62,750 nt of DNA, filler included, from Basidioascus undulatus (GCA_000826855.1; 20 parts of 20 records of this genome joined end to end with filler, not necessarily neighbours in it), one strand, 5' to 3'. Positions 1 through 62,750 are shown, counted from the whole stretch's first letter. A program made the numbers and translations. The notes: a model not told the origin generated them from the letters alone.

Positions 1-88
1 GAAGAGACGGGAACGGGGAGGGAGAGAAAGGAAGAGCGAAGGGAGAGGAAGAGAGAGGGAGAGGGAGGGGAAAGGAAGGAGGACGAAC

Positions 89-1343
89 CTGGATACCGTC
101 GATCTGCTGCCACCCGAGCGCACCGCCGATCTTGAGCATCGGTGTCAGGCGGGGCTTGTACGCCATCTCGAGGAACTGGGGTGCGGGGCTGGGTGTGAGC
201 GAACTAGCCGGAAGGACCGCCAAGAGAGGGAGAGGGAAGGAGGGGAGGATGGGAGGGAAGAGGGAGAGGAAGGGGGAGCGTACGAGGCGGGGGTTGGGGA
301 GGGGAAGGGACTGCCCGACACGGAGAGATGGCGTAAGCTTTGGGGAAAAGAGGGAAGGGAGAGAAGGGCACGCACCTGATCTAGCTTCTCGCGCCTGTAC
401 GGGCTGACAAACATCGCCGTGGCAATGCTATACACCGCGCGCTCCGTCGCACTCGTAGGCGTAATAGCCGGGATCGCCCCAACGACCATCAACAAGGGCG
501 TAGCGTCCTCCCCGCCCAAGCCATCCTCGACCTGCTTGGCACTCTCAAAGTGGACCAACTCGAGGTCCGGGAACGCCTGCTGGACCGCCTCGACCTCCTT
601 CTTATCGCGGTTGACCAGGTAGATCGGGCTCATCCCGAGCGTGTGCAGCGCATGCACCGCGCTCCGCGTCGTCGCGCCCCCGCCGATGACCGCCGCTGCG
701 CCGGTCCCGCGCGGGAAGGCGAAGTCGATCGGGATGCTCGCGGCGGGGTGCTGCAAGCGGAGGGAGCGCAGGAGCGCGTTCCGCACGCCAAGGAAGTCGG
801 TGTTTGTGCCGACTAGCTTGATCCCGTTAGGGTGAGAGGCGGAGGGGACTTTCACGATCGTGTTTACTGCGGATGTGGCACGCGCTTCGGGCGTGAGCTC
901 GTCCAGGTAAGGGAGGATCGCGACTTTGTTGGGCATCGTCACGCTGTCCCGCCAGCACCCGCATGATCAGTCCCATTGCGAAAGTGGTGGAAGAGGAAAA
1001 GGGGAGGTAAGGGAATGGCGAAGAACAGGGACGCACGCAGCCCCACAGCAGTCCTCCGCCCGCACCGCATCAAGGTACTGCTTCGTGACCCTACTCGTCG
1101 ACCACAAGTTATAGCTGCACCCGCTGCCGAGCTGCTCAAAGATGAAGTTTTGGAACGCGGGGGAGGCTGAGTCTGTGCTCCCACCCCTCACGCTTCAGCA
1201 CCCCGGAGAAGGATGTGGAGGAGGGGAGGGGGAGGGGAAAGGGGAAGGGAGAACGACACACGCGCGATGGGGTACCCGCCGAGGTAGACCTTCTTGTTGC
1301 GCACGATGGGCGCCGGGACGTCGGTGGGCGGGACGGCGGACAT
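89..1343 (-). CDS. Shikimate/quinate 5-dehydrogenase (multi-exon, 3' end off contig)
   Basis: Spliced translation MSAVPPTDVPAPIVRNKKVYLGGYPIA|HSASPAFQN...|VTMPNK...AVNTIV...GTNTDFLG...IGGGATTRSA...VNRD...|FLEMAYKPRLT...DGIQ has the AroE/QutB motifs (TxPxK, AVNT, NTD, GxGG, NR, Y.P). Confidence 0.9.
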
Positions 1344-2043
1344 GGTCTCTCTCTATTTTCTCTGTGTGTGATTTGGGAAGAGGAAGAACTCGGTGAGCAG
1401 AGGATGGATAAGGGAGCGAGCGAAAGGGGAAGGGAGAAGCTCACGTGCGCGAAGGCCAGGACGTTCGATATTCCGGTCTGGAAGCGGGGCGGTGCCTGTG
1501 CCGAAATCTGGGGAAATTGGGTTGGGCCCGCGGAGGGCGAGGGTTCGCCAGAGGCGCGGTTTGACTGGGGGGGAAGGAGGAGTGAAAAAGTGAAAAGAAA
1601 CGCGGCAACCTTCAGTGCGTTGCTATGGAGGGGAATAATCTGGAGTGACTATTTAGTCTTGCTAGATATCGGCTGTATATTACTCTGGCTGGTGGATCAC
1701 GGTTGTAACTAGCAAGCAAGTTGGAGAAAGAGAGGGCAGGAGACCAATGAATGGGGGTACGCCCGCCGTGTCGCCCGCTTGTGTGCATCATCAAGCAGCA
1801 GCTGGATGGCCATAAAACGGAAGACGGTTTCGCTGAAGGCAACGCTAGATTCGAATAAGGTAGAAGACAGAGTACCTCGACATCATGCCCGAAGTGGCCC
1901 AACTGCGGTAATCGTGGAGCCTGGACAGTTCATCTCGACGCATGGACCCAGCAGGTGCGAGCGAGTGTTCCTTCTTTGGAGAACTGGAACAAACAAGTGT
2001 TTTCTTTAACCCAGGAGAGGTAGTTCTTGTAGTGGCGGGGGGG

Positions 2044-2143
2044 NNNNNNNNNNNNNNNNNNNNNNNNNNNNNNNNNNNNNNNNNNNNTTAATTAATTAAN
2101 NNNNNNNNNNNNNNNNNNNNNNNNNNNNNNNNNNNNNNNNNNN
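2044..2143. other. Artificial contig-joining linker (N44-TTAATTAATTAA-N44), first of 19
   Basis: Identical 100-nt six-frame-stop spacers start at 2044, 4186, 6328, 8470, 10611, 12751, 14888, 17024, 39432, 41568, 43703, 45837, 47964, 50090, 52216, 54294, 56410, 58526 and 60640. Neighbouring segments are unrelated contigs of roughly descending length. Confidence 0.99.
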
Positions 2144-2195
2144 AGGAAAGAGGGGAGGAAAGAGGGGAGGAAAGAGGGGAGGAAAGAGGGGAGGA
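2144..2195 (+). repeat. 12-bp purine tandem repeat (AGGAAAGAGGGG x4) in an intron at the contig end
   Basis: Directly visible. Confidence 0.85.
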
Positions 2196-2220
2196 AATGA
2201 GGAAGGTGGGGGAAACGCAC

Positions 2221-3561
2221 GCTGTGTGCCGAAAGGGTCCGACAGCTCGGCGCCGATGGCGTCGATGCCGAAGTATACGCCGGCGACGAGCGCGGTCACG
2301 GGGATGGACCATGCGCCTAGGGAGGGCAGGATCTGGGGCGGGACGGCGAGCAGGTAGAGAGACAGGATCTGGTTGAGGTGGATGGCGAGGGCGAGGGGGA
2401 TGGGGGCTGGCCATAGAGGCAATCAAAATGGTGAGCTTCGATCCTATTGCCTTATTTGATGGGAGAGAGAATGGAGCTTACTGTCCCGTATCCGCTCCGC
2501 ATCCGTGAGATTAGCAGTCAGCTCCTTCACGTAGCCGATCGAAGTGATCCACAGCGGCGTGCTGAGCCAGGGCCTTTCAACCTCGTCCTCGGATCTCCGG
2601 CGCCCAGCGGCCTCCGGCCCCCGCTGGTGGAACACGTCGAGGTACGCATGGAGCATGCGGAGGATGGCGAGAGGGAGGTTGGACGGGGCTGGCGAAGACA
2701 GTGCAGGGCGGAGCGCGGAGGCCGGCAGCGCTTGCGACGTGTTGAGTTGCGAGAGCTGTCGGCTCGTTTCCTCCTGCTCCGACTGGGCGGGTTCGAGCGG
2801 GCCGAGGAGGGCGGGGGAGGATTTCTCGTTCGCGGGGGAGGGGGAGAGGGCAGGGGAAGGAGGGTTGGACGGGGCGAAGCGGACTTTGGGGTTCGGCGTG
2901 CGCCGCAGAGACGCGAGGTACCCCCTAGGGAGGAGCGGCTCGAGGTCCGGCTCGTGCAGCCCACGGAGGCCGCGCAGGTGGTACTTGAGCGCGATGGGGA
3001 ATGCTAGCACGAGGGAAAGCATCTCTTCCGCCGCGGCGGAGACGGAGGGGTCCGAGTAGGGGTGGGAGAGCGCGAGCGTCAGCGCGCGCAGGAGCGTGCG
3101 CGTCGTTGAGTGCAGGGCAGACCAGGTGCGGCGGCCTTCGGACCATCTGTGAGCGATGCCCGCCGTTTCAGAATGCGGCGAGAGCTCGGGGGGAAGGGGA
3201 AGGGGGCGTACCGCTCGATGGAGGATGAGGACCGGAAGGAAACGAGCAGGCCGGTAACTGCGGGTGCGTTTCTCTCAGCGTCCCAAAACATAACAGAACG
3301 CGCAGATCCACTCACCGATAGAGACCAGCACCGTAATCGCCCTTCCCGCCTCCGCCACCCTCCCCAGACGCTTCGAGTCGCACAGCAACCAGAGCAAGGA
3401 CGCGTAGAGCGTGAACACGAGCACGCGCGTCACGGTCGAGCGCCTGTGCAAGGAGGGAATCAGCCTGCCGCAGCTTGGAGATTGAGGTGAATATACGCGC
3501 ACCAGACTGAATGGTCTATCCTAAACGCCAGCGGTATGTGGCCTGTGAGGGACCGGGTCAT
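2221..3561 (-). CDS. Bestrophin / UPF0187 family membrane channel protein (multi-exon, 3' partial)
   Basis: Exons give GLLVSFRSSSSIER|WSEGRRTW, AFPIALKYHLRG, AERIRD|TPIPLALAIHL and FGIDAIGAELSDPFG, matching bestrophin FR/RW, ERI.TP.P and E..DPFG motifs. Confidence 0.88.
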
Positions 3562-4285
3562 GGCAAAGTGAATGATGGCGAGCAGAGGCAAGAGCAGATC
3601 AAGGGTCGGTTGGAGCGAAGCCTCGAGGAGACGTGTTTTATTTGATGATGCACAAGCGTAGCATGCTCACGTGACAGGCGATAGGAGTTGGGAGCCGATT
3701 GGATTGAATATCCAAGAACACCACACTCTAAAAGATGATTGAGAGGAGATCGAACGGAACGTCGACCATGACCGTCGTCTGCAGTAGTGACACTGACGGA
3801 CCACCGACCGCATGTCTGCTGCCCCCCACCGAGGCCGAGTCTCTCCCTACAGGCCAAGATCCTCAACAAAGCAGCTATTGCACATCAGTCTATTTTTGGC
3901 TTGAAAGCCTAGAGTGTCGGCTTCGCGGTCGTGCAAGAGCCAGTGTCTTGGAGTGTCCCCTCTGCGCCTACATGTTTGTGTGCCGCCGGCCTTCGCGAAC
4001 TTCGAGCAGCGCCAGTACTCCAGCTGAACCTCACAAGAAGACCCAACGATTTCTTTCCTGTGAATAGGAGAATAAGTCTTTTCTGAGGAGTACGGAGCAC
4101 TTGGGAGGCCATGGGTCCTCATCGCCGACTCTCCCTGTACTTTGCCCCGTCCGCTAGCCGACAACCCCCCCCCCCCCCCCCCCCCNNNNNNNNNNNNNNN
4201 NNNNNNNNNNNNNNNNNNNNNNNNNNNNNTTAATTAATTAANNNNNNNNNNNNNNNNNNNNNNNNNNNNNNNNNNNNNNNNNNNN

Positions 4286-6327
4286 GAGAGGAGGACGCGA
4301 GGAAAGCGGACGCCCCTCCCGCGGCGCCGACGCCCAGGTCCCGCTCGAACTGCATCAGCTCGGCGATGAACGCTAGGTTCGGAGACACGCCTTTTCGGCG
4401 GTCGGTCACGAATGCGTAGGCGCGGCGGAGCGGCCAACTATGCGCGTGGCGGGGGTGGGGTCAGAACGGGAAGGAGGGAGGGGAGTAGAGGAGGAAGGGA
4501 AGGAGAGAGGGCACGCACCGGTTCGCGCGGATTAGATAGGCTAGCACGACTGTGACCGAGCGCGACTTGCCCGCTTTGCAGTGGACCTGCGCCAATCACC
4601 TCTTCATCAGCCGCTTCGTCCCCCACCCCCACACCAACCAAAAGAGAAGAAACCCGCGGCTCCGAACTCACATAAGTAGGCCTCGAATGCAGCCTCGCAT
4701 CATCCAACAGATCACAAACTGCGCTCATCCCCTCCTGGACGTTCCGTTCCTGCACGCTATCCACCATCGGAATCCTCTCATACCGCTCAAACCGTTCCCG
4801 CAACCTCAATCCCAAATCATCATCGCACTCCCTCGCCATATTGATGATCCGACGCACGCCGAGGCGCTGCAGCTCGCGGACGTCCGCGTCGCTCGCGGGC
4901 TCGGGGCCGAGGAAGAGGAAGCCGGGGAGGATGGGTGTGGGGTCGAACGTGCGCAGGGCTTCCGCTTCGGTGGCGGAGGTGAGGGTACTCGGGGAGGTGG
5001 AGGTGGTGCGCGTGGGGGAGGGGGAAGTCGAGATGTTGAAGGACGTTTGGACGGGCGTAGGGGCAGAAGAGGCGGAGGGAGGAGAGGAGGCGGAGGAGAA
5101 GCCGGGCGCGAGGGGCGTGCGCGGCTCGTCCTCGATATTGCTATTATGAGTGTTGAATGACGTCTGGAACAGCGGACTCGGCCGCCGCTTCTCGTTTGCG
5201 GGCCCGTTCGCCGCGCCGGGGAGCGTAAGCGTGAGCCCGCGCTTGGGCGCGGGGGGGCCGGGGAGGTTAAGGCGGAGCGGGGCGGTGCGTGGGGCGGATG
5301 CGCCCGCGCCCGCGCGGAGGACTTCCTCGGACGTGTTGATCCTCCCTAACTGGGGTCGTTTGGGGGACGCTCCGCCCGTCCGGGAAGGGGGAACAAGGGG
5401 CGGTGTGACCGGCCTGTCCCTCTCCTCTCTCCAGCGCTCCACGTCCGGATGGCGCAGGGCCGCTTCGGCCCCTCCCTTAAGGTAGAACACGCCCTGGGGC
5501 GCCTGGGCTCCTCCGGAATGCTGGCGCCCCAGCGCCCCCAGCAGGGCCCACGCATCCGAGGACGTGTCCTCCATGCGCTCGTCGGTGACGACCACGTCGT
5601 AGGTCTGCAGGGAGGCGGGCCAGCGCGCACGCGCCTCAGGCGAGGTGATGAACCCCTCGAGGCCGGCGAGGGAGGGGGCGGCGCGCCGCATGCGCTTGAC
5701 GATGAGCGAGGGGAGCGAGAGCGGTGTCGCGTGCGGCAGGGGCGGGGAGGGCGAGCGGCGCAGATCGAGCACGAGCAGGCGCGGTGGTTGCGACTGGGGA
5801 TGAGGAGTCGGTTGCGAATTGTGGTTTTGCAGGTTGTGGGTAGAAGGGGGCTGTGTGTGCGTGCGGATGGGGTGCGGACGGTCAGTTTGGATTGAAGGGG
5901 TTTTGCGTTGGATGGATGACAGGAGGCTGCACAGCCTCACAGCCTCCCCCGCAGCAGTCCGCTGCATCGCCCACCCCAGCGAGTCTCCGCCAGCCGGAAC
6001 GCAAACCGCACTACTACTCACCTTGTCCTCGTGCTCCCCATCCAGGCCTTCCTGCGCGCGCAGGCGCTCCCACAGCGCCGCAGGGTCGAGCGGGAGCGCG
6101 TGGTGCCCCGGCGGCGGGCCGACGGTGAGGTTGACGACGCCGCGGGCGGGGCCGGCGGACTTGCTCGAGCCCGAGCGCGAGAGACGCTTGCGCGGGGGCG
6201 TTGCGGACCGGGAGAGCGCGGGCGGAGGGGGCGACTTTGGGGCTGGGCGATCTCGTTGCTGTGGTGCACGCCGATGTGGTCCTCGCCACCGCAGTGGATG
6301 TCGAACCAGGGCCCGAGGTAGCGGGCC
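4286..6327 (-). CDS. Dual-specificity MAP kinase phosphatase with N-terminal rhodanese-like domain (Msg5/Pmp1/Rok1/Cpp1 type), partial
   Basis: LLVLDLR and VFYLKGG (Cdc25/rhodanese), [13 protein letters not shown], catalytic [18 protein letters not shown] after splicing, and [15 protein letters not shown]. Confidence 0.9.
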
Positions 6328-6427
6328 NNNNNNNNNNNNNNNNNNNNNNNNNNNNNNNNNNNNNNNNNNNNTTAATTAATTAANNNNNNNNNNNNNNNNN
6401 NNNNNNNNNNNNNNNNNNNNNNNNNNN

Positions 6428-7244
6428 GCGTGACATTACCTTTGATAACGCTCCGGAAGGTCGGTGGGCAGGGCGGGGTAAAGGGGCGAGATCAGGTGCA
6501 GGATCCGTACGTCCCGCGAGGGCGGGGCGGCTACGACACTCGGGAGGAGGGAAAGCAGCAGCAAGTGCAAGCCCGCCTTCTTTTCCCCCTCCAGCTCCCG
6601 CGCTCCATCGACCCACCCCTCCCCAAACAGCACCCCATCCACCCTTCTCACCTCCCCCTCCTGGCGCCCGCCGACGCCCCCCGCGGTCCGAACCTTCGCG
6701 TTCCACTTCTCCGCGAACGCCTGGACGGAGGACAGGGAGGAGGTGTCGCAGGGCTCGATGAAGATTGAGGGCGAGGAGGCGGGCGAGGGGGAGGTGAGGA
6801 GGAGGAGATTGAGGAGCGGGTAGAGCGCGGGGGTGGAGGGGGTGAGGAGGATGAGCGTTGCGCCGAGGGAGGCGAGTAAAGGTAGCGAGGAAGTTAGGGT
6901 GGGGGATGTGTCGGCGCCCTGAGGAGGTGGGGGGGGCGTCAGTATGCCAGGAGAAGGCTACTTTGGGCCAGCTAGTGCGATGCGGCGAGAAGAGAGAAGA
7001 CCGCCCACCCATTTCCCTGCCCGCCGTCCTCCCACCCTCGATACGACCTCAAACTCATCGTAAATCAGACCATACCACTCACCACAACCACAAACACCCG
7101 CTGATGCAAGTCCCTCCTCCACGTGTTCCGCCGCCCGCCCGCCCACTTGCGCGCCCACAGCAGCGCAATGAGCGCGAGCGCGACGGGGAGGTACAGCTTC
7201 GTGGGCAGGTACGAGTGCAGGAGGGACGTCGTTATCTGCAGCAT
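6428..7244 (-). CDS. PBR1: PBR1/YNL181W-like short-chain dehydrogenase/reductase (3' partial)
   Basis: WAGGRRNTWRRDLHQRVFVV, IFIEPCDTSSLSSVQAFAEKW, RRVDGVLF and PPSRDVRIL match the recalled yeast Pbr1 blocks (NTWERKLHGKV, RRLDGV, PPDRDVRII). The ATG at 7244 directly follows a TAG acceptor, implying a 5'UTR intron. Confidence 0.75.
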
Positions 7245-7796
7245 CTACGGTGGCGTGGAGGGGAGGGGGAGGAGATGGTGAGCGGTTAGGGGAAGGGGAA
7301 GACGCTGGCCTGACTGGCAGACGGGTACGCGTCTCTCAAGTTGGCTTTGGACAATCGGCAAAGTACATATGCGCGGTGCACGGCACAGCTGCTGAGGAAT
7401 AAACAGATCGACACGGGCATTTGCATGCCGGATGCGGCGATCTCAAGATGAGGCAAAGCGAGCGAAGGCAACGAGCTCAGGATGCCGACCGTAGCACCCT
7501 CACGCAAATCTCATAATCCCGCTCACCGCAGCGGACGGAGAGATCTCCCCGTACTTGCCCGCAAGTGCGCGCCCAGACCACCCCCAGCTCAAGCCGTCAA
7601 TCGCGCCCCGTGCGCTGATCTACCATCATCGCCATCTGGCCCGCGCCCGTCGAAGCCCAGCGCACACAGTCACGTAAGCGACACGAGCATGCGTCCCGAA
7701 GCCTAGTGCATGTGCCTAAGGGGTAGTACAATGAACCGCGAGCGAGACAGAACGGAAGAGCCGGCGCCGGGGTAGGAGTCGTCAGGGGTAACCCGC

Positions 7797-8391
7797 TTAG
7801 GTGTTCTGCGTGCGGAGACACGAGGAAAGGGTCAATAAAAGTGCTCGAGTGGATGTGCACCGGACACGAAGTCTCGAGGCGGGGCAGAGCGATGAGTTGC
7901 TGGGACGGTCGGGCTCGCGGAGAGAAGACGGCGGAGAGAGCACGAGTCGCCGTCTCGCCCTCGCCGGGGAGCGCCCCCTCCGTTCCTGAGACGTGACGCC
8001 GCCATCCCGCCCCGCCGCCGCGTGGAAGAGATGAGCAAGCGAACGACAAGCTCACCTTGACGAAGCCGATGGCGTCCGAGTTCTCGCGGAAGCACTGACG
8101 GCAGATGTCGAGGCCGTACTTCTGCTCGTCGGCCGCACCCCCAACCCCACCCGCTCGTCAGTTGCTGCTATGCACTCCCCCTGCCCCACTCTTCCCGCCG
8201 TTCCTCCGTGTAGGGAAAGAAGGAAATACGAACGCGGATGATGCCGTTGCCGTTCTTACCGCAGATACGGCTGCCCGCCCGCCCCCCTCTCGTCAGCCTT
8301 ACTGCGCGGATGTGGAAAGAGATGAAATGGGAGAGACGCACCACATGCGCGAGCCCTTGCCGAAAGTGCGCGGGCGCGAGTACCAGACGTT
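7797..8391 (-). CDS. RPS29: 40S ribosomal protein S29 (uS14); first exon off contig
   Basis: Four GT-AG-bounded exons: NVWYSRPRTFGKGSRMC|RICGKNGNGIIR|KYGLDICRQCFRENSDAIGFVK|NT*. The C4 zinc finger is intact. The ORF track misses this gene. Confidence 0.95.
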
Positions 8392-8569
8392 CTACCCGTC
8401 CACACCACCTATCAGCCCACCATCCTACCTCCTCCCCCTCCTCCCGCCCTTCCTCCCTTCCCCCTTCCGNNNNNNNNNNNNNNNNNNNNNNNNNNNNNNN
8501 NNNNNNNNNNNNNTTAATTAATTAANNNNNNNNNNNNNNNNNNNNNNNNNNNNNNNNNNNNNNNNNNNN

Positions 8570-10610
8570 GGTGGGGGAAGGGGAGGGGGAGGGGGGACAC
8601 ACGAGTGCTCGGAGTAGGGCACGCCGTAGACCGTCACCGTCAAGGACGACCCGCGGACGGGGTAGAGCGACGCAGCGCTGTACGAGCGCTTCGCGTCGCG
8701 CTTGAGGACGTGATCGACGCTCGGTAAGCTGTCCATGCCCGCATCGCCCCTACCCACGCGCACCCAATCCATCAGCCTCCAGCCCCTCCATTTTCATCTC
8801 CATCTCCATCTCCATCCCATCCTTCACCCAACCACGTACTTAAAGCTCCACCCCGTCGGGCGGAAGCCCACGACGCTTCCGAATGCGCCCTTGAACTGCG
8901 CGAGGTACTGGCCCATCTTGTCGACCGTCACGCCACCGAGCGGCTGGATATGCACCTGCGCGGCAAGCGGGTCAGACGTGAGGAGCGCGTTTAGCTCGGC
9001 GTCTGCGAGGCAGGCGAGGAGAGCGCGCCGGCGTGGGTCGGCGTAGATCTTGGATGAGAGCGCGTGAGCGATGGCTGTCGAGGTGCTCATGTCAGACATT
9101 GATGAAAATCAGGTGTTTGAAGACGCGGCTGGGAGGGCGCACCTTTCAAGATGCGCTCCTTCCCGATCGTGTACGTGCCCACGACGATAAGCACCGGCTT
9201 GCGCTCCTTCTGTTTCGCCCTATCCTCTGCCCCGTCCTCGCCACCTGCGGCAGAGGAGCCCGCCTCAGCGTCGGCGGACGGCAGCAAGCCCTTGAGCCAG
9301 CTCTTGACGCCGCTCTCACCCTCGCGCGACGCGCTTGGATCGGCGTCCTCGGTGAGGCGCTGACGGATGAGGTCCGCGCACGCCGAGACGACGAGCGGTT
9401 GTGAAGGAAAGCAGTACTGCGTGTGCGCGTGCGGGACGGGATGTCAGCCTGATAAGGCAGGAAGAGGTAGGCACGGGGACGTACGGTAGGGTTCAGGTAG
9501 GTCGTGTCGAGGCTGTGGAGATGGAGGATGGGGTCAACGCCACAATGGGAGATAGACGGTGGACCGAATGGCGACGCACTATATCGCGTCGAACTTCTTG
9601 CCCTGCACAGCAGGGTGGGTCGCGTGCTTCGGGTTCGCGCGGAAGTCGCCGCAGTGCTACATACCCGACCACCTCGCCTTTGCATCAGCCAACCTCCCGC
9701 TTCCGCGCAAAAAAAAAAGCAGAGAGCGAAGGGCGCACCAAGTATCTGAACGTCCGCGAACTCCCGACATAGGGGCTTTTGAAACCTCCATCCCCCGCAT
9801 AGCACGTCTGCTGCCCCTCAATCACAAAGATCGCCGAGCCGGGACCTGATTCCGCCCCATACACCCTCTCATCAGCGTCCCGCCTCCTTCACCCTTCCAT
9901 GTTCCTTCTCCTGTTGGGAAAGGGAGGGAAACCCACAATGATTCGCGTCCACCAACGTAACGCACACGCCGCCCGTGTCCGGCAGCTCGGTCGGCGTGTC
10001 CATAGGGAGGGCGTGGATCCACGCGGAGTCGACATTGAGCATGTGTTTGATGAGGGAGGCGGTTATTTCTTTCGACGAGGCGTGAGCGAGCGAGGCAAGG
10101 AGGGAGGAGGGGAGGAAGGGGAAGGGGACGAACCGGAGCAGTAGATTGGCCCGGCCTTCCAGGTCTTGGAGAGCGAAGTGTAATGGTCCGAGTGGGCATG
10201 ACTGTTGGGTTGGTGAGGTCGAATAAGTACGCGGGTGAGGTTAGGGCGAGGATAGAAGACAAAAAGGAGCGGAGAGGAGAGGACCGGGAACGGACCTGAG
10301 CAAGTACGCGTTCACGCCCGGGATCTTGCCGTACTTGAACGCGTCCACGGCGACGGGCATGCCGGTCATGACCTGACTCCAGCCCCCCAGTCAATATATC
10401 CCTCCCCGACCTATCCCGCCTTCCTTCCTCCAACCAACCCACCTTGTAAAACGGCGCCTTCCTGCGTCCCTCCCCGTCCAGCCCAGCCTTCACGCGCCCC
10501 CTCTGCGCCTCGCTCTCCGTTGCGGCCTTCTGCGCGCGCCCCTCCTCGTGCCCTTGCATGAGGACCGCAAACGCCGAGGGCCCGGCGGGCTTGGCGGGGG
10601 AGGCGGCGCG
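8570..10610 (-). CDS. PSO2: DNA cross-link repair nuclease PSO2/SNM1 (metallo-beta-lactamase/beta-CASP), partial at both ends
   Basis: KAPFYK|VMTGMPVAVDAFKYG, SHAHSDHY, DANH|CPGS, HCGDFRA, LDTTYLNP|YCFPSQ, VGTYTIGKERI, GFRPTGW and GVPYSEHS. Confidence 0.95.
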
Positions 10611-10804
10611 NNNNNNNNNNNNNNNNNNNNNNNNNNNNNNNNNNNNNNNNNNNNTTAATTAATTAANNNNNNNNNNNNNNNNNNNNNNNNNNNNNNNNNN
10701 NNNNNNNNNNCGCCGCCCCATCCGCGTTCTCCTCACTCGCCTCCAACTCCCGCAGCCTCGCCGCTCGCCCTCCCCATCGCCGGCGGTCCCGACGCCCGCG
10801 CTCA

Positions 10805-10870
10805 TAGATAGACAGACAGACAGACAAGACCAGCAAGACCAGACCAGACAAGACCAGACCAAACAGACCG
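10805..10870 (+). repeat. GACA/CAGAC microsatellite-like tract immediately upstream of the rrm4 ATG
   Basis: atagatagacagacagacagacaagaccagcaagaccagaccagacaagaccagaccaaacagaccg. Confidence 0.8.
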
Positions 10871-10871
10871 A

Positions 10872-12750
10872 ATGGCGACCCAGCCCCAACCCCCGCCGCA
10901 CCCACACCTGCACGAGCCCAAGCTGCACGTCGGCGGGCTCATCGCACACGCCGTCACCCCGCAGGAGATCGCGAACCTCCTCGGCGGGTGCTTGCCCGTC
11001 AAGATCACGATCCAACAGGAGGGCGCGGCGCAGGGGCAGGTGTGCTCAGGTGAGTGTGGATGGGCCTGTCCAAGAGGTGAAAGGCAGGGTATGGATGAAG
11101 CCACAGAGGGCTGCCGTCCTGGTTCGGGTATGCTCGATGGAGGGCTCGGAGATTCAACTGAGCTCGGAGAGCGCATGGCATCCGGCTGTGATGGGTTGGA
11201 CAAGATGCTCTTGATCTGGGCAGAGCGAGTGTCTCTTATCCTCAGTCATCATATGCCCGCTTCTTTAATCTGCAATCACAAAGCAGCCCACGCAATGATC
11301 CGATACTTACTCCCTTAATCACACCACCCAGGCACTATCGAGTTCCGATCCCAACATGCCGGTCTGTCTTCCTTCTTCTCTTCCCCTTCACATCCACTCT
11401 GACCTGTCCCTCCTTCCCCTTCTGATCCAAACAGCCGAGAAGGCCCTGACGCTCTACCCGACGCTGCACCTCCCGGCGCACCAAATCGTCCTCCAGCTCT
11501 CCGCGACCTTTCCGCCGCACCAGACGCCGCTCCCGCCGCCCGAGGCGTACCCGCGCATCATCCGCAACCTCCCGCGCGAGATCACGCCGCAGGAGGTGTA
11601 CGACCTCGTGCGCCCCTGGGGCGCCGTCGCGAGCGTGCGCATGCTCAATCAGGGCGTCGCGGTCGTCGAGTGGTGGGAGGAGGCGCGGGGCGAGCAGGCC
11701 CAGGCGGACATGCACTGCATGGAGGTTGGCGGGCAGATGATGTGCGTGTTCATTACTTTACTTCCTTCCTTTGGGACTTCTGCTGAGGATTCTGCTCTAC
11801 GCACCTACCTAGCTCCGTCCAGCTCTACCAGCCCCGCAAGAACACAGCCGAGTTCTCCGCCCAAGCCCCCGTCTTCGTCCCAGGTGCAGCTGTGCGTGTC
11901 CCCTTCCCTTCAACCTCTCCGTCCCTTCCTACCCGACAACCCATGCTTATCTTACTCTGCACGCCCCCTCTTCGCAAGTACCAGCCTGGCGGCTTCCACG
12001 CCAACACCGGCTTCCCCGGCGGCTTCGTTGGCTCTCCCCCCGCCGCAGCGGCCTACTTCAATCACGGACCGGGACAGCAGGTCCAGTACGCTCCGCCGGG
12101 GAGCACGACCAGCTCGGGTCTGGTTGATCGTGGGTCTTGCGTCCTGCTTTCTTATGTCTGGTGGAGCATTGGCTGATGAGGCGTCTGCCCTTTTCTTGAA
12201 CAGCCTGCAACCTGTTCTGCAAGGTCTGTCATTCTGCTCAATATGCGCTGCGGTGGCATGGAAACTAGGAGAGTTGGATGGCAGAAGCGTGTGAGCTGAT
12301 ATCGGTTACTTGAATCCGGCAGAACCTGGACACGAACATCACTAGCAACGACCTGTTTTTCCACTTCAAGGCTGTAAGCCTCTTTGTAACTGCAGGAGCT
12401 TCACCGCGTCCCAGCATAGCTCACACTAGATCGTCATTCCCACAGTATGGCCGGATCGTGAGCGCACGCGTGATGCGCGACGCAGACGGCAACTCGAAGG
12501 GATTCGGATTCGTCTCTTTCCAAACTCCGGACGAAGGTCCGTCTCTCTATCTCCGCAACATGTCTCCCATCCACTTCCTCACACCTCCTCCCCGCATAGC
12601 CAATGCCGCGCTCCGATCCATGAACGGCGCAACGATCGGCTCGAAGCAGATCATCGTGCGCCTGCACGAGCCCAAGCAGCTCCGGCAGGAGAAGCTCGCG
12701 CAGCGGTTCGCGACTGGCCAGGGCGGGCACCCCGCGCGCGCGCGCAGCGC
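10872..12750 (+). CDS. rrm4: Three-RRM mRNA transport protein, Rrm4 orthologue (3' partial; MLLE domains expected off contig)
   Basis: Spliced RRM3 reads SGLVDP|CNLFCK|NLDTNITSNDLFFHFKA|YGRIVSARVMRDADGNSKGFGFVSFQTPDE|ANAALRSMNG...IIVRLHEPKQLRQEKLAQRF, closely resembling recalled Ustilago Rrm4 RRM3. Two divergent RRMs lie upstream. Confidence 0.85.
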
Positions 12751-12850
12751 NNNNNNNNNNNNNNNNNNNNNNNNNNNNNNNNNNNNNNNNNNNNTTAATT
12801 AATTAANNNNNNNNNNNNNNNNNNNNNNNNNNNNNNNNNNNNNNNNNNNN

Positions 12851-26300: not shown

Positions 26301-26457
26301 CGAGCCCCGGTGTGACCTCGCGTTACAAGGTGGCACGCAAGGACTAGCCTGAACAATGCTGAGGACCCACACGGTGTTCTCAACCACCGTAAGACAAAAA
26401 AATCAATATGCAGCGATATAATATGTTGTGTTTGTAACTCTCAAACACACCATGCGC

Positions 26458-27366
26458 TTAAAGACTCCAAACCAGCGTGACCACCAGGACGCAAACCCAC
26501 CCGGTCTTGAGCAACTGAGGCACCTCGATAGTTTCCACCCACCCTGCGCCCCAGTCCACCTTGGCCCTTCTCAACATCATAACAGCAAGCTGGATGATCA
26601 TACCCAATCCCGCGGCGATTGTAAAGCCCCTCGCCAACCGCTCCTGCGGGGCCCCGCTTGCTGAAGGGTAGCACAGTCGTGCGAGCATGCTCAGGACGAA
26701 GAGCGGGACAAGGAAGTGGATGAGGATGTGGTTGGAAAGGGAGTATTCTGGAAACTTGGGAGTCCAGGTTTGAGTCGCTTCATTGTCTCTGTCGCGGTGG
26801 CAAAGAAGAAGCAACTCACACAGCGTGACGGTTCTGAAGCTCAGCTTGGTACGCTGCAGCTGGGTTGGAACTGGCTTTACAGGCAAGCTGCCAGAAAGGA
26901 TTAAAAAGAAAACCCTCGAGTTACGGCCAGCGGCCTCACCTAAAGCGCACAGCGTGGCATATCTCGCCTTCTCCTGCTCCGCGACCAGTTCACGGACGGC
27001 TGGATCGTTCCTCTCCTCTTCGGACAAACACCACTCTGTAGGCATGTTTACGTTTTAAAATCAGCAGATGTGGCGAACCAGATTTGTCCACGCCGATCGC
27101 ACCGACTCACCGGGAATGACGGGAATGGGAATCCCGCCCAGCTCGACACTGAGGCGGTCCATCAGCCTGTCCAGTCCGGCGCTGAGCTGATCCCACAGCT
27201 TTGTCCTGCTGAAGTGGATTGGCCTGAGCAGCGCTTGATATGGGGAGGGGCGACGACCGCACAGGGCCGAGCAGTGGGTGGAAGCGGCTGCTGTCTGGGT
27301 GTCCTGTGAGGGGACTGAAGTGTTCGGAGGCGCCCTGGGAGGGGATGTTGAGAGCGGAGAGAACAT
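26458..27366 (-). CDS. Hypothetical multi-exon membrane protein (about 3 C-terminal TM segments)
   Basis: Frames 27061-27435 and 26458-27045 contain GTGAG donors and end in hydrophobic helices (ILIHFLVPLFVLSML; GFTIAAGLGMIIQLAVMML; GWVCVLVVTLVWSL*). Confidence 0.45.
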
Positions 27367-27899
27367 GAGGAATAGCGGGCTGGCAATGTGGGGGACGATG
27401 GTGGATGAGAGGGAAGCGGCGAAAAACAGAGTCAATTGGTCGATGACAGGAAGGTTCTTTGCGCAACAGAAGAACGTCCTGCAAGACTTCGCGGTTCCCG
27501 TTTCACAACATGCACTTTATCTGGCGCTGCGAATCGTTCACGTACCATTCCACTGTGATCATACTTTTTCTAAAACCGAATGAGAAGTTCGATAATACTG
27601 TCGTGCCTTACGCAGGCGTTATTGAAAGCGGTGATGAACGACGTCTTTGTCGGAGTCTTGAGAATTCGTTCCTCCTCAGTCCTCCTCAAAGTGTGGAGCC
27701 TTGACTAGAAAGACATCATCTTAAAGATTGTCCATTTGGTCCAGTTTTTGTTCGATAATATCCAGCCCTGCAAGCCATGCATTACCGCTGCAAGGGCTGA
27801 TAGATTCGCATCGCAGTCTAAACAGTCAAACAGCCAGTCCCGACGCCTTCTTTCAAAACTCCAACAAACTGTCAGAACAATACAATCGTCGGCTTCTAT

Positions 27900-29214
27900 T
27901 TTGTATCACTCCATAAATTCGAGTAAGGACTCGTGGCGCACCGCGGATTCGCCCTCTTGGTTGCTCCCTCAAGGCACAGATTCCAGTGCGGGGTTTCCTC
28001 CAGAACAAAGGTTTCGGATGCTGCGGCGTTGGGCATTGAATCAATGTCCTTCGAGGACATAGTCCGTAAGACAGACGAAAGAGGAGGAGGGGCCGGGGGC
28101 TTTGGTCAATTACGCACTTTGATCGTTCCGGGTGAGTGCAGCACATCCTCCTCTGACGAAGGAGGGTTAGTCATTCTCATCTAGTCATGCCCCATGACTT
28201 TACTCACCTGCGCCAACAAAAAATACAGGACAGCGTACGCGTATGAGCACCTCCTTCGGAGGAGCCACACGCTCGGTGTAAGCCTCGCAAAGGAACTCGA
28301 GTCGCAGGCGGCAGAGCTCAGGGTCTCCGGAGTAGTACGTGGACAGTAGCGCCTCCAAGTACGCCCAGTGAAGCTCCTGGTGCGCGCACTGCCCTGGAGT
28401 GCCCAGGCTAATGGGTACGCTCGCGACCCGGTTGACGTAGCGGATCTCGTCCCAGAAGTTGTCCTGGTCGCTGTGCAGCCTGCGCTTTTGGGTCCACGAA
28501 GCTGAGCACGTCGAGCGTCTGCTCCTTGAACTGGGGGTTCTGAGGAGGAAAACGGTATCAGTCAATCTTCCCGCTGGGGCAGTGTGCCCTCGCGCGGCTG
28601 CGGGAATGAAGACGAACAAATGCGAGGGTGAATACGCTGACTAGACAGAGGGAGCGGGCGAGATCCGAGTGTTGCGCTGCAACTGTTTGGCTCCAGGCTG
28701 TCAACCGAATTCCAGGTGCGAGTTCTGCAACCGACTCGCACTCACTGAGCTATGCTATGTGTCCCCCCTAGCCGTGTTCAAGGAGATGTACTGGCCGGTT
28801 GGACGACAGTGTGCGGATGGCCGCAGCCATGTCGTCCCCCACGGACGAGAGGCCATCGGAGAAGTGGGGGACGGGCGATGTCTTTTTCCGAGCGACCGTA
28901 GCCCGGGTAGTCCAAGATCACCTGCAATGTTGCGCGAAGATACGTCAGGCTCATCCTTGGAAGACGTACGCCTCGACGGGCTCACCAGATTAAGGGAACC
29001 CGACAGCGAGCGGTTGTTGAGCTGGTGCGTCCAGGTGCTCGGTGGGTTAATGACGGGCCTTGAAAGAGGACGACGCTGGTCAATACTTCAGGTCCGATAC
29101 GCGATCAGCTTTAGGTGGCCCACGGTATGTCGAGAGCGTCTGGTGCGGACGGTGGACAAGGTCAAGGTAGAAGGAGATGGACGAGCAGGGCGGCGACAGA
29201 GCGAGGTCTGCCAT
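27900..29214 (-). pseudogene. Alpha/beta-hydrolase pseudogene
   Basis: Spliced WTHQLNNRSLSGSLNL|VILDYPGYGRS, then a frameshift, then DDMAAAIRTL...VHLLEHG*GGHIA*L (decayed nucleophile elbow, TAG stops at 28768-70 and 28750-52), then VLIRVRCPVFFVG. Confidence 0.7.
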
Positions 29215-31048
29215 GCTGCGAAGTGGTCATGCACTCTGAGCGGCCTGCCTGAAATCAAAACCTCCGCGGCGGGAGAATGTACACAGTTCTTAGTATGTAC
29301 AGTAGTTCTTAAATTGAAACGGCGAAGCAACGCGTGAGCGACGGCTCCGATGCTCCTGCACGCCGCCGCAATGCCGCACAGACCTTCAGATCGCGCATTA
29401 ATAACAGTGTGGGGGGGTCGCGAAGACCGATGAAGACTGGTCAAAGATACACGAGTGACGAGTCTCTGCCTCTGGAAATTAGTTCTTTGAATCTTTCCGG
29501 TGCTTACCTATGTCCCGCCGAAAGTTGCATTGTTTTCATCAATCTGTGCAGACGTCTGGTGGCCTACTATTACGATCGCGAGCTGCCCGGCACTACCGTG
29601 TCGCCGGCAAAGCAGCATAATTGTCCAAGAAGTACTCGGTCGCATCAGATCGCAACTTGTTGCCGCCTTTTCTTGGGATCTTCAACGGGAAGGAAAACGC
29701 GCGATTTCCAGGCTGAAGTGAGCAGAGCGGTAGGCTCGGGCCACGGCCCGCTCATTCTGAGGCTTCCGGAAGGAGGCCTGACCTACGTTGAACTCCGTAT
29801 CAGCTATTGGACCTTGCAGGCATCTTGTTGCTGCTGGATGAGACCCAAGCCCGCCTTTTATCTTGTAGATTGCGGTAGACACAATGCAAGGCGGCGACCT
29901 CCAGGACACACTCTGGCTGGTCAAGCTAGATTCAGAAGCAGCTGTTGCCTCGGAGTGCGAGACTATGATTGGAATTATAGGCATTATGAAAAATGTCATA
30001 AAGTAAACACGTCAGGCCTGATTGCAAGGGAATGCTGCATAGAACATCATGATACTGCTTGCAGTCAGCTAATCTGTTATTGCATGCTGGCTGCCGATGC
30101 GTTTCTTCTGCAAGTCCACACTGTCCAGGAAAACGAGGGTGGGAACGAGCCAGATATAAGATAGGTGTAAGAACGCAAAAACAACAGAGAATGTCCTCTG
30201 TCCTACTACCACATCCCCATTACGAAATCCCCATTCCCTCTCCGACGTTGTTCATCAAGCTCAGCTGTCGCCATCCATTGGTCGACGATGCGGAATCTGT
30301 GACTTGTTTCCGATTACCCTGAGGCACGAAGTGGAAATCGGTCTATACATTCGTGTCCCACGCCGCGGTTCGACGCCAACGTCCCAACGACGAAGCCTTT
30401 CGGCAATATTGTTTTCTGACCCACGCTCTGCTGTTCTGCCTGGCACTGTTTCCTAAAAGACGAGCATGCAACTCAAAGGTGAAAGCATTATATGCCTAAA
30501 AACATAGCCCCAAGAAGATCCTGAAAGCAAGATCTACAGCAGATATCTTGCCAGGGGCAAACCGAAGCAAGTCACCCTCGCCCAGCGGCCGTGGCCTGCT
30601 CCCTATTTTTTTGTCTTCAAGGGCCAAGCAAAAGCCACTGACGCTTCTCATAGCGCCTTATTGAGTTTGTTTAAGTTGAAGATTCCCGTTAATTATTAAG
30701 ATATGGCCCTGTATTTGAGTCTGGTGGAGTCAGGTTAGCCGCGGACGAATTGAATGCAGGAAGACTGCCATTGATGGCATACTGACCCTGTGTATGAGTG
30801 CCAAAATGTGTTAGAATAGGCTTGAACTATACTTCGACAGTACTATAGACATGAGTGATAACGCGGATGATGTTCTTGTCAGAAACCGCACCATTGCTCT
30901 TTGGGCTCCATGCCACGAGTACAGTGCATGCATCAAGCTACCAAGGGTGTCATACATCTCGAGAAACATGTGAAACAATTGCCTGTCCGTAATCCATCCA
31001 TGGAGTGCAGTAAGATATTCCTGTCGCACGTTCCCGACTGCACATCGT

Positions 31049-32700
31049 TTACACCACCTCCACCGACCCGACCCACTCCCGCTTCTCATCCATTCCCTCG
31101 TGCTCCTCAAGCCCAAGCTCGGTCCCGTCCAACCACAAGGCCTTCCCGAACTCTCCTCGCATCCAGCTAACAAGCCCCAGCGTGACCAAAATGACCGGCC
31201 AAGCCGAGCAGGAAGTAACGCTCACGACGAGCGCGATCTGCTCGGCAAGGGGCATCGGAAAGTCCAGCGTCAGGGAGACCACTATGAAGGTGGCTACGAA
31301 TTAGATCAGAGCGGTGGAGAGGTAGACTGGGCGGTGGCGGACGTGGCGGCGGGAGAGCGTGTAGTCGACGTGGTGGGCGAGGAAGGCGAGTCCAGTGCGG
31401 ACCTGCAGGGAGAGCGCAGGCACTGCTGAGTGCGTGATGGGGAAAGGGGGAGGCGACAATGTCGTAAAGGTCGGGATTTATCGGCTGTGATGCGCCCAAA
31501 GTGGGCGCAGGGACGGGAGAAGAGTCCGTCTGGTTCGCCCAGACTACCTTGAGGAGCTGCATGCTGCCCTATACAACCAACGGCATGCCGAGCGCCTACA
31601 CGTCGAGGGATGTCTGTTCAGCATCAATACAACCAGTATCGCACAGAGTTTGAGAAAGACTCACTATGGGTATGCCCACAATCAAAACATAAGAATTCAA
31701 CAACGGGAGCAATGCCCCGTCGCGAAACGGTACACTCTCTGGATTAAGACCGGGTTCACCGCGAGCGAAACGACCGCCAGGACCCGAAGGAGGTGGCGCC
31801 CAAGCATTTTGTGTCGAGGTAGAGGGCCAGACCGAGAAACGGAAGGAGGGGTATCAGGAGGTTGTCGATCGCCGGCGAGTGCTGAACGAGGAGTGACGGG
31901 AACGAGGCGGACTGTGTGCAAGTGTTGCCTGATGATCACGCTAGAAATCCAGGATCGTGCGGGAAGACTTACCAGCAGAAGGATACTCAGGCAGGCAGCT
32001 CCATACTGGGTGATTTCCGCGCCCCAGAACCCGAACTTCGCCCTGAGCACGACCGCCCCGACCGCCCCGACCGCCCACAGCGCAGCCAGGGTCCCCCAGC
32101 GGTGCTTTGCCCGATCCAGACGGCCCACCCACTCGACCTCAGATCGCCTCTGCGGTCGGGCGGCGGCCGAGTTCCTAACGCAGGAGTGCGCGTGCGCCGA
32201 GGACCATGCCCGCGAAGGCGGAGAGGAGAAATAGGACGAAGAGGTGCAGTATCGCCAGCAAGAGTGCGAGTTAAGGTGAGAAGCTGCTTTCGAGTGAATG
32301 GGAAGAAGGAAAAGACCTCGACACTGGTAAAGAGATACTTGGCGGGCGCATCCAGGACAGGCCAAAACATGTCTGCAGCAACAGACGGAATGCAACCTGA
32401 GCCGCTTGAAACAACAGCGCTGGCTGAAAACACGACATACCCTGAAAAGTATGTCGCGCCCTTTTTCGAGAGCCCTGTTGAGAGAAAACACTGATGAGAG
32501 AAAGAGCCATGCGTCTCCATACGAACGGCTTCAACTTTCTTGCGCGCGCTGCGCCTGGGGCTCGTACGATAGAGAACATGGCGAAGAGCTATTCAGCGTT
32601 TGACTAATAATCAGCTCTTAGTGGATATGCGAAAATTATCTTACGAAGCAAATCCGACCAAGGAAGGAAGATGTCCGCGCGACGAAGACCTCTCCGCACC
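31049..32700 (-). pseudogene. Degenerate multi-exon polytopic membrane protein, paralogue B
   Basis: LHLFVLFLLSAFAGMVLGARALLR*, AKFGFWGAEITQYGAACLSILLL, PSLLVQHSPAIDNLLIPLLPFLGLALYLD and VYLSTALI*FVATFIVVSLTLDFP, with internal stops and frameshifts. Confidence 0.6.
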
Positions 32701-33961
32701 AGGTAAGCAGGCCGTACGTAGAGAGAAAGTGCCAAGCACCGACTACACGCGCGGCAATGTCGGCCGCAATGCGGCCGCATTCGAGAGGCTGAGGGCCTAA
32801 TAGGGAAGCTCAGGTATCCTATAGTTGAAACTATGAAGGACGAGACCGCCCCCTGGCGAAGGGACGTCGGACGATGCCTTGAGGTGAGCCGCTCGCGCGA
32901 GGTGCATTGCGTCGCAAAGTTGCACGATACGGCAACGCGCGTCCGCGACGGTTCGTGCTGTTCGAAGTTGGGGAGAAAGAAGGACGAGAAAATGTCGATA
33001 AGTAGCTGTAGGCTGTTGGAAGACAGAGCAAAGGGAAGACCACGGAAGGAGGGCACCGCACATCGGCTGCGCGGTGCAATAGGAGGTGAGGCGCGTCGAG
33101 AAACCGACTGAGAAAGAGCGAATGAGACTTCGGAACGCGCGGATCGGTTTCCGGTCCGAGTGGACAAAGCAACAAGGGAGCGCTGAGGTGTGCTGCTGGG
33201 GTACGGGTCTGTGCTGGAGAGACTGTCCAAGTAGAGCATGAGAGGGCGAGAAATGTACTAGGACAGATTCTCCTAAACAAGGCGGGGTCAGGCAGAGCGA
33301 GGGAGCCTCACGACTGAGATAGGACAATAGGGTCCGAAAGCCCGACAGGGCAGGAAGTGAGTCCGTCCCCAATGTGCGTAAGCAAATTGGGCACGCCTGA
33401 CGGGCTGTCGGTTCGAAAACAGTTTGAGCAGTGTCACAAGCTACGCAGACCAGCGTACAGAAAAAGACGCATCGTCCAGCCCGAGAAGACGGTGCACGGA
33501 CGGGGCGACGTTGAGGTGCCTGTTGCAGAGCCTGCATGTACGTAAAGAAAGCCGCGATAGGGCAAGCGGAATCCCCGGGGGACGCGGACCCGTCCAGTGC
33601 TGGAAGACAGAACGAAGTAAGCGTCCCAAGGAGCTTTCGACAGTGAACGTGGTCAGTGAGCGAAACTAATGCGAAGCGAATGGGCAGCCCTGCGAGTCGT
33701 TCAATAGCGAGACTCTTCAGCTTGCTTGAAAGCGGCTGTAGGCCTCTTGGGACGGCGGGTGGTTCCGCTGTCTTCGCGGCGCCGCATCGCATGCCCGGCC
33801 CCACCACTGCCCGGCAGCTCGGCACACCGAAAATATGGTGCACTGCAGATGTATAACGTTGCGCGTGCGCGTCGCGCGGATGGGTATGCGTATATGCGTG
33901 CCTGCAAGAACCACCACAATCTCGAGTAAAAGCGAATGAGATGAGCGAAGTGTGCGGGGTC

Positions 33962-35390
33962 TCATCGGAACTGCGACAGAGGTTCAGATTCAGGGTCAGT
34001 CCGGCAAAGCAGTATCGAGGAGGGAGGGGAGGGGCGGACCATGCGGAGGTAGGCTGATGAGTGGGAGCGGAGGTCAGTGGGGGACGGGTGAGAGGGGACG
34101 TAGAGAAAGGAGGATGTGGGGTAGGGATGTGGGAAAGAGGAGGAAGACGTACCGAGCAGTAATGCCCCGCCGGTGGTGATGATACCGACGATGTACCTGC
34201 GAACACACCAAGTCAGCTTGCGAAGCTATGAAAGGGCCATATGGCGTGCGCGGTGGGACGGACTGGAGGATCACGAACTGCGTGGAAGGACAGAGTGGAT
34301 GAGTACTTTGTGGGAAGGGACGAGAGGGAAAAAGGGGAGAGGGACGGGAGAGGGACGGGAGAAAGGAGGAAAGCGACCCACTTTCGTCGACTCCATGTAC
34401 GTCCGCAGCGCCGCAACCTCGCTCTCCATCCGCGTGTCGACTTCCTTCAACTTCAGCTCCTGCACGCTCGCTTCGTCTCGGATACGTCCTGTTCCCCCAC
34501 CGCACCCAGCACTCATCAGCCACTGCCTCCTTCATCCTCTTTCTCCAGGGAAGGCGGCGCTTACCCTTCTCCAAATTAAGATCCAGCCGCACGCCCGCCT
34601 GCGTGCGCGTGATCTCCTCCCGCAGGCGCTGCTTGAGCTTGTCCACCTCCGCCATGAGCCGCTCGTTCTCCGCCTTGAGAGACGTCAGGTCGTTCTTCTC
34701 GTGCAGCTGTATCTCGCTCTTGAGGGCGGCGAAGTCCACCTGAGGTTCGGGAGGGGTCAGCGTCGTCTAGAGCTCTTCATTAGGGAGACGGGGCAAAGAG
34801 GGTGAAGAAGTAATGGGAGGGAGGGAGAAGAGGGAAGGGGAAGAAGGGGAAAGGGAGGAGAGGGGGAGGGGAGAGGAATCAAAAGCGGAAGGAGAGCATC
34901 ACTTGAAACTCTCAAGGGGCAAAGAGTGCAGGAGCAAAGAGTAGGAAGGTGAAAGGGGGTAATGGGAAAAGTGGAAGAGCTGGGAGTGAGTGATAGAGGA
35001 GTCACAGCGCACCTTCTGCGTATAATGGTTCTTCTCGTGCTCTGCCCTGCTAACCATATCCGCAGCCATATTCCGCACACTCTCCTCAATGACGTCCGAT
35101 AGCGCCTCCATGATCCCCTCCGCCTGCGCGCGCGGGATGCCGTCGCGCTCGAGGCGCTGGACAAACGCGTGGGTGTCGAAGTGGGAGGAGGAGGGCGGGA
35201 GGGAGGGGGAGGAGGCGTAGGTCCGGGTGCAGGGCGGGAAGAGGGATCCTGCGGAATTAGTGTGGAGGAGGGGTAGAGGTGGATGGGTGTAGGAAAGTGT
35301 ACGGGGTATTGGGCGTGCGCGAGGGGGAAGGGCGGCGAGGGTGTGAGGGGGCAGGCGGAGGGCGCGTCGGCTCAGCGCAGGGAGGGACAT
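33962..35390 (-). CDS. PUT7: Mitochondrial CCDC90/MCUR1-family coiled-coil protein (DUF1640; Put7/Ylr283w-like), complete
   Basis: Mitochondrial presequence, HFDTHAFVQRLE, QKVDFAALKSE...LREEITRTQAGVRLDLNLEK|GRIRDE, and C-terminal TM FVILQYIVGIITTGGALLLAYLRM|FR*. Confidence 0.88.
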
Positions 35391-35577
35391 GGTGCGCTCG
35401 GGGTCGGGGTCGCTGTTGTTGTGGTTGTGCTCGTTATCACAGGTAGAGAGAATGAGAGTGCTGATGATGAAGGACAATTGAACTGGCAGGGGGAAGGTGT
35501 AGCAGCGGTGTGTCGATGATGGTCGTGCGAGTCCAAGCGCGTGCACTTGCGCCGGCCCCGGTTCGCCTCAAGTCGTC

Positions 35578-36738
35578 ATGATCCTCCGCTCGGCGTCTTC
35601 CTCTTTGGCCTCAGCGTCCAGGCAGTATGTCTCCCGTTCCCATATTTAACATTCTACAAGCATCCCATATTCTAAGTAATTTATATTTCTCCACAGGCTT
35701 CTCCCCCACCTCCAGCGCCATGTCCGCCCCTCCTCCTCCTCTTCCACGGTAAATGCAGACGAGATCGCGTTCTTCTCGCGCCTCTCCTCGGAATGGTGGG
35801 ACGAGCAGGGCGAGTTCAAGTACCTCCACCGCATGAACCCCCCGCGCGTGCGCTTCATCGTCGACAAGCTCCGTGCGGCCGCACTCGAGGAAGAGCTCGA
35901 CGGCCATCCCTCGCAGCCCACCGAGGCGGGGCGGGAACTCGCGGGCCTGAGGGCACTGGATATCGGGTGCGGTGGGGGGCTGCTTTCTGAGGTGCGTCGT
36001 CTTCTCTTTCTCTTCTTCTCAACCTCTAAACCGTCACTGCTGTGCCGAAGCTGAACGCGGGGCGGGGGTGACAGTCCCTTGCCCGCCTCGGCGCCCGGAC
36101 CCTCGGCATCGACGCCTCGCCTTCCAACGTGCAAATGGCGGCGCTGCACTTGTCGGCGGACCCAGCGCTCACCTCGCGCGTCGCGTACCAGCACGTTTCG
36201 GCGGAGGATCTTGCGCGCGAGCAGGCCGGGCAGTTCGACGTCGTGTGCGCGATGGAGGTTCTGGAGCATGTGGATGAGCCGGCGCAGTTTTTGAAGGCTG
36301 CTGGGGCGCTGGTCAAGGTGCGGGATTTTCCGCTCATTTCCCTCATTACTGTCCACTAAGCAACGTGGTCTTCACGACCACCAGCCCGGAGGCCACCTCT
36401 TCCTCTCCACCATCTCGCGCACTCCGCTCGCGCAGCTCCTCACCATCACCCTAGCCGAGCACGTCCTGCGCGAAGTCTCAGTGGGGACGCACACGTACAG
36501 CAAATTCGTCAAACCTTCCGAGCTCACGTCCTTCTTCCGCTCCGAGGTCGGCTGGCTCTCCCACGCCGGGGGCGAGGGAGCGCTGCTGAAGCGCAAGGAG
36601 GCGGAGGTCCGCGGGATTATCTATGTCCCGTGGAAGGGGGTGTGGGAGGTTGCGCCCGAGGGAGCGCCGGGGAGCACGTGGGCGAACTATCTGTTCTGGG
36701 CGCGGAAGCCCAGGGAGGGGGAGGGGAAGGGGAGGTGA
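35578..36738 (+). CDS. COQ3: Ubiquinone biosynthesis O-methyltransferase, complete
   Basis: [77 protein letters not shown] and [14 protein letters not shown]. Confidence 0.96.
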
Positions 36739-38769
36739 TGCAATCTTCGACTTTGGTGCGAGGTCGGTGGGCACGGACGAGGTCGCGATCCTGTGGGGAC
36801 GCTCGCTCACATTCGCGCTTCCTGGACCACTTCTAGCCGCTCACCGGCCCTTCGATCACTCCTTCTAAAATCACGCAGCGGTCTCTCGAACCGCACCCTG
36901 ACTCACCAGCGCAGCTCGCTGCGGCCCCTTATACGATTCGCGGACTTTCTCATTCACGTCGATGCTCGAACCATCCGCTCAAGGCCTGCCAACCCACCCA
37001 CCCTTCCATCGCCTTCCCCCCCTCACCGCTCCTCATGTTACGCCGTCCTCTCGCTACCCTCCTCCCTTCCGTTGCCCACACTCTCGCTCGTGGTCCTTGA
37101 TTCTCCAAAGTTTCCGATGGCTCAGATAGGTCAGACGCTTATCTCTTCTGTCGCACTGATTTTCAAACTCGTTCGCAAGCCAGTGCGAGTCAGAAAGCCA
37201 TGTCCCGCAGTCTTTCGGGCGCAACACCTGAGTTGAGAATACTTTCGGTGGTATACCTTCGAAGCTCTCATTCACTGTTCAGAAATTAGGGAAATATTTG
37301 GAGATCAGTGAAGGAAGATGATAACGTTGAGGTACAAAAGCCATGGCGTATGGGGTCCACGCGACCGAGAAGCTGATCCAAAACCCAAGGTGGACGTTTG
37401 CCTTGCACGGCGAGGAAACATTGCAGCACGTTGGCTATTTCCAGAGAGATCAAGATCTACCATGCCGTATCTACGGTCAGCTAAAGTCCCTTCTACACTC
37501 TACTCCTCTTCCTCCTCTTCCCACCTCCCCACTCCCCTAACTCCCGCAACCCTTCCTCTCACCCCTTCTCGCCCAGCACTCTCAGAACGCCCTCCTTCTC
37601 AGTCCACCTCGCCTCGGCCCATGCGACAAGCTTCGCCTCTTCCTGCGGCAGGTCCTCCAGCGCGTACCGGCGTACGTGGACGTGGAACTTGAACCACTGC
37701 ACGGCGAGGCCGGACGATGCAGGTCGGAGAGGGAGAGCGCGTGGTGAAGACCTTTTTGGGTTGCAAGTAGGCGAGGGTGAGGCTGGGGGGTAGTTCGGAA
37801 GGAGGGGACTCAGATGGGGGAGGCAACCGAGGGGAGGAGGGGTGAGTTTCGATAGTCCTTACCGTAGACCTCTTTGACAGCACTGCCGCGTAGCTCTGGA
37901 GGGCAGCTTGGTGTCAGCGCTTTCGGCCTTTTGTCTAAGAACGGCATATAATGTACGGTTCACAGTAGCCACAAAGCCCTTGGTCCTAGGCCAGAGGACG
38001 TATTGCAGTGCAGGCTTGCCGCGATCTCTGCAGAAGCGCTGTGTCTCTCTCCATCCAAACGCATCGTCAATACCCTTCAAAATCTATGTTCTATGCACTG
38101 CTGTGGTAAGATACAAAGCAGTTGCACGCAACTCTGCCACTTTCTTCGGCGTCCGACGCGTCCCTTCAAGGTATGAGCAGATCCAGACGGCCTCGCTGGC
38201 GGTGGGGTGCTTAAAGCGGGCGAAGGCCTCCCTGTTCCAAAAAAGGCGTTAGTCGTTCCGATGATAGGAGAGATAAAAACGATTGGACCCACCGCGCACC
38301 CAGTCCCGATTCACCATAATCATCCCTGTCCGCGCTCTCCGCGCACTGTCAGCCATCACGAACTCATGAACACGAAAGAAAAGAAACAAATCGCAAATTA
38401 GAAAGCGCACCTTGAAGCTGAAGCCAAACACCGGCAGCCACACCAAGCTTGCCTTCGCAAAATACCGCTGGTAGCCCAGCGCGCCTGCGCGCTGAGCCAG
38501 TTCATTCGTTCAAGAGGTAGTAGTCGCCGTACGCAGAGTGGTTAACCTTCCATTGTAGGGGACAGATTTCAGCGGTAAGTAGTAAAGAGAACGCGATTAT
38601 GATACGCACAGATGACGACCGCACTGCTTGGTGTAGGGGGAAGGGCAACCCCGGAGAAGGTAACTTAACCGCCGTTCAAGCGCTTAAACATGAACTGATT
38701 ATTGCCTCTCAGATCTTTCAGTTTTAACACTCGCACAGAGAAGAGAGAAGGACGGACCCGCATGAAGCC

Positions 38770-39215
38770 TCACAGTCCCGCGCTATCCCCGTCGACAATA
38801 GCCCCCACTCCCATCAGCTCCCCGCTTACCCACTCTCATGTGCATCCGTAGCTTACGCGACACCCGAGTTCCATTCCCAGGTCTGCTTCTCCAGCCCGAG
38901 GAGTAACAGCTGAGCAAGAGCCCGACATTGGCGAGCAGCCCGGCGAGGACGAAGAGTAGGGTGAAGAGGGCGACGCGGACTGCGCCGAGTACGGGACGGC
39001 ATAGAGCCTGTTGGGGGTATTGAGTGGGTATATCGAGGGAAAGGAGGAGGATATCGAGAAAGATGAGAGGTGGAAGAGAGGGAGAGGGAGAAGACGAAGG
39101 TATGCTTGATTACGTCGGGCCGATACCCTGCCCGGAGCGTCGATCGTCCCGGCTGAGTTTCAGGAACATACCGCTCGAGCCCAGCAGGATATTGATGATG
39201 CCCCAAATATACTGA
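38770..39215 (-). pseudogene. Remnant of a membrane-protein gene, possibly the C-terminal part of a third paralogue
   Basis: YIWGIINILLGSS and LIFLDILLLSLDIPTQYPQQALCRPVLGAVRVALFTLLFVLAGLL. LSLDIP....QQAL resembles LTLDFP....EQIAL in paralogue B. Confidence 0.35.
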
Positions 39216-39352
39216 AGGCAAAACGTGAGCCAATTTTATGTATCCTGGAATGAGATTCAGGGCACTGACTCGACGAAACTGGTGCACCAATGTTTGAAAG
39301 AAGACTCAACAACTTGTTGGCATCGCTTGTTGTAAAGCAGCGGTACTTCGTA

Positions 39353-39425
39353 ATCAGGGGGTTGCAGGTTCGATCCCTGCGTCGGTCATGGCCGGCTGGC
39401 TCAATGGTAGAGTATCTGACTACGA
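39353..39425 (+). tRNA. tRNA-Arg(ACG) with halves in inverted order (candidate circularly permuted gene)
   Basis: 39353-39388 is positions 38-73 (ATCAGGGGGTTGCAGGTTCGATCCCTGCGTCGGTCA). After a 1-nt spacer, 39390-39425 is positions 1-37 (GGCCGGCTGGCTCAATGGTAGAGTATCTGACT[ACG]A), followed by CTTTTT. Reordered halves fold into a full cloverleaf. Confidence 0.75.
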
Positions 39426-39578
39426 CTTTTTNNNNNNNNNNNNNNNNNNNNNNNNNNNNNNNNNNNNNNNNNNNNTTAATTAATTAANNNNNNNNNNNNN
39501 NNNNNNNNNNNNNNNNNNNNNNNNNNNNNNNGGGGGGAAGGTTCGCTTCGCATCCGTCGCTGTGGGCTTCGAAGAGCT

Positions 39579-40958
39579 TCAGGCGTCGACTGTCCCATTC
39601 CCCCGCGCGATCTCCTCCCTACTAAGCTTCAGCACGCCACCCTTAAACGTGCCAATCCCCATGCCGAGGCCCTTCTGGCGCTTGCCATTCCGCTCCGCCG
39701 CGTCGCTCCCGAACGCGCGCTTCTTCGACGAGCTCGAGGGCGAGGAGGACGGGTCGGCGTAGAGGTGTTTCAGGGACGCGTGGTAGTTGCCTAGGTTCTT
39801 CGCCTGCCCATCTCCCCAACCAGTTCAGCGAACCCACTCCCCTGCCCAAAGAAGGAGAAGAAACCGACGAACCTCTTCAAGAGCCTTCTCCCTCCTCTCC
39901 TCCTCCTTCCCCGTCAGTCCCACCCTGACCTTCCCGCCCATCCGATTCCGCTCCCCCCTCGCCACAACTCCGCTCCCCTGCCCGACCTGCGCCTTCCCCG
40001 CAACTTCCAGCACCCGCCCCTCGAGCAACTTCTGCCGCTGGCCCGGGCGCAGGCCAGCCTGCGCATCGTACGTCGTGAACAGCTGCGTGTGCAGGAGGCG
40101 CTGCAGCTCGCGATCGTTTGCTGCGTCGGAGGCGGCGGAGGGCTCGTCCTCGTCGGAGGAGGCGGAGGTGGATTTGGTGGATAGGGGAGTAGGGTCGGAC
40201 GTGATGCGGGAGGTCTTGGAGCTCTGGAAAGGAGGAGGGGTTGGTGGAGAGAGGGAAGGAGAGGGGGATGGGACGAACCATGAACGCCTTCCATCCCGCC
40301 TTCCCCGCCAGGGCCTGCTCGTCCGCCTCCGACCGCGCCCCGCCGCGAGCGGCCTCCGCACCGAAGACGACCACCTCGGGCTCGCGCCGCTGTTTCCCGC
40401 GGGGCTGCTTCTCGGACGAGGGAGCAGGGGTGGCCTTCCCCTTCCCCTTCGAGATTTTTCCTATACGGCACGTCCGTGCGCACAGAATCAGCAAGGAGCC
40501 GAGAGATGAGGGGAGAAGGCGCAGACGCACCTCGGAAGAGAGAGTCGAGGTCCTGCTCCTGCTCCTCCTCGCTCTCCTCCTCACTTCCCTCCTCTTGCTC
40601 CTCTTTCGGAGCAGCAACAACGGCCGCCTTCGCCTTGCCCTTACCCTTACCCTTCTTGTCCGCCCTCTGCGGCGCAGGAGCAGGAGCAGGCGCGAACCGC
40701 TCCTCGAACGCCTTCTGGTGGCGCTCAAGCGCGACTAGGCGTGCCGCTACGTCGTCGTCCTGGTATTCTTCGTCGCTGCAGGCCCCAAACCCAGTCAATT
40801 CCTGCGTAGTCCGCATGCCCGGGCAAAGTCGAAGTGAATACGTACGACTTGGGTACGGGGCGCTTGGGCTTCGTCTTCGCCTTCGCCTTAACTTTGGCCG
40901 AATGAGGCCGTGGTTTGGACGAAGAGGATGATGAAGCAGCTGCGCTGAGGATGGACAT
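39579..40958 (-). CDS. FAF1: 40S ribosome biogenesis factor Faf1 / DUF4602 family, complete
   Basis: PEVVVF, WKAFM|SSK, NDRELQRLL, EE|AKNLG and C-terminal RQKGLGMGIGTFKGGVLKLSREEIAR. Confidence 0.75.
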
Positions 40959-41176
40959 TGCTTGATGTTGAGAAGACAAGCTGGTATGGAGGCAAGCCGT
41001 TCAAGTTGAGGTTTCAGGCGAGAAGTCGGACGCGACAATCTGCTCCCGGGCGCGGCTTTGTGGTCTTCTCTCACGCACAGCCAGCCTCGAGTCCTCGACC
41101 CTCGCTCGCGCCTTCCCCATTCGCCATCATCACCGCATTTCTTTCCACGTATACATCCCTGCACACACTTAGAACG

Positions 41177-41567
41177 ATGCCGATGCTCCCCCCAAATCCG
41201 CAAGCCGCAGCGTCGGGCATCGTCGCGGATACCTCGGGAGAGCGCAAAGTGCCCGCCTCGCTCCGACCAGATGGAACGCACGTCCCTCTTCCTCTCTGAC
41301 TCTCCCACGTCCCACATCCCACCTCACCGCCCTTCAACCTCACTCCATCTTCATATTACTTTCATGCTCCACGATGACTGACATCCGTTCGACTTGTCGG
41401 GATGCTACAGAGTGAGGAAGGAGCTCAAGATCCGCCCCGGCTTCACACCGACCGAGGACATCGGCCGCTTCCGCTCCCAGCGCGTCGAAGCCCGCAAAGC
41501 CGCCGCAGCTGCAGACGGGCCCATCCCCGGCGCCACACCCCCCTCCCCCTCCCGCTCTCCCGCCCCG
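41177..41567 (+). CDS. PYM1: PYM/WIBG Mago-binding protein (EJC disassembly factor), 3' partial
   Basis: GERKVPASLRPDGT|VRKELKIRPGFTPTED is the Mago-bind motif (S.RPDG..RK...V..G..P.E). Confidence 0.88.
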
Positions 41568-41667
41568 NNNNNNNNNNNNNNNNNNNNNNNNNNNNNNNNN
41601 NNNNNNNNNNNTTAATTAATTAANNNNNNNNNNNNNNNNNNNNNNNNNNNNNNNNNNNNNNNNNNNN

Positions 41668-42086
41668 GACGAGGGACAGGAATGGGGACGAGGGAGAGGC
41701 GAGGACAGGGAGAGGGGGGAATCACACAACGAGTGAGCCACAGTGGGACGGTGAGAAGGAGGGTGGGGTAGGTAGGGAACGCATAAGGTGTGGAAAGGCA
41801 GAAGAGGGAAGGAGGGGGGGAAGGGGAGGCCGGGGGGAAAGGATGGAAGGAAGGCAAGCGACGCACGATGTACCCAAACCGCCCCGAGCACGTCCCCTCC
41901 ACGTCGGCGTACAGCTTCTGCGTGATGAACTCGAGCGTCTTGGGCCCAAAGTAGGACGGGTGGAGGTGCAGCGTGTGCGTGAGGTCGTTCTTCTACTCAT
42001 CCACCACCATCGCCATCATAGTCCGTCATCCTGTTCCGCCTGGTGAGGAGTGCGGAGCGCGGAGGGTGACGAACAACGAAGAACAT
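41668..42086 (-). CDS. RPB7: RNA polymerase II subunit RPB7, 3' partial
   Basis: [46 protein letters not shown]. Confidence 0.95.
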
Positions 42087-42554
42087 AGTTGCGCCAGAGG
42101 GCCCGGAAGGGGGATGGTGGTGATGATCGAAGGAGATCGCAGCCCCGCGAGAGGACGGATAGGTTCGAGGAGAGGTCCGGAGCTCTCAGACCAGCGCACG
42201 AAGTTCTGGTCGTGGACCGAAAATTTGGGCGATGTCCGGAATACGAGTTGTGGGCGGTTGTTAGTGTGCAGTGCTCGTGAGCGTGTACGCGGTTTAATGT
42301 GAGTGAGCGCGGTGATGAGGGTGAAGGGAAGACGCGGAGAGGACGCGTGAGGATCAGAAGCGCGTGCAAGGGCGAGGGGTTTCGGCGCTGAGAATTCGAG
42401 AGCGGGCGATAGACTTCACAGTCCGCAGCGTCTCGTTCCTCTATTGATTCAAAGTGAGGTTTTTGATCGATTGGGAACACCTATGCTATGATTGAGGAAA
42501 AAAAACATGTTGTCAGAGCAGGCTCCTAGAGAGTGCGAGGCACGTCAACCCGCG

Positions 42555-43600
42555 TCATCGTTGCGCAGCGTCGCTGTTGTTGAAGTCCTTGAAGTGTTTC
42601 ATCAGAAAACGACATTGATCCATGTGAGACCAGTAAGTCACTCTATTAACTGAATTCACCAAGCAGTTGCCAAGCATTTGGGCTGGACCGCTTCGTAGAC
42701 ACATCTCTCCCAGGTGGTATCCGACGATGCCTCCGACAAAGCCTCCGATAAAGCAGTGACGTTCCTCTCGTAAGACTTCATATCTGCAGCCGCTTTCTCT
42801 TCTCAAAGCTTCCAACCATCTCCATGGGTCTCCGCATCACAGTTCCATGTGCGACCTTCTTGTGGCCGGGGGCGTGTAGCCGGGCGAGTAAGATCGCGGG
42901 TTGTCCGCGCTCAGGAGCCTGCCCATCATCTTGAAGTACAAGTCTATGCATTCCTTAGAATGTTAACGCTTCTTCTGAAGAAGGCTCCAGAACGCACCGA
43001 TGATGGAAACTCCACACAGAACCAAGAAGGTCCCCAACAACTCCTAACGCTTCGCAAAAACCTCCGCATTAGCTGTGTTTCGGTTCAAGTCAGACATCGA
43101 AGCCACAGGTTAAGATACAAAATAGGAGACACACGGCGGAGAGCGCTGACGCCGGTCCAGATGAGCAATCCGGAGATGATAGCCGCCACAAACCTAGATA
43201 TAGCCAGAAGAAGCCGTCCATCAAGTTTAGAAAAACAGTCTTCAGAGGCTGGTACCACCCAGCGGGAATGAACCCTCGGTAGCCTATAACAATGCTCAGG
43301 GACAAGGAGGGAAAGTCGGTCGAGATTTGGGTCATGATCTCATCTGCTGATTTGAAGAAAAGGTCTGTTGGGTTATCAGCATATCAGACCTATCGACATA
43401 CAACGATTTGGAGTGGCGTGGAGAGGGGAGGGCAGAAGAGAAGGCGGGGCAAGAGGAGGACGAATCGAGAAGGTCCACGCTGCACAGAAGCAAGAAGCTC
43501 TCCAGGGTCAGCCGACACTTGGGAAACAACTTTTTTGCGGCTGTGAAGTAATCCAGGATGAGATTTCACAGCTTCGGACGGGGTGGACGAGGGACTGAGC
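42555..43600 (-). pseudogene. Degenerate membrane-protein gene in lower-GC DNA
   Basis: Hydrophobic peptides LSRFVAAIISGLLIWTGVSAL, ELLGTFLVLCGVSIIGAFWSLL and FIGGFVGGIVGYHLG, separated by in-frame stops. Confidence 0.4.
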
Positions 43601-43802
43601 GAAGAGGGCGGCCTGGCCAGCTGTCATGAACGTCTTAACAAATATTCAATTCTCGACAACTGTCAAACCTTGCCACCTCATTTTACGCTCTCACCCTTTC
43701 CCNNNNNNNNNNNNNNNNNNNNNNNNNNNNNNNNNNNNNNNNNNNNTTAATTAATTAANNNNNNNNNNNNNNNNNNNNNNNNNNNNNNNNNNNNNNNNNN
43801 NN

Positions 43803-44135
43803 CCTTTTTACCCCCCCCCCGCCGAGCCTCTCCCCCAACCCGTAACACACATGCGCCCCGACTCGCCCTCCCCCCTCGCCGTGCAGCCCGCGTCCGAGGC
43901 AGACCTCCCTCCCACTTCTCCTTCTTCCACCCCCGCCGAGCCGCCTACCTCCTCCGCATCCGTTCCACGCCCCACCTCTCCCGCTCCCGCTCCGCAAGCC
44001 GCTCAGCTCGCGACAGTAGGCACAGGCGGATTGGACATCCCCGTCACGGCCGGCCCGCCCACGACGCTCGGGACGGGCACGGGCAGGCCGTTCGATCCGT
44101 ACTTCCGGAATCAGCAGGGCGTGGAGGCGCGGTAG
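43803..44135 (+). CDS. 3' end of a Ser/Thr/Pro-rich hypothetical protein
   Basis: Open GC3-rich frame ending TGRPFDPYFRNQQGVEAR*, followed by 3'UTR-like sequence. Confidence 0.55.
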   Translation, partial: PFYPPPAEPLPQPVTHMRPDSPSPLAVQPASEADLPPTSPSSTPAEPPTSSASVPRPTSPAPAPQAAQLATVGTGGLDIPVTAGPPTTLGTGTGRPFDPYFRNQQGVEAR

Positions 44136-44732
44136 CCTTGGGTTCATTGGGCTGGAAGGGGGGAGGATGGGCTTCCGCATCTGGGGCTTCGTGGTTCCTG
44201 GTTTTTTCTTGATGTACGCATTTATATGACGCACGACTTATAGAGATTGCACTGTTACGCTATTGAGGTGTTTGTTGGCTGTCTGCTTTATTCAGATCTG
44301 TATCGCTCGCTCGTTGCCCAGGAAGCACGACTTGATCATCCGTTCAACTCAACAGCGACGCCCGTCTGCACATTGGGAGAGTATCGAGCTTCGTGACAGC
44401 GGGGTATGCAATTGGTCTGGCTGGTTCGCAGTGGTCGCTGTCGCACTTGTTCGGGCCATCGGCCCATCGGCCCATCGCAATGCCGCTGCCACACGCGGAC
44501 GGACACCATAGTACAAAACGAGCAGCTTGGGATTGCATGAGTGTCGGCGCCAGTCGTGCGGCAGACCCCCGCGCTCACTAGACTCTAGACAGGAGCGCGC
44601 GGTCAGCGCGGACAGCGCGGACAGCGCCCCTGCATCCCCTCCTTTTCTCTGGTCCTCGCCAGTCTTTTCGATTTGTTTATCTCACCGCTCAACAAAGAGA
44701 CACTACTGACCTATCGAGCCTCCAACTCGAAC

Positions 44733-45400
44733 ATGACATCTCATACCAATCGCGTTCCCCTTCGACGTTCTCTCGCGCATCTTCGAACTAGCCACCCTCG
44801 CCGAATCGGTCCAGATCTGCATCGAGACTGAACAGCAAGGGCGGAATTATGAGCCGATGGAGATCGCGAAGCGTGCGAGGCTCTCTCTCGTTTGGGTCTG
44901 CAAAGCATGGAAGGTGCGCCAAGCCATTTCCCACTGCTGGTGGCTCACGACGGCGAGCATACATCCGCACAGGCCTTAGCCGAGCCGTTCCTCTGTCGCG
45001 AGCTCAACCCTTGGTCGGACTCCGAGCTGGCTGCGGTCTCTTCACACTTGACTGCTCTTCCTGGAGTGGGCGCCCTCGTCAACTCCCTCATCTTCAACGT
45101 TCCCGCTGGAAACCAAGCTGCCGTTCGGGAGGCGACCCTCGATATACTGCCGCACCTGACCAAACTCCACCTGACCAAACTCCGCGTCTCCTTCTTGCGC
45201 GACCTCATTGAACCCGCTTTCTACATGTGGACGCTCCCGGTCGGCGGCAGCGTGCACGCTTCGCGTCTTGTACGCCCGACAGTCCGAGCGTCGCGGGGAC
45301 GATGTCAACTGGGAGCGCGCCGCAGAGATCTTCAATGCGTTTCCCATCCTCGGAGTGCTTCGTGTCGAGCACATCAGAGTGTCCAGACCGCAGGCGGGAG
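44733..45400 (+). pseudogene. F-box-like protein pseudogene
   Basis: PFDVLSRIFELA...LSLVWVCKAWK|ALAEPFL. The ATG at 44733 is out of frame with the F-box by one base, and there is a 15-bp tandem duplication (CACCTGACCAAACTC x2) near 45153. Confidence 0.6.
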
Positions 45401-45434
45401 ACTCGCTCGCCTCCCACTGCCCTCGCCTATGCAG

Positions 45435-45823
45435 CCCGTAAACGAGGTCCTTGTGGTTGATCCCGATACGGGCGTGGAGCGGCCGGTCGGTCAGCTCGGT
45501 GAGAGCTGGCTGATTAGGTTGTTTCTCGCAATTTTTAAGACTAGACGATGGATCATAGGGCTGAGCGAAAGTGAATAGAGGACCGAACGTCTGCAAGGGG
45601 TGAGTTTGCGCTCCGGTTTAACGACCCAGTCGAGCTTACGCAGACTCTGAAGATATTGGAACAAGCCCGAGGCAAACGATAAGGCATTCACGAAGGACGG
45701 TTGGTACCGCTCGTACGTGAGAATCTTACCACTATGCACCCGGTCGACGGCGTCTGAAAGCTCCCGCAGGGGTGATCTCGGCTTTGTGGACGAGGAAGGG
45801 TTCATCTACGTTCGCGATCGCGG
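45435..45823 (+). pseudogene. Internal fragment of an AMP-binding (acyl-CoA/4-coumarate-CoA ligase-like) gene
   Basis: Exons PVNEVLVVDPDTGVERPVGQLG, RGPNVCKG|YWNKPEANDKAFTKDGWYRS|GDLGFVDEEGFIYVRDR carry ANL core motifs. No N-terminal exons are visible upstream. Confidence 0.7.
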
Positions 45824-45936
45824 TTCGCGATCGCGGNNNNNNNNNNNNNNNNNNNNNNNNNNNNNNNNNNNNNNNNNNNNTTAATTAATTAANNNNNNNN
45901 NNNNNNNNNNNNNNNNNNNNNNNNNNNNNNNNNNNN

Positions 45937-47963
45937 CCCTCCCCGCGCCCCTCCACGGGCCGCACGCGATCTCGTCCAGCGCCAGACGGACGAGGCGCAG
46001 GTCCCGCAATGCGTGATCGCGCCGGAGACGCGCCTCGTCGTTCGCTGTGGGGGACTCGTCGAGGACGAGGAGGGCGAGGACGGTGGATGCTTGGAGGAGA
46101 TAACTGGGGAAGTCCCGGGTGGTCAGAATGTCAGCTGTCCGGAACATCGGAGAAGATGGGAAGACTTAAGAGGAGAGCATGGGGAACGGGAGTAGGAAGG
46201 AAGGCAGGAAGGGGAGAATGACGGCAAGGGAAAGAAGCTCAACGCACTGGTGGAAATGCGGCCCCACAACCCCCAGCCCGCCCGACGCGCGCTGGAGCTT
46301 GAGCAGTCTCACCAAGTGCGCCGCGGCGCTCGTGCACTGCGCGAAGGCCTGTTCTTGCCCGGTGCGCTGGGCGAAGGGGCGGTGGAGGAGGAGGAGAGTC
46401 CTTAGGCCGGAGGTGTTATCAATCTACGCTCTCGGAAGAGGGGAAGAAAATAAGAGGAAGGCAAATAACGCACTGATAGTACCCCATATTAAGCGCAATC
46501 ACATGCGCATGGGGCGCGCACGCCGGGGACTGCGTGATCGCCCTCAAGTGGGAAGGGAGCTCATGATACCTTTCCACCCCACAACACCCCGCATCCCAAC
46601 CACGTCAGTACCCACCTACCCATCTTCTCTCCCAAACTTCAACAAAACGCACCATTTCTCGAGCTCGAGGTTCAGCTCGGGGACAGCTGCGGCAGGCGAG
46701 GAGGAGAGGGAGGGACACTGGGAAGGGGAGAGGTAGGAAGTGGGAGAGGTGGGAGAGGAGTAGATGCAGTGCAGGACGCGCGCGCTGAGGAGGGAGAGGC
46801 GCGCGGCGGCGCGGGAGGCGGAAGTCTGGAGACTCCAAACCCACCATCAGCTTAAGGCGAAAGGAAGAGAAGACGAAGGAGAAAAAGGAAGAAGGCGCAA
46901 AGGGAGGAAGACAGAGGAGAGGGCAGGGAGGGAACGACGCACCACATGGTGCGGCACGACCGAATCAACCGTGAGCGATATAGTGGGCAGTTCCAGGTCG
47001 ATCTCTTCCGTCACGGAGGGACAGACGAGCGGCGGGCGGCCGTGGTAGGTCGAGAAGATCCTACTTCGGGTGTCCGCTCAGCACTCATCTCTCCCACACC
47101 TGCATTTCGCAACTGGGAACGTACATGTCTGTCAGAGGGGGTCGCAATGAGCGTGGGCACTTGGGGGAAGGCGGTGGGGTGCGGACGGGAAGGCAAAGGG
47201 GACGCACCGACGATAGCAACCGACCAGAAGCACGTCTTGCGCGTTTCGGCGAGGTTGTAGCTCACGCTTGCGGGGTGGGCGTGGGGGTATGAGGGCGCAA
47301 GGCGGTGTATGCCGAGGTGCAGGCCGAGGGTGTGGGATATTGAATGGGCCATTGCTGCTCGCAGAGGAACACAAGTGTCAGTAGGGGAAGTTGAGTGGGA
47401 AGGGGAGGGAAATGGTTGTAGGGGGAGAGATGTGGGAGACGGGGAAGAAGAGGAGGACGGACCGAGGAGCGCGATACCGGTATGCCTTTGGGCTGGGTAT
47501 CAGCGGCTGGGAAGAGAGGTGGGGGAAAGGGGGAAAGGCGTACTCGTCCCCCGACGCAGAAGTATACAGCGCCAGACAAAGCAGGCCTATCACAGTGGAG
47601 ACCATCGGGCTGCCCCCTCCCCTCCTCTCATCAGTTCCTTGCTGTCTGTAAATCGCGGCGTTCGCCCAGATGCACCTCCTCATCTCCTCCCCCACCGCCC
47701 CCATCGCCCTCCGCATAAACCGATCCCCCCTTTCCTTCTCCCCTTCCCTCCCCTCCTCGTACCGGCACCCCGTAGCCAATATCGCATCCCTCAAAAAAGT
47801 ACTATAGAACTGCGTCCGCCCGGAAGGGCCACACTTGACCATGTCCGCGAAGAAGAGTTTCCGCGGGACTAGGCGGCCGAAGGCGAGGCCGTGGTCGAGG
47901 GCGAGACAGAGGAGATGCTCGGTTTCGGAGGGGGAGGGGTCCGGGGTGGGGTCGGAGGTGGAG
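45937..47963 (-). CDS. Fungal Zn2Cys6-type transcription factor, Fungal_trans middle homology region (partial at both ends)
   Basis: LFFADM...YSTFLRDAILATGCRY, TVIGLLCLALY, MAHSISHTLGLH, ETRKTCFWSV and STYHGRPP. Confidence 0.8.
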
Positions 47964-48078
47964 NNNNNNNNNNNNNNNNNNNNNNNNNNNNNNNNNNNNN
48001 NNNNNNNTTAATTAATTAANNNNNNNNNNNNNNNNNNNNNNNNNNNNNNNNNNNNNNNNNNNNAGAAGAATGCCGCAG

Positions 48079-50085
48079 TCAGAATGCCGCGGGTGGGGTG
48101 GATGCGGATGGGGCGGAGGGAGCAGCCAGGCCCGCCTCGAGCGCTTCGAACCCCTCGTCGTCTAGCTCGAGTGGCGGCGCGGAGGCCCCGTTCTGCGCTG
48201 GTGGCGCAGAAGGGGCCGAGGGTGCCGAAGACGACGCAGCAAGCGAGGCTAGCACGGCCTTGTCGTCCGTCGCGAGATGCGCTGACACCTCCGCTCTCCG
48301 CTCCTCCGCGTCCAGCCGCGCCTGCTCCTCCGCCTCGAGCGACTCATGCGCTTCTCGCTCTGCCCGCTCCCTCGGCGTCTCCGTACTCGCTGCCACAGCC
48401 GCAGCCTTCTCGTTCGCGCGCGCGGAAGCCGCAGCGGGGCAAACGCCGCCGTTGTCGTGCGAAGCGCGTGGGGAGGAAGCGGGCTGATGTCGCTGGCTCG
48501 GGCGGTACGCGGGAGGGAGAGGCGGGAGGGCGCCACCGTCCGTATCCCGCTCTTGCACGGCGGACGGTGCGGGTTGGACAGGGGATAGGGAACGGGAGAT
48601 GGGCGGTGGTGGGGACGTGGGATGGGGAGACTGGGCGCGCATGGAGGATGCGGTTGGACGGCTCGAGGAGAGGGGAGAGGGACATGGACCAGAGAGGGAT
48701 GTTCGGGGGGAGTGGGCAGGGGACGTGGCGGCGGATCGGGGATGAGGGGAGTTCGGTAGGGACGCAGAGGCTCGGGTGCGTGTGCGAGCGATAACAGAGC
48801 CGACCGACGTGGTCTTCGTGCGAGGCATAGGTTTCCCCTTCCTCCACTTGAACGTCCACCCCCGCCCCCTCTTCCTGAGCCCGCCCAGATCGTTCTCCCG
48901 CGCGGAAGCCACGACCGTGGGCGACGCTTCCTGGGCGCGCTCGTCGTCCGACTTCTCCCCGTCCGCACCATCCGGCGCGTCCGGATCCTCGCCGCGCGCA
49001 ATGCGCCGCTTGCGCCGGCGCGCCTCGCGCTCCTCCTTCTCGCGCGCCTTGCGCCGCCGCGTCCGCGCGCGCCGCCAGAAGATGGCGATCACCATCGTGA
49101 TGACGATCATGCAGGCGAGCATGACGCTGATGCCAATGATGAGCGGCTCTGAGCCGGCGTGGGTCGTGGAAGAAGTGTGCTCGGAGCCCCAGCCGCGCGG
49201 AAGGGAGGGGTCGTCGGATTCGAAGGGGTCGGCGGTGGCTCGGATCGTGGCGACGCTCCGCTTGTCGTGCACGAGAACGCCCCAAAATCTGAACTCGGTG
49301 ACGGGTGACCAGACACTGAGGAGGAACAAGAAGGATGTGAGCGCGACAAGGAAGATGTCTAGGAAGAGAGGCTGCCGCACGGTTCGTCGCCATCTTGATC
49401 AAGCGTCAAGCGCGGAGGGACGATCGCCTCGTTGTCCAGAGTCACCTCGTACGGCTGCTCAAAGACGTGGCCATCTGCACCGGCGCGGACGCTGGCCGCG
49501 TCCGGGTATTCGCCGAGCGGCCCGCGCTGGGGCTGCCGACGCGGGATGGGCGGAACGAAGTGAGGTCCGGGAGGAGGAGGAGGTGCGGGGCCAGGTAGGC
49601 CTGGGCGAGGAGGTTCGCGAGGAGAGTGATGCCGCGGTGGACGTTTTGGTGGCGGAGGAGGGAGATAAGGGGCCGGGGTGATGTCTAGCCGGGGAGGAAG
49701 ACGGAGGGGGGAGGCAGAGGCGGTGGTGGCGGCGATGCTGGCGAGGAGGGCGAGAACCGCGTGGACTGATGGGGCCTTGTGTCGCTCGGGGAGTGGGGGT
49801 GGGGCATGTCGTTGTCGGTGCTGTGGGTAGCAAAGAGTGCACGAATGTCGCGAGCACGATGCCACGGGAGCTGGCGGCGGCGGCGGCGTCGAGCGGGAGC
49901 CGGATGACGGGAAGCGCGTCGCCTGTGATCCACCGCTTCAGCGTCAGCTCTCGCCCACTTCGACCGTCCTCTCGCCCGTTCTCTGTGCTCCTCCAAGCCC
50001 TCACGGAACCATACAATCGCCAGCACTGGAAGCGAGGAAGGCTCACCGGTCCGTCGAGCCGCTGAGGCGCCCGACTCGAGCGCAT
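48079..50085 (-). CDS. Type I single-pass membrane protein with cytoplasmic PPxY motif (about 3 exons)
   Basis: MRSSRAPQRLDGP|HRQRH..AVLALLASIAATTASASP (signal-like), TM LIIGISVMLACMIVITMVIAIFW followed by an RRARTRRRK stop-transfer, and LPPAY in the tail. Confidence 0.7.
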
Positions 50086-50189
50086 GTCCNNNNNNNNNNN
50101 NNNNNNNNNNNNNNNNNNNNNNNNNNNNNNNNNTTAATTAATTAANNNNNNNNNNNNNNNNNNNNNNNNNNNNNNNNNNNNNNNNNNNN

Positions 50190-50640
50190 GCCTGGGCAGC
50201 AATCTCCTCCTCCTCCTGCCACTTGACCGCCTCCATGCGCCCCTCGACGTAGTCGAGCACGCGGCTGACGCGCATCCCCTCTGCGGACTCGAGGTCGAGG
50301 CCGGACTGGATGAAGCGCTGGATGTCGGCGAGGCAGGCGAGGTACCCCGCCGAGAAGTGGCGCTTGTTGGCGTTGAGCGACTCCTTGTACAGCTGCGTGA
50401 TTGAGGTGGCGGCATCTGTGAATGCCACCGTGGTCAGTGTCCATCTACCCCTGCACTATTCCTTCAGAATTTTCCTCACTCTTGAAAGAAGACATCCTGT
50501 GAAAGAAAGGGGTCAGCGCCTGACCGGGCAGATGGAGCGGGTGTGGTGTGGTGGACGCACAAGTCCTTCTCAGCGGCCGCAAGATGTCCGGACGGCAGCG
50601 ATTCGCGCAGGCCGGCAGCGAGCCCTGCAAACGAGTCCAT
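50190..50640 (-). CDS. HAPSTR1/C16orf72 (DUF4588)-like protein, 3' partial
   Basis: AAEKDL...FTDAATSITQLYKESLNANKRHFSAGY...DI resembles the recalled HAPSTR1 block FQNAATAVTNLYKES...GY. Confidence 0.6.
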
Positions 50641-50911
50641 CGTCGTGGTCGTAACCGGTGTCGTGGCGGTCGTGTCGGGCGGTATATGCAAGCGGGTTGA
50701 GGGTGCAGGGGTGGATGGTGGTGACTGGTCGACCGACTTGGAAGGCACGGCAAGCCAGTTGGTGGGCGCGCCGGAAGGGCCTGGAGCGTGAACTGTCGAA
50801 ACGCCGAAAGGAGGCTGGCTTCGCTTGGAGACGTCACATCCGAGTCTTCTCTTTCACCTACTTCCACTTTCTCTCATATCTTCTTATTTACACGTAGATC
50901 TTTTTACTGAT

Positions 50912-51913
50912 ATGTTGAATCGATCACATACAATTTCGATATCTAATGCACTTCGAGCGGCGTCATCGCCACTTTCGAACATCTCCAGGCCCTTCACATG
51001 CTCACCTGGCTGTTCCGCTCCCAAACGTGAGCGTCGTCGAGCGACCCCAGAGAGGCGAGAGTACTTTTATCATGTCGATGTGCGCCTTGAAACCAGACAG
51101 CACTCTTCCAAAGTCCTTCAAAATCTGAAGCCGTCGCCTTGCAGATCCATGGGCAGCTGTTCCTCGCTGACACTGAACCGAAGAACATCACCTCCTGTCC
51201 GCACATTTTTCAAATCCATTTGCTATAAGTTATTCTGAAAACGGCCCTCATTCAGGTTTCAAAAATCCCGAGTTCCTAGACTTCTTCTTCAAGCGGCTCG
51301 GTTCGTCTTCCGACTTTCATCTACCCCACCCTCCTGGCAGTCACTCGACTGTACTCGCTCCAAAGCTCATTTCAAGCCCATCGAATCATCTCTCAGGACC
51401 CAACCGACATATGTCCTGCAAACCACCCGATTCCTCGCACCTCCTACCTCACCTCACGTCTGGCTACCGCTGGCTATCGCCCTGCGGCCCCGAGCTGAAC
51501 TACGTCTCCTGCGCCCCAGGCGGGACGCCCCTCGTCTTCCGGGACCTCACCTCCAGTCCGTTCCTTCCTACCCTCCTTCCTTCCCGTCGCTCACGGCTCT
51601 ATTTCTCCGCCCAGACAACCTCTACTACGCCGGCACCCTCCTCACGCCCTTCTCGCCCTCCTCGCTCGTCGTGGACCCCAGCACTGGGTATCTCTTCCAC
51701 CCCTCCCCCGCGCCATCCGCAGCGCCCTCGCCGTCGCGATACTCGCTCTTGGCGAGTGGGCTCGTCTTGTCTAGGCTGGCGGACGTGCTCGAGCTGGATC
51801 TGGAGGGGCCTGGGAAAGGGAGGGGCGAGAGCGAGGGCGGGAGACTTGTTTGGGAGGGGAGGGGGTATGGGATCGGGGTGATGAAGAGGCCGGTGGAGGA
51901 GCGGGTGGAATAG
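50912..51913 (+). CDS. UPF0598 / C8orf82 (DUF4505) family protein, probably mitochondrial, multi-exon
   Basis: Presequence, then REYFYHVD|..KNITSC|FKNPEFLDFFFKRL..YRWLSPCGPELNYVSC..TPLVF..GYLFHP. Confidence 0.85.
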
Positions 51914-52315
51914 AGACGTAGATGTGCGGGTGAGGATGGGGGGATGGGGGGATGGTGCATGAGATGAGGGCCACGAGAATGGCGTATTCGACCGCCTCGC
52001 GACTGTCATACGGCCTGCTTTGATCAAATCTTTTTTGGAAAGTATTATTGAAGTAATGATGCCATACAGCTTGACATTCCTGTCGCGGGTCTCGCCGCTG
52101 TGAGCTACATCTCCGCGGGAAGTCCTCGGACCAGCAGCATCACCACGCGACGCAACCACCACCGCAGCCTTCATTCACTGCTCCCACCTCCCCCTCCCAA
52201 CCACCTCCAAATCCANNNNNNNNNNNNNNNNNNNNNNNNNNNNNNNNNNNNNNNNNNNNTTAATTAATTAANNNNNNNNNNNNNNNNNNNNNNNNNNNNN
52301 NNNNNNNNNNNNNNN

Positions 52316-53078
52316 CCTCCCCCTCCCCCAACAACCCCCCCGCCTCTCCTCCAATACCCGCCTCCCTCCTTACACCAAGTACGCCCTCCCTCCTCCTCCG
52401 CATCTCCTCCTCCTCCCTTGCCTCCGCGTCCCCGCCGAGCGCCCACAGCCCGGCAGGCTCAAGGCGCGTTTTGGCCCACGAGCGGAGGCGCGAGGGGAGG
52501 AGGAAGGTGGTTGGCGGGTAGTGTGGGGCTGCGAGGAGCTTCCGGGTGAGGGAGGGGTAGTTGGGCGGGAGGGAGAAGAGGGAGTGCGCCTTCGGAAGAG
52601 GGGGGGTTAGCTGGCACTGTGTCGAGTACATAAAAGAACAAGAGGAATTGAAGGTTGTGATTGGGAAAGGGGTCAAAGGAAGACGCACCAGCAGATCCCC
52701 CGCCTTCTCCTCAATCAGCGCCCTCCACGCCACGGCCTCCGCGCGATCCTCCTTACTCAAACGCTCATCGACCCTCGCGCCCTCGCGCTCCGCAACATAC
52801 TTGATGATGTTGCCCGCGCCCTCGATCGGCGGCCCGAGGAAGGGGGCCTCCAGGAGAAAGGGCACGGCGGAGGACGTAGAGGGCACGAGCGCAAAGGTGT
52901 TGGTGTGGTGCAGCTGGAGGTAGGAGAGCGCGAGGAGCGAGGGCGGATCGAGGGTCGGCTGTTGGGCAAGGAGGGAGAGGTTAGAGGACGGGGATGAGGG
53001 AGGGGAAGGCGTGCGTACGACGGAGGGTGTTCCAGCGGGGAGGATATAGAGATGGTATTTATACTCGCTGTCGTCCAT
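52316..53078 (-). CDS. SAM37: Metaxin-1 / Sam37 (Tom37) SAM complex subunit, 3' partial
   Basis: PTLDPPSLLALSYL, VPFL..GAGNIIKYV, DERLSKEDRAEAVAWRALIEEKAGDLL and NYPSLTR..LPSRLR. Confidence 0.8.
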
Positions 53079-53196
53079 TTTGAGCAAAATTAAGGGCAAG
53101 AGTGAGCGAAGGAGGCGATGATGGTTAGGCGCAACCCTGGCGAGGGCGTCTTCTCGCTTGCTGCCGTCCGGTATTCGCCCTTTGCCCTCAACGGCC

Positions 53197-54293
<1,097 letters not shown>

Positions 54294-54393
54294 NNNNNNN
54301 NNNNNNNNNNNNNNNNNNNNNNNNNNNNNNNNNNNNNTTAATTAATTAANNNNNNNNNNNNNNNNNNNNNNNNNNNNNNNNNNNNNNNNNNNN

Positions 54394-54970
54394 CTCTTGC
54401 CCTCCTCTTAGCCTTGTCCTCTATTCCTCGCCATACATCCTGCATCTTGTCACCAACCCTGCTGGTAGTCCCCGCTGCAGTCTGTCTTACCCAGCCCAGT
54501 CCTGACAGGTATCCGGCAATGTGAATGAGTGGGTTCAACAGACCACCAGCACCATGTCCACAAGTACTTACAATGCGCAATTAAAGTAAGCTCATTTGGG
54601 TGCCAAATAGAGCAAATTACATCACAAGCAGTTCTCCAGTTGGGCAAAGAATGAGTTCACCAAAGGCTGCATGCAGCAGTGTGACACTTGCCTGCACTTT
54701 GCTCTGTATGGTTCACCCCTACACCTTGCTCAGTGCTCCTCAGTGCTTTTTCAGGTCAGAACCATTGTGACATGTGCAGCATTGTTGACATTGTGTGAAG
54801 CCAAGCCACCTGCCCTGCCATCTAGTTGACACTAGCATGCTTGACAGACGCAAGACATTCCAGCCCATGCCTGCAAGTTGTGCTGGTCCGTCTGATGGTC
54901 CTTTCAGCTTCCAGCCGCAAAACATAGGGGTTGGAGTACATACGTACAACAGGCAAAACAGATAACACAA
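54394..54970. repeat. CpG-depleted (TpG/CpA-rich) degenerate repeat or TE remnant
   Basis: About 8 CpG in 570 nt and none over about 54580-54845, in an otherwise CpG-rich genome. No recognisable ORF. Confidence 0.55.
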
Positions 54971-54976
54971 AGGTAA

Positions 54977-55048
54977 TTCCCCGTCCGGGAATCGAACCCG
55001 GGGCTGGGCGGTGAGAACACCCGATGTTAGCCACTACACCAACGAGGA
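54977..55048 (-). tRNA. tRNA-Glu(CUC), intronless
   Basis: Reverse complement is TCCTCGTTGGTGTAGTGGCTAACATCGGGTGTT[CTC]ACCGCCCAGCCCCGGGTTCGATTCCCGGACGGGGAA. Confidence 0.95.
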
Positions 55049-55250
55049 CCTGTCAGGAATTGACCATTTAATTCTGAATGCTTTCAAGAGCTCGTTTCAA
55101 GGCAGCCTCCTACAGATATCAATTCCCAGCCTCAAAGTGCAAGGGTTTGACCTGAAAATTCTATGATCAAACGATGAAGAGGTCCACATCAACTTCCATC
55201 GTCGCGAGCCTGCGCAACTGCTGCGGCGCTTTCAAGAGTACAGCCGAATA

Positions 55251-56409
55251 ATGAAGGCGCCCGGCGGGTCATGCACTCCAGGTTGCCCTCCAATGATGAC
55301 CTCCCCCCCTCCAGTTCCACGGTCTCCCTCCCCCTTTTTTTCCGACGCCCTCCCAACATACTGCGATTCCCCGCCGCCGTGCGACTACTACTACGACCCG
55401 TCGTACGCCCCTGCGATCGGCGAGTCTCCGCCGCCCGCACCCACAGCCGACCCTTTGTGCGTCTCCATTCTCTTCTCGCAAACCCCGCAAGACTGACGTT
55501 TGGTGTGTACTCGGCAGGCATGTCTGCTGGAACTGCGGCTCAGAATCACATCAGCTGCGGGACTGCCCTGAGCCGCGCGATAGCGAGGCCATCGCAGTTC
55601 GGAGGGAGGCGTTCAGGGACGCGCAGAGCGCGGACGACGCGAGTGGGAGTATTGTACGGTTCTCTGGGCGGTTGCATGAGGTGCGCGCTCCATTTCTCTC
55701 CCCGCAATTCTCTGCCGCTGATGAGAAAGTCGAGACTCCCAGGCCGAAAGCGCCCGCGCCCGCGCGCTGTCGTACCTCACTGACTTCTCGCCCGGCAGCG
55801 TCTCGCCCGCGCTTCGCGCCGCGCTGGACGTCGGGCCCGAGCCAGAGGCCGAGATGCCGTGGTACCGATGGATGCTCAAGTGGGGGTACCCGTCCGGGTA
55901 CGCGACGCGCCGGGACGCGCTCCCTGCGGTGCGCGAGCGCATCATGGGCCGCAGCCGCTTTGATGAGGACGACCTCCTCGCGATCTTTGGGGAAGACGCG
56001 CCGGGGGTCGAAGAGGGGTATGAGCTGCGGGAGCGGGATGGAGCGGGAGGAGAGGACGAGAACGAGTTGGAGGGGTTGGAGGAAGAGGACGTAGAGACGA
56101 CGGATGGGTCCAGCATGTCCTGCTCGTCGGCTACCCCACCCACATTCTCCACCCCAACCCGCCGCGTCATCTACCCCACCACGCTGTTTGACTCGCGCCT
56201 CCTCCCGGTGTACTCCTCCGCGCGCCCCATCCCCCTCCCGCGCTCCATGAACCACTACGCGCAGCTCCCGCCGCCGCCCTCGCAATGGGGCAAGCGACCC
56301 GCGGACGCGCCGGATGATGAAGTGGACGGGTGGGACGCGGTGAGGAGGAGATCGCGCCATGTGAGAGAAGAGAGAGAGCGAGGTGGTACGCCGCACGCAT
56401 CGAATTGGG
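55251..56409 (+). CDS. ZCCHC8-like zinc-knuckle + PSP-domain protein, 3' partial
   Basis: Exon 2 is VCWNCGSESHQLRDCPEPRD (CCHC). Exon 3 is FSPGSVSPALRAAL...MPWYRWMLKWGYPSGY (PSP). The start could be 55251 or 55293. Confidence 0.8.
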
Positions 56410-56509
56410 NNNNNNNNNNNNNNNNNNNNNNNNNNNNNNNNNNNNNNNNNNNNTTAATTAATTAANNNNNNNNNNNNNNNNNNNNNNNNNNNNNNNNNNN
56501 NNNNNNNNN

Positions 56510-57098
56510 GCGCCCGCCGTTCAGCGTGCCGTCGACCCCGCCCGTGGCGACGACCCCTCTGCCCGCGGAGGACAGCCCGCTCGTCGCCGTCGCCAAGGCC
56601 TTCTCCCCGAAGCTGTGGAAGCGCGCTTCGCAGTCCTCCGCCGCGATCAGCCAGCACCACCCGACCTCCTCCGTGTTCCCGACGGCTCAGCCACCGCCGA
56701 GCCAGCCGCCGACGCCGGCGATCGCCCCCATGCTGCCGCGGGCCAAGCGCGTCGTCTCGATGCCCGCCCAGCCGCGCAACGGGCAGCTCCGCCCTGGTTC
56801 GCGCCAGCCGTCCGAGACGAGTGAGAGCACGACGTCGCACTCGGCGTGCGCGTGCGGAGACCCGCTCCACCCTGCCCCGCCGACGCCCACGGGGCCTTCG
56901 ACGCCCGCGACGCCCGCGCGTCCGCCGGCGATGAGCGTCGACTTCCCGTGCAGCGCCACGCACGAGCCCGAGGGGTCCGGCGTGACCGCTCCCGTCTCTG
57001 GCGGGTCGTCGTCCCTCGGCGTGCGCAACAAGGTCCGGAGGCTCCGGCGCGGCAGCTCGGCCAAGGACAAGTCGGACAAGGATTGCGTCATCATGTGA
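56510..57098 (+). CDS. 3' end of a Pro/Ser-rich protein with polybasic region and CaaX box
   Basis: Ends RNKVRRLRRGSSAKDKSDKDCVIM*. Confidence 0.75.
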
Positions 57099-57731
57099 AA
57101 GCGGTCCTTCAATCGACCCTCCCTCTCCTCAGTCCCTTCATTTGTCTCTCGTCCCCTCCCTCATCTCATCTCACACACATCACGCACTCCATCCTTTGCC
57201 CTTGCTCCTGACACATGTTTATCGTCTCCAGCACTCGGACCCTTCGTGCCCTATTTACTTCTTCCTTCTCATTCTCCTCTCTGTGTGTTTATGCTCTGCA
57301 TTCCTCTCGCCTCGTTCACCTTCCTGTCCGTTGCATGCCTTGCATTTGTTACTTCCCCCCTGTTCTTTACCACTTCGCATTGTCTTCCTGTTTCTCGCTC
57401 CACATACACACACACACGACTGTCCCGATTCCCGTTCCACTTGCATCTGCTTTCTCGCTTTGTGGTATGCCACCACTACCCCATGACTACCCCCATACTG
57501 CCCCTCTTGGATTCCCCCACTCTGTCGAGTGACCTTCCCTATGTCCTGGATGCATCATCTCTGTCTCGCCTCTGTGCGTGCGGAAGCCGCTGTCTGCGTG
57601 TGCAACTTGAACTTGCTTGACAGAGCGCCCGGCAAGAGATTGTGCAAACGGTTGAATGTGAGGTGCAAGATGTGCGGGATGCAATGAGTACAACAACGGG
57701 ACTATTTCTACAGGTCCTGGTCGGCGGCCAT

Positions 57732-58525
57732 TCAATGTTGCGGCAGTGTGCCGCCCTGCGAGTATAGAACGAAGCGCGGGGCGTCTGATGAGCTGCGCAG
57801 CGGCAAGGGAAGGGAGCGAGGATCGGTGATCGCGTACCGAGACTTGGTAATAATGCGACGCAATTTCCGGCAGCCATTCTGGCTCGATGACGGTGAGGTC
57901 TGTACAGACAACAAGAACGAAGGGAAACAGTCAGCCGCAGGTGCGTTGGATTGGGAGTGGGGAAGGCGGCGAACCCCGGATGAATGTCTTGGTGGTTTCG
58001 ATAACCTACGTTTGATTGCGTGGAGTAGGTCAGCGGTATGCGTCAGGGAGAAGAAATAGGATGTGATGCGCACCTCATGGTAAATGACGTATTTCGTCGA
58101 AGGCGTTCTCGTAAAGAGCACCGAAGACGGATGGACATGGAGGACCTGTTCCCGCACATCAGCTGCTTCGTCCTGGTCCTTCTTTCCCCCCTCCCCTGCT
58201 CCAGCGACTCACCGCCCCCTCCCTCACGCTCCTATACGTCCCGTCAGCGCTCCACCTCGCCGCGTTCTTAAAGTACCCGCTGACGAGGCAGCGCCTCAAG
58301 CGGCGATGGTCGCCCTCGCAGCTCGTGTCCGTGGCAATCCCGAAGCGCTGGAGGTATTTTACGAGCTGCGCGCGGATCGAGACGGCCCGGCTGAGGGCCT
58401 TGAAGTTGAGCCGGTGCGCGTGCGCCCATTTCGCGGACTTTTGGCCTGTGCGGGTGAAGGCGTTGAAGACTGCGTGAGGGGGAGGGTGGGGTCGGACTCG
58501 GCGAGGCTGCAGGACGAGCGAGGGG
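57732..58525 (-). CDS. DHX35: DEAH-box RNA helicase DHX35-like, C-terminal HA2/OB-fold part
   Basis: VFNAF...KWAHAHRLNFKALSRAVSIRAQL, RCLVSGYFKNAAR, LHVHPSSVLF...YVIYHE|VIETTKTFI|RDLTVIEPEWLPEIASHYY..|GGTLPQH*. Confidence 0.85.
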
Positions 58526-58625
58526 NNNNNNNNNNNNNNNNNNNNNNNNNNNNNNNNNNNNNNNNNNNNTTAATTAATTAANNNNNNNNNNNNNNNNNNN
58601 NNNNNNNNNNNNNNNNNNNNNNNNN

Positions 58626-59509
58626 AGCGAGGGGGGAGGGGGAAGGGACCCCCATTCGAGGTAATACGTCTCGAATTGGGGGGAGGCGGGCGTGTGCGAC
58701 GCGGTGGGGAGGGGGAGGACGAAGGCGGGGTAGCGCTGCGCGCGGCGGAGGAGGGTAGAGTATGTGGGGGTCGGGATGGATGCTGAGAGCGTGTTGAGCT
58801 TCGAGGCGTGGTGTGACGTCCAGAGCTTGGAGAGCGTGCTGGGCGGGAGGGGAAGGACGAGGGGCAGGTTGAGGATTTGGGAGAGGGGCTGTCCGGACCG
58901 CGGGGTCCATCAACCATCAATCAGCGCATTCTCCCAGCCCTCTTCTTTGAGAGCGAAGGGAAGAAAGAAGACACACCTTTACCCCCGTCCCGTCGCCCTC
59001 CTTCCTTCCCTCTACCTTCCTTACACTCCCAACGAAGTACTCGTCCCTCTCCGGGGCAGCCTTGAGTTGCGCCGGGTCCGGCACGGGCGCCTCAACGGCG
59101 GCCTCCTTCTCCGCCTTCTCCTCCACCACTACGTTCTCCTTCTCCGCGGGAGGATCCGCCGCCTTCTTCGGCTGCGCAGCGGGAATCTTGCGCTTCTTCA
59201 GCTCTTCGAGGGTGGGGAGTCCCTCCCTACACCACTCCTCCCCAATCAGCAATCACAAAAATAAAGAAAAAGAAGAGGAAGGGGAGGACAGGGGGGGAGA
59301 AAGGGAGAACCAACGCACTCCTCCATCTTCCTCTTCAGCTTGTCCGCATACTTGAGCTCGTGCGCCTTGCGCGTCAGCTCGAGCTGCTCCCGCACCGACA
59401 GGCCCTCCCGCTCCCCGTTCGACTCCAGGAGCGGGCGCGTCGTGTGCAGGCGCCGGGAGAAGAGAGAGGTAGTGCGCCTGAGTGGGAGGGCGCGCGGGAG
59501 GCGGAGCAT
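58626..59509 (-). CDS. ATP11: Mitochondrial F1-ATPase assembly chaperone Atp11, 3' partial
   Basis: Presequence, KYADKLKRKMEE|EGL..LEELK, and VK|PLSQILNL..LW..H..LSASIP..Y..RYPAFVLPLP. Confidence 0.88.
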
Positions 59510-59799
59510 TGTGCAGGGGATGGTGAGGGTGGGGAGGCGAAGAGAGAAGACGCAAGAGGACGGAAGGATGTGGATGGATTGTTTGGCGCTTGGAAAGCTG
59601 GGACGGTCGACGTGACGTAGTTTGTTTGGCCACTAGTCTGCTGCCCTGGTTATTTCTTTTGCAGTTTTTGATCTGATTGCAAAAGCCGAAACTTGTCCAG
59701 CGGCCTATGTTTGCAGTCCACACCTTACACATTCGACTGTGCTCTATGCTGTACGGGTGTGGTGCCAAATTGAGACTACACCTTACATGGTCCATTCAT

Positions 59800-60560
59800 A
59801 AGTTGCTAGTGAAGAGCACCTGGGAAGGAGACCTCAAAGCGTGGAATGCCAGGCCTGGGGGGCTGTGGCCTGCTTTGCTGCCAACTACATGAGTTTTGCC
59901 CCTGGACTGTCCTGCAAGGGAGGACCGGCTCTCAGTGAAGAGCATGTGAGTGAAGGGACATCATTGACTGAAGAAGTGTTTTAACAGATGGTTTGAACCG
60001 TCTTCTTGAGGGAACTGTTGTCTCTCAATGAAATTTTTCCCTCAAGTGTAGGACTTTCTCTCATTGAATGACAGTCATTGAGTGAAGGACAAGGCAGACT
60101 GTCTCTGAGTGAAGGACTGCCCTGACAAAGAAACTGTCCTTCCATGACCTGTGTCAGGAAATGTAGACACCTGCAGATATGTACAGGAAGTCCCTGAGGA
60201 ACTGAACAGAGGATGTCTACCAAATTAAACAGAGGGTGTCTGCCAGTGTAGACATGGGATGTCTGCCACTGTGGATGCAGCATGTTTGCCAGCATAGACA
60301 TAGGGTGTCTGCAAGGTGTCTATGAGTGTGATGTCTGCAACTATCTGCAACTACAGACAGGGAGTGCCTTGCAAAGGTAGATAATTGTTGTCTGCCTGTG
60401 CACCCGAGGGAGGCTTGCAAGGGTAGATGGGGGTGTAAGCATACAGGGGGGGGTTCCCTAAGCAGACATGCAATAATGCTTGAATGAATACCAAGGGCTG
60501 TTCTCACAGGGATACTGTTCTCAGCACCCGGATACCCTCTCACGCATTACAGGGTTGTCC
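59800..60560. repeat. CpG-depleted degenerate element with short internal direct repeats
   Basis: About five CpG in 59821-60540. GAGTGAAGG(G)AC x3 (about 59948, 60080, 60107) and several GGTGTCTGC/GATGTCTGC units (60235-60350). Confidence 0.6.
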
Positions 60561-60639
60561 AAAAAATATGTGCTGGCAAGCCAGCATCCTTCTCTGGGAA
60601 AGCGTGTCATCCTTGTGCAGGGGCCATGCTAATCTTCTC
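60561..60639 (-). ncRNA. U6: U6 snRNA, 3' part (5' end lost at contig break)
   Basis: Reverse complement GAGAAGATTAGCATGGCCCCTGCACAAGGATGACACGC...CATATTTTTT contains the end of the ACAGAGA box, the AGC triad, the ISL and the oligo-U terminus. Confidence 0.93.
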
Positions 60640-60739
60640 NNNNNNNNNNNNNNNNNNNNNNNNNNNNNNNNNNNNNNNNNNNNTTAATTAATTAANNNNN
60701 NNNNNNNNNNNNNNNNNNNNNNNNNNNNNNNNNNNNNNN

Positions 60740-61103
60740 TGCGGACTGCGGACTGCATCTGATGCGGGGGGGACACAGCGGGGGAGGGGCTGGGGGTCAG
60801 AGTGGAATCTGATGAAGTGGAGGAGGCGGGGTGTGTGGGGGCTGTATGTGTGTCCGGGCGGGAGTGGTAAGGATGAGCTTTGTACGAAGGAGAGCGACGC
60901 ACGGGGTGGACGATCGCCGTCGCCATCAGCCTCTGGGTGGCTCAGCCTCGCTTTCTTCGGCTCGGCAGGATGCTCTGTGAGATAGACTCTCCCTTCAGCA
61001 CGCACAACACGGCATAGGATGGAGAAGGATGGAGAAGGGACTCACCGTCTTCGCCCGCCCCGTCCGACGCCCTCTTCGCGCGCCCAGCGTCGTCGCTGCC
61101 CAT
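60740..61103 (-). CDS. 5' end of a hypothetical protein with an NLS-like motif (PKKARL)
   Basis: MGSDDAGRAKRASDGAGED|EHPAEPKKARLS..., with a GTGAGT donor. Confidence 0.55.
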
Positions 61104-61356
61104 GGTTCGTTCAGTCGCTGCGGACCGAGCGGCTGTGATCCCAGGGGGATGCCCGACTCGTCTGCGCTAAAGAGCTGAGTGTGCGCGGCGCTGAGCGTCA
61201 GTCGGTCGTGGTCGAGAGCAAAGAAGGGCGCGCCCCCGACGCGCGTCGTCGCAAGTCAGACGCGCCGCCTCCTGCGCTCGTTCAATCGCGCGACGTCACT
61301 CCCCTGCCTGTCTCTCGCTCATCGACCACATCGACCACCCTTCCTCGCTATCCCCA

Positions 61357-62750
61357 ATGGTACCCACTTACTCTCCCACGACCTCTTCACCCTCATGCTC
61401 ACCTGACACCCGATCAGAACATCCTATCGTCCCTCATAGACCGGCTGGACTCCTCCCGGTCCTCGTCCCCCTCTCCTTCGAACCAGCCCCAAGCCAAACG
61501 ACCCGATCCCACGCCCGACGATGCGGACCCGGAGGGGGAATCACAGCCTCCCCAGGCGTTCAACCTCCAGCAGCCGAGCACGGAAAAGGCGCGCGTCACG
61601 TCGAACCCGCTGAGCTCGCCGGGCTCGTGGAACCCCATACGCACAAAGGTGCGTCTTCCTTCTCCCTTCCCTCTCCCACTCGCCTTCTCGCACCTCACCC
61701 ATCTCCCGAAATTACAGGTCCAGACCCGGTCCGTCCCCATCCTGCGCCTCTTCTCAGTACCCCAGCTCACCTCACCCCCAACCACAGCCTCGCCATCGAG
61801 CGCCTGCGCATGCTTCAGTCTAAGCTCTCTGCGCTCTCCAAGCACCAGCGCCGCGAGATTGCCGAGCTTTTGAGGCAGGGGAAGGTGGAGACTGCGCGCG
61901 TGCGCACGGAGGTTGTTATCGGTAGCGATATGTGCGTTCTGCTCTCTTGTCTGTCTCCCCTCGGTTCGCTCGCTGTGGTTCTTTGTGGGAATAGGGAACT
62001 AATTGTGGTTGGGTGGAACAGACACGTAGAACTCCTAGAGCTCCTCGAGCTGTACTGCGAGCTCCTCCTCGCGCGGTTCACGCTTCTTGAATACCGGTTC
62101 GTCTCGTCCCCTCCTCCCTTCTTCCAACTCCCACCTCCCCCTCCTCTTCTTCCCTTTCCCCTCCTCCCAGCTTTCCCTCACACTTGCCATTCCACCCCGT
62201 TCCCCTAACTCACCCCTCCTCCCGCAACCAGCGACCCCGACCCCGGCATCCTCGAAGCCCTCTCATCCATCATCGTTGCCGCCCCCCGAACCGAAGTGAA
62301 AGAAGTCCGTTTCTCCCCCTATCCCCTACTCCTTCCTCTTCCCCTCCCTCCTCCCACCCCTCACCCTTCTCACCCCCACTCCCCGCTCGCGCAGCTCCAC
62401 ACCCTCCGCGACCACCTAACCCACAAATACGGGCGCGACTTCACGCTCTCGTGCCCCACCCTCTCCCCCGCACGGATAACCACCAAGCTCTCCCCCCCAA
62501 CACCCACGCCCGAGCTGGTCGACGCGTACCTAGCGACGATCGCAGAGGGGTACGACGTGCCTTACGAGCCTGCTTATCCACCTCCTTCGCCTCCTCCACC
62601 TACCGAGCGGGAAGCAGAGGAGGGGGAGAGGGAGCTGGAGCCCCCGTTGGAGGCGGAAGCGGGGGAGGGGCCGGCGAAACCGCCTGTCGCGCGCGTGCAG
62701 ACTGCCCGATCTGTCCTAAGCGCCGCGGAGGCGAAGGCGGCGGGGTCTCC
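61357..62750 (+). CDS. IST1: ESCRT-III-associated Vps4 regulator Ist1, 3' partial
   Basis: WNPIRTK|VQTR|LAIERLRMLQSK...RREIAELLRQGKVETARVRTE, LLELLELYCELLLARF, IIVAAPRTEVKE|LHTLRD..KYGRDF and PELVDAYL..IA. Confidence 0.93.

Follow-up and report, generated by a model that had tools for sequence, protein, structure and literature searches.

Type II permuted tRNA genes, which are divided at the 37/38 junction, have been described in Cyanidioschyzon merolae, in prasinophyte green algae and in the nucleomorph of Bigelowiella natans (Soma et al. 2007; Maruyama et al. 2010; covered in the accessible part of PMC3978253). The permuted tRNA-Tyr(GTA) gene of Thermofilum pendens (Chan, Cozen and Lowe 2011, via the same part of PMC3978253) has an intervening sequence of a single nucleotide. 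Among the known permuted tRNA genes treated in the accessible text of that review, intervening sequences range from 1 to 74 nt, and the gene with the 1-nt spacer also encodes its CCA. Two models of origin are set out there: a tandem duplication after which the outer halves are lost, and reverse transcription of a permuted or circular pre-tRNA. The part available of the same 2014 review (PMC3978253) states that permuted tRNA genes are possible in principle in eukaryotes that have 37/38 introns and upstream promoters. The accessible text of a 2026 review (PMC13578239) still names only a red alga, green picoalgae, a nucleomorph and an archaeon as lineages with permuted tRNA genes; in what is available of the two reviews, such genes are found singly or in small numbers (in one red alga, some of the green picoalgae, the nucleomorph and one archaeon). 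A literature search that included the accessible text of both reviews found no permuted tRNA gene in fungi.

The DNA analyzed here (the window; 62,750 nt) consists of about 20 contigs joined by 19 linkers of N runs around TTAATTAATTAA. Its sole long contig (17124-39431; 22,308 nt) ends with a permuted tRNA-Arg(ACG) unit (Table 1) that lies 6 nt from the contig end in a fragmented draft assembly, the T run forming the last letters of the contig. The first-pass annotation placed the 3' half one T upstream of its own 5' half, put the split at 37/38 and described a CTTTTT directly after the 5' half, and the letters of the window agree with all of this, the two halves corresponding exactly to tRNA positions 38-73 and 1-37. 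The annotation also saw no second 5' half upstream. When either half was searched with up to 3 mismatches, each occurred once in the window, with no further copy in the other contigs. A circle or a tandem copy of the whole 22-kb contig was considered and rejected because the start of the contig shares nothing with its end.

Table 1. Coordinates of the permuted tRNA-Arg(ACG) unit and its upstream features in the window.
Feature	Position	Strand	Remark
TTGAAA	39294-39299	+	59 nt upstream of 3' half
AT-rich patch TTGTTGTAAAG	39327-39337	+	16-26 nt upstream of 3' half; possible TATA-like element (weak)
Leader end CTTCGTA	39346-39352	+	directly before tRNA position 38
Leader TCGTA	39348-39352	+	complementary to U33-A37 (TACGA); G at -3
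3' half of tRNA-Arg(ACG), positions 38-73, 36 nt	39353-39388	+	anticodon-stem 3' strand to discriminator A, T arm and variable loop included
B box	about 39367-39377	+	inside 3' half
Intervening T, 1 nt	39389	+	between discriminator A73 and G1
5' half, positions 1-37, 36 nt	39390-39425	+	acceptor 5' strand, D arm, anticodon-stem 5' strand; last base A37
A box	about 39397-39407	+	inside 5' half
Anticodon ACG	39422-39424	+	in loop of 5' half
CTTTTT, Pol III terminator-like T run	39426-39431	+	directly after A37; contig end

As described in the accessible text of PMC3978253, the algal and nucleomorph type II genes share with the unit the position of the 3' half upstream of the 5' half on one strand, the 37/38 junction, the T stretch after the 5' half, the lack of a terminator between the halves and the inverted order of the A and B boxes. 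The unit differs from these genes in its fungal host and in its many dispersed copies, where the genes in that text number one or two. Its intervening sequence is 1 nt long, compared with 7-74 nt in the eukaryotic cases given there. Unlike the type II genes, the unit has no clear bulge-helix-bulge, and it is known here from DNA alone. Arg(ACG) does not appear among the entries of Table 1 of PMC3978253 in its available form. The 1-nt spacer between the acceptor ends is shared with tRNA-Tyr(GTA) of Thermofilum pendens, but that gene, as the same text describes it, is archaeal and single, and it has a 59/60 junction, an encoded CCA and a longer acceptor-closing loop. Measured against the accessible parts of this literature, the fungal kingdom, the many copies and the shortest eukaryotic spacer are new, and the type II permuted layout itself is known. 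Both models of origin, as they stand in that text, fit the unit.

Public data were also scanned for comparable loci. In a metagenome scan, a T loop-to-D loop pattern with a gap of 10-30 nt returned 0 loci and a junction pattern returned 116, 11 of which had a T-arm or D-loop word nearby; none of the 11 was tRNA-like. A scan of prokaryote genomes also returned 0 loci. The open minus-frame translation of the unit, searched as a protein, gave 1 match in 1.84 billion representatives (E 6.6e-04, 38% identity, 1,706 aa), which was taken as chance.

The first-pass annotation assigned the DNA to a fungus, and the other contents of the window agree. Eukaryotic genes in the window include those for Ist1, a CCDC90-like protein, a UAA transporter, a bestrophin of the bacterial/fungal type and a copia gag, and an intron reads GTGCGC...CTGAC...CAG. 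The search with the CCDC90-like protein yielded 3 proteins over threshold among 1,209 candidates, the best homologues being those of Wallemia hederae (71% identity over 32% of the query) and Phellinidium pouzarii (67%). Judged by this eukaryotic gene content and the basidiomycete best protein matches, the host is a fungus and probably a basidiomycete. Both CGC and CGG codons are in use in the genome and, from the use of CGC and established decoding rules, the genome needs a tRNA-Arg(ICG).

Several smaller features of the window were also recorded. An open frame at 13347-14045 (+) contains a GAG-pre-integrase domain (E 1.2e-11) and is a copia-type retrotransposon fragment in a 2-kb contig. ARAGORN calls a tRNA-Glu(ctc) at 54977-55048 (-) that falls below the gathering threshold for the Rfam tRNA model. 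A U6 snRNA match at 60575-60641 (-; 46.7 bits against a gathering score of 44) lies at the end of a 2-kb contig, with its upstream promoter missing; together with the permuted unit, it makes two contig breaks at small-RNA sequences in the window.

The halves were sliced from the window by script and joined with the 5' half first, and ARAGORN then called a tRNA-Arg(acg) of 72 nt with four complete stems, as the first-pass annotation had drawn it. Read from the sequence, U8, A14, G18G19, A21, U33, G53T54T55C56, A58 and C61 are all there. Four G-U pairs (2-71, 6-67, 10-25 and 27-43) occur in this copy. The wobbles G10-U25 and U27-G43 were listed earlier, but that list was incomplete since the acceptor stem also has G-U pairs at 2-71 and 6-67. 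In genomic order the locus is seen neither by ARAGORN nor by the Rfam tRNA model. For a rotation screen, 11,775 doubled 100-nt segments of the window were passed through ARAGORN with introns allowed, giving 9 joint-spanning calls. Five of the nine fall at the permuted unit and the remaining four are false, coming from segments cut inside ordinary Lys and Leu tRNA genes. The screen thus revealed no other permuted tRNA in the whole window, and three shuffles of 11,775 segments each gave 0 joint-spanning calls. These controls confirm that the permuted layout is real and not due to chance.

In the minimum free energy (MFE) fold of the unit in genomic order, the 5-nt leader TCGTA pairs with 39421-39425 and forms a nearly continuous leader-loop helix of 5 bp with one A x C mismatch, and a canonical bulge-helix-bulge is absent. 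The complementarity of TCGTA to TACGA, pointed out in the first-pass annotation, is thus present in this fold, but the C32-G(-3) pair proposed alongside it does not form at the same time, since G(-3) then pairs with C35. On paper, a second conformer is conceivable in which C32 pairs with G(-3) and 3 nt are bulged. The fold energy is no better than that of shuffles (z -0.29).

Contigs from four public runs of three studies were matched to 38932-39431 at 85% likeness; all four runs consist of contigs, not reads. X1 (2014) and X2 (2025) hold 35 million letters each and are separate studies, X1 possibly being the same data as the assembly. X3 is a run from the sample of X2, and X4 is labelled a soil metagenome. 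The unit is covered by 44 pieces in X1 and 45 in X2, and 23 pieces in each of these two runs, one of them the left-flank contig, extend beyond one or other end of the stretch. The A73-T-G1 junction is bridged in contigs of all three studies (X1, X2 and X4) with at least 31 letters on each side, a result that speaks against the misassembly that the first-pass annotation had named as a possible explanation. The single-copy left flank forms an 18,226-nt contig with a depth of 18.4 in X1 and 50.4 in X2, and in both runs it reaches 39371, 19 nt into the 3' half, and goes no further, which is what the start of a repeat would produce. Short junction-crossing pieces (39359-39414 or 39359-39411) have depths of 175 and 298 in X1, and the matching pieces in X2 have depths of 473 and 650. 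These depths are 9-16 times that of the flank, and each piece is 1 letter off the window copy.

Long contigs of single-copy depth, 1.2-50.7 kb in length, enter or leave the unit with differing flanks. The flanks diverge upstream before 39337, 39348, 39353 or 39358 and downstream after 39425 or 39430, and none of the pieces listed leaves the unit between 39359 and 39424. One contig in each of X1 and X2 holds all of 39353-39431 with 6 changed letters, and X4 has a 151-nt contig in which 39353-39428 differs by 1 letter and lies between unrelated flanks. The core is 95-100% alike in most pieces. Degenerate copies with 5-6 changed letters exist, as does one without similarity at 39353-39357. The unit is therefore a dispersed multi-copy family and neither a one-off nor a misassembly, which rules out a single accident and turns the question into one of a gene family or a repeat. 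Contig depth, a poor measure of copy number, points to roughly ten to thirty copies per genome, an estimate in which a dikaryon could double the contigs per locus. The first-pass annotation had offered either a functional permuted gene or an insertion derived from a circularized pre-tRNA. Both readings remain, but a single insertion is excluded by the multi-copy family.

Copies of the two halves in normal order were sought in the same contigs. Among the pieces listed for X1, X2 and X3 there is no normal-order joint (39425 to 39353), no foreign sequence before 39390 (in front of G1) and no loose end after 39388 or 39389 such as a normal trailer would give. The missing 39425-to-39353 joint among the pieces listed also led to the rejection of an ordinary tandem array with 1-nt spacers. 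In X4, a loose end before 39352 did show a tRNA-Arg that belongs to another organism and has the normal order; the same method is thus able to show an ordinary gene. It follows that, among the pieces listed, every matched copy of both halves in the fungus is permuted. Contigs show presence and not absence, and the matching would miss an ordinary tRNA-Arg(ACG) gene if both of its halves fell under 85% likeness. The annotation had raised the prospect of an identical conventional gene elsewhere, and none is found among the X1, X2 and X3 pieces listed. It had likewise envisaged an ordinary intron and 3' half beyond the contig end; at other loci no 3' half follows the 5' half in the 30, 30 and 20 trailer letters shown.

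The sequences bordering the core differ from copy to copy. Read by eye over 19-30 letters, the leader ends in TCGTA, TCGAG (X2), TCGGG (X4) or TTGAG (X3). TCGTA is found in the window copy, in at least 3 other contigs of X1 and in 2 of X2, and copies of this type have loose ends before 39348 (2 contigs of X1, 1 of X2) or before 39337 (1 contig per run). T(C/T)G at -5 to -3, with G at -3, is kept in all four leader types shown, and positions -1 and -2 vary. The leader can thus still pair with C35-G36-A37, the C-to-T change at -4 leaving a G-U pair. After A37 the trailers read CTTTTT (window), CTTTT followed by G, TTCTTTTG, or CTT followed by ATTTTG (X4); all are T-rich at once, and their first letters (+1 to +3) vary among copies. 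The ordinary tRNA genes of the window end in TCATTTTT, ATGTTTTT and TTACCTTTG, which are T5 terminators.

Further upstream, the 30-letter ends of the TCGTA-type copies carry TAAAG or GTATTAG, as read by eye, at a distance similar to that of the AT-rich patch of the window copy. The hexamer TTGAAA of the window copy is also found 38 nt before tRNA-Lys(CTT) (18418) and 39 and 52 nt before tRNA-Glu(CTC) (55087 and 55100), and it is absent within 100 nt of tRNA-Leu(AAG). It may be an upstream Pol III element of the host, an observation made post hoc for a motif found 26 times when both strands of the 61,078 non-N bases are counted. A 10-mer, GCATCGCTTG, occurs upstream of both tRNA-Leu(AAG) (21212-21221) and the unit (39320-39329), with a BLAST E of 5.8, and is maybe due to chance.

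The preferred reading is that the unit belongs to a dispersed family of working permuted tRNA-Arg(ACG) genes, which would be matured via circular RNA in a basidiomycete-like fungus; drawn from sequence features, it is given a probability of roughly 0.45. The putative pathway is modelled on the algal cases and on known fungal enzymes. Pol III would start at least 5 nt upstream of position 38 and stop at the T run after A37. The upstream AT-rich element, proposed as the promoter because the B box precedes the A box, would probably direct the start of transcription. The transcript would fold into the tRNA body, with A73-U capping the acceptor stem and leader positions -5 to -3 pairing with C35-A37. 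The tRNA splicing endonuclease would then cut at -1|38 and 37|+1, and the fungal tRNA ligase would join A37 to A38 to give a 73-nt circle. RNase P would open the circle 5' of G1, the single U after A73 would be trimmed, CCA would be added and A34 would be deaminated to inosine.

Working genes are favored by the complete cloverleaf with all of its universal tertiary positions and by the lack of a comparable result in the shuffles. They are also favored by the many copies at different loci, by the kept leader triplet, by T-rich trailers like those of ordinary genes, by the missing ordinary counterpart among the pieces listed and by the need of a CGC-using genome for tRNA-Arg(ICG). A near-invariant core beside variable letters at -1 and -2 and at the start of the trailer is the pattern expected if the tRNA part is under selection. 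Against working genes, the B box comes before the A box, an order in which transcription directed by TFIIIC in the standard way would not be expected. The 1-nt spacer comes without an encoded CCA, and the acceptor end is closed by A73-U with the first base pair unable to form in the circle. The lack of a canonical bulge-helix-bulge, the four G-U pairs and the existence of degenerate copies also count against them. Finally, most copies seem to share the leader start and the CTTTT end, which would also fit retro-copies of one transcript. A stronger form of the proposal, in which all tRNA-Arg(ACG) genes of the fungus are permuted, have spread to tens of loci and have replaced the ordinary genes so that this tRNA is made only via circular RNA, is suggested by the same sequence comparisons and is put forward tentatively, at clearly less than even odds.

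That last point against working genes also counts for the main rival, which has an appreciable chance of being correct, if short of an even one. According to it, tRNA-Arg(ACG) gave rise to a dispersed repeat without function, either SINE-like or a family of pseudogenes, whose members are retro-copies or DNA copies of one permuted founder. They would stem from reverse transcription of a circularized or tandem pre-tRNA, or from a tandem duplication that then lost its outer halves, and decoding would be left to ordinary tRNA-Arg genes, none of which is among the pieces listed. The shared unit runs from about -5 (-13 to -16 in some copies) to the T run, like one Pol III transcript from start to terminator, and members with 5-6 changes occur in X1 and X2. 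Two leaders read, by eye, GGTAG before TCG.G and resemble the end of the D loop in a preceding unit. When the 5' half was aligned, anchored, to the 39 nt ending at 39352, the score was 3, equalled by 117 of 6,296 null windows (p about 0.02), which fits a decayed outer half; without anchoring, however, 52% of null windows score as well and the similarity is insignificant. The upstream sequence thus holds at most a faint trace of a decayed outer 5' half.

In tRNA-derived SINEs, a head with the A box before the B box leads into a body and then a tail that is A-rich or LINE-related. tRNA-derived repeats are common in eukaryotes, whereas no permuted tRNA genes are known in fungi, and the order of the boxes and the 1-nt spacer speak against easy expression of the unit. 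With tRNA-derived SINEs and pseudogene families the unit has in common that it is short, dispersed, multi-copy and derived from a tRNA, with some members degenerate. It differs from SINEs in its permuted order with the B box before the A box, in lacking a body and an A-rich or LINE-like tail, in ending with a T run and in its intact cloverleaf. The unit is only about 85 nt long to the T run, beyond which the flanks differ, and the layout of a tRNA-derived SINE was not found. Nor did the literature search find an example of a fungal tRNA-derived SINE or tRNA pseudogene family. A young repeat should resemble its parent, but no similar normal-order parent is seen among the X1 and X2 pieces listed. 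The core is also far better kept than -1 and -2 and +1 to +3, both sides of the break fall precisely at 37/38 and the cloverleaf has no defect, all of which argue against a repeat.

X3 contributes a form of the unit of its own. A 93-nt contig reads 39381-39410, TTGAG, 39353-39410, with two junctions in tandem and with its first and last 30 letters identical. It corresponds to a 63-nt cycle in the assembly graph and to a tandem or circular shortened unit without positions 23-37. This form is seen in X3 and is not among the pieces listed for X1 or X2; a rearranged, repeat-like form of this kind would suit the repeat. A 264-nt contig of the same run follows the window over 38848-39094 and then continues with 17 unrelated letters that are not in the window. 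Positions 39095-39096 are the GT of GAAG|GTATGC, which is like a 5' splice site on the + strand, and X3 is without cover over 39102-39339. X3, guessed to be DNA, may be transcript data. If so, the unit would lie inside, or just before the end of, an intron of more than 337 nt in a + strand gene, and the junction pieces of X3 would be RNA.

It is improbable, by comparison with working permuted genes, that the units are expressed as a small structured RNA other than a decoding tRNA, either a capped tRNA mimic like YrlA or a 5'-half-like RNA running from the A box to the T run. YrlA (RF02553) is the only Rfam match of the genomic order (31.3 bits, E 7.9e-05), and the match spans model positions 15-94 of 114, covering the T arm, the capped acceptor-like stem, the D arm and the closing stem. 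In the tRNA-like module of YrlA the topology is rotated in the same way, a T arm, a capped acceptor-like stem, a D arm and a closing helix following one another. A mimic would accord with the A73-U cap, whose shortness makes RNase P cleavage and 3' processing difficult, and with the continuous closing helix that the leader and the anticodon-loop side form in the MFE fold. The score, however, is far under the gathering score of 69, the Ro60-binding helix at the other end of YrlA is unmatched, and the unit was not assigned to this family. Any permuted tRNA would give such a partial match. YrlA is also bacterial, and in a mimic an intact anticodon loop (CUACGAA) that is split exactly at 37/38 and reorders into a standard tRNA has no purpose.

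An assembly artefact, or a tandem of ordinary tRNA genes with introns that is truncated at the contig end, might be suspected from the position of the unit at the edge of a fragmented draft and from the fact that no single public contig runs from the unique left flank through 39431, but it is very improbable given the bridging of the same junction in three studies, a unique flank that enters the 3' half and has no 5' half anywhere in the preceding 22 kb, the lack of contigs leaving inside the unit or of normal-order joints among the pieces listed, and other copies flanked by long single-copy contigs and not by short introns.

Should the units have no function, they would remain an uncommon record of how a circular or tandem pre-tRNA was copied into a genome many times over. 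If they work, permuted tRNA genes extend to the opisthokonts, and a splicing endonuclease of the yeast type, a ligase of the Trl1 type and RNase P are able to carry out the circular pathway. RNase P and 3'-end processing would then face an acute substrate problem, as just two nucleotides close the acceptor end. Working units would also mean that permuted genes can spread and replace ordinary ones. Since standard tRNA finders miss the permuted unit, such a genome would seem to be without its main arginine tRNA.
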